Virus genome (UHGV): UHGV-0278805
Reading direction: 5' to 3' (one strand)
DNA from: a virus
Length of the DNA: 12,228 nt
In this document: positions 1 to 12,228 of the stretch, piece by piece
How the letters are laid out: every line of letters begins with the position of its first letter
Numbering within the stretch: position 1 is the stretch's first letter
The notes under the pieces: generated by a model
The model's input: only the letters and a program-made list of their open reading frames with translations
Databases searched by the model: none
Told to the model about the DNA's origin: nothing
Position numbers and translations under genes: made by a program

Positions 1-1
1 T

Positions 2-499
2 TTCGACATGGTAACCAGCGCACCTGAAAAATTATCCGGACAGGCTGCTGACAAGATGCAGGCTGGCGTGATTCTGCTGGACTTTATGCGCCGGGAGTTA
101 AATCTGTCTAACTCTTCAGTGCTTGGAGCCTGTCAGAAACTCCAGGAGGCTGTTGGCTTACCGAATCTGGCACCGCGCTATGCCATTGATGCTCCTGCTG
201 ACGCGCCTGATGGCTCAAGCCGCCCCACGCTGTCACTGAGTGCACTGCTGAAGCAGTATGGTATCCGCCTGACAGCTAATCAGGCATATCACCAGATGGT
301 GAAGCTGGGGATCGTCGAGCAGCGCGAACGATACAGCCGTACCGCGATTAACAACATCAAAAAATTCTGGTCGCTGACGGCGAAAGGCTGCATGTTCGGC
401 AAGAACATCACCAGTCCCGCAAATCCGCGCGAGACGCAGCCGCATTTCTTCGAATCCCGATTCCCTGAGCTGTTAAAGCTACTCGATACCGTTCATTGA
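2..499 (+). CDS. Phage early-region protein, 5'-truncated by the window edge (possibly Roi/antirepressor-like C-terminal domain)
   Basis: Reading frame is open from position 2 with no upstream stop, so the true N-terminus lies outside the window; first in-window ATG at 8; stop TGA at 497-499. Position directly upstream of the DUF968-Q pair matches the lambdoid nin/roi region. Product assignment is a weak recollection, not a recognised motif. Confidence 0.35.
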   Translation, partial: FDMVTSAPEKLSGQAADKMQAGVILLDFMRRELNLSNSSVLGACQKLQEAVGLPNLAPRYAIDAPADAPDGSSRPTLSLSALLKQYGIRLTANQAYHQMVKLGIVEQRERYSRTAINNIKKFWSLTAKGCMFGKNITSPANPRETQPHFFESRFPELLKLLDTVH

Positions 500-500
500 G

Positions 501-1496
501 GTGACCGTGAGAGCACTACTGACGCCTGAAATTGCCCCGCGTATGGGGATCGTATTGTTCAGGCCAGGTTCAGAGCTGATGCCCTTGTTTATGCAGGGGC
601 GTGTCCTGCTGGAGCCAGAGCCGGAACGTTATTCATCTTTCGCCAGTGGTGCCGTTCCGGCGGCATCACAACCGCTGGCGGATGATCCTGCCGTTCGGGC
701 CGTGTTCCGCAATGAGGCAGTGATCCGTCGTGCTGGTGGAGTGGAATGTCTTGAAAGCTGGTTACTTCGTGAAAAAGGCTGCCAATGGCCTCATTCCGAC
801 TGGCACAGCGAGAACATGACCACAATGCGACACGCGCCGGGCGCAATCCGTCTGTGCTGGCACTGCGATAACCAGCTGCGCGATCAGTTCACGGAACGGC
901 TGGAATCAATGGCAACGGATAACTGTGCCCGCTGGGTGTTATCTGTTGTGCGCCGTGATCTCGGTTTTGATGATAGTCACGTTGTAACAATGCCGGAACT
1001 GTGCTGGTGGCTGGTTCGTAATGACCTGGCTGATGCCTTACCGGAAAGTGCAGCCCGTAAGGCACTGAGATTACCTAAGCCTGTTGTGCCGTCTGTCACC
1101 CGGGAGAGTGACCTTGTTCCTTCGGTTCCTGCCACCAGCATTATCCAGGATAAAGCGAAAAAGGTGCTGGCGCTGAAAGTGGATCCAGAGTCGCCGGAGT
1201 CTTTTATGTTACGCCCAAAATGTCGCCGCTGGGTTAATGAAAAGTACACGCGCTGGGTTAAGACACAGCCGTGTGCATGTTGTGGAAAGCCTGCTGATGA
1301 TCCCCACCACCTGATAGGCCACGGTCAGGGTGGAATGGGTACAAAAGCGCATGACCTCTTTGTGTTGCCTTTGTGCAGAAAGCATCACGACGAGCTGCAT
1401 GCGGATACCGTGGCATTTGAAGAGAAGTATGGCTCCCAGCTGGAGCTGATATTTCGTTTTATCGATCGTGCGCTGGAAATAGGCGTGCTGGCCTGA
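501..1496 (+). CDS. DUF968/YdfU-like prophage protein with C-terminal HNH-like (His-Me finger) Cys/His cluster
   Basis: 331-aa ORF starting at GTG 501 (alternative in-frame GTG 507 and ATG 543). C-terminal segment CACCGKPADDPHHLIGHGQGGMGTKAHDLFVLPLCRKHHDELH has paired Cys and His-His spacing typical of HNH zinc-finger nucleases. Sits immediately upstream of Q, as YdfU-like genes do in E. coli lambdoid prophages (from memory). Confidence 0.7.
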   Translation: MTVRALLTPEIAPRMGIVLFRPGSELMPLFMQGRVLLEPEPERYSSFASGAVPAASQPLADDPAVRAVFRNEAVIRRAGGVECLESWLLREKGCQWPHSDWHSENMTTMRHAPGAIRLCWHCDNQLRDQFTERLESMATDNCARWVLSVVRRDLGFDDSHVVTMPELCWWLVRNDLADALPESAARKALRLPKPVVPSVTRESDLVPSVPATSIIQDKAKKVLALKVDPESPESFMLRPKCRRWVNEKYTRWVKTQPCACCGKPADDPHHLIGHGQGGMGTKAHDLFVLPLCRKHHDELHADTVAFEEKYGSQLELIFRFIDRALEIGVLA

Positions 1497-1513
1497 TTTT
1501 GTGGAGAAATTTG

Positions 1514-1879
1514 ATGCGTGATATTCAGATCATCCTTGAACGTTGGGGGGCATGGGCAGCTAGTGATAGCTCAGGAGTGGACTATTCGCCTATAGCTGCT
1601 GGGTTTAAGGGACTTCTTCCCTATACCAGTAAGGCACGCCAAGCTTGTTCAGATAATGATGCGCTAATTATTGAAAGTTGCTTGGAGCAACTAAAAAAAA
1701 GAAAACCTTATGAGCATTCTCTACTGGTTGCGCATTATTTGTACGGGTTTTCAAAGCGGAAGATTGCCAAAGTACAAGGAAAGGATGAGAAATTAATCCG
1801 TATAGAAATATTGTTAGCAGAGGGATTCATTGATGGTTGCCTTTCTACTCTCGATATTCATTTAGATATGGAGTTATAA
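1514..1879 (+). CDS. Q: Late-gene antitermination protein Q (phage 21/82-type, QuuD/QuuQ-like)
   Basis: ATG at 1514 preceded by GGAG at 1503-1506; stop TAA 1877-1879. Translation MRDIQIILERWGAWAA...IAAGFKGLL...LSTLDIHLDMEL closely resembles remembered DLP12/Qin Q-like antiterminators. The track start at 1499 is a TTG read-in; the ATG with an RBS is preferred. Confidence 0.8.
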   Translation: MRDIQIILERWGAWAASDSSGVDYSPIAAGFKGLLPYTSKARQACSDNDALIIESCLEQLKKRKPYEHSLLVAHYLYGFSKRKIAKVQGKDEKLIRIEILLAEGFIDGCLSTLDIHLDMEL

Positions 1880-1888
1880 TAAAAATAA

Positions 1889-1913
1889 CCCCGTAAACTT
1901 TATGTTTACGGGG
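1889..1913. terminator. Bidirectional intrinsic terminator between convergent Q and the TIR-like gene
   Basis: Perfect 10-bp stem CCCCGTAAAC (1889-1898) / GTTTACGGGG (1904-1913) with 5-nt loop, flanked by an A-run upstream (AATAAAAATAA) and a T-run downstream (TTATTTCTTTTTTTT), so it reads as a hairpin plus U-tract on either strand. Confidence 0.6.
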
Positions 1914-1918
1914 GAAGG

Positions 1919-2734
1919 TTATTTCTTTTTTTTATTACTTTCAGATAATCGTCGGTTTAATGTGTATTTTATTTGGTTCCTAATCATTTTTTCAGGAATG
2001 TCATATTTGTCTAAGAATGATATTATTTCATCCTCGTCAAGCAATCCATTCTTTATAATTTCATCTATCTGTTTTTGTAGATACCAAACATCCTTCTGTT
2101 CTACAGGAGTTAAATTCATATGGCTATTTATGGAGTTGATAGTAGCATCACGTTCAAGAACTCTAATCCTTTGATTTAATGAACGAGTGTTTTGTAATAT
2201 TTCAGATAAAAGATCTTGTTCAGTACGTGGTTTTACTTCTTCAGTTGGAGGGTATTGATCTAAAGCTCGTTTAAAATTTTTTTCAAATTGCTCCCAGTAT
2301 GTATTAAAAACTTGCTTTAGAATACGGTCATCTAAAGATTTATCGACAAGACAATTGTTTATTGTCCTTACTAATTCCCAAACACTCTCTTTATTTGGCG
2401 TTGTGTGATTGAATTGAGCAAGTGGATCTTTTAAATCTTCTGGTTTTAAGTCAATCAAGAATGTACAAACTTTATTTGTTGAAAGTCCTTTTGCTAGTGC
2501 TCCTGTTTCAAACAAAATCCATGGTTTATTTTTATTTTCTTGTGTCAAACATACAATGCCGACAGATACATCTTTTAATTTATCATTAATTTCAGAGAAC
2601 CATATAGCGCCACGATCAATATCTCTGGTTGAAATCCATGGCTGCGAAGCTTGGATAACACACTTCAGCCAGTCGCTAATAAGTTCTGCAACAGCTTGAC
2701 TTCTTTGCCCAGACCAACTTATGAACACTTTCAT
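1919..2734 (-). CDS. TIR-like domain protein with uncharacterised C-terminal helical/charged domain (candidate anti-phage defence or abortive-infection effector)
   Basis: Minus-strand ORF; preferred start is the ATG at 2734-2732 (MKVFISWSG...), preceded by GGAG 6 nt upstream on the coding strand; the track start at 2758 is a TTG. Stop TAA (plus-strand TTA 1919-1921). N-terminal ~120 aa carry TIR-like hallmarks: beta-A strand VFISWSG, then GIVCLTQEN and PWILFETGAL with a glutamate at the position of the catalytic Glu in NAD-cleaving TIR domains. C-terminal ~150 aa is K/E/D-rich with no motif I recognise. Gene is strongly AT-rich relative to its neighbours. Confidence 0.7.
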   Translation of the reverse strand: MKVFISWSGQRSQAVAELISDWLKCVIQASQPWISTRDIDRGAIWFSEINDKLKDVSVGIVCLTQENKNKPWILFETGALAKGLSTNKVCTFLIDLKPEDLKDPLAQFNHTTPNKESVWELVRTINNCLVDKSLDDRILKQVFNTYWEQFEKNFKRALDQYPPTEEVKPRTEQDLLSEILQNTRSLNQRIRVLERDATINSINSHMNLTPVEQKDVWYLQKQIDEIIKNGLLDEDEIISFLDKYDIPEKMIRNQIKYTLNRRLSESNKKKK

Positions 2735-2759
2735 TATGTACTCCATGTAATCACTCAAA

Positions 2760-2857
2760 AGGGACTGAAATTTACATTAAAAATTAAATAAAATCACTCA
2801 CGCGGTCCGCAGAAACCATTGTAATCTGTTATGAGTGGTTACTTCGCCACACAACTT
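2760..2857. promoter_or_regulatory. AT-rich intergenic region, candidate divergent promoter region (TIR-like gene leftward; possible phage late promoter pR'/qut rightward)
   Basis: About 100 bp of AT-rich DNA between the 5' end of the minus-strand TIR-like gene and a + strand terminator. A possible + strand -10 TAAAAT at 2789-2794 with a weak -35 CTGAAA at 2765-2770. Promoter hexamers are weak matches and are not experimentally anchored. Confidence 0.3.
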
Positions 2858-2884
2858 AAACCCGCCGTCGAGCGGGTTTTTTTG
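2858..2884 (+). terminator. Intrinsic terminator (candidate tR'-like terminator of a short late leader transcript)
   Basis: AAACCCGC (2858-2865) / GCGGGTTT (2872-2879) stem with 6-nt loop, followed by TTTTTGT; a classic GC stem plus U-tract on the + strand. Confidence 0.65.
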
Positions 2885-2981
2885 TACCTGTAAACCTGGT
2901 GCAGTACGGTAAACACGCTGGTGGTCGTGAATACTGACTTTTTATCTTGCTGGCTTTTTAGACAAGAGTTATTGGTATGTC

Positions 2982-3200
2982 ATGTTAACCAGAAGGAAAA
3001 AAGACATGCTAAAACAGCAAGATATGACAGAAACGGCGAAAGTTGTTTTTAATGAATTAAGCATCGAACCGGCAACAGTCGGGGAGATTGCACAAAACAC
3101 ATATCTTTCACGCGAACGCTGTCAGTTAATACTGACCCAGTTGGTTATGGCGGGGCTGGCAGATTACCAGTTCGGCTGTTACAGACGCCTTCAGCAATGA
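2982..3200 (+). CDS. Small helix-turn-helix-like protein of unknown function (possible regulator accompanying the methyltransferase)
   Basis: 72-aa ORF; alternative start ATG 3006 (MLKQQDMTETAK...) lies 9 nt after GAAGGA. Segment TVGEIAQNTYLSRERCQLILTQLVMAGL has the look of a recognition helix / winged-helix region. No strong family recognition. Confidence 0.45.
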   Translation: MLTRRKKDMLKQQDMTETAKVVFNELSIEPATVGEIAQNTYLSRERCQLILTQLVMAGLADYQFGCYRRLQQ

Positions 3201-3349
3201 AGGACTTTTAATTTGTGAAAATGGGCGGCTGGTGGGTGTTGGTAGCACCTGCCAGCCATTCGCTCATGCTTACTGGTCACAAGCGAACCACGGCCCACTG
3301 CTTTAGCGCAAAAGCAGAGTGAGCCTACCAGAGTTACGCTTACTGATCC

Positions 3350-4402
3350 ATGAAAAATACTGTAAAAATAAACAGTGTTGATTTAATCAACGCTGATTGC
3401 CTGCATTTTATTCAGTCCCTGCCTGATGATTCCATTGACCTGATTGTTACCGATCCGCCGTACTTCAAGGTGAAACCCAACGGCTGGGACAATCAGTGGA
3501 AAGGGGACGAAGATTACCTTAAGTGGCTGGACCACTGTCTGGCCCAGTTCTGGCGGGTGTTAAAACCTGCCGGAAGCCTTTACCTGTTCTGTGGGCATCG
3601 CTTGGCATCTGATATTGAGATCATGATGCGTGAACGTTTCAACGTGCTTAACCATATCATCTGGGCGAAGCCGTCCGGACGTTGGAATGGGTGTAATAAA
3701 GAAAGTCTGCGCGCATATTTTCCTGCCACAGAGCGCGTTCTGTTTGCTGAACATTACCAGGGGCCATATCGCGGCAAAAGTGACGGCTATGCGGCAAAAG
3801 AAAGGGAACTCAAACAGCACATAATGGCACCGCTGATATCGTATTTCAGGGATGCTCGTGCCGAACTGGGTATAACGGCAAAACAAATTGCCGAAGCCAC
3901 AGGTAAGAAAAATATGGTTTCCCACTGGTTTGGTGCCAGTCAGTGGCAGTTGCCGAATGAGGCTGACTATCGGAAGTTACAGGCACTGTTTTCCCGTATA
4001 GCGGCAGAGAAGTTTCAGGAACAACAACTGGAACAACCACACCACCAGCTGGTGGCATCTTATGATTCACTGAATCGCAAATATTCTGAATTGCTGGATG
4101 AGTTTAAATCTCTCCGGCGCTATTTCTCCGTATCAGTCTCCGTGCCTTATACCGATGTCTGGATGCATAAACCCGTTCAGTTCTACCCGGGTAAACATCC
4201 GTGTGAGAAACCTGCGGATATGCTCCGGCAAATAATCAATGCCAGTAGTCGACCTGGTGATCTGGTTGCTGATTTTTTTATGGGATCCGGTTCCACAATA
4301 AAAGCAGCAATGGCGCTGGGGCGTCGGGCCTTAGGTGTTGAGCTTGAGTCAGAGCGGTTTAACCAGACAGTGAAAGAGATAAACGAGCTGGTGGGGAAAT
4401 AA
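3350..4402 (+). CDS. Orphan DNA methyltransferase, beta-class N6-adenine/N4-cytosine type (YhdJ/CcrM-like architecture)
   Basis: 350-aa ORF. Motif IV DLIVTDPPY near the N-terminus and SAM-binding motif I DFFMGSGST near the C-terminus (beta-class order); HPCEKP segment parallels HPTQKP of remembered YhdJ-type enzymes. No adjacent restriction endonuclease candidate is present. Weak Shine-Dalgarno upstream of ATG 3350. Confidence 0.85.
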   Translation: MKNTVKINSVDLINADCLHFIQSLPDDSIDLIVTDPPYFKVKPNGWDNQWKGDEDYLKWLDHCLAQFWRVLKPAGSLYLFCGHRLASDIEIMMRERFNVLNHIIWAKPSGRWNGCNKESLRAYFPATERVLFAEHYQGPYRGKSDGYAAKERELKQHIMAPLISYFRDARAELGITAKQIAEATGKKNMVSHWFGASQWQLPNEADYRKLQALFSRIAAEKFQEQQLEQPHHQLVASYDSLNRKYSELLDEFKSLRRYFSVSVSVPYTDVWMHKPVQFYPGKHPCEKPADMLRQIINASSRPGDLVADFFMGSGSTIKAAMALGRRALGVELESERFNQTVKEINELVGK

Positions 4403-4408
4403 TCTGGT

Positions 4409-4433
4409 GGCCACGTAGGTGGCCTTTTTATTT
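4409..4433 (+). terminator. Intrinsic terminator downstream of the methyltransferase
   Basis: GGCCAC (4409-4414) / GTGGCC (4419-4424) stem with 4-nt loop GTAG, followed by TTTTTATTT, beginning 7 nt after the MTase stop codon. Confidence 0.5.
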
Positions 4434-4468
4434 CCATTACACAGCACCCGCATCTGCGAGGTGGGGTT

Positions 4469-4684
4469 ATGAAATCCATGGATAAGTTAACAACGGGTGT
4501 CGCCTATGGCACCTCAGCAGGTAGTGCCGGGTACTGGTTTTTACAGTTGCTCGATAAAGTCACGCCCTCACAGTGGGCGGCAATAGGTGTGCTGGGTAGT
4601 CTGGTATTTGGCTTGCTGACGTATCTGACAAACCTTTATTTCAAGATTAAAGAAGATAAGCGTAAGGCTGCGAGAGGTGAATAA
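4469..4684 (+). CDS. S: Pinholin/antiholin, phage 21 S21-like, with dual-start motif
   Basis: Translation [71 protein letters not shown] closely matches remembered phage 21 S. Two in-frame ATGs at 4469 and 4478 (Met1-Lys-Ser-Met4) correspond to the antiholin (71 aa) and holin (68 aa) starts. Two hydrophobic segments. Confidence 0.85.
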
Positions 4685-5181
4685 TGTCGCCATCATTACG
4701 CAAGGCTGTTGCTGCTGCTATTGGTGGTGGGGCTGTTGCCATAGCGTCTGTGCTCATCACTGGTCCGAGTGGTGACGATGGCCTGGAAGGTGTCAGCTAC
4801 ATACCATACAAAGATATCGTTGGCGTATGGACTGTATGTCACGGACACACCGGAAAAGACATCATGCTAGGTAAAACGTATACCGAAGCAGAATGCAAAG
4901 CCCTCCTGAATAAAGACCTTGCCACGGTCGCCAGACAAATTAACCCGTACATCAAAGTCGATATACCGGAAACAACGCGCGGCGCTCTTTACTCGTTCGT
5001 CTACAACGTGGGTGCTGGCAATTTCAGAACATCGACGCTTCTTCGCAAAATAAACCAGGGCGATATCAAAGGCGCATGTGACCAGCTACGTCGCTGGACA
5101 TACGCTGGCGGTAAGCAATGGAAAGGCCTGATGACTCGTCGTGAGATTGAGCGTGAAGTCTGTTTGTGGGGGCAACAATGA
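4684..5181 (+). CDS. R: SAR (signal-anchor-release) endolysin, lysozyme family, phage 21 R21-like
   Basis: ATG 4684 overlaps the holin stop (TAATG). N-terminal Gly/Ala-rich weakly hydrophobic segment [18 protein letters not shown] is typical of a SAR domain, followed by a lysozyme-like body ([22 protein letters not shown]...); near-identical to remembered R21. Confidence 0.85.
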
Positions 5182-5645
5182 GCAGAGTAACCGCGATTAT
5201 CTCCGCTCTGGTTATCTGCATCATCGTCTGCCTGTCGTGGGCGGTCAATCATTACCGTGATAACGCCATCGCCTACAAAGAACAGCGTGATAAAAAAGTC
5301 AGTGAGCTGAAGCAGGCGACCGCCACCATCGCTGACATGCAGCAGCGTCAGCGTGATGTTGCTGCGATCGATGCAAAATACACGAAGGAGTTAGCCGATG
5401 CGAAAACTGAAAATGAAACTCTGCGCGCTGATGTTGCCGCTGGTCGTAAGCGCCTGCGGGTCAATGCCAGTTGCTCCGCAGCCGTGCGTGAAGCCACCGG
5501 ACCCACCAGCATGGATAATGCAACCAGCCCCCGACTGGCAGACACCGCTGAACGGGATTATTTCACCCTCAGAGAACGGTTGATGACGATGCAGAAGCAA
5601 CTGGAAGGGGCGCAGGAATATATCCGCACCCAGCGCATTAAGTAG
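5178..5645 (+). CDS. Rz: Rz i-spanin (inner-membrane spanin)
   Basis: ATG 5178 overlaps the endolysin stop (ATGA). Translation [30 protein letters not shown]... has an N-terminal TM segment and a coiled-coil-like periplasmic domain, and is highly similar to remembered lambda Rz. The track start 5166 is an upstream read-in. Confidence 0.85.
5398..5583 (+). CDS. Rz1: Rz1 o-spanin (outer-membrane lipoprotein), nested in the +1 frame inside Rz
   Basis: ATG 5398 preceded by AAGGAG at 5384-5389; lipobox LVVSAC with Cys at residue 20; proline-rich mature part [32 protein letters not shown] matching remembered lambda Rz1. Entirely embedded within the Rz reading frame. Confidence 0.8.
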
Positions 5646-5666
5646 CTGGAGAAAAAACACGAATCT

Positions 5667-6029
5667 GTGGTTTTTACTGAGCGCGGTGTACACGGTGGAA
5701 CATATGGCGGGAAGTTTGTTGCTTATGATTATGCAGCATGGCTAAACCCCGGATTTAAATATGCAGCCTATAAAGTCCTGGATGACTACTTCACCGGAGA
5801 ACTTCAGCATCGCAACAGCTTAAGTGCGCAGCTCAATATGAAGTGTCATGAGTTTGATCAGAAAAAAGATATGGCGAGCTTCTGTGGACAAGGGCTGGCG
5901 GCATGGCGCTATACGAAGCCAGTGTTGGTCGCTGAGATTAACTCCCTGGCTAACCAGCTGCAGATAACGATCCCCGGGCTGTCCGGTATTTGCCGGTATG
6001 AAATTACCGGAAGGCGCGGTCGTTACTGA
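5667..6029 (+). CDS. Hypothetical protein with KilA-N-like segment; possibly a 5'-truncated remnant
   Basis: 120-aa ORF starting at GTG with no convincing RBS (nearest GGAG is about 16 nt upstream). Segment GTYGGKFVAYDYAAWLNPGFKYAAYKVLDDYF resembles the C-terminal half of the KilA-N consensus (GTWVHP.LA..FA.WLSP.F..W); the N-terminal half of the domain is absent. May be a gene fragment. Confidence 0.3.
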   Translation: MVFTERGVHGGTYGGKFVAYDYAAWLNPGFKYAAYKVLDDYFTGELQHRNSLSAQLNMKCHEFDQKKDMASFCGQGLAAWRYTKPVLVAEINSLANQLQITIPGLSGICRYEITGRRGRY

Positions 6030-6289
6030 GTAACAGCAGGCATTACAGCAGCCCTTCACTGAGGGGCTGCGATAATGTGAGGAATAAAAAACCGGCAGGG
6101 GAAATCCATTGAAGATTTGCCGGTGGCAAAAGATGGCCATGCTTTTAACCTTAGTAGCAGAGTTACGGAGTTCAACAACGACCGTCGCCGTTATCTTGCT
6201 GAAAGGCGTTTCAATGATTTTCATCAATTTATTCATCAGCAATGGTGATAATCACTCTCATTTTGGCGGGTCCTTCCGGTGGGGTGGCC

Positions 6290-6420
6290 TGCCACGGGGC
6301 GGGAGCGTCGCGGAAAAAGGCTAGTTTTTGAAATTTCATTCGTCATCACCACTAATGTAATGCATTGATATTACATTAGTTTTATTTTTATGGTGTCGAT
6401 TTTGATTGTTTTTTGTTCAT
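6290..6420. other. Candidate cos site (cosN-like GC-rich element plus AT-rich cosB-like region) upstream of the terminase genes
   Basis: CACGGGGCGGGAGCGTCGCGG at 6293-6313 resembles the remembered lambda cosN context ACGGGGCGGCGACCTCGCGG, differing in the second half of the 12-nt core. It lies about 186 bp upstream of the terminase small-subunit start, similar to the lambda cosN-to-Nu1 distance. Followed by AT-rich DNA containing an 11-bp inverted repeat. Confidence 0.4.
6351..6380. repeat. Perfect 11-bp inverted repeat ACTAATGTAAT / ATTACATTAGT with 8-bp spacer, within the putative cosB region
   Basis: Read directly: ACTAATGTAAT (6351-6361), spacer GCATTGAT, ATTACATTAGT (6370-6380); the second arm is the exact reverse complement of the first. 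Confidence 0.6.
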
Positions 6421-6482
6421 CACTAACACCGTTTGCCTAAAGTTGTTCGCAAGATGCATGTTTAAAACATTCTGGAGCGAGT

Positions 6483-6977
6483 ATGGATCGAGAGTTAAAA
6501 AATCTGACGCTGAATATCAGTCAACTGGCGGCACTGTCAGGTGTACATCGCCAGACTGCTGCGGCAAGGCTGCAAAATCTACCCGTTGCAGGGGGGCATG
6601 AAAGCAACCTCAAGCTTTATCGGGTGGTTGATATTGTGTCGGCATTTCTGGCATTACCACCGCCGGTTGCAGAAGGCGAAATGGACGCGCATGAGCGCAA
6701 AGCCTGGTATCAGTCTGAACGTGAGCGTCTTAAGTTCGAACAGGAAACGGCGCAACTCATTCCGGCCAGTGATGTCAGACGGGAGTTTGCCATCTGGGCA
6801 AAAGCGGTCGTGCAGGTGCTGGAGACATTACCGGATATTCTGGAACGTGACTGCGGTCTGCAGCCTGCCGCTGTGAGCCGTGTTCAGTCCATTATTGATG
6901 ATCTGCGCGATCAGATAGCCCTGCGGGTGACCGAAGCAGGTGCGGATGATGAGGAGGAATTACAGCAGGAGGAGTAA
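6483..6977 (+). CDS. Terminase small subunit (Nu1/gp1-like, DNA-recognition subunit)
   Basis: ATG 6483 preceded by GGAGCGAG; N-terminal HTH-like segment NISQLAALSGVHRQTAAARL; acidic C-terminus; stop overlaps the large-subunit start (TAATG at 6975-6979); lies immediately downstream of the cos-like region. Confidence 0.75.
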   Translation: MDRELKNLTLNISQLAALSGVHRQTAAARLQNLPVAGGHESNLKLYRVVDIVSAFLALPPPVAEGEMDAHERKAWYQSERERLKFEQETAQLIPASDVRREFAIWAKAVVQVLETLPDILERDCGLQPAAVSRVQSIIDDLRDQIALRVTEAGADDEEELQQEE

Positions 6978-9079
6978 TGCTGAATCAGGAAACCGCAAAG
7001 GCAGCACGAACCGATTCAGGTTATATCCTTCGCGCACCGAGACGAATGCAGGTTGCTGATGCCGTTGCTCAGTATATGCGGGTGCCCATGGGGGCCGGGA
7101 ACTCAGTCCCGTGGGATCCGCTGGTGGCACCGTATGTTATTGAGCCGATGAACTGCCTGGCCTCGCGTGAATACGACGCAGTGATATTTGTTGGCCCGGC
7201 ACGAACCGGCAAGACTATCGGCCTGATTGACGGCTGGGTGATTTACAACGTGATTTGCGATCCTGCGGATATGCTGATCATTCAGATGACGGAGGAAAAA
7301 GCCCGCGAACACTCCAAAAAACGACTTGCCAGAACGTTTCGCGTCAGCCCGGAAGTGGTCAGTCGCCTGAGTCCGAACAAAAATGACAACAACGTTTATG
7401 ACAGAACATTCCTTGCTGGCAACTACCTGAAAATCGGCTGGCCGTCAGTCAATATCATGTCCTCATCAGATTATAAATGCGTGGCGCTGACGGATTATGA
7501 CCGTTTTCCGGAAGATATTGATGGCGAGGGGGATGCCTTCTCTCTTGCCTCAAAACGTACCACCACATTTATGTCCAGTGGTATGACGCTGGTGGAGAGT
7601 TCCCCGGGCAGGGATGTGAAGGATGTGAAATGGCGACGGACTTCACCACATGAGGCTCCACCAACCACGGGGATACTGTCGCTCTATAACCGTGGTGATC
7701 GCCGTCGCTGGTACTGGCCCTGTCCACACTGTGGTGAGTATTTTCAGCCCTGCGGCGATGTGGTTGCTGGTTTCCGTGATATTGCCGATCCCGTGCTGGC
7801 AAGTGAGGCGGCTTATATTCAGTGTCCTTCCTGTTCAGGACGGATTATGCCTGAACAAAAACGTGAGCTGAACGGACGTGGGGTCTGGTTGCGGGATGGT
7901 GAATCCATCAATGCGGATGGCAGTCGTTATGGTGATCCCCGACGCTCACGTATTGCGTCATTCTGGATGGAGGGTCCGGCAGCTGCTTACCAGACACTCT
8001 CGCAACTCGTTTACAAACTGCTTACTGCAGAACAGGAATACGAGACAACCGGAAGTGAAGAAACACTCAAGACGGTTATCAATACCGACTGGGGATTACC
8101 TTATCTTCCCCGTGCCAGCATGGAGCAACGAAAAAGTGAACTGCTTGAGCAGCGGGCAGAGCCAGTTCCTTCCCGCAGTGTGCCGGATGGCGTTAATTTC
8201 CTTGTGGCGACAGTGGATGTGCAGGCGGGACGTCATCGCCGTTTTGTGGTTCAGGTAACGGGCTATGGCAGCCGTGGCGAACGCTGGATTATTGATCGTT
8301 ACAACATCACGCAGTCATTGCGCGGTGACAGCGACGGGGAGAGCCAGCGAATTGATCCGGCCAGCTATCCGGAAGACTGGGATGTCCTGCTGACGGATGT
8401 TTTTCATAAAAGCTGGCCGCTGGCCTCCGATCCTTCTCAACAAATGCGACTGATGGCAATGGCGGTGGACTCCGGCGGTGAAGACGGGGTCACTGATAAT
8501 GCCTATAAATTCTGGCGTCGTTGCCGTCGTGATGGCCTTGGTAAACGTATTTACCTGTTTAAGGGCGACAGCATCCGGCGCGCAAAACTGATCACCCGTA
8601 CATTCCCTGATAACACCGGACGAACGGGCCGACGGGCGCAGGCCGCAGGTGATGTGCCGCTCTGGCTTCTTCAGACGGATGCCCTGAAAGACCGGGTGAA
8701 TAACGCGTTATGGCGTGACTCGCCAGGTCCCGGCTATGTGCATTTCCCTGACTGGCTGGGGAGCTGGTTTTACGACGAACTGACGTATGAAGAGCGGAGC
8801 AGTGACGGGAAATGGAGTAAGCCGGGTCGCGGTGCCAACGAAGCTTTTGACCTGATGGTGTATGCCGAGGCTCTGGTCATTCTGCATGGATACGAAAAGA
8901 TCCGCTGGCCGGATGCACCGGAGTGGGCGAGCCGGGAAACCTGGCTGGAGTGTGTCCCGGACAGTACCGAACCGTCACCCTCACCGGAACCGGTATCCAC
9001 GCCTGTTAAAAAACAAAAACGGAAGAAAACAGTAACTGACGATGTTAACCCCTGGCTGACTTCCGGAGGATGGTTATGA
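6977..9079 (+). CDS. Terminase large subunit (lambda gpA family)
   Basis: 700-aa ORF; Walker A-like GPARTGKT within AVIFVGPARTGKTIGLIDGW near the N-terminus; size and position after the small subunit are typical; translationally coupled start. Confidence 0.9.
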   Translation: MLNQETAKAARTDSGYILRAPRRMQVADAVAQYMRVPMGAGNSVPWDPLVAPYVIEPMNCLASREYDAVIFVGPARTGKTIGLIDGWVIYNVICDPADMLIIQMTEEKAREHSKKRLARTFRVSPEVVSRLSPNKNDNNVYDRTFLAGNYLKIGWPSVNIMSSSDYKCVALTDYDRFPEDIDGEGDAFSLASKRTTTFMSSGMTLVESSPGRDVKDVKWRRTSPHEAPPTTGILSLYNRGDRRRWYWPCPHCGEYFQPCGDVVAGFRDIADPVLASEAAYIQCPSCSGRIMPEQKRELNGRGVWLRDGESINADGSRYGDPRRSRIASFWMEGPAAAYQTLSQLVYKLLTAEQEYETTGSEETLKTVINTDWGLPYLPRASMEQRKSELLEQRAEPVPSRSVPDGVNFLVATVDVQAGRHRRFVVQVTGYGSRGERWIIDRYNITQSLRGDSDGESQRIDPASYPEDWDVLLTDVFHKSWPLASDPSQQMRLMAMAVDSGGEDGVTDNAYKFWRRCRRDGLGKRIYLFKGDSIRRAKLITRTFPDNTGRTGRRAQAAGDVPLWLLQTDALKDRVNNALWRDSPGPGYVHFPDWLGSWFYDELTYEERSSDGKWSKPGRGANEAFDLMVYAEALVILHGYEKIRWPDAPEWASRETWLECVPDSTEPSPSPEPVSTPVKKQKRKKTVTDDVNPWLTSGGWL

Positions 9080-9288
9080 ATCAGAATGATATTGAAGCCA
9101 TGATTCAGCGTTATACGGAAGCTGAAATGGCGGTGCTGGACGGAAAATCCGTCACTTTTAATGGTCAGCAGATGACCATGGAAAACTTATCTGAGATCCG
9201 GCAGGGGCGGCAGGAGTGGGAGCGCCGCCTTGCGGCTCTGATTACACGACGACGTGGGCATCCCGGGTACCGGCTGGCGAGGTTCTGA
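9070..9288 (+). CDS. W: Head-tail joining / head completion protein, gpW-like
   Basis: About 70-aa ORF between terminase and portal. C-terminus ...ITRRRGHPGYRLARF resembles the remembered lambda gpW C-terminus (RRRG motif). Alternative start ATG 9076 lies 6 nt after GGAGGA. Stop TGA 9286-9288 overlaps the portal ATG. Confidence 0.6.
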   Translation: MVMNQNDIEAMIQRYTEAEMAVLDGKSVTFNGQQMTMENLSEIRQGRQEWERRLAALITRRRGHPGYRLARF

Positions 9289-10763
9289 TGGCAATTCTTG
9301 ATGATGTGATTGGCGTTTTTTCACCAGGATGGAAAGCGGCAAGGCTGCGTTCCCGTGCGGTGATCCAGGCTTATGAGGCCGTAAAAACGACGCGGACACA
9401 CAAAGCCCGACGGGAGAACCGAACTGCCGACCAGTTAAGCCAGTACGGGGCCGTGTCGTTACGTGAGCAGGCCCGTTACCTTGATAACAACCACGATCTG
9501 GTCATTGGTGTATTTGACAAGCTGGAAGAACGGGTGGTGGGGAAAAACGGGATTATTGTCGAGCCACATCCGGTATTACGCAATGGGGCCATTGCCCGTG
9601 ATCTGGCAGCGGAGATACGTACCCGATGGAGTGAATGGTCTGTCAGTCCGGAGGTCACCGGGCAGTTTACCCGTCCGATGCTGGAACGTCTGATGCTGCG
9701 TACCTGGCTGCGCGATGGTGAGGTGTTTGCCCAGATGGTTTCCGGGCGCATAAACAGCCTGACGCCTTCTGCCGGTGTTCATTTCTGGCTGGAGGCGCTC
9801 GAGCCGGACTTTATTCCCATGACCAGTGATGAGAGCAACAGGCTGAATCAGGGCGTGTTTGTTGATGACTGGGGGCGTCCCGAAAAATATCTGGTGTATA
9901 AAAGTCGTCCTGTATCCGGACGGCAGATGGAAACCAAAGAAGTGGATGCAGAGCGAATGCTGCATCTTAAATTTGTTCGCCGTCTGCACCAGATGCGCGG
10001 GACGTCTTTATTGTCCGGTGTGCTGATCCGCCTCAGCGCCCTGAAAGAGTATGAAGATTCTGAGCTGACTGCAGCAAGGGTCGCCGCTGCTCTGGGGATG
10101 TACATCCGCAAAGGCGACGGACAGAGCTATGAAACGGATGGTAATGACAGCAAGGAGAATGAACGCGAGCTTACCATTCAGCCAGGCATTATTTACGACG
10201 ATCTGAAACCCGGCGAAGAAATCGGAATGGTGAAGTCGGATCGCCCAAATCCTAACCTTGAAACTTTTCGTAATGCTCAGTTGCGTGCCGTGGCGGCGGG
10301 CAGTCGTCTGAGTTTTTCCAGTACAGCGCGCAACTATAACGGCACTTACAGCGCCCAGCGTCAGGAGCTGGTTGAATCCACTGATGGCTACCTGATCCTG
10401 CAGGACTGGTTTATTGGTGCCGTCACCCGCCCGATGTATCGTGCCTGGCTGAAACAGGCTGTGGCATCCGGTGTTATCAGGCTACCCCGCGATCTTGACC
10501 GTTCTTCACTGTATACCGCGGTGTATTCCGGACCGGTGATGCCGTGGATTGACCCTGTTAAGGAGGCTGAGGCCTGGAAAATCCAGATTCGTGGTGGAGC
10601 GGCGACAGAATCAGACTGGGTACGTGCAGGTGGTCGTAATCCGGATGATGTCAAACGTCGGCGCAAGGCCGAAATTGATGAAAACCGCAAGCTGGACCTG
10701 GTATTTGATACCGATCCGGCCAGTGATAAAGGAGGCAGCAGTGCCGCAACGAAACGACAGTAG
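9288..10763 (+). CDS. Portal protein (lambda gpB-like)
   Basis: ATG 9288 overlaps the gpW stop (TGATG); about 491 aa from this start; canonical position between gpW and the prohead protease. The track start 9216 is a read-in from within the gpW region. Confidence 0.85.
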   Translation: MAILDDVIGVFSPGWKAARLRSRAVIQAYEAVKTTRTHKARRENRTADQLSQYGAVSLREQARYLDNNHDLVIGVFDKLEERVVGKNGIIVEPHPVLRNGAIARDLAAEIRTRWSEWSVSPEVTGQFTRPMLERLMLRTWLRDGEVFAQMVSGRINSLTPSAGVHFWLEALEPDFIPMTSDESNRLNQGVFVDDWGRPEKYLVYKSRPVSGRQMETKEVDAERMLHLKFVRRLHQMRGTSLLSGVLIRLSALKEYEDSELTAARVAAALGMYIRKGDGQSYETDGNDSKENERELTIQPGIIYDDLKPGEEIGMVKSDRPNPNLETFRNAQLRAVAAGSRLSFSSTARNYNGTYSAQRQELVESTDGYLILQDWFIGAVTRPMYRAWLKQAVASGVIRLPRDLDRSSLYTAVYSGPVMPWIDPVKEAEAWKIQIRGGAATESDWVRAGGRNPDDVKRRRKAEIDENRKLDLVFDTDPASDKGGSSAATKRQ

Positions 10764-12228
10764 CCGCAGTACACCGACGACCAGTCCGAAGAATAATTCC
10801 TGGTTCAGGATGCAGGCAGGTCACCAGAGTGACGCGGATATTTATATTTATGACGAGATTGGTTTCTGGGGTGTTACGGCGAAGCAGTTTATCAGTGATC
10901 TGAATGCACTGGGCGATATCACCCACATTAATCTCCATATTAATTCACCGGGTGGCGATGTCTTTGAAGGCATCGCCATTTTTAATGCACTGAAAACACA
11001 TGGTGCGTCCATTACCGTTTATGTCGACGGTGTGGCGGCGTCAATGGCGTCGGTCATTGCTATGGTGGGAAACCCGGTCATTATGCCGGAAAACTCCTTC
11101 ATGATGATTCATAAACCATTTGGCTTTACGGGCGGTGATGCGGAGGACATGCGCACCTATGCCGACCTGCTCGATAAAGTTGAGGCGGTTCTGTTACCCG
11201 CTTATGCACAGAAAACCGGGAAAACCACCGATGAAATTGCTGCCATGCTGGCGGATGAGACCTGGATGTCCGGTGCCGAATGTCTGGCACAGGGATTTGC
11301 TGATCAGGTGACGCCAGCCGTTAAGGCAATGGCATGTATTCAGTCAAAACGTACAGAGGAATTTAAAAAGATGCCGGAATCCATTCGAAACATGATTACT
11401 CCGCCACGCAACAGTGCTCCACGCGTACAGGATGATGAACCTGCAGCCTCCCGGACGCCAGTGCAGGCAGCAGCACCCGTGGTGGATGAAAACAGTATCC
11501 GTGCGCAGGTACTGGCAGAGCAAAAAGCGCGTGTAAACGGTATTAATGATCTGTTTGCCATGTTTGGCGGGCGTTATCAGACGCTGCAGGCTCAGTGTCT
11601 TGCCGATCCTGAATGTTCGCTGGAGCAGGCCCGCGAAAAGCTGTTGAACGAGATGGGGCGCGAGTCCACGCCATCCAATAAAAATACCCCGGCTCATATT
11701 TATGCCGGTAACGGTAATTTTGTGGGGGACGGGATCCGCCAGGCGCTGATGGCGCGTGCCGGATTTGAAAAAACCGAACGTGATAATGTCTACAACGGGA
11801 TGACCCTGCGTGAATATGCCCGTATGTCACTGACTGAACGGGGTATTGGGGTTTCCAGTTATAACCCGATGCAGATGGTCGGTGCGGCGTTCACACACAG
11901 TACGTCTGACTTCGGTAATATTCTGCTGGATGTTGCGAACAAAGCCATTCTGCAGGGCTGGGAAGATGCCCCTGAAACCTATGAACAGTGGACGCGGAAA
12001 GGTCAGTTGTCTGATTTTAAAATTGCCCATCGTGTGGGTATGGGGGGCTTCAGTGCTCTGCGTCAGGTGCGTGAAGGGGCGGAATATAAATACGTCACCA
12101 CCGGAGATAAACAGGCCACTATTGCACTGGCGACCTATGGCGAGCTGTTCAGTATCACCCGTCAGGCCATTATCAATGATGATCTGAATATGCTGACCGA
12201 TGTCCCGATGAAACTGGGCCGTGCGGCG
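10741..12228 (+). CDS. ClpP-like (S14) prohead maturation protease ORF, continuing in-frame into a scaffold/capsid-like region; 3'-partial (runs off window)
   Basis: Absent from the supplied ORF track because no stop occurs before the window end. I translated it by hand from GTG 10741, which is preceded by AAGGAGG (alternative ATG 10810). ClpP hallmarks: INSPGGDVFEGIAIFNALK, catalytic-Ser context VAASMASVIAMVG and catalytic-His context SFMMIHKPFG. The frame stays open for 496 codons to position 12228. Confidence 0.75.
   Translation, partial: MPQRNDSSRSTPTTSPKNNSWFRMQAGHQSDADIYIYDEIGFWGVTAKQFISDLNALGDITHINLHINSPGGDVFEGIAIFNALKTHGASITVYVDGVAASMASVIAMVGNPVIMPENSFMMIHKPFGFTGGDAEDMRTYADLLDKVEAVLLPAYAQKTGKTTDEIAAMLADETWMSGAECLAQGFADQVTPAVKAMACIQSKRTEEFKKMPESIRNMITPPRNSAPRVQDDEPAASRTPVQAAAPVVDENSIRAQVLAEQKARVNGINDLFAMFGGRYQTLQAQCLADPECSLEQAREKLLNEMGRESTPSNKNTPAHIYAGNGNFVGDGIRQALMARAGFEKTERDNVYNGMTLREYARMSLTERGIGVSSYNPMQMVGAAFTHSTSDFGNILLDVANKAILQGWEDAPETYEQWTRKGQLSDFKIAHRVGMGGFSALRQVREGAEYKYVTTGDKQATIALATYGELFSITRQAIINDDLNMLTDVPMKLGRAA

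What the first reader, a model, noticed from the sequence alone, without database searches (positions are those of the whole stretch)
1880..2981. AT-rich, terminator-bracketed moron island splitting Q from the late operon
A hand count of 2041-2100 gives about 30% G+C versus about 52% for 7021-7080 in the terminase gene. The island is transcribed opposite to all flanking phage genes and is bounded by a bidirectional terminator at 1889-1913 and a + strand terminator at 2858-2884. This is the signature of a horizontally acquired, independently expressed cargo gene sitting in the Q-to-lysis moron hotspot (the locus where Stx toxin genes sit in Stx phages).
Basis: seen in the sequence. Interest (0 to 1): 0.6.

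Follow-up and report, generated by a model that had tools for sequence, protein, structure and literature searches.

The report
Prophage cargo gene: standalone TIR defence candidate
The AT-rich island is real: it is a self-contained, swappable cargo gene in a lambda-like prophage that encodes a lone TIR-domain protein, most likely an anti-phage "suicide" NAD-destroying enzyme, and it is an ordinary kind of feature whose cargo and insertion slot are worth testing.

Summary
Bases 2041-2100 are 30.0% G+C against 51.7% for 7021-7080. The minus-strand gene 1919-2734 is 32% G+C, the lowest stretch in the window. Both hairpin terminators exist.

The boundaries need correcting. Comparison with related prophages puts the variable cargo at about 1883-2785.

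The terminator at 2858-2884 does not bound the island. It belongs to a conserved backbone block (2799-2884). In an "empty-site" Stx2 phage this block abuts the Q gene. It most likely holds the Q-dependent late promoter region and its terminator tR'.

The cargo lies between Q and that block, antisense, with its own conserved promoter-like motif and terminator. Stx genes occupy a different slot, downstream of tR'.

The same slot holds other defence-type cargos elsewhere: a KAP NTPase, a NACHT-phosphoesterase, DUF262+HEPN, unknown cassettes, and nmpC in DLP12.

The cargo is a 271-aa TIR protein:
- Glu76 is invariant and the C-terminus is hypervariable.
- The closest solved fold is SpbK.
- It is 38% identical to the TIR of the validated P2_AC1 defence system, but lacks its membrane partners.
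- No neighbouring gene is conserved across 80 loci.

Best reading: a single-gene abortive-infection NADase. This is inferred, not shown.

The parts
1499..1879 (+). Q antiterminator gene (126 aa, Q21/Q933W family); left flank of the cargo slot
   Evidence: Pfam PF06530, E = 9.6e-49. Matches the solved Q21 protein 6P18, E = 1.1e-4. 45% identical to DLP12 QuuD.
1883..2785 (.). True extent of the variable cargo island (about 0.9 kb)
   Evidence: blastn break-points. The KAP-cargo phage L002 is homologous up to 1882 and again from 2790. The empty-site Stx2 phage L097 resumes at 2779. Others resume at 2782-2800.
1889..1913 (-). Intrinsic terminator of the TIR gene (10-bp stem, then UUAUUUUUAU on the minus strand); weak at best on the + strand
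   Evidence: The stem CCCCGTAA...TTACGGGG is conserved behind the TIR gene in the Klebsiella prophage L005 and in phage mEp390.
1919..2734 (-). TIR-domain protein gene (271 aa plus stop; ATG at 2734)
2741..2744 (-). Shine-Dalgarno GGAG, 6 nt upstream of the ATG
   Evidence: Read from the sequence.
2769..2797 (-). Candidate sigma-70 promoter of the TIR gene: -35 GTGATT (2797-2792), a 17-nt spacer ending in TG, -10 TAAATT (2774-2769)
   Evidence: The same architecture, (G/A)TGATT-17-TA(A/T/C)A(T/G)T, is seen at the same spacing upstream of the TIR gene in the window, L005 and mEp390. It was not called by the stricter consensus scan. It is inferred, not mapped.
2799..2857 (+). Conserved backbone block specific to Q21-family phages; presumed late promoter, Q-loading and leader region (pR' region)
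   Evidence: Conserved in 10 phages whatever the cargo (A5). It abuts the Q stop codon in L097. It is present downstream of nmpC in DLP12. It is absent from SfV, whose lambda-type Q (PF03589) has a lambda-like promoter plus AACGAT there instead. The transcription start is not resolved.
2858..2884 (+). tR'-like intrinsic terminator of the late-promoter leader; backbone, not an island boundary
   Evidence: 97.8% identical to the SfV segment that carries the annotated terminator about 110 nt after its Q gene. The canonical Q cassette is Q gene, pR', pause element, terminator, late genes.
2982..4402 (+). Context only: 72-aa winged-helix-like gene plus N6/N4 DNA methylase downstream of tR'. This leads into the slot where tRNAs and stx lie in Stx2 phages.

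Best explanation
Bases ~1883-2785 are a self-contained accessory transcription unit (a moron). It consists of a promoter-like motif, a ribosome-binding site, a 271-aa TIR protein gene and an intrinsic terminator. It sits antisense in a recombinational cargo slot between the Q antiterminator gene and Q's target, the conserved pR'-type block ending in the tR'-like terminator 2858-2884.

Because the unit lies outside and opposite to the Q-dependent late transcript, it can be expressed from the repressed prophage.

The protein is most likely a single-component abortive-infection defence. A conserved N-terminal TIR NADase module (residues 1-195, catalytic Glu76) is held inactive. The hypervariable C-terminal helical domain (about 196-271) would then recognise a component of a superinfecting phage. 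TIR domains would cluster, NAD+ would be destroyed, and the infected cell would stop supporting phage growth.

Shown here: the anatomy, the mobility, the slot polymorphism, the TIR fold, the invariant Glu, the lack of partner genes, and the homology to a validated anti-phage TIR.

Inferred: expression in lysogens, NADase activity, the trigger, and the abortive outcome.

The confidence of 0.62 is for the whole statement. The structural part (a mobile moron in a Q|pR' cargo slot) is about 0.9. The defence-NADase mechanism is about 0.6.
For: Island and slot:
- Composition and break-points at 1882 and 2779-2800.
- An empty site in Stx2 phage L097, where the conserved block abuts Q.
- Six other cargos at the same place. 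All are antisense except one + strand C5 methylase accompanying the DUF262+HEPN pair. They are: KAP NTPase (PADLOC PDC-S20, also PifA-like), metallophosphoesterase-NACHT (PDC-S60), DUF262/GmrSD_N (NsnA, PD-T4-2_A) + HEPN + C5 methylase, two unknown 2-gene cassettes, and nmpC in DLP12.
- The island is in 25 of 5,426 E. coli genomes, all at least 99.6% identical and annotated intact.

Own signals:
- Terminator.
- Promoter-like motif and terminator stem conserved in three phages about 71-74% identical in DNA.

Protein:
- TIR fold with pLDDT 90.3.
- Foldseek top hits are the SPARTA TIR-APAZ, plant TIRs and SpbK.
- Glu76 is invariant in 54 diverse homologues. A weak HMMER alignment places it opposite the Glu of the plant TIR 'DEL' motif.
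- Pairwise identity is 0.87 for residues 1-130, 0.68 for 131-195 and 0.26 for 196-271.
- No transmembrane segment.

Defence link:
- 38% identity over residues 1-179 to the TIR of the P2_AC1 2TM+1TM+TIR system. That system was shown to protect against lambda, LF82_P8 and P2 (PMC9122126).
- The PADLOC TIR-TM model corresponds to that AC1 protein (2.7e-118).

Standalone status:
- No recurrent neighbour gene in 80 loci from many phyla.
- Occurs as V. cholerae superintegron cassettes, next to AbiJ in Halomonas, and in the same Q slot in Klebsiella prophages and phage mEp390.

Precedent: SpbK is a one-protein TIR NADase activated when a phage portal clusters its TIR domains (PMC12847820).
Against: - There is no experimental evidence for this protein or for any standalone member of its family.
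- PADLOC knows its relative only as part of a three-gene system, whose authors proposed that the TIR makes a signal for the membrane partners. The TIR here might likewise need a partner.
- The promoter is only a modest consensus match (7 of 12) and was missed by the scan.
- An AT-rich gene may be silenced in E. coli.
- The catalytic-Glu assignment rests on a weak sequence alignment (E = 0.73) plus conservation.
- The C-terminal domain has no recognisable relative, so its sensor role is inferred from variability alone.
- The position of pR' within the conserved block is not mapped.
Confidence: 0.62

Rival explanations
1. The TIR protein is a signal generator, not an effector. On infection it makes an ADPR-derived messenger that activates an effector encoded elsewhere in the host or prophage, as in Thoeris or as proposed for the P2_AC1 system.
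For: Its closest characterised sequence relative is the TIR of the P2_AC1 system, where the authors proposed signalling to the adjacent membrane proteins. A few of the 80 homologue loci have an upstream membrane or SLATT-like ORF (2 + 2 loci).
Against: No partner gene lies in the island; the intergenic gaps are 39 and about 50 nt. No gene family recurs next to the homologues in 80 loci; the next best family is in 5 loci. The gene travels as a single integron cassette. An unlinked effector would rarely be co-transferred.
Confidence: 0.12
2. It is a virulence factor of the TcpC/BtpA type: a bacterial TIR protein that interferes with Toll-like-receptor signalling in an animal host. This would parallel other lysogenic-conversion genes.
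For: Several database names read 'toll-Interleukin receptor'. Prophage morons near the lysis genes often encode virulence factors such as stx, bor and iss.
Against: Homologues are spread through marine, soil and sediment bacteria and one archaeal MAG. They occur in integron cassettes and next to Abi genes. There is no hydrophobic or signal segment. The TIR is N-terminal, and Glu76, aligned with the plant TIR catalytic Glu, is strictly conserved. The slot-mates are defence-type genes.
Confidence: 0.05
3. It serves the phage's own lytic cycle or counter-defence, for example by degrading host immune nucleotides or remodelling NAD metabolism. In that case it is a quasi-core function.
For: A 71-74% identical Q-terminator-TIR unit is kept together in E. 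coli and Klebsiella prophages and in mEp390, so the association is old. PHROGs groups it with phage proteins of unknown function (phrog_13899).
Against: The gene is antisense to all early and late transcription and is insulated by its own terminator. It is absent from most phages with the same backbone. It is replaced by unrelated cargo. Most family members are not in phages.
Confidence: 0.06
4. It is a silent or decaying passenger with no current function in this host.
For: The gene is strongly AT-rich (GC3 0.23), the kind of DNA that xenogeneic silencers target in enterobacteria (established knowledge). Only a weak promoter match is present.
Against: The reading frame is intact and at least 99.6% identical in 25 genomes. 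Residues 1-195 are under very strong conservation across phyla. The promoter-like motif and terminator are conserved in diverged phages.
Confidence: 0.07

Closest known systems
TIR component of the 2TM + 1TM + TIR system of phage P2_AC1 (Rousset et al. 2022, PMC9122126; PADLOC model 'TIR-TM' PDLC03016)
   Same: Homologous TIR module: 38% identity over residues 1-179 and PADLOC E = 1.2e-57. Both are prophage-borne cargo in a variable hotspot. The AC1 system is experimentally anti-phage.
   Different: AC1 has two adjacent membrane-protein genes and a 315-aa TIR protein with a different C-terminal part. Here there is no partner gene, and the protein matches only positions 1-246 of the 293-position model.
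SpbK of Bacillus subtilis ICEBs1 (single-protein TIR NADase abortive-infection system)
   Different: Only 19% identity over the TIR. The non-TIR parts are unrelated and the domain order differs. SpbK is carried by a conjugative element, not a prophage. The trigger here is unknown.
Classical lambdoid morons in the Q-to-lysis interval: nmpC of DLP12 (lc of PA-2) and stx of Stx phages
   Same: nmpC occupies exactly this slot: antisense, between a Q21-family Q gene (QuuD) and the same conserved block. Like those genes, the cargo is compositionally foreign and dispensable.
   Different: stx lies in another slot, downstream of tR' on the + strand, and depends on Q read-through. The cargo here is a defence-type enzyme, not a porin or toxin.
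Thoeris ThsB and SPARTA TIR-APAZ
   Same: TIR fold with a conserved catalytic Glu. These proteins appear among the top fold matches.
   Different: Those TIRs work with obligatory partners (ThsA; short Argonaute). No such partner is present here or recurs near homologues.

Membership tests
Moron (independent accessory transcription unit in a phage genome) | Gene inserted between two conserved phage functions and absent from close relatives | tested here: met
   The empty site in L097, other cargos at the same break-points, and presence in 25 of 5,426 genomes.
Moron (independent accessory transcription unit in a phage genome) | Own promoter and own terminator | tested here: inconclusive
   The terminator is clear. 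The promoter is only a conserved motif matching 7 of 12 consensus positions. No transcription start has been mapped.
Moron (independent accessory transcription unit in a phage genome) | Composition different from the surrounding genome | tested here: met
   G+C of 0.324 against 0.50; GC3 of 0.23.
Moron (independent accessory transcription unit in a phage genome) | Expressed from the repressed prophage | not testable with these tools
   Needs RNA-seq or a reporter in a lysogen.
Catalytic (NADase) TIR domain | TIR (flavodoxin-like) fold | tested here: met
Catalytic (NADase) TIR domain | Conserved catalytic glutamate | tested here: met
   E76 is invariant in 30 close and 54 diverse homologues. 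It aligns with the Glu of the plant TIR W-x-x-D-E-L motif, but that alignment is weak (E = 0.73).
Catalytic (NADase) TIR domain | NAD+ cleavage activity that depends on self-association | not testable with these tools
   Needs a biochemical assay.
Rst 2TM-1TM-TIR system (P2_AC1 type) | TIR protein homologous to the PADLOC TIR-TM model | tested here: met
   E = 1.2e-57, covering model positions 1-246 of 293. The AC1 protein itself scores 2.7e-118.
Rst 2TM-1TM-TIR system (P2_AC1 type) | Adjacent 2TM and 1TM membrane-protein genes | tested here: not met
   There is no room or ORF for them in 1880-2981. No recurrent neighbour was found in 80 loci. The locus is therefore not a member of that system.
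Thoeris | ThsA-type effector (SIR2/SLOG or Macro-TM) next to the TIR gene | tested here: not met
   All neighbours are phage genes. No conserved partner was found.
Stx-type late-operon cargo (Q-dependent) | Located downstream of pR'-tR' on the late strand | tested here: not met
   The cargo lies upstream of the conserved block and terminator, and is antisense. stx2AB lies downstream of that block in L096 and L097.
Q21-family antitermination cassette (context) | A PF06530 Q gene followed by a promoter-proximal element and terminator that vary with Q type | tested here: met
   Q assignment. The block is conserved with PF06530 Q genes that are only 45% identical. In SfV, which has a PF03589 Q, the block is replaced by a lambda-like promoter plus AACGAT. 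The transcription start is not mapped.

The most novel reading that the evidence does not exclude
The 271-aa protein may represent a very large, uncatalogued family of single-gene TIR abortive-infection systems. The family has about 11,000 clusters at 50% identity and is spread across bacterial phyla, integron cassettes and prophages. Its hypervariable about 75-residue C-terminal domain would be the phage sensor.

Separately, the interval between a Q21-type Q gene and its pR' block may be a previously undescribed defence hotspot of enterobacterial lambdoid prophages. It could be mined for new systems; two unknown 2-gene cassettes were already seen there.

A further possibility concerns self-immunity. 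Read-through from the early operon across the weak + strand side of the 1889-1913 hairpin, or competition between the overlapping divergent promoters at 2765-2797, could switch the gene off during the prophage's own lytic growth.
Probability: 0.4. Interest if true: 0.6.

Novelty: new member of a known kind. Interest (0 to 1): 0.4.

Why it matters
Prophage-borne defence genes shape which phages can infect a strain, which matters for phage therapy and for the spread of toxin phages. This locus offers three testable things:
1. A compact one-gene TIR protein with a clear conserved-enzyme and variable-sensor layout. It is related to a validated system but lacks that system's partners. It could show how a lone TIR senses infection.
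2. A precisely bounded cargo slot between Q and its late promoter, flanked by conserved sequence. The flanks can serve as anchors to harvest unknown defence cassettes from thousands of enterobacterial prophages.
3. A correction of a common shorthand. "The Q-S moron region" is at least two slots with opposite regulatory logic: Q-independent and antisense upstream of pR', and Q-dependent downstream of tR', where stx lies.

Tried and rejected
- NCBIfam gave no hit for the TIR protein, Q, or the 72-aa protein.
- Rfam found nothing credible in 1400-4500; the best matches had E = 0.5-0.6. There are no tRNA genes in the window.
- A sequence search of the PDB with the C-terminal 141 residues found nothing below E = 0.3.
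- Literature searches for 'TIR-TM', for TIR integron cassettes, and for a lambdoid Q/lysis defence hotspot found no paper describing this protein or slot. The NAR 2026 paper on P2/P4 hotspots mentions neither.
- I tried to place the pR' start site by eye and from the Q21 structural papers. The promoter and QBE sequences are only in figures. The conserved block has several -10-like hexamers (TAAAAT 2789-2794, TAATCT 2822-2827, TATGAG 2830-2835) and no convincing -35, so I left the start unresolved.
- A DLP12 literature search did not give a mapped essD promoter.
- I considered whether pR' might lie left of the island, as the 258-nt StxS leader of Sakai phages might suggest. I judged this unlikely for two reasons. 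The conserved Q-type-specific block lies to the right of the slot in all ten phages. The block abuts Q only when the slot is empty.
- I considered membership of the AC1 three-gene system, Thoeris, and TcpC-like virulence factors. All three were rejected (see the membership tests).
Full report
**1. Setting**

The window is the late-regulatory and packaging region of a lambdoid enterobacterial prophage, with these genes on the + strand:

| Coordinates | Feature |
|---|---|
| 501-1496 | DUF968/HNH gene |
| 1499-1879 | Q antiterminator, 126 aa, Q21/Q933W family (Pfam PF06530, E = 9.6e-49) |
| 2982-3200 | 72-aa winged-helix-like gene |
| 3350-4402 | N6/N4 DNA methylase |
| 4469-4684 | P21-type holin |
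| 4684-5181 | lysozyme |
| 5166-5645 | Rz |
| 6483-6977 | small terminase |
| 6977-9079 | large terminase |
| 9216-10763 | portal |

Q also matches the solved Q21 protein (E = 1.1e-4). The only credible minus-strand gene is 1919-2734.

**2. The observation**

- The gene 1919-2734 is 0.324 G+C with GC3 of 0.23. Neighbouring genes have GC3 of 0.47-0.61, except Q itself at 0.35.
- The lowest 819-bp window of the whole sequence starts at 1781 (0.308), about 3.2 sd below the mean.

Both hairpins are real.

- 1889-1913 has a 10-bp stem of -17.8 kcal/mol.
- 2858-2884 has an 8-bp G+C-rich stem followed by seven U.
- The region 1400-3500 holds 5 terminator-like sites against 1.6 +/- 1.2 in shuffles.

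The first hairpin has a proper U-tract only on the minus strand, directly after the stop codon of the minus-strand gene. It is therefore that gene's terminator, and at best a weak + strand one.

**3. Where the island really begins and ends**

blastn against related prophages gives sharp break-points.

- A phage with a different cargo (L002) is homologous up to 1882 and again from 2790.
- Four others resume at 2782-2800.
- A Stx2 phage with nothing in the slot (L097) resumes at 2779, which in that phage is 8 nt before the Q stop codon.

The variable segment is therefore about 1883-2785, not 1880-2981.

**4. The conserved block to the right of the island**

Bases ~2799-2884 form a block that is conserved in ten phages whatever they carry (A5). 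In the E. coli-type phages it reads TAACGCG(G)TNCGCA...TANNNTGTTAAGAGTGGTTACTTCGCCACACANCTTAAAC plus the terminator hairpin; the Klebsiella phage and mEp390 diverge at several positions.

- The ten include the K-12 cryptic prophage DLP12, where the block lies downstream of the antisense porin gene nmpC.
- The Q genes next to this block are all PF06530, although some are only 45% identical to each other.
- Phage SfV shares the terminator and everything downstream at 97-98% identity. It has a lambda-type Q (PF03589). In place of the block it has a lambda-like TTGCAT-17-TAAGAT promoter followed by AACGAT. From my own knowledge, AACGAT matches the pause element of lambda pR'.

The canonical Q cassette is [quoted passage not shown] (Yin et al.). 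In Stx phages pR' fires constitutively and stops at tR' during lysogeny (PMC7547250).

I conclude that 2799-2857 is the Q21-type late-promoter and Q-loading region, and that 2858-2884 is tR'. I could not fix the transcription start (see "tried and rejected").

**5.

The cargo sits between Q and Q's target, antisense, outside the Q-dependent transcript.

Stx genes are in a different slot. In L096 and L097 they follow the same block, terminator, small gene, methylase and three tRNAs on the + strand. L096 has cargo in both slots, so the two are distinct.

The "moron hotspot" idea is right. The equation with the stx locus and the role assigned to the second terminator are not.

**6. Polymorphism of the cargo**

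The island occurs in 25 of 5,426 complete E. coli genomes, always at least 99.6% identical and annotated intact. About 1,496 genomes match some part of the 1499-3400 query; in the rows sampled these matches are mostly the right-hand backbone.

The same slot holds these other cargos:

| Locus | Cargo in the slot | Database match |
|---|---|---|
| L002 | KAP-family NTPase | PADLOC candidate PDC-S20; also PifA-like |
| L013 | 1,047-aa metallophosphoesterase-NACHT protein | PDC-S60 |
| L014 | DUF262/GmrSD_N protein + HEPN nuclease + C5 methylase | NsnA / PD-T4-2_A-like |
| L015 | unknown two-gene cassette | no Pfam or PADLOC hit |
| L096 | unknown two-gene cassette | no Pfam or PADLOC hit |
| DLP12 | nmpC | porin |

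The cargo genes are antisense; the one exception is the C5 methylase in L014, which is on the + strand. This is the profile of a defence-gene hotspot.

**7. The cargo as a transcription unit**

On the coding strand, the sequence upstream of the ATG (2734) carries a GGAG ribosome-binding site (2744-2741). It also carries GTGATT, a 17-nt spacer ending in TG, and TAAATT (2797-2769).

- The Klebsiella prophage L005 and phage mEp390 are only 71-74% identical in DNA.
- Both have the same arrangement at the same spacing: GTGATT-17-TATATT and ATGATT-17-TACAGT.
- The terminator stem CCCCGTAA...TTACGGGG is likewise conserved.

The promoter is a modest consensus match and is not mapped.

The Q-terminator-TIR unit is evidently old. 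It is collinear and co-diverged between E. coli and Klebsiella phages.

**8. The protein**

The 271-aa product is a TIR protein.

- Sequence-family matches: Pfam TIR_2 is above its cut-off. PHROGs places it in a family of unknown function.
- Structure: AlphaFold2 gives pLDDT 90.3. The model has a TIR fold at residues 1-130, helices at 136-160, a long helix at 172-204, and a small helical bundle at 213-270.
- Catalytic residue: Glu76 is invariant in 54 diverse homologues. A weak alignment places it opposite the catalytic Glu of plant TIRs.
- Membrane segments: none.

Conservation is strikingly lopsided. Mean pairwise identity among 30 close homologues is 0.87 for residues 1-130, 0.68 for 131-195 and 0.26 for 196-271. 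This is the pattern expected of a conserved enzyme fused to a fast-evolving recognition module.

**9. Relatives and contexts**

The family is large: 11,271 clusters at 50% identity with E <= 1e-3, and 3,401 with E <= 1e-30. It spans Proteobacteria, Bacteroidota, Bacillota, Planctomycetota, Verrucomicrobiota, Acidobacteriota and a Methanoperedens MAG.

- In 80 diverse loci, no neighbouring gene family recurs. The next most frequent family is present in 5 loci.
- In V. cholerae the gene is a superintegron cassette, present twice.
- In Halomonas it lies next to AbiJ.
- In Klebsiella prophages and the isolated phage mEp390 it occupies the same Q slot.
- Homologues are AT-richer than their flanks in 73 of 75 loci.

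The only characterised sequence relative is the TIR of the 2TM+1TM+TIR system of phage P2_AC1, at 38% identity over residues 1-179.

- That system protects against lambda, LF82_P8 and P2 (PMC9122126).
- The PADLOC model "TIR-TM", which the window protein hits at 1.2e-57, corresponds to that AC1 protein (2.7e-118).
- The two membrane partners are absent here, so the locus is not a member of that system.

**10. Mechanism proposed**

By analogy with SpbK, I propose the following. SpbK is a one-protein TIR NADase whose activity is switched on when a phage portal clusters its TIR domains (PMC12847820).

1. The protein is made in the lysogen.
2. Its variable C-terminal domain binds a component of an incoming phage.
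3. TIR domains assemble.
4. NAD+ is consumed.
5. The infection aborts.

All five steps are inferred. The rival that the TIR makes a signal for an unlinked effector is weakened by the absence of any conserved partner. The virulence-factor and phage-benefit readings fit the distribution and the orientation poorly.

**11. Verdict**

This is a real and well-bounded moron of a familiar kind. It carries an uncharacterised standalone relative of a validated anti-phage TIR, in a cargo slot that is itself a useful hunting ground.

It would not surprise a specialist, but it is cleanly testable. Interest is 0.4.

Noticed in passing
window 2859-2880: The window is a mosaic. Bases 1-2880 match an E. coli 268.2 prophage at 99.4%, and 2859-4463 match phage SfV at 96.8%. 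The 22-nt overlap is the terminator stem-loop itself, which looks like the recombination joint between modules.
   Followed up: partly
window 2982-4402: A 72-aa winged-helix-like gene (phrog_331; weak TrmB/DprA_WH hits) and an N6/N4 DNA methylase lie immediately downstream of the tR'-like terminator. In Stx2 phages L096 and L097 the same pair precedes the tRNAs and stx2AB, so this pair leads into the true stx slot.
   Followed up: partly
L015 1990-3451 and L096 1897-3460: Two different antisense two-gene cassettes (182+308 aa and 179+343 aa) occupy the same Q|pR' slot. They have no Pfam or PADLOC hit and are candidate unknown defence systems.
   Followed up: partly
L004 6001-6810 and 8103-8912: A Vibrio cholerae chromosome-2 superintegron carries two cassettes of this TIR family within 2 kb, among acetyltransferase, DUF645 and NTP_transf_6 cassettes.
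   Followed up: no
window 6200-6480: A second AT-rich dip (G+C 0.36-0.42) lies between the ORF11CD3/Rha-like gene (5667-6029) and the small terminase gene. It contains only short ORFs. It could be a cos or regulatory region, or a decayed moron.
   Followed up: no
window 2765-2797: The candidate TIR promoter on the minus strand (-35 2797-2792, -10 2774-2769) overlaps the only + strand promoter-like site called by the scan (CTGAAA 2765-2770, TAAAAT 2789-2794). If both are real they are overlapping divergent promoters that could compete.
   Followed up: partly
window 2802-2810: A perfect 9-bp palindrome, GCGGTCCGC, lies inside the conserved Q21-type block. It reads CGCGGNCCGCA in four phages and CGCGTACGCA in others. 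Its function is unknown; it could be a protein-binding site or a small RNA hairpin.
   Followed up: no
L016-L095 (inside the TIR gene, opposite strand): An approximately 79-aa antisense ORF inside the TIR gene recurs in 30 of 80 loci. This is most likely a by-product of the extreme conservation of the sense sequence rather than a gene.
   Followed up: no
window 8-499 and 5667-6029: Two separate ORFs both hit the same PHROG (phrog_129, transcriptional regulator, KilA-N/Rha-like). One lies upstream of DUF968 and one after the lysis genes. This suggests duplicated or fragmented regulator modules.
   Followed up: no

What the first reader, a model, noticed from the sequence alone, without database searches (positions are those of the whole stretch)
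1919..2734. Stand-alone TIR-like domain gene inserted opposite to the phage late genes: candidate single-gene anti-phage/abortive-infection system
The protein begins with a TIR-like fold signature (VFISWSG beta-A strand; GIVCLTQEN; PWILFETGAL with a Glu at the position of the catalytic glutamate of NAD-cleaving TIR domains) and continues into a ~150-aa charged, probably helical C-terminal domain I cannot assign to any family. No ThsA-like, STING, SAVED or cyclase partner lies next to it, so it is not a canonical Thoeris/CBASS/Pycsar arrangement. A prophage-borne TIR effector with a novel sensor domain could act as a lysogen-protecting NADase. This is the most likely undescribed system in the window.
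Basis: partly seen in the sequence, partly recalled or inferred. Interest (0 to 1): 0.85.

Follow-up and report, generated by a model that had tools for sequence, protein, structure and literature searches.

The report
Stand-alone TIR gene in prophage cargo slot
A lambda-like prophage carries, in a slot where related prophages hold other defence-type genes, a single backwards-facing gene for a TIR-domain protein that most likely kills infected cells by destroying NAD+; this is a plausible but untested example of a known kind of anti-phage gene.

Summary
The ORF is real: 1919-2734 (-), 271 aa, RefSeq 'TIR domain-containing protein'. Residues 1-~160 form a confident TIR fold; the closest solved structures are SpbK and the SPARTA, SARM1 and plant TIR NADases. 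W72 and E76 are invariant in 129 homologues and align with the W and catalytic Glu of the plant 'SSWCLDEL' motif. After the TIR come a conserved long helix (172-206) and a hypervariable three-helix bundle (213-270) with no assignable fold.

No partner gene was found in the window or conserved across 76 genomes from many phyla. The closest characterised relative (38% identity over the TIR) is the TIR component of the validated three-gene 2TM+1TM+TIR system of phage P2_AC1. Its two membrane partners are absent here.

The gene sits between Q and a conserved promoter/terminator-like element. Other E. coli prophages carry different reverse-oriented cargo in that slot, including a STAND NTPase, an 'ATP-dependent nuclease' and a HEPN/DUF262 pair.

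Best reading (about 0.55): a prophage-borne single-gene abortive-infection NADase whose variable C-terminus senses a phage protein. Single-protein TIR defences are already published (SpbK; E. coli TIR-V, -VI, -IX), so this is a new member of a known kind. No function was tested. Interest is moderate, not 0.85.

The parts
1919..2734 (-). CDS of the 271-aa TIR-domain protein, stop codon included
   Evidence: ORF list. The RefSeq CDS in E. coli 268.2 is identical. Pfam TIR_2, PADLOC PDLC03016 and PHROG 13899 all match.
2255..2734 (-). TIR fold, residues 1-160
2507..2509 (-). Codon of Glu76, the predicted catalytic glutamate (W72-x3-E76)
   Evidence: Invariant in 129 sequences. It aligns with the E of 'SSWCLDEL' in plant TIR 7xoz. 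The codon was read directly from the sequence.
2117..2254 (-). Linker plus conserved long helix, residues 161-206 (helix 172-206); possible oligomerisation element
   Evidence: Model. Conserved positions R170, E178, L180 and R184. A role in oligomerisation is inference.
1922..2116 (-). Hypervariable C-terminal three-helix bundle, residues 207-271; putative sensor
   Evidence: Identity to close homologues is 0.26 here against 0.89 in the TIR core. No PDB fold match (best E 1.6). No Pfam family.
2741..2744 (-). Shine-Dalgarno GGAG, six bases before the ATG
   Evidence: Read from the sequence.
1889..1913 (.). GC-rich hairpin between the convergent Q and TIR genes. It is an intrinsic terminator for the TIR gene and probably works in both directions.
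   Evidence: Terminator scan. mEp390 annotates terminators on both strands at the equivalent place.
2745..2800 (-). AT-rich upstream region that must hold the gene's own promoter. The promoter was not pinpointed.
   Evidence: This part of the spacer is specific to the TIR cassette (alignment A5). No consensus-quality minus-strand promoter was found.
2780..2885 (+). Conserved ~100-bp element ending in the hairpin plus T-run at 2858-2879. It is probably the Q-specific late promoter/qut region plus tR', and it forms the right border of the cargo slot.
   Evidence: Present in 731 of 5426 E. coli genomes. Alignment A5. SfV annotates the hairpin as a terminator about 107 bp after its Q gene. Its function is inferred.
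1499..1879 (+). Antiterminator Q gene, the left border of the cargo slot
   Evidence: Pfam Phage_antitermQ, E 1e-48.

Best explanation
The gene is a prophage cargo ('moron') gene. It encodes an autonomous TIR-domain abortive-infection protein.

Proposed mechanism, all of it inferred:
1. The lysogen expresses the gene from its own promoter.
2. The protein stays inactive until its hypervariable C-terminal helical bundle binds a protein of a superinfecting phage. By analogy with SpbK and E. coli TIR-V, -VI and -IX, this is probably an assembled structural protein such as a portal or tail protein.
3. Binding drives oligomerisation through the conserved long helix and TIR-TIR contacts.
4. Oligomerisation completes the NAD+ site around Glu76.
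5. NAD+ is hydrolysed, and the cell stops growing or dies before the invader completes its cycle.

What is shown here: the fold, the invariant Glu, the lack of a partner gene, the gradient of conservation along the protein, and the position in a variable cargo slot.

What is inferred: expression in the lysogen, the trigger, oligomerisation, NADase activity and protection.
For: - TIR fold with high confidence (pLDDT 91.8). The best structural matches are NAD-cleaving TIRs: SPARTA, SpbK, SARM1, AbTir and plant TIRs.
- W72 and E76 are invariant across 129 diverse homologues. They align with the W and E of the 'WCLDEL' motif of a plant ADP-ribosyl cyclase TIR.
- No conserved neighbour in 76 genomes from many phyla. 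No partner in the window. The AC1 membrane partners are absent from the window and from the genome and phage loci held at that point (L001-L083).
- Identity to close homologues falls from 0.89 in the TIR core to 0.26 in the tail, as expected for a conserved effector joined to a diversifying recognition module.
- The relative in P2_AC1 belongs to a locus shown experimentally to block lambda, LF82_P8 and P2 (PMC9122126).
- The gene is low-GC cargo (0.32 against about 0.53) with its own SD and terminator.
- It lies in a slot that in other E. coli prophages holds a Metallophos-NACHT STAND protein (PADLOC PDC-S60), an 'ATP-dependent nuclease', and a HEPN-like nuclease with a DUF262 protein and a methyltransferase.
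- 66 IMG/VR viral contigs encode relatives. mEp390 carries a 59% homologue in the same slot.
- Neighbourhoods of family members include AriA/GajA/Old-like ATPases, AbiLi, Thoeris and SLATT genes, and integrases.
- Precedent exists for single-protein TIR abortive infection triggered by portal or tail proteins (PMC11984713, PMC11350192).
Against: - Nothing functional was measured.
- In the only systematic E. coli survey, 12 of 32 cloned TIR candidates protected against a 111-phage panel (PMC11350192). The prior for any one TIR gene showing activity is therefore well below 1.
- The validated relative works in a locus with two membrane proteins. There the authors proposed signalling rather than NAD+ depletion.
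- A catalytic Glu is needed for both NAD+ depletion and signal production, so it does not tell them apart.
- The sensor role of the tail rests only on its variability.
- No promoter of consensus quality was found upstream.
Confidence: 0.55

Rival explanations
1. The protein is a signal-producing TIR, like ThsB. On sensing a phage it makes an ADPR-derived messenger that activates an effector encoded elsewhere in the host or prophage. It does not kill by NAD+ depletion itself.
For: - The closest characterised relative sits with two membrane proteins, and its authors proposed messenger signalling (PMC9122126).
- In Marinomonas (L007) a family member lies next to a ThsB-type TIR and a SLATT two-TM effector.
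- In Bermanella and Thiobacillus family members lie in arrays of TIR genes.
- Among 150 neighbour ORFs, ThsA_Macro appears 2 times and SLATT 2 times.
Against: - No effector-like partner is conserved across 76 loci.
- None is present in the window.
- The gene moves between prophages and phyla as a single unit, so dependence on an unlinked effector is unlikely.
- The AC1 partners are absent from the window and all family loci checked.
Confidence: 0.15
2. The gene is cargo with no measurable anti-phage effect under laboratory conditions. It would be a TIR protein with another, unknown cellular or phage-serving role, for example modulating the prophage's own development.
For: - 20 of 32 cloned E. 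coli TIR candidates showed no defence (PMC11350192).
- Most other cargo in the same slot has no recognisable function.
- No clear promoter was found.
Against: - The TIR core is very strongly conserved, with an invariant catalytic motif, across phyla.
- The gene recurs on viral contigs and near defence genes.
- It is homologous to a component of a validated defence locus.
Confidence: 0.2
3. The protein is a virulence-type bacterial TIR, like TcpC or Btp, that interferes with animal TLR/MyD88 signalling.
For: The fold also matches the MyD88, TIRAP and IL-1R TIR domains. E. coli strains carrying the gene include human and animal isolates.
Against: - The family is spread through environmental Bacteroidota, Planctomycetota, Acidobacteriota and Firmicutes, and reaches methanogenic archaea.
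- No secretion signal was noticed on reading the sequence, and no secretion-system gene appears among the window's proteins.
- The catalytic Glu is invariant.
- The gene's context is phage or defence in every locus examined.
Confidence: 0.03

Closest known systems
TIR component of the 2TM+1TM+TIR system of P2-like phage AC1 (Rousset et al. 2022, PMC9122126; PADLOC PDLC03016 'TIR-TM')
   Same: Same TIR subfamily. The window protein scores 194 bits (E 1e-57) on the model over profile positions 1-246. It is 38% identical over residues 1-179. It shares the N-terminal TIR, the helical extension, and carriage on a prophage in a variable slot.
   Different: - AC1 has two upstream membrane-protein genes (PDLC02978, PDLC02977). 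These are absent from the window and from the genome and phage loci held at that point (L001-L083).
- The AC1 protein is 315 aa and has a different, longer C-terminus.
- It scores 393 bits on the model, against 194 for the window protein.
- The host phage type (P2) and the slot differ.
SpbK of Bacillus subtilis ICEBs1 (single-protein TIR NADase activated by the SPbeta portal YonE; PMC11984713)
   Different: - Only 18% identity.
- The domain order is reversed: in SpbK the sensor is N-terminal and the TIR C-terminal.
- No SpbK model appears among the PADLOC matches up to E=1. That PADLOC v2 holds an SpbK model is from memory, not checked here.
- The non-TIR domains are unrelated.
[quoted passage not shown] 2024, PMC11350192)
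   Same: Same species. They are single-gene systems in which 'only a short TIR domain' is recognised. They were validated as abortive-infection defences that need the TIR active site, with portal or tail-fibre proteins as triggers.
   Different: Identity with any of them could not be checked. The accession list (Supplementary Data 2) is not held, and WP_024221339 occurs in no searchable paper. The window protein may be one of their 12 active clusters, one of the 20 inactive ones, or one of the 32 never cloned.
Thoeris ThsB and the TIR effectors of CBASS, Pycsar and SPARTA
   Same: TIR fold with a catalytic Glu. SPARTA TIR-APAZ is the top Foldseek hit.
   Different: No ThsA, cyclase, SAVED/STING domain, APAZ domain or Argonaute is present in the protein or the window. 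The PADLOC ThsB match is only E 0.018 over 30 residues.

Membership tests
TIR-domain NAD+-cleaving enzymes (superfamily) | TIR (flavodoxin-like) fold | tested here: met
TIR-domain NAD+-cleaving enzymes (superfamily) | Catalytic glutamate on helix C, four residues after a conserved Trp | tested here: met
   W72 and E76 are invariant in 129 sequences. They align with 'WCLDEL' of 7xoz. That alignment is weak (E 0.35), so it serves as a positional check, not proof.
TIR-domain NAD+-cleaving enzymes (superfamily) | NAD+ hydrolase or cyclase activity | not testable with these tools
   This needs an enzyme assay or NAD+ measurement in vivo.
2TM+1TM+TIR system (Rst_2TM_1TM_TIR, P2_AC1) | TIR protein matching the system's TIR model | tested here: met
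   PDLC03016, E 1.2e-57, 194 bits. The match is partial at the C-terminus (profile positions 1-246 of 293). AC1 itself scores 393 bits.
2TM+1TM+TIR system (Rst_2TM_1TM_TIR, P2_AC1) | Adjacent 2TM protein (PDLC02978) | tested here: not met
   tblastn with the AC1 2TM protein finds only noise (E>1) in the window and the genome and phage loci held at that point (L001-L083). There is no PADLOC hit among the window proteins.
2TM+1TM+TIR system (Rst_2TM_1TM_TIR, P2_AC1) | Adjacent 1TM protein (PDLC02977) | tested here: not met
   Same searches. The flanking genes are Q and a small HTH-like ORF on the other strand.
Thoeris | ThsA effector (SIR2-SLOG or Macro-TM) next to the ThsB TIR gene(s) | tested here: not met
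   None in the window. Only 2 of 150 neighbour ORFs across the family carry ThsA_Macro.
CBASS / Pycsar TIR effectors | Nucleotide cyclase gene, and a nucleotide-sensing domain fused to the TIR | tested here: not met
   No such domain in the protein and no such gene in the window.
SpbK-type single-protein TIR defence | Sequence membership of the SpbK family, with an N-terminal sensor and a C-terminal TIR | tested here: not met
Single-gene TIR abortive-infection systems (functional class) | The gene alone confers phage resistance that depends on the TIR active site | not testable with these tools
   Only the absence of a conserved partner was shown.

The most novel reading that the evidence does not exclude
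The ~270-aa architecture (an ultra-conserved TIR plus helix, then a hypervariable ~60-aa helical bundle) may be a very widespread minimal pattern-recognition receptor. It is found in most bacterial phyla and some archaea, with more than 3400 clusters at 50% identity. On this reading the tiny C-terminal bundle alone sets phage specificity. The three-gene AC1 system would then be a derived offshoot. In addition, the stretch between Q and its late promoter in lambdoid prophages would be an unrecognised defence hotspot that could be mined for new systems.
Probability: 0.25. Interest if true: 0.6.

Novelty: new member of a known kind. Interest (0 to 1): 0.4.

Why it matters
If active, this would be one of the smallest self-contained TIR immune proteins. 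It also belongs to a very large, cross-phylum family, so one experiment would annotate thousands of genes now labelled only 'TIR domain-containing protein'.

The sharp boundary between a near-invariant effector and a hypervariable 60-aa tail makes the family a convenient system for studying how recognition specificity is encoded and exchanged.

Separately, the Q-to-late-promoter slot seen here may be a practical place to look for further prophage-borne defence genes in E. coli.

None of this changes current concepts. TIR NADase abortive infection and prophage defence hotspots are both established.

Tried and rejected
- NCBIfam gave no hit.
- A sequence search of the PDB with the family profile gave only coiled-coil noise. 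With the TIR region alone, the only TIR hit was a marginal one, to 7xoz.
- The C-terminal domain was modelled separately (pLDDT 76.7) and searched against the PDB. There was no significant match: the best E was 1.6, and the top hits were small RRE- or HTH-like helical bundles and ribosomal proteins. No fold is assigned, and a DNA-binding reading is not supported.
- I looked for a conserved partner by clustering the three genes on either side in 76 loci, with a relaxed blastp on the nearer same-strand ones. The largest group was 3-4 related Pseudomonas loci. A partner is rejected.
- I looked for the AC1 2TM and 1TM proteins by tblastn at E<=10. None were found.
- I tried to find out whether the protein is one of Wang et al.'s TIR-V, -VI or -IX. 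The supplement is not held, the accession is in no paper, and no other paper uses those names. This stays unresolved.
- Brenes & Laub 2025 on prophage defence systems is not held.
- Literature searches for a prophage TIR next to an antiterminator found nothing relevant.
- The longer TTG start at 2758 was rejected. Homologues and RefSeq start at MKVF, and the SD precedes the ATG at 2734.
- A promoter-like site on the + strand at 1851-1880 (10 of 12 matches) was considered as the late promoter. It was set aside for two reasons. It would fire straight into the 1889-1913 hairpin. Also, the element conserved with this Q type lies at 2780-2885 instead.

Full report
**1. The observation**

The window is the late-regulatory and morphogenesis region of a lambda-like prophage. 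Its genes, in order, are:
- a DUF968 protein (501-1496)
- antiterminator Q (1499-1879, Pfam Phage_antitermQ, E 1e-48)
- the candidate gene on the opposite strand (1919-2734)
- a small HTH-like ORF (2982-3200)
- an orphan N6/N4 DNA methyltransferase (3350-4402)
- a P21-type holin, a lysozyme, and Rz/Rz1
- a DUF1441 small-terminase-like protein
- the large terminase, a gpW-like protein and the portal

The candidate ORF is 271 aa. It has a GGAG six bases before the ATG at 2734. A GC-rich hairpin with T-runs lies five bases past its stop codon (1889-1913). GC content falls to 0.32 across the gene, against about 0.53 in the flanks. RefSeq annotates exactly this CDS as 'TIR domain-containing protein' WP_024221339.1.

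**2. What the protein is**

Family matches:

| Library | Result |
|---|---|
| Pfam | TIR_2 passes its gathering score (31.1 bits, residues 3-97) |
| NCBIfam | nothing |
| PHROGs | phrog_13899, unknown function, E 3e-100 |
| PADLOC | PDLC03016 'TIR-TM', E 1.2e-57, over residues 1-255 |

An AlphaFold2 model built on 129 diverse homologues is confident (mean pLDDT 91.8, pTM 0.73). It has three parts:
- A five-stranded TIR fold with its helices runs to about residue 160.
- After a short linker comes one long helix (172-206).
- The last part is a three-helix bundle (213-228, 234-244, 248-270).

W72 and E76 are among only nine invariant positions in the 129-sequence alignment. A weak phmmer alignment to the plant TIR 7xoz places them on the W and E of 'SSWCLDEL'. 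From established knowledge of plant and bacterial TIR NADases, that E is the catalytic glutamate.

The C-terminal 107 residues were modelled alone (pLDDT 76.7). They have no significant structural relative (best E 1.6) and no Pfam family. The unassigned part is about 110 aa, not about 150 aa.

**3. The family**

The family is very large:
- 2083 hits in the 90%-clustered database, nearly all 260-300 aa.
- 11271 clusters at 50% identity with E<=1e-3, of which 3401 are at E<=1e-30. These match residues 1 to about 195.
- At least 535 species-level genomes. They include Proteobacteria, Bacteroidota, Planctomycetota, Verrucomicrobiota, Acidobacteriota and Firmicutes. Two are archaeal MAGs.

Conservation is strongly graded along the protein:

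| Region (residues) | Mean identity to query, close homologues |
|---|---|
| 1-115 | 0.89 |
| 116-160 | 0.65 |
| 161-200 | 0.55 |
| 201-271 | 0.26 |

Across all 128 homologues the figures are 0.66 for residues 1-115 and 0.16 for residues 201-271. The protein is thus a near-invariant enzyme module joined to a hypervariable tail.

**4. Stand-alone or not**

I called ORFs in 76 genomic loci and clustered the three genes on either side of the TIR gene. No neighbour family is shared beyond 3-4 closely related Pseudomonas loci. A relaxed blastp on the nearer same-strand neighbours gave the same answer.

The one characterised relative is in P2-like phage AC1. It is a 315-aa TIR protein, 38% identical over residues 1-179. 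It is preceded by 126-aa and 185-aa membrane proteins. PADLOC confirms that these three are its models 2TM-TIR, 1TM-TIR and TIR-TM. Rousset et al. showed that this three-gene locus protects against lambda, LF82_P8 and P2 (PMC9122126).

Neither membrane protein has any detectable homologue in the window or in the genome and phage loci held at that point (L001-L083; tblastn at E<=10 gives noise only). PADLOC on ten other window proteins finds only the orphan methyltransferase. The window gene therefore shares the TIR subfamily but fails membership of the AC1 system, of Thoeris, of CBASS/Pycsar and of the SpbK family.

A minority of family members do sit beside other TIR genes or a SLATT two-TM effector (Marinomonas, Bermanella, Thiobacillus). 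This keeps a signalling role alive as a rival.

**5. Genomic setting**

Twenty-five of 5426 complete E. coli genomes carry the gene at >=99% identity, always on the chromosome. In the records inspected it lies next to the same Q gene. Phage mEp390 has a 59% homologue in the same place, between Q and the holins, with annotated bidirectional terminators. Sixty-six IMG/VR viral contigs encode relatives.

The 151 bp upstream of the gene contain a ~100-bp element (window ~2780-2885) that occurs in 731 E. coli genomes. This element ends in a strong + strand hairpin and T-run (2858-2879).

In every prophage inspected, the order is DUF968, short Q, reverse-oriented variable cargo, this element, then the late genes (alignment A5). 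In one locus (strain 6409) only the right-hand part fell within the stretch fetched. The cargo seen:

| Strain / locus | Cargo between Q and the element |
|---|---|
| this window | TIR gene |
| several strains | two-gene cassettes of unknown function |
| 6409 (L086) | protein of at least 1050 aa, Metallophos-NACHT STAND, matching PADLOC PDC-S60 |
| SCPM-O-B-9427 (L087) | NA37-domain protein plus a 404-aa protein |
| 1435 (L158) | cytosine methyltransferase, HEPN-like nuclease and DUF262 protein |
| UTI89 (L159) | a 148-aa protein |
| EC9952 (L160) | a 483-aa 'ATP-dependent nuclease' |

SfV has a different Q. It shares only the hairpin and what follows, and its record annotates that hairpin as a terminator about 107 bp after Q.

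I infer that the conserved element is the Q-specific late promoter/qut region with tR'. The cargo would then sit between Q and its own late promoter, rather than inside the late transcript. This is an inference from conservation, not a mapped promoter. Either way, the slot behaves like a defence/moron hotspot. That supports a defence role by association.

**6. Mechanism**

The best-supported model has these elements:
- The lysogen expresses the gene at a low level.
- The hypervariable bundle recognises a protein of an incoming phage.
- Recognition drives TIR oligomerisation, possibly helped by the conserved helix 172-206. Its hydrophobic positions 176, 179/180, 183, 186, 190 and 193 follow a heptad-like spacing.
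- The assembled TIR cleaves NAD+ through Glu76.
- The infection aborts.

There are precedents for each step:
- SpbK is a 267-aa single protein whose non-TIR domain binds the SPbeta portal. Binding activates its NADase, and E192Q abolishes the activity (PMC11984713).
- E. coli TIR-V and TIR-IX respond to portal proteins, and TIR-VI responds to a tail fibre (PMC11350192).

For this gene only the anatomy is shown. Trigger, oligomerisation, catalysis and protection are all inferred. I put this model at about 0.55.

The rivals are:
- a ThsB-like signalling TIR with an unlinked effector (0.15)
- cargo without measurable defence, or with another role (0.2). Only 12 of 32 cloned E. coli TIR candidates were active.
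- a TcpC-like virulence TIR (0.03). The family's distribution in environmental bacteria and archaea contradicts this.

**7. Novelty and score**

TIR NADase abortive infection, single-protein TIR defences and prophage defence hotspots are all published. The protein is already labelled as TIR in RefSeq and is picked up by a PADLOC model and a PHROG. I could not determine whether it is one of the clusters tested by Wang et al..

I therefore classify it as a new member of a known kind. Some features are worth an experiment: the very large family, the minimal hypervariable tail, the stand-alone status relative to the AC1 system, and the Q-to-late-promoter cargo slot.

Noticed in passing
window 1880-2885; loci L001, L085-L090, L157-L160: The stretch between the Q stop codon and a conserved ~100-bp element is a variable cargo slot in lambdoid E. 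coli prophages. Ten inspected prophages hold at least eight different reverse-oriented cargos. These include a Metallophos-NACHT STAND protein (PADLOC PDC-S60), an 'ATP-dependent nuclease', a HEPN-like nuclease with DUF262 and a C5-methyltransferase, and several two-gene cassettes with no family match.
   Followed up: partly
window 2780-2885 (+), hairpin 2858-2879: A conserved non-coding element is present in 731 of 5426 E. coli genomes. It co-occurs with the short Q type. Only the hairpin and the sequence downstream of it are shared with SfV, which has another Q and annotates the hairpin as a terminator. The element is probably the late promoter/qut plus tR'. It has not been mapped.
   Followed up: partly
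window 1851-1880 (+) and 1889-1913: A strong promoter-like site (TCGATA-18-TATAAT, 10 of 12 matches) overlaps the Q stop codon. It points straight into the hairpin shared by the convergent Q and TIR genes. Its significance is unknown.
   Followed up: no
L007 6580-10395; L006 6865-9758; L009 6546-9573: Some family members lie in arrays of TIR genes.
- Marinomonas: ThsB_TIR, a SLATT_3/SLATT_1 2TM protein, the family TIR, then a TIR_2 protein.
- Bermanella: the family TIR is flanked by TIR_2 and CAP12-PCTIR_TIR proteins.
- Thiobacillus: DUF5343, HEPN_Swt1, the family TIR, then TIR_2.
   Followed up: partly
L071 3915-4691; L080 8001-9380: Family members occur in two archaeal MAGs, Methanomicrobiales and Methanoperedens. 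The Methanoperedens ORF is 459 aa and so carries a much longer C-terminal part.
   Followed up: no
window 2982-4402: A module of a small HTH-like ORF (72 aa, no Pfam hit; annotated TrmB-family in phiP27) plus an orphan N6/N4 DNA methyltransferase lies between the late-promoter-like element and the holin. It is shared at 83-98% identity with SfV, phiP27, cdtI and Stx2c phages.
   Followed up: no
window 8-499 and 5667-6029: The first ORF (163 aa) has no Pfam or PADLOC family. The 120-aa ORF after Rz carries an ORF11CD3 domain and a marginal PADLOC PDC-S22 hit (E 5e-4).
   Followed up: no
E. coli O103 ML775, NZ_CP193495.1 4138026-4138840: This copy of the TIR gene aligns as 815 bases against 816. 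The allele may be frameshifted, although it is annotated as intact.
   Followed up: no

What the first reader, a model, noticed from the sequence alone, without database searches (positions are those of the whole stretch)
2760..2884. Candidate pR'/qut-tR' unit displaced from Q by the TIR insertion
In lambda-like phages the Q-dependent late promoter, qut site and tR' terminator follow Q directly. Here the first + strand terminator after Q lies about 980 bp downstream, beyond the TIR-like gene, preceded by a possible -10 TAAAAT (2789-2794). If this is pR'/tR', the same ~100-bp AT-rich region also has to drive the divergent TIR-like gene, which would couple expression of the cargo gene to late-promoter occupancy.
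Basis: inference. Interest (0 to 1): 0.45.

Follow-up and report, generated by a model that had tools for sequence, protein, structure and literature searches.

The report
Late promoter unit displaced by cargo
This ~95-base stretch is very probably the prophage's Q-controlled late-gene promoter and its terminator, separated from the Q gene by an inserted, oppositely oriented TIR defence-type gene; relatives, including E. coli K-12's DLP12 prophage, show the same layout, so it is an ordinary kind of element in an under-described arrangement.

Summary
The observed features are real. The first + strand intrinsic terminator after Q is at 2858-2883, 979 bp past the Q stop and beyond a low-GC, minus-strand TIR gene.

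The core interpretation holds. Window ~2788-2883 is a conserved module that lies 1-12 nt after the Q stop in insert-free relatives. It lies 0.7-2.2 kb away in 72 of 83 loci of this Q clade.

It is homologous from -12 to +48 to the late promoter of Stx phage Sp5, whose start site was mapped by dRNA-seq.

Two details are corrected:
- By homology and conservation, the -10 is TAATCT at 2822-2827, with T-12, A-11 and T-7 near-invariant and -10/-8 free to vary. The start is about A2834 and the RNA about 48-50 nt.

A 9-bp palindrome, GCGGTCCGC (2802-2810, centred at -28), accompanies this Q clade. Other Q clades carry other palindromes in the same register, so it is the likely Q-binding element. That is inferred, not shown.

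The pause element is unresolved. Coupling of TIR expression to the late promoter is untested, and the TIR promoter is only weakly predictable.

Verdict: a new member of a known kind, with two wider leads: palindromic Q sites and a cargo hotspot between Q and its promoter.

The parts
1514..1879 (+). Q antiterminator gene (121 aa from the ATG; RefSeq calls the TTG at 1511). It belongs to the Q21/Q933W family.
   Evidence: Pfam PF06530, E 8e-49. Weak sequence match to the solved Q21 structures 6P18/6JNX. 42% identical to Sp5 Q and 24% to Q21.
1880..2785 (-). Inserted cargo cassette. It holds a minus-strand terminator (1913-1889), the TIR gene (1919-2734) and its 5' leader/promoter region (2735 to ~2785). 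The right boundary is approximate.
   Evidence: GC ~0.30. Terminator. TIR_2. PADLOC TIR-TM, 1e-57. Homology to other loci of the Q clade resumes at about 2785-2790.
2789..2793 (+). It is a possible proximal UP-element subsite.
   Evidence: Columns 28-32 are A-rich in most of 63 distinct sequences, although the DNA further upstream is unrelated cargo. The UP-element reading is inference from the known consensus.
2802..2810 (.). Palindrome GCGGTCCGC, centred at -28. Candidate Q-binding element (QBE).
   Evidence: Within one mismatch, present downstream of Q in 83 of 83 loci of this Q clade. Only one exact copy in the window. Other Q clades carry other palindromes in the same register, and the class follows the Q clade.
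2822..2827 (+). Predicted sigma-70 -10 hexamer, TAATCT.
   Evidence: It aligns with TATCAT of Sp5, 7 nt upstream of the mapped start. Over 56 distinct sequences: T-12 in 48, A-11 in 55, T-7 in 56; -10 and -8 vary freely, -9 is mostly T (45).
2834..2834 (+). Predicted transcription start (A), by homology.
   Evidence: The Sp5 dRNA-seq start lies 258 nt before the Term-seq 3' end, and the RNase E motif GU|AUU is at +173. Both map to the A before GTGGTTAC in L006. The spacing is identical in the window.
2835..2850 (+). 5' hairpin of the short RNA (GUGGU...GCCAC, +2..+17). Its role is unknown.
   Evidence: Present in the MFE and centroid fold. The inverted repeat is kept in most relatives, and some keep a hairpin through a shifted register. 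Covariation is weak.
2858..2883 (+). Intrinsic terminator (tR' candidate): stem 2858-2865/2872-2879, T-run 2877-2883.
   Evidence: 66 of 89 distinct relatives have a hairpin (dG <= -7) plus a T-run ending at +41..+60, with 48 different hairpin sequences. It is positionally homologous to the terminator annotated after Q in SfV.
2982..4402 (+). First genes downstream of the unit: a small winged-helix-like ORF (2982-3200) and a DNA methylase (3350-4402).
   Evidence: Pfam. The same gene pair follows the terminator in SfV, phiP27, cdtI and others.
4409..4432 (+). Second, strong + strand terminator just before the holin gene. Q-modified polymerase would also have to pass it.
   Evidence: The holin, endolysin and Rz genes follow at 4469-5645.

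Best explanation
Window ~2788-2883 is the late promoter/terminator module (pR'-QBE-tR') served by the Q protein encoded at 1514-1879.

Proposed mechanism:
- RNA polymerase with sigma-70 starts at about A2834, using the -10 TAATCT (2822-2827) and probably the A-tract at about -45. There is no good -35.
- Without Q, polymerase makes a 48-50-nt RNA with a 5' hairpin and stops at the terminator (2858-2883).
- After induction, Q binds the palindrome GCGGTCCGC (-32..-24) and loads onto the early elongating polymerase, as shown for the homologous Q21.
- The modified polymerase then reads through this terminator and the one at 4409-4432 into the methylase, lysis and head genes.

The TIR cassette (1880 to ~2785) was inserted between the Q stop and the promoter's A-tract, on the opposite strand and with its own terminator. 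It therefore lies outside the late operon and can be expressed in the lysogen.

Shown here: position, homology, the conservation pattern and the terminator structure. Inferred: start site, Q binding to the palindrome, pausing and read-through.
For: 1. Adjacency. The same module begins 1-12 nt after the Q stop in 11 insert-free loci. It begins 693-2223 nt after it in 72 loci with about 40 different gap lengths. The window's 1400-2880 is 99.5-100% identical in 25 listed E. coli genomes (3 at 100%). Homology then breaks inside the terminator's T-run. In one of these genomes a lambda-type holin follows about 250 bp later.

2. Homology to a mapped promoter. Sp5 -12..+48 aligns without gaps to window 2822-2881. 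The Sp5 start site, 3' end and RNase E site from Sy et al. 2020 all fit that register.

3. A -10 signature. T-12, A-11 and T-7 are near-invariant; -10 and -8 vary freely, -9 is mostly T. There are 16 different hexamers in 56 distinct sequences.

4. The palindrome tracks the Q clade. Six palindrome classes, all centred at -27.5/-28, occur in 221 loci with 151 distinct Q proteins. Median Q identity is 72-81% within a class and 43-56% between classes. The nearest-neighbour Q has the same class in 140 of 149 cases. The -12..+48 part is shared between classes.

5. Terminator.

6. Family precedent. The annotated phage 21 record shows the Q stop, then -35 / QBE / -10 / start / pause element / terminator within 91 bp, and a ~50-nt RNA. 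The QBE lies between -35 and -10 in Q21.

7. K-12 DLP12 has the same layout: quuD, nmpC on the minus strand, the element, then essD.
Against: - No transcript data exist for this prophage. The start site is transferred from a phage whose Q is only 42% identical.
- The -35 is poor: CTCACG-type hexamers sit at 19-bp spacing, against 16 bp in Sp5.
- No convincing sigma-dependent pause element is present. The only conserved -10-like hexamer near the start is AAGAGT at -3..+3. It overlaps the start, and in this window it reads ATGAGT, losing the key A.
- In Sp5 the homologous first hairpin does not stop all transcription: a 258-nt RNA ending at a second terminator was mapped. The window's terminator may therefore be leaky.
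- Co-inheritance of Q and palindrome could partly reflect linkage rather than function.
Confidence: 0.75

Rival explanations
1. The promoter uses TAAAAT (2789-2794) as its -10 and starts at about 2801. The palindrome and the TAATCT hexamer then lie in the transcribed region, TAATCT acting as the sigma-dependent pause element about 12 bp downstream of the Q site, a spacing similar to phage 21.
For: - TAAAAT with CTGAAA at 18 bp is the best + strand consensus match in the region (9/12).
- The gap from palindrome to TAnnnT (11 bp) resembles the gap from QBE to pause element in phage 21 (12 bp).
- Conservation of only T, A and T fits a pause element as well as it fits a -10.
Against: - The A-rich stretch gives no -10 hexamer in a fixed register across relatives. 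Its -35 would lie in unrelated cargo DNA in each lineage.
- The mapped Sp5 start is 7 nt downstream of the TAnnnT hexamer, not upstream of it.
- A pause at about +35 would leave RNA already outside the exit channel. That fits poorly with the Q21 nozzle, through which the RNA is threaded.
Confidence: 0.1
2. The module is mainly a small-RNA gene, or a constitutive promoter for the downstream winged-helix ORF and methylase, and is not under Q control. Its association with Q is only genomic linkage.
For: - The homologous Sp5 transcript gives the regulatory sRNA StxS.
- The 5' hairpin and the first 25 nt are strongly conserved.
- No pause element could be identified.
Against: - The module also directly precedes holin genes where no methylase or winged-helix ORF is present (DLP12).
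- The palindrome class follows the Q clade across unrelated cargo and across at least four downstream region types.
- An sRNA role would add to the late-promoter role rather than replace it, as in Sp5.
- Rfam has no match.
Confidence: 0.1
3. The late promoter lies elsewhere: at the Q stop codon (TCGATA-18-TATAAT, 1851-1880), in 3200-3349, or before the holin. On this reading 2858-2883 is just a terminator that insulates the cargo.
For: The 1851-1880 site is the best consensus match in 1400-4700 (10/12, perfect TATAAT).
Against: - A promoter at 1851-1880 would read antisense through the whole TIR gene.
- It lies in the Q 3' end, which differs between relatives with different cargo.
- Neither the Q-linked palindrome nor the conserved start region recurs convincingly elsewhere in the window (only a 1-mismatch GCGGTCTGCA at 6853 and 3-mismatch, chance-level matches).
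- The terminator stays with the promoter element whatever the cargo.
Confidence: 0.05

Closest known systems
Phage 21 late regulatory unit (pR'21, QBE, sigma-dependent pause element, tR'). Q21 structures: Yin et al. 2019, Shi et al. 2019.
   Same: Same Q protein family (PF06530). A Q site lies between the -35 and -10 positions. The terminated RNA is very short (~50 nt). The unit lies between Q and the lysis genes.
   Different: - The Q21 site is a direct repeat (ATTGAGCA AATGAGCA, -27..-12). Here it would be a 9-bp inverted repeat centred at -28.
- Phage 21 has a good -35 (TTGACA) and a clear pause element (TAAGCT, +2..+7). Neither is evident here.
- In phage 21 the unit starts 7 bp after Q. 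Here it is about 920 bp away.
pR' / StxS / tR' of Stx phages Sp5 (VT2-Sakai) and 933W
   Same: Homologous sequence from the -10 through +48, including GTGGTTAC..GCCAC and the first hairpin with its T-run. The Q is a 42% identical homologue. The start site is experimentally mapped.
   Different: - The palindrome is TTTACGATCGTAAA rather than GCGGTCCGC.
- The -35 has 16-bp spacing.
- The mapped RNA runs to a second terminator at +258.
- No cargo lies between Q and the promoter in Sp5, although other members of that Q clade have gaps of 39-1591 nt.
E. coli K-12 DLP12: quuD - nmpC - late element - essD. From general knowledge, the lc porin gene of phage PA-2 is comparable.
   Same: A reverse-oriented lysogenic-conversion gene sits between Q and the same type of element: palindrome, TATGCT, GTTAAGA|GTGGTTAC, terminator. 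Lysis genes follow.
   Different: The cargo is a porin (IS5-disrupted in K-12), not a TIR protein. The palindrome class is TTTACGTACGTAAA.
Lambda pR' / qut / 6S RNA / tR'
   Same: Same regulatory logic: a constitutive promoter, an early terminator, and Q loading at a promoter-embedded site.
   Different: Unrelated Q family (PF03589). A different site and a -35-like element are required. The RNA is 194 nt (general knowledge). The unit is adjacent to Q.

Membership tests
Q-dependent late promoter unit (pR'-QBE-pause element-tR') of the Q21/Q933W family | Lies downstream of a cognate Q gene on the same strand and upstream of the lysis/late genes | tested here: met
   Q is at 1514-1879 and the unit at ~2788-2883. 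The methylase follows, then holin, endolysin and Rz at 4469-5645. The unit is adjacent to Q in insert-free relatives.
Q-dependent late promoter unit (pR'-QBE-pause element-tR') of the Q21/Q933W family | A sigma-70 promoter that fires without Q | tested here: inconclusive
   The -10 signature TAnnnT is conserved in register and aligns with the -10 of the mapped Sp5 start. The -35 is poor. No transcript data exist for this element.
Q-dependent late promoter unit (pR'-QBE-pause element-tR') of the Q21/Q933W family | A Q-binding element embedded between the -35 and -10 positions and specific to the cognate Q | tested here: inconclusive
   The palindrome at -32..-24 is present (<=1 mismatch) in 83/83 loci of the clade. 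Its class follows the Q clade in 221 loci. Binding was not tested. The symmetry differs from the direct repeat of Q21.
Q-dependent late promoter unit (pR'-QBE-pause element-tR') of the Q21/Q933W family | A -10-like sigma-dependent pause element in the initially transcribed region | tested here: inconclusive
   The only conserved candidate is AAGAGT at -3..+3, which reads ATGAGT in the window. Sp5 has TACATT at +7..+12, but the window has TACTTC.
Q-dependent late promoter unit (pR'-QBE-pause element-tR') of the Q21/Q933W family | An intrinsic terminator a short distance downstream of the start | tested here: met
   The hairpin and T7 run lie at +25..+50. A terminator-like hairpin ends at +41..+60 in 66 of 89 distinct relatives, with 48 different sequences.
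Q-dependent late promoter unit (pR'-QBE-pause element-tR') of the Q21/Q933W family | Q-dependent read-through of the terminator | not testable with these tools
   Needs in vitro transcription or reporter assays with and without Q.
Moron / lysogenic-conversion cargo cassette | Foreign composition, its own terminator (and presumably promoter), present or absent between conserved flanks, outside the phage operon logic | tested here: met
   GC is 0.30 against ~0.52. It has its own minus-strand terminator. Insert-free and alternative-cargo relatives exist. Its promoter is only weakly predicted.

The most novel reading that the evidence does not exclude
Two linked readings remain open.

1. In the Q933W-like branch of the Q21 family, Q may recognise an inverted repeat centred at -28, with at least six specificity classes. 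That would mean a two-fold symmetric binding mode, unlike the tandem direct-repeat mode solved for Q21.

2. The few base pairs between the Q stop and this site may be a dedicated slot for cargo. In this clade it is occupied in 87% of loci, the largest ORF is antisense in 96% of occupied loci, and it often holds defence-type genes. Such cargo would be expressed in the lysogen and could be silenced by converging early transcription on induction.
Probability: 0.35. Interest if true: 0.6.

Novelty: new member of a known kind. Interest (0 to 1): 0.45.

Why it matters
- Annotation. Annotation pipelines and readers expect the late promoter immediately after Q. In this Q clade it usually is not there. 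Knowing the signature (palindrome at -28, then 11 bp, TAnnnT, GTTAAGA|GTGG, hairpin, terminator) lets the late promoter be placed in hundreds of enterobacterial prophages, including Stx phages and K-12 DLP12.
- Cargo expression. The signature tells which cargo genes are outside the late operon (expressed in lysogens) and which are inside it (Q-dependent, like stx).
- Q specificity. If the palindrome classes are Q-binding sites, they give a ready-made specificity code for Q proteins. They also offer a contrast to the solved Q21-DNA complex.
- Defence discovery. The gap between Q and the promoter holds many uncharacterised candidate defence genes.

Tried and rejected
- Rfam, whole window at E <= 1: no RNA family.
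- An outer helix TTAAG/CTTAA around the 5' hairpin, which would have implied an upstream start: mostly invariant columns, with 3 compensatory against 8 or more disruptive changes. Rejected as evidence.
- Covariation in the GTGG/CCAC hairpin: weak. A second group keeps a hairpin only by a register shift, so its role is left open.
- Search for a pause element in +1..+25: nothing conserved with A at position 2 and T at position 6.
- Second copies of the palindrome or start motif in the window, including 3200-3349: none.
- Minus-strand promoter for TIR: only 7/12-level matches.
- Literature: no description found of a Q933W-type Q-binding element or of a hotspot between Q and pR'. Plunkett et al. 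1999 is not held. The DLP12 paper gives no start site.
- Sakai coordinates: the paper's coordinates differ from NC_002695.2 by an offset I could not look up. I anchored the start using the 258-nt length, the T-run end and the GU|AUU site at +173. All three agree.

Full report
**What is in the sequence**

The window is the late-control region of a lambdoid prophage.
- A DUF968/HNH gene lies at 501-1496.
- A Q antiterminator gene of Pfam family PF06530 lies at 1514-1879.
- A TIR gene lies on the minus strand at 1919-2734. It matches Pfam TIR_2 and PADLOC TIR-TM at E 1e-57.
- The TIR gene sits in ~30% GC DNA between ~52% GC flanks. It has its own minus-strand terminator at 1913-1889.
- A 247-bp intergenic region follows (2735-2981).
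- After that come a small winged-helix-like ORF (2982-3200), a DNA methylase (3350-4402) and a strong terminator (4409-4424).
- An S21-type holin, an endolysin, Rz and the terminase genes follow.

- The first + strand terminator after Q is at 2858-2879 with a T-run to 2883, which is 979 bp after the Q stop.
- The predicted RNA folds far better than shuffles (z = -3.9).
- TAAAAT is at 2789-2794, but promoter-like hits are no more frequent here than in shuffled sequence.

**The unit normally abuts Q**

- BLAST against phage records shows that window ~2779-2990 directly follows a homologous Q gene in PPyecE_EH1910 and several Stx2a phages.
- Phage cdtI (Q 82% identical) has two different minus-strand genes in the same place.
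- E. coli CUPF06 has a KAP-family NTPase there.
- I collected 83 loci with Q 66-100% identical to the window's (IMG/VR plus two others).
- Every one carries GCGGTCCGCA (at most one mismatch) downstream of Q.
- In 11 loci it lies 1-12 nt after the stop codon. In 72 loci it lies 693-2223 nt away, with about 40 different gap lengths.
- The gap ORFs fall into 25 clusters. In 69 of 72 loci the largest ORF is on the minus strand.
- Several gap ORFs match defence models: TIR-TM, PDC-S20, PDC-S42, PDC-M68A, an OLD/AriA-like ATPase, and PD-Lambda-1 in phiP27.
- In complete E. coli genomes, window 1400-2880 occurs at 99.5-100% identity in 25 listed strains (3 at 100%).
- In those strains homology breaks inside the terminator's T-run. 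In strain 268.2 a lambda-type holin follows about 250 bp later.
- So Q, cargo and promoter-terminator travel together, and the terminator is a mosaic junction.

**Homology to a mapped late promoter**

- The sequence after the Q gene of Stx2 phage VT2-Sakai (Sp5) aligns without gaps to window 2822-2887. The Sp5 sequence is ...TATCATGATAAGAGTGGTTACATTGCCACGCAGTCGAACCCGCCGATGCGCGGGTTTTTTTGTACC.
- Sy et al. 2020 mapped the Sp5 pR' start by dRNA-seq, 258 nt upstream of the Term-seq 3' end. They placed an RNase E site (GU|AUU) at +173.
- In the Sp5 sequence, the end of the second terminator's T-run (L006:949) minus 257 gives position 692. That is the A just before GTGGTTAC.
- GUAUU then falls at +172..+176. 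The three landmarks agree.
- The -10 is therefore TATCAT in Sp5.
- By register, the window's -10 is TAATCT (2822-2827) and the start is A2834. This gives a 48-50-nt RNA.

**Conservation supports that -10**

- Over 56 distinct sequences of the clade, T-12 occurs in 48, A-11 in 55 and T-7 in 56.
- Position -10 is A19/T13/C13/G11, and position -8 is also free.
- There are 16 different hexamers.
- This is the sigma-70 -10 pattern.
- From -6 to +6 the sequence (GTTAAGAGTGGT) is almost invariant.
- The spacing between palindrome and hexamer is fixed at 11 bp, with one exception.
- Upstream, only an A-tract at about -45..-41 is conserved, although the DNA beyond it is unrelated cargo.
I read it as a possible UP-element subsite, which is inference.
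- The -35 position is occupied by the palindrome's left half and matches the consensus poorly.

**The palindrome as the likely Q site**

- GCGGTCCGC spans -32..-24.
- The Q933W clade (80 loci) has TTTACG(AT/TA)CGTAAA in the same register. Gaps between Q and the element there range from 21 nt (no insert) to 1591 nt.
- phiP27 has GGAATTCC.
- A scan of one genome per species found the same architecture in Yersinia, Xenorhabdus, Photorhabdus, Providencia, Erwinia, Pantoea and others.
- That scan added the classes GCGTACGC, TTCGT(A/T)ACGAA and TGTAATTACA, all centred at -27.5/-28.
- Over 221 loci and 151 distinct Q proteins, median Q identity is 72-81% within a class and 43-56% between classes.
- The nearest-neighbour Q has the same class in 140 of 149 cases. 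Most exceptions are one-base variants of GCGGTCCGC.
- The part from -12 to +48 is shared between classes, and the region downstream of the terminator comes in at least four types.
- The palindrome is therefore the piece that stays matched to Q.
- In phage 21 the Q site lies between -35 and -10, so the position fits. The symmetry does not, because Q21 uses a direct repeat.
- Binding is inferred, not shown. Linkage could contribute to the association.

**The terminator**

- The stem is 2858-2865/2872-2879 with seven T.
- A hairpin plus T-run ends at +41..+60 in 66 of 89 distinct relatives by a strict test. There are 48 different hairpin sequences, and several of the failures are near misses.
- SfV, Stx2c phages and Ayreon carry a different, larger Q protein and a different promoter region.
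- They nevertheless share this terminator and the DNA downstream of it.
- Caveat: in Sp5 the homologous first hairpin lets at least part of transcription through, since a 258-nt RNA was mapped.

**What remains open**

- No clear sigma-dependent pause element was found. AAGAGT at -3..+3 is conserved as AAnnnT, but it overlaps the start and reads ATGAGT in the window.
- The 5' hairpin (+2..+17) is conserved, but its role is unknown.
- The TIR promoter is only weakly predicted: TAAATT at 2774-2769 with GTGATT at 2797-2792. That -35 would overlap the pR' A-tract.
- A back-to-back layout is therefore likely, but coupling is untested.

**Comparison and novelty**

- The unit is a member of the known class of Q-dependent late promoter/terminator cassettes. 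Its closest relatives are those of phage 21 and the Stx phages.
- The displaced layout is also present in E. coli K-12 DLP12: quuD, nmpC on the minus strand, TTTACGTACGTAAA, TATGCT, GTTAAGA|GTGGTTAC, a terminator, then essD. It is therefore not new in nature.
- I found no description of the layout, or of a palindromic Q site, in the held literature.
- Verdict: a new member of a known kind. The -10 assignment is corrected by 33 bp, and the coupling idea is left untested.

Noticed in passing
window 1880-2785, and loci L014-L093, L010, L003, L012, L013: The few bases between the Q stop and the late-promoter palindrome act as a cargo hotspot. It is occupied in 72 of 83 loci of this Q clade, by 25 ORF clusters, with the largest ORF on the minus strand in 69 of 72. 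Cargo includes TIR-TM, KAP NTPase (PDC-S20), PDC-S42, an HNH protein (PDC-M68A) and an OLD/AriA-like ATPase. phiP27 (Q 54% identical, outside this clade) carries PD-Lambda-1 on the + strand in the same gap. Many others have no match.
   Followed up: partly
window 2747-2771 versus 2818-2842: A 25-nt inverted repeat (72% complementary). The TIR gene's leader, read on its own strand, resembles a degenerate copy of the late-promoter core (-16..+9), including GAGTGATTAC against GAGTGGTTAC. By eye, the one other cargo junction I inspected (KAP NTPase, L010) lacks it.
   Followed up: no
window 1851-1880: TCGATA-18-TATAAT (10/12, perfect -10) overlaps the Q stop codon on the + strand. If active, it would transcribe antisense through the TIR gene.
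   Followed up: no
window 2877-2883: Homology to many E. coli prophages ends inside the terminator's T-run. At least four unrelated late-region types follow the same promoter-terminator module, so the terminator is a recombination junction.
   Followed up: partly
L177 (NC_000913.3 573000-579500), 4195-4280: E. coli K-12 DLP12 carries the same element between nmpC and essD, with palindrome TTTACGTACGTAAA and -10 TATGCT. The predicted start is NC_000913.3:577,229. Public K-12 TSS data could test this.
   Followed up: partly
L006 (VT2-Sakai) 717-741: The Sp5 late transcript contains a terminator-like hairpin and T-run at +25..+48, homologous to the window's. The published StxS RNA nevertheless runs to +258. 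Either this hairpin is leaky or a ~48-nt RNA escaped detection.
   Followed up: no
window 3201-3349: A 150-nt non-coding stretch between the winged-helix ORF and the methylase. It has no Rfam match and no copy of the Q-linked motifs. Its function is unknown.
   Followed up: no
L180, L182, L190: Genome bins labelled Bacillus, Actinomycetes and Vagococcus carry this enterobacterial Q module at 62-81% Q identity. These are probably contaminated bins or assemblies.
   Followed up: no
L004 (Stx2c phage) 826-849 and 1501-1525; L005 (Ayreon): In phages with the larger SfV/82-like Q protein, a lipoprotein gene is inserted downstream of the first terminator, and the terminator is duplicated on both sides of it. 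Cargo there lies inside the late operon rather than before the promoter.
   Followed up: no

What the first reader, a model, noticed from the sequence alone, without database searches (positions are those of the whole stretch)
2982..4433. Orphan beta-class DNA methyltransferase with small HTH-like ORF, upstream of the lysis genes and ending in its own terminator
The MTase (DPPY then FxGSGST) has no restriction endonuclease partner in the window and lies between the putative tR' and the holin gene. Phage-borne orphan MTases can protect the phage genome from host restriction systems or set epigenetic marks. The preceding 72-aa HTH-like ORF resembles the controller-protein layout of R-M systems but with no nuclease. 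The terminator at 4409-4433 implies late transcripts must antiterminate through it to reach the lysis genes.
Basis: partly seen in the sequence, partly recalled or inferred. Interest (0 to 1): 0.5.

Follow-up and report, generated by a model that had tools for sequence, protein, structure and literature searches.

The report
Phage methylase with conserved RNA leader
The gene is a known type of prophage enzyme (M.EcoGII family) that methylates adenines in any sequence, but the 135 bases in front of it form a conserved folded RNA, apparently undescribed, that also sits at the start of the late genes of many lambda-like phages.

Summary
In detail: a beta-class DNA methyltransferase (3350-4402), a small upstream ORF and a terminator (4409-4433) lie between tR' (2858-2885) and the holin gene.

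The interpretation needs correcting.
- The enzyme is 81% identical over its full length to M.EcoGII, the non-specific adenine methyltransferase. [quoted passage not shown] A lysogen methylome would therefore find no motif, and the proposed refutation test is invalid.
- The small ORF is a real gene, but 64 aa (start 3006), not 72. It is a winged-helix protein, not an Xre-type controller protein. It is missing from 23 of 78 related loci and occupies a cargo slot.

The main new result is the "spacer" 3215-3349. It is a conserved structured RNA: a three-way junction plus two hairpins, with strong covariation. It has no Rfam match and no literature hit. It is found in Enterobacterales prophages, Stx phages, N15 and an Aeromonas phage. 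A sister form precedes holin or C5-methylase genes, and lambda keeps a relic.

A second, roughly isoenergetic fold would pair the bases just upstream of the start codon. This suggests a translational switch for the first late gene. That mechanism is inferred, not shown.

The parts
1499..1879 (+). Q antiterminator gene (context: upstream boundary of the late operon)
   Evidence: Pfam PF06530 Phage_antitermQ, E 9.6e-49; phrog_79 anti-termination protein Q-like.
2787..2857 (+). Conserved block that probably holds the late promoter pR', the Q-utilisation site and the short leader (assignment tentative)
   Evidence: Homology to other prophages and phages resumes here, after the window-specific reverse-strand cargo. 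The block GCGGTCCGCA...TAATCTGTTAwGAGTGGTTACTTCGCCACACA is shared with 1720a-02 and cdtI. The simple promoter scan gives no conserved sigma-70 site, so the exact promoter is not shown.
2858..2885 (+). tR'-type intrinsic terminator
   Evidence: 8-bp stem AAACCCGC/GCGGGTTT plus T7. Energy -12.0 kcal/mol, z -2.91. Annotated as a terminator at the homologous place in SfV.
3006..3200 (+). It occupies a cargo slot between tR' and the leader RNA.
   Evidence: - 318 homologues, mostly 63-64 aa; phrog_331, unknown function.
- pN/pS 0.14.
- AF2 pLDDT 89.7, H-H-H-beta-beta winged helix. Foldseek best matches are IclR, O-MTase N-terminal, MarR and SelB wH domains.
- Two alleles about 50% identical inside otherwise near-identical DNA.
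- Present in 55 of 78 loci.
3188..3203 (+). Hairpin P0 (CCTTCA-GCAA-TGAAGG) containing the small ORF's stop codon, followed by a T-rich tract
   Evidence: Terminator-like site; -7.7 kcal/mol, z -2.69. A hairpin of varying sequence, or tR' itself, precedes the leader in many but not all related loci, whatever lies upstream.
3215..3349 (+). Conserved structured leader RNA ending at the methyltransferase start codon.

State A helices:
- P1 3222-3226/3293-3297
- P2 3227-3238/3246-3257
- P3 3259-3267/3279-3287
- P4 3298-3304/3311-3317
- P5 3319-3324/3338-3343

Alternative state B:
- 3221-3226/3262-3267
- 3275-3279/3344-3348
- 3281-3285/3337-3341
   Evidence: - MAFFT-only alignment of 46 sequences: 20 of 39 pairs changed on both sides, against 11.5+-1.5 in shuffles (0/500); 79.7% paired against <=46% when slid.
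- CM-fitted alignment of 67 sequences: 34 of 39 pairs, against 16.3.
- Model R1 gives one hit per locus, always directly 5' of the ATG. It also finds N15 and phiARM81ld, which were not in the training set.
- No Rfam or tRNA match.
- State B.
3350..4402 (+). Orphan beta-class N6-adenine DNA methyltransferase, M.EcoGII family
   Evidence: - PF01555, E 2.2e-42.
- 81% identity over 349 aa to M.EcoGII, with the sequence taken from PMC11551740 Table S1.
- 100% identical to the phage cdtI methylase and 98.3% to SfV orf48.
- Best PDB relatives are beta-class MTases.
4409..4433 (+). Intrinsic terminator between the methyltransferase and holin genes
   Evidence: GGCCAC-GTAG-GTGGCC plus TTTTTATTT. Energy -12.3 kcal/mol, z -2.56. 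Annotated terminator in SfV and stem-loop in N15 at the same place.
4469..4684 (+). Phage-21-type holin gene (context: downstream boundary)
   Evidence: Pfam PF04971 Phage_holin_2_1, E 2e-35.

Best explanation
This is the promoter-proximal part of a lambdoid late operon.

Shown:
- The order is Q gene, tR' terminator, a 64-aa winged-helix gene, a 135-nt conserved structured RNA, an M.EcoGII-family methyltransferase gene, a second terminator, then holin, endolysin and Rz.

Inferred from the characterised relative M.EcoGII:
- The enzyme methylates adenines irrespective of sequence context.
- It is made only when Q lets RNA polymerase read through tR' after induction.
- Progeny phage DNA therefore leaves the cell broadly N6-adenine-methylated and protected from many restriction systems.
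- The lysogen is spared a toxic activity.

Shown for the leader:
- It folds into a three-way junction (P1-P3) followed by two hairpins (P4, P5), supported by covariation.
- It is conserved across Enterobacterales prophages, Stx phages, N15 and an Aeromonas phage.
- A sister form precedes holin or C5-methylase genes, so it belongs to the start of the late operon rather than to this enzyme alone.

Inferred for the leader:
- It is bistable. In the alternative fold the P1 5' strand pairs with the P3 5' strand. The freed P3 3' strand then pairs with nucleotides -16 to -2 before the AUG, which has no Shine-Dalgarno sequence. This would block initiation.
- The junction fold would be the 'on' state, set by a ligand, a protein or the kinetics of Q-modified transcription.
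- The leader would thus be a second safety catch on a dangerous first late gene.

The winged-helix gene is optional cargo of unknown role.
For: Methyltransferase identity:
- PF01555 and the motif order.
- 81% identity to M.EcoGII including the target-recognition region.
- Phage 1720a-02, whose enzyme is 93% identical to M.EcoGII, has the same small ORF, leader and methyltransferase layout.
- M.EcoGII is non-specific, unexpressed in the lysogen and toxic (PMC5778455; PMC12707154).
- Reconstructed ancestors of the clade remain non-site-specific (PMC11551740).

Late-operon placement:
- Q gene, terminators and holin.

Leader structure:
- Covariation and slide controls.
- Independent subfamily of 20 sequences: 84.5% paired against <=45% slid, and covariation score 0.177 against 0.089.
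- Nucleotide identity at least equal to the coding sequence across genera.
- One-nucleotide indels in loops exclude a conserved ORF.

Position rule:
- 55 of 59 IMG/VR model hits are followed at once by the methyltransferase. The other four are followed by holin genes or a C5 methylase.

Bistability:
- Both states are predicted at -56.9 kcal/mol in the window.
- AUGGGC/GCUCAU is paired in 95.5% of cells.
- The anti-start-site helix is 76.6% paired against <=37% slid, with 15 double changes against 6.5+-2.1 in shuffles.

Precedent for tight translational control:
- In phiARM81ld a Mu Com-type zinc-ribbon ORF (PF10122) lies between the same RNA element and the methyltransferase and overlaps its start.
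Against: - There are no experimental data for this orthologue. It differs from M.EcoGII at 19% of positions, so specificity could differ.
- The M.EcoGII sequence used was machine-read from a PDF and carries a few apparent errors.
- The 5' strand of the first state-B helix is almost invariant, so shuffles do not distinguish that helix.
- The second state-B helix has only modest covariation (11/500 shuffles reach the score). Its distal three pairs are poorly kept.
- Predicted accessibility of the start region differs little between the states in a crude calculation: 9.1 against 7.2 unpaired of 19 nt.
- State B is on average 3.4 kcal/mol more stable, and the two states are within 3 kcal/mol in only 25 of 59 homologues.
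- The lambda and HK620 relics lack P1.
- No ligand or partner is identified.
- pR' is not mapped.
Confidence: 0.7

Rival explanations
1. The enzyme is a sequence-specific orphan methyltransferase that marks a defined motif in the lysogen, as an epigenetic regulator or as protection against one restriction system. This is what the first reader envisaged.
For: Most PF01555 enzymes are site-specific. The best solved relatives (M.RsrI, M.MboIIA, CcrM) recognise defined sites. The window enzyme differs from M.EcoGII at 19% of residues.
Against: - Homology to M.EcoGII runs the full length, including the recognition domain.
- Homologues 92-93% similar to M.EcoGI/GII gave no detectable motif in lysogen methylomes (PMC6602927).
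- The gene lies behind tR' with no promoter of its own detected.
- Ancestral reconstructions across the clade stay non-specific.
Confidence: 0.08
2. The small ORF is a controller-type transcription factor that times or limits methyltransferase transcription, as C proteins do in R-M systems.
For: It is a DNA-binding-type fold directly upstream of a methyltransferase gene. Automated names call it a TrmB-family regulator.
Against: - It is a winged helix, not an Xre/HTH_3 fold. The Pfam hits are below threshold (DprA_WH 17.2 bits, TrmB 16.4 bits).
- There is no nuclease to delay.
- It is absent from 23 of 78 loci that keep the methyltransferase and leader. Unrelated ORFs occupy the same slot.
- No promoter is detected between it and the methyltransferase.
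Confidence: 0.1
3. The winged-helix protein binds the adjacent leader RNA and activates methyltransferase translation, a functional analogue of Mu Com acting on mom mRNA.
For: - Among structural neighbours is the SelB winged helix bound to SECIS RNA (TM 0.77).
- The ORF always lies immediately 5' of the RNA element.
- In phiARM81ld a genuine Com-type ORF occupies an equivalent position.
- Mom and M.EcoGII are both toxic and silent in lysogens.
Against: - Many loci have the full RNA element and methyltransferase but no such ORF (20 of 57).
- The holin-type elements never have it.
- The two alleles differ by 50% while the RNA is identical.
- The wH fold is generic.
Confidence: 0.12
4. The conserved spacer is not a switch. 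It is a set of back-up transcription stops or processing/stability hairpins that merely reduce read-through from tR' in the lysogen.
For: - The element always follows tR' or a terminator-like hairpin.
- In lambda the P2-like hairpin is followed by GUUUUG.
- From memory only: Luk and Szybalski (1983) described tandem terminators downstream of lambda t'R1. This could not be verified here.
Against: - In the window none of P2-P5 is followed by a U-run, and the terminator scan flags none.
- Covariation supports a closed three-way junction with conserved junction nucleotides, which simple terminators do not need.
- Conservation extends to the bases abutting the AUG.
Confidence: 0.15

Closest known systems
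M.EcoGII (and M.EcoGI) of E. coli O104:H4 C227-11 prophages, the non-specific adenine DNA/RNA methyltransferase
   Same: - Beta-class motif order and about 350 aa.
- 81% identity over the full length.
- Prophage late-region location.
- The nearest M.EcoGII relative in a sequenced phage (1720a-02, 93% identical to M.EcoGII) has the same small ORF and leader RNA.
   Different: 19% of residues differ. Activity, specificity and toxicity of this orthologue are untested. The published work does not describe the upstream RNA or the small ORF.
Phage Mu com-mom
   Same: A toxic adenine-modifying enzyme encoded in a prophage, silent in the lysogen and guarded by layers of transcriptional and translational control through an mRNA structure at its start. 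A Com-type ORF is actually found with this methyltransferase family and this RNA in Aeromonas phage phiARM81ld.
   Different: The window has no Com-type zinc ribbon. Its small ORF is a winged helix. The enzyme is a methyltransferase, not Mom. The RNA is a 135-nt multi-helix element rather than a single inhibitory stem.
Lambda late operon control (pR'-qut-6S RNA-tR', Q antitermination) and the S-gene sdi structure
   Same: The order is the same: Q, short terminated leader, then late genes read only by Q-modified polymerase. Lambda 45015-45155, between tR' and S, scores 23.5 bits with the leader model. It keeps the P2 and P3 equivalents and three mutually complementary segments, the last of which abuts the sdi hairpin.
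   Different: Lambda lacks P1 and has no methyltransferase. No function for this lambda stretch could be retrieved here.
R-M controller (C) proteins
   Same: A small DNA-binding-type protein encoded just upstream of a methyltransferase gene.
   Different: Different fold (winged helix against Xre five-helix HTH). No endonuclease. The gene is dispensable across the family.
Riboswitch-like or bistable translational leaders; the D12-methyl RNA motif upstream of D12-class adenine methylase genes (recalled from memory, Weinberg et al. 2017)
   Same: A conserved, covarying 5' leader structure in front of a DNA methyltransferase gene, with a possible alternative fold that involves the initiation region.
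   Different: There is no similarity to any Rfam 15 model even at E<=10. The gene class differs (PF01555, also holins and a C5 methylase). The ligand or partner is unknown.

Membership tests
Beta-class N6A/N4C amino-methyltransferases (Pfam PF01555) | Profile score above the curated cut-off | tested here: met
   145.9 bits against 26.7, E 2.2e-42, profile positions 1-220 of 221.
Beta-class N6A/N4C amino-methyltransferases (Pfam PF01555) | Motif order: catalytic DPPY, then recognition domain, then FxGxG SAM-binding motif | tested here: met
   DPPY at aa 35-38 and FMGSG at aa 310-314, with about 270 aa between them.
M.EcoGII family | Full-length homology including the target-recognition domain (M.EcoGII residues about 160-237) | tested here: met
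   281/349 identical, 2 gaps, alignment continuous through residues 160-237. The reference sequence was machine-read from a PDF.
M.EcoGII family | Encoded in a prophage with no cognate nuclease | tested here: met
   Lies between Q and the holin gene. No nuclease partner in 12 kb. The same module occurs in 60-95 phage records and 1597 of 5426 complete E. coli genomes.
M.EcoGII family | Methylates adenine in any sequence context (DNA, ssDNA, RNA) | not testable with these tools
   Known only for M.EcoGII and engineered ancestors.
M.EcoGII family | Silent in the lysogen, toxic when expressed | not testable with these tools
   Placement behind tR' is consistent with this. The literature statement applies to M.EcoGII.
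R-M controller (C) proteins | Xre/HTH_3-type helix-turn-helix fold | tested here: not met
   No HTH_3 hit. The AF2 model is H-H-H-beta-beta winged helix. Best structural matches are wH domains.
R-M controller (C) proteins | Co-transcribed with, or adjacent to, a cognate restriction endonuclease | tested here: not met
   No endonuclease gene in the window or in related loci.
R-M controller (C) proteins | C-box operator repeats upstream of its own gene | not tested
   No dedicated search was made.
Mu Com-type translational activators (PF10122) | CxxC...CxxC zinc ribbon | tested here: not met
   The window ORF has two cysteines and no PF10122 hit. By contrast the phiARM81ld ORF scores 27.9 bits against a cut-off of 22.9.
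Intrinsic (Rho-independent) terminators | GC-rich hairpin followed by a U-run | tested here: met
   2858-2885 and 4409-4433. 9 sites found against 3.7+-1.8 expected in the region.
Any described RNA family (Rfam 15) | Covariance-model match to 3201-3349 | tested here: not met
   No hit at gathering threshold, and none in this stretch at E<=10. None over the lambda or HK620 counterparts either. No tRNA or tmRNA.
Cis-regulatory structured leader / riboswitch-like switch | Conserved secondary structure supported by compensatory changes | tested here: met
Cis-regulatory structured leader / riboswitch-like switch | Mutually exclusive alternative fold that occludes the initiation region | tested here: inconclusive
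   The alternative pairings are kept in 95.5% and 76.6% of cells, and the two states are isoenergetic in the window. Covariation is weak and the accessibility change is small.
Cis-regulatory structured leader / riboswitch-like switch | Identified ligand or protein effector | not testable with these tools
   None identified.

The most novel reading that the evidence does not exclude
The 135-nt leader is a previously unrecognised riboswitch-like RNA switch shared by lambdoid, N15-like and P22-like phages. Its three-way-junction aptamer would sense a small molecule, a phage or host protein, or the altered elongation of Q-modified RNA polymerase. It would thereby gate translation of the first late gene: a toxic non-specific methylase, a C5 methylase or the holin. 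In some Stx2 phages it would influence expression of everything downstream, including stx.
Probability: 0.3. Interest if true: 0.85.

Novelty: new member of a known kind. Interest (0 to 1): 0.58.

Why it matters
The methyltransferase itself is a routine member of a family already used as a laboratory reagent. Knowing this prevents a futile search for a methylation motif in lysogens.

The leader RNA matters more.
- It is a strongly conserved, covarying structure at the very start of the late operon in phages of E. coli, Shigella, Salmonella, Klebsiella, Providencia, Yersinia and others. These include Stx2a, Stx2c and Stx2d converting phages, where it lies upstream of the toxin genes.
- It is not in Rfam, and no paper in the library holds its sequence.
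- If it gates translation of lethal late genes, it would explain how prophages tolerate read-through of tR'.
- It would also give a handle on how M.EcoGII-type enzymes are kept silent, and add a post-transcriptional layer to the classic Q antitermination switch.

Tried and rejected
- Known RNA families: Rfam at gathering threshold and at E<=10, and ARAGORN, found nothing in 3201-3349.
- Protein coding in the spacer: the window has a 31-codon ORF there, but homologues carry 1-nt indels and early stops. Rejected.
- Kissing loop between the P2 loop (UGGUAG) and the P5 loop (CUACCA): perfect in the window, but by eye the P2 loop varies freely while the P5 loop stays constant. Rejected.
- Hairpin AUCAG/CUGAU as an alternative to P5: by eye the Y position is not compensated. 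Rejected.
- Literature search for the leader sequence, for a D12-methyl motif paper and for lambda tandem terminators found nothing usable. Prophage sRNA papers on AgvB/AsxR, StxS and Pas do not describe this element.
- PDB sequence search with the small-ORF profile gave only marginal hits, E >= 0.04. Foldseek against PDB and viral models gave generic winged helices only.
- The simple promoter scan gave no conserved late promoter. Its hit at 2765-2794 lies in window-specific DNA.
- PADLOC has no model for the small ORF.
Full report
**What is in the window.** ORF and Pfam scans show a lambdoid late region:
- a DUF968 protein (501-1496);
- a Q antiterminator (1499-1879, PF06530, E 9.6e-49);
- a reverse-strand TIR-domain gene (1919-2758);
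- then, on the + strand, a small ORF, a methyltransferase (3350-4402), a phage-21-type holin (4469-4684), a lysozyme, Rz, terminase and portal.

The pattern scan finds intrinsic terminators at 2858-2885 and 4409-4433. Both fold well beyond shuffled controls. Phage SfV is 96.8% identical over 2859-4463 and annotates terminators at both places.

**The methyltransferase.**
- It matches PF01555 at 145.9 bits.
- It has DPPY near the N-terminus and FMGSG near the C-terminus, which is the beta-class order.
- Its solved relatives are beta-class enzymes.
- The M.EcoGII sequence printed in Supplementary Table S1 of PMC11551740 aligns over the full length at 81% identity, including the recognition domain. 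That text is machine-read and has a few apparent errors.
- The enzyme is 100% identical to the phage cdtI methylase and 98.3% to SfV orf48.
- The module occurs in 1597 of 5426 complete E. coli genomes.

M.EcoGII methylates adenine in any context, is not expressed in its lysogen and is harmful when expressed constitutively (PMC5778455). [quoted passage not shown] Homologues in O111 STEC gave no motif in lysogen methylomes (PMC6602927). The informative sample is virion DNA after induction.

**The small ORF.**
- The conserved start is 3006 (64 aa), not 2982. Homologues are 63-64 aa, RefSeq calls the 195-nt form, and the N-terminus MLKQ/MLNQ is kept in Hafnia and Providencia phages whose upstream DNA differs.
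- It is a real gene, with pN/pS of 0.14.
- Pfam gives only sub-threshold DprA_WH and TrmB hits. PHROGs places it in phrog_331, of unknown function.
- An AlphaFold model (pLDDT 89.7) is a three-helix, two-strand winged helix.
- Foldseek finds wH domains of IclR regulators (TM 0.84), O-methyltransferases, MarR/OhrR and the RNA-binding wH of SelB, and generic wH proteins in viruses.

This is not the Xre-type fold of R-M controller proteins, and there is no nuclease. Two alleles about 50% identical sit in otherwise identical DNA: the window and SfV have one, while cdtI, mEp460 and Stx2c phages have the other. Among 78 species-representative loci with the methyltransferase, 55 have the ORF and 23 do not. 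In those 23 the slot holds unrelated ORFs or nothing. It is best described as optional cargo in a moron slot just downstream of tR'.

**The spacer is a structured RNA.** Comparing loci showed that 3201-3349 is at least as conserved as the coding DNA across genera, for example 73-78% against 64-67% nucleotide identity.
- A MAFFT alignment of 46 distinct sequences, scored against a structure read from the window, gives 79.7% paired cells against <=46% when partners are slid. It has 20 of 39 pairs with changes on both sides, against 11.5+-1.5 in shuffles (0/500).
- A covariance model built from this alignment (R1) finds exactly one hit per locus, on the + strand, ending at the methyltransferase ATG.
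- The model-fitted alignment of 67 sequences has 34 of 39 covarying pairs, against 16.3. The fit favours the structure; the MAFFT result is the unbiased one.
- The structure is P1 (UGGGC/GCCCA) closing a three-way junction with P2 and P3, followed by hairpins P4 and P5.
- One-nucleotide indels in loops rule out a conserved ORF.
- Rfam has nothing here even at E<=10, and no paper in the library contains the sequence.

**Distribution.**
- R1 also detects phage N15 (38.8 bits), which was not in the training set. N15 has no small ORF, and its annotated late promoter and terminator directly precede the element.
- R1 detects Aeromonas phage phiARM81ld (26.1 bits). There the element is followed by a Mu Com-type zinc-ribbon ORF (PF10122) that overlaps the methyltransferase start.
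- Xenorhabdus and Photorhabdus carry a truncated form.
- In IMG/VR, 55 of 59 model hits are followed at once by the methyltransferase. Four are not.
- Those four led to a sister subfamily, 'UUCGUGAAAAUGGGCGAC...', found on 32 viral contigs (30 used after setting aside L092 and L224). It starts immediately after a GC-rich hairpin and is followed by holin genes of several classes, including lambda-S-like. On four contigs it is followed by a C5 cytosine methylase.
- On a MAFFT alignment of 20 of these, the transferred structure is 84.5% paired against <=45% slid, with a covariation score of 0.177 against 0.089+-0.008, mostly from P2.
- P22-like phages (HK620, epsilon34, ST104, ES18) keep the 5' half.
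- Lambda 45015-45155, between tR' and S, scores 23.5 bits with filters off.

The element therefore belongs to the beginning of the late operon, just after tR', whichever gene comes first.

**A possible switch.** Folded alone, the window element adopts a different structure.
- AUGGGC (3221-3226) pairs with GCUCAU (3262-3267), extending P2.
- The freed P3 3' strand pairs with the bases before the start codon: GGUCA 3275-3279 with UGAUC 3344-3348, and AAGCG 3281-3285 with CGCUU 3337-3341.
- This would explain the conserved tandem C·A/A·C mismatches in P3, the conserved GGUCAC, and the conserved CUGAUC next to an AUG that has no Shine-Dalgarno sequence.
- With either P1 or the extension enforced, both states are predicted at -56.9 kcal/mol in the window.
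- Over 59 homologues the junction state is on average 3.4+-3.3 kcal/mol less stable.

The evidence for the second state is weaker.
- The first helix is paired in 95.5% of cells, but its 5' strand hardly varies, so shuffles do not discriminate.
- The second helix is 76.6% paired against <=37% slid, with 15 double changes against 6.5+-2.1 (0/500). Its covariation score is reached by 11 of 500 shuffles.
- The crude accessibility difference is small.
- In the holin-type and lambda forms, three mutually complementary segments (CACGAACAAAG, GGAUUUGUUC, UGAACAAAUCC) suggest a comparable relay that ends next to the sdi hairpin of S. This was read by eye only.

I regard a translational switch as the best mechanistic reading, but it is inferred.

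**Comparison with known systems.**
- The enzyme is a member of the M.EcoGII family.
- The operon logic is that of lambda Q antitermination.
- The need for layered control of a toxic adenine-modifying enzyme parallels Mu com-mom. A real Com homologue accompanies this RNA and enzyme in one phage.
- The small ORF fails the tests for a C protein and for Com.
- The RNA matches no described family. The D12-methyl motif (recalled from memory) is a precedent for RNA leaders on methylase genes but is unrelated.
- A memory of tandem terminators downstream of lambda t'R1 (Luk and Szybalski 1983) could not be checked. It motivates the rival that the element is only a transcription stop.

**Verdict.** The gene pair itself is ordinary and already known. 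The unremarked 135-nt leader is the feature worth following up.

Noticed in passing
window 1919-2758 (- strand): A low-GC (about 30% against 47-50%) reverse-strand gene for a TIR-domain protein (Pfam TIR_2, E 4e-7; PADLOC TIR-TM, E 1.4e-57) lies between Q and the putative pR' block. It is a candidate anti-phage defence cargo.
   Followed up: partly
window 1880-2800; L001 3582-5953; L005 1037-2425: The gap between Q and the late promoter is a cargo hotspot. E. coli AR434 has a hypothetical protein plus a nucleoid-associated protein there, and phage cdtI has orf53/orf54. All are on the reverse strand.
   Followed up: partly
window 3040-3190 against L005 2740-2900: The small ORF has two alleles about 50% identical. 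Their flanks, first 11 codons and recognition-helix motif RCQLILTQL are conserved, a cassette-like mosaic. The window combines the SfV-type ORF with a cdtI-identical methyltransferase.
   Followed up: partly
L119, L107, L134, L211-L238 (IMG/VR contigs): A sister subfamily of the leader RNA sits directly after a GC hairpin and upstream of holin genes of several classes. On L092, L213, L215 and L232 it sits upstream of a C5 cytosine methyltransferase.
   Followed up: partly
L239 1216-1371 (lambda 45015-45170): Phage lambda keeps a relic of the element between tR' and S. It has the P2- and P3-like hairpins and three mutually complementary segments, the last of which abuts the sdi hairpin of the S gene.
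   Followed up: partly
L003 2229-2577 (Aeromonas phage phiARM81ld): The same RNA element is followed by a Mu Com-type zinc-ribbon ORF that overlaps the start of the M.EcoGII-family methyltransferase by 77 nt. This is the com-mom arrangement.
   Followed up: yes
L004 2620-4949; and 17 hit lists: In Stx2a, Stx2c and Stx2d converting phages (for example 1720a-02) the small ORF, leader RNA and methyltransferase lie between Q and stx2A. The leader is therefore part of the toxin's late transcript.
   Followed up: no
window 3345-3348: A GATC (Dam site) directly before the methyltransferase ATG is nearly invariant across the alignment. It forms part of the proposed anti-start-site helix. Any role for Dam methylation is unknown.
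   Followed up: no
L209 2268-3339 (phage phiSTEC1575-Stx2k): A degenerate version: the small ORF is present, blastn matches only the first 57 nt of the leader, and it is followed by an 'HTH domain protein' ORF, tRNA genes and stx2k.
   Followed up: no
L062-L087 (Xenorhabdus, Photorhabdus loci), about 90 nt before the methyltransferase ATG: These genera keep the small ORF and only a shortened leader: GUGAAAUGG, P2 and part of P3, with no P1 3' strand, P4 or P5.
   Followed up: no
L001 11739-13638: Next to the degraded prophage in E. coli AR434 lies a reverse-transcriptase-domain gene plus a SLATT-domain gene, a retron-like defence pair.
   Followed up: no
L018, L021 about 250-500 nt upstream of the methyltransferase; L012, L017, L058: Other cargo in the slot between tR' and the leader includes a 79-aa cysteine-rich (CxxC x3) protein and 147-163-aa proteins. 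The two sequences scanned (the 79-aa and a 147-aa protein) have no Pfam match.
   Followed up: partly
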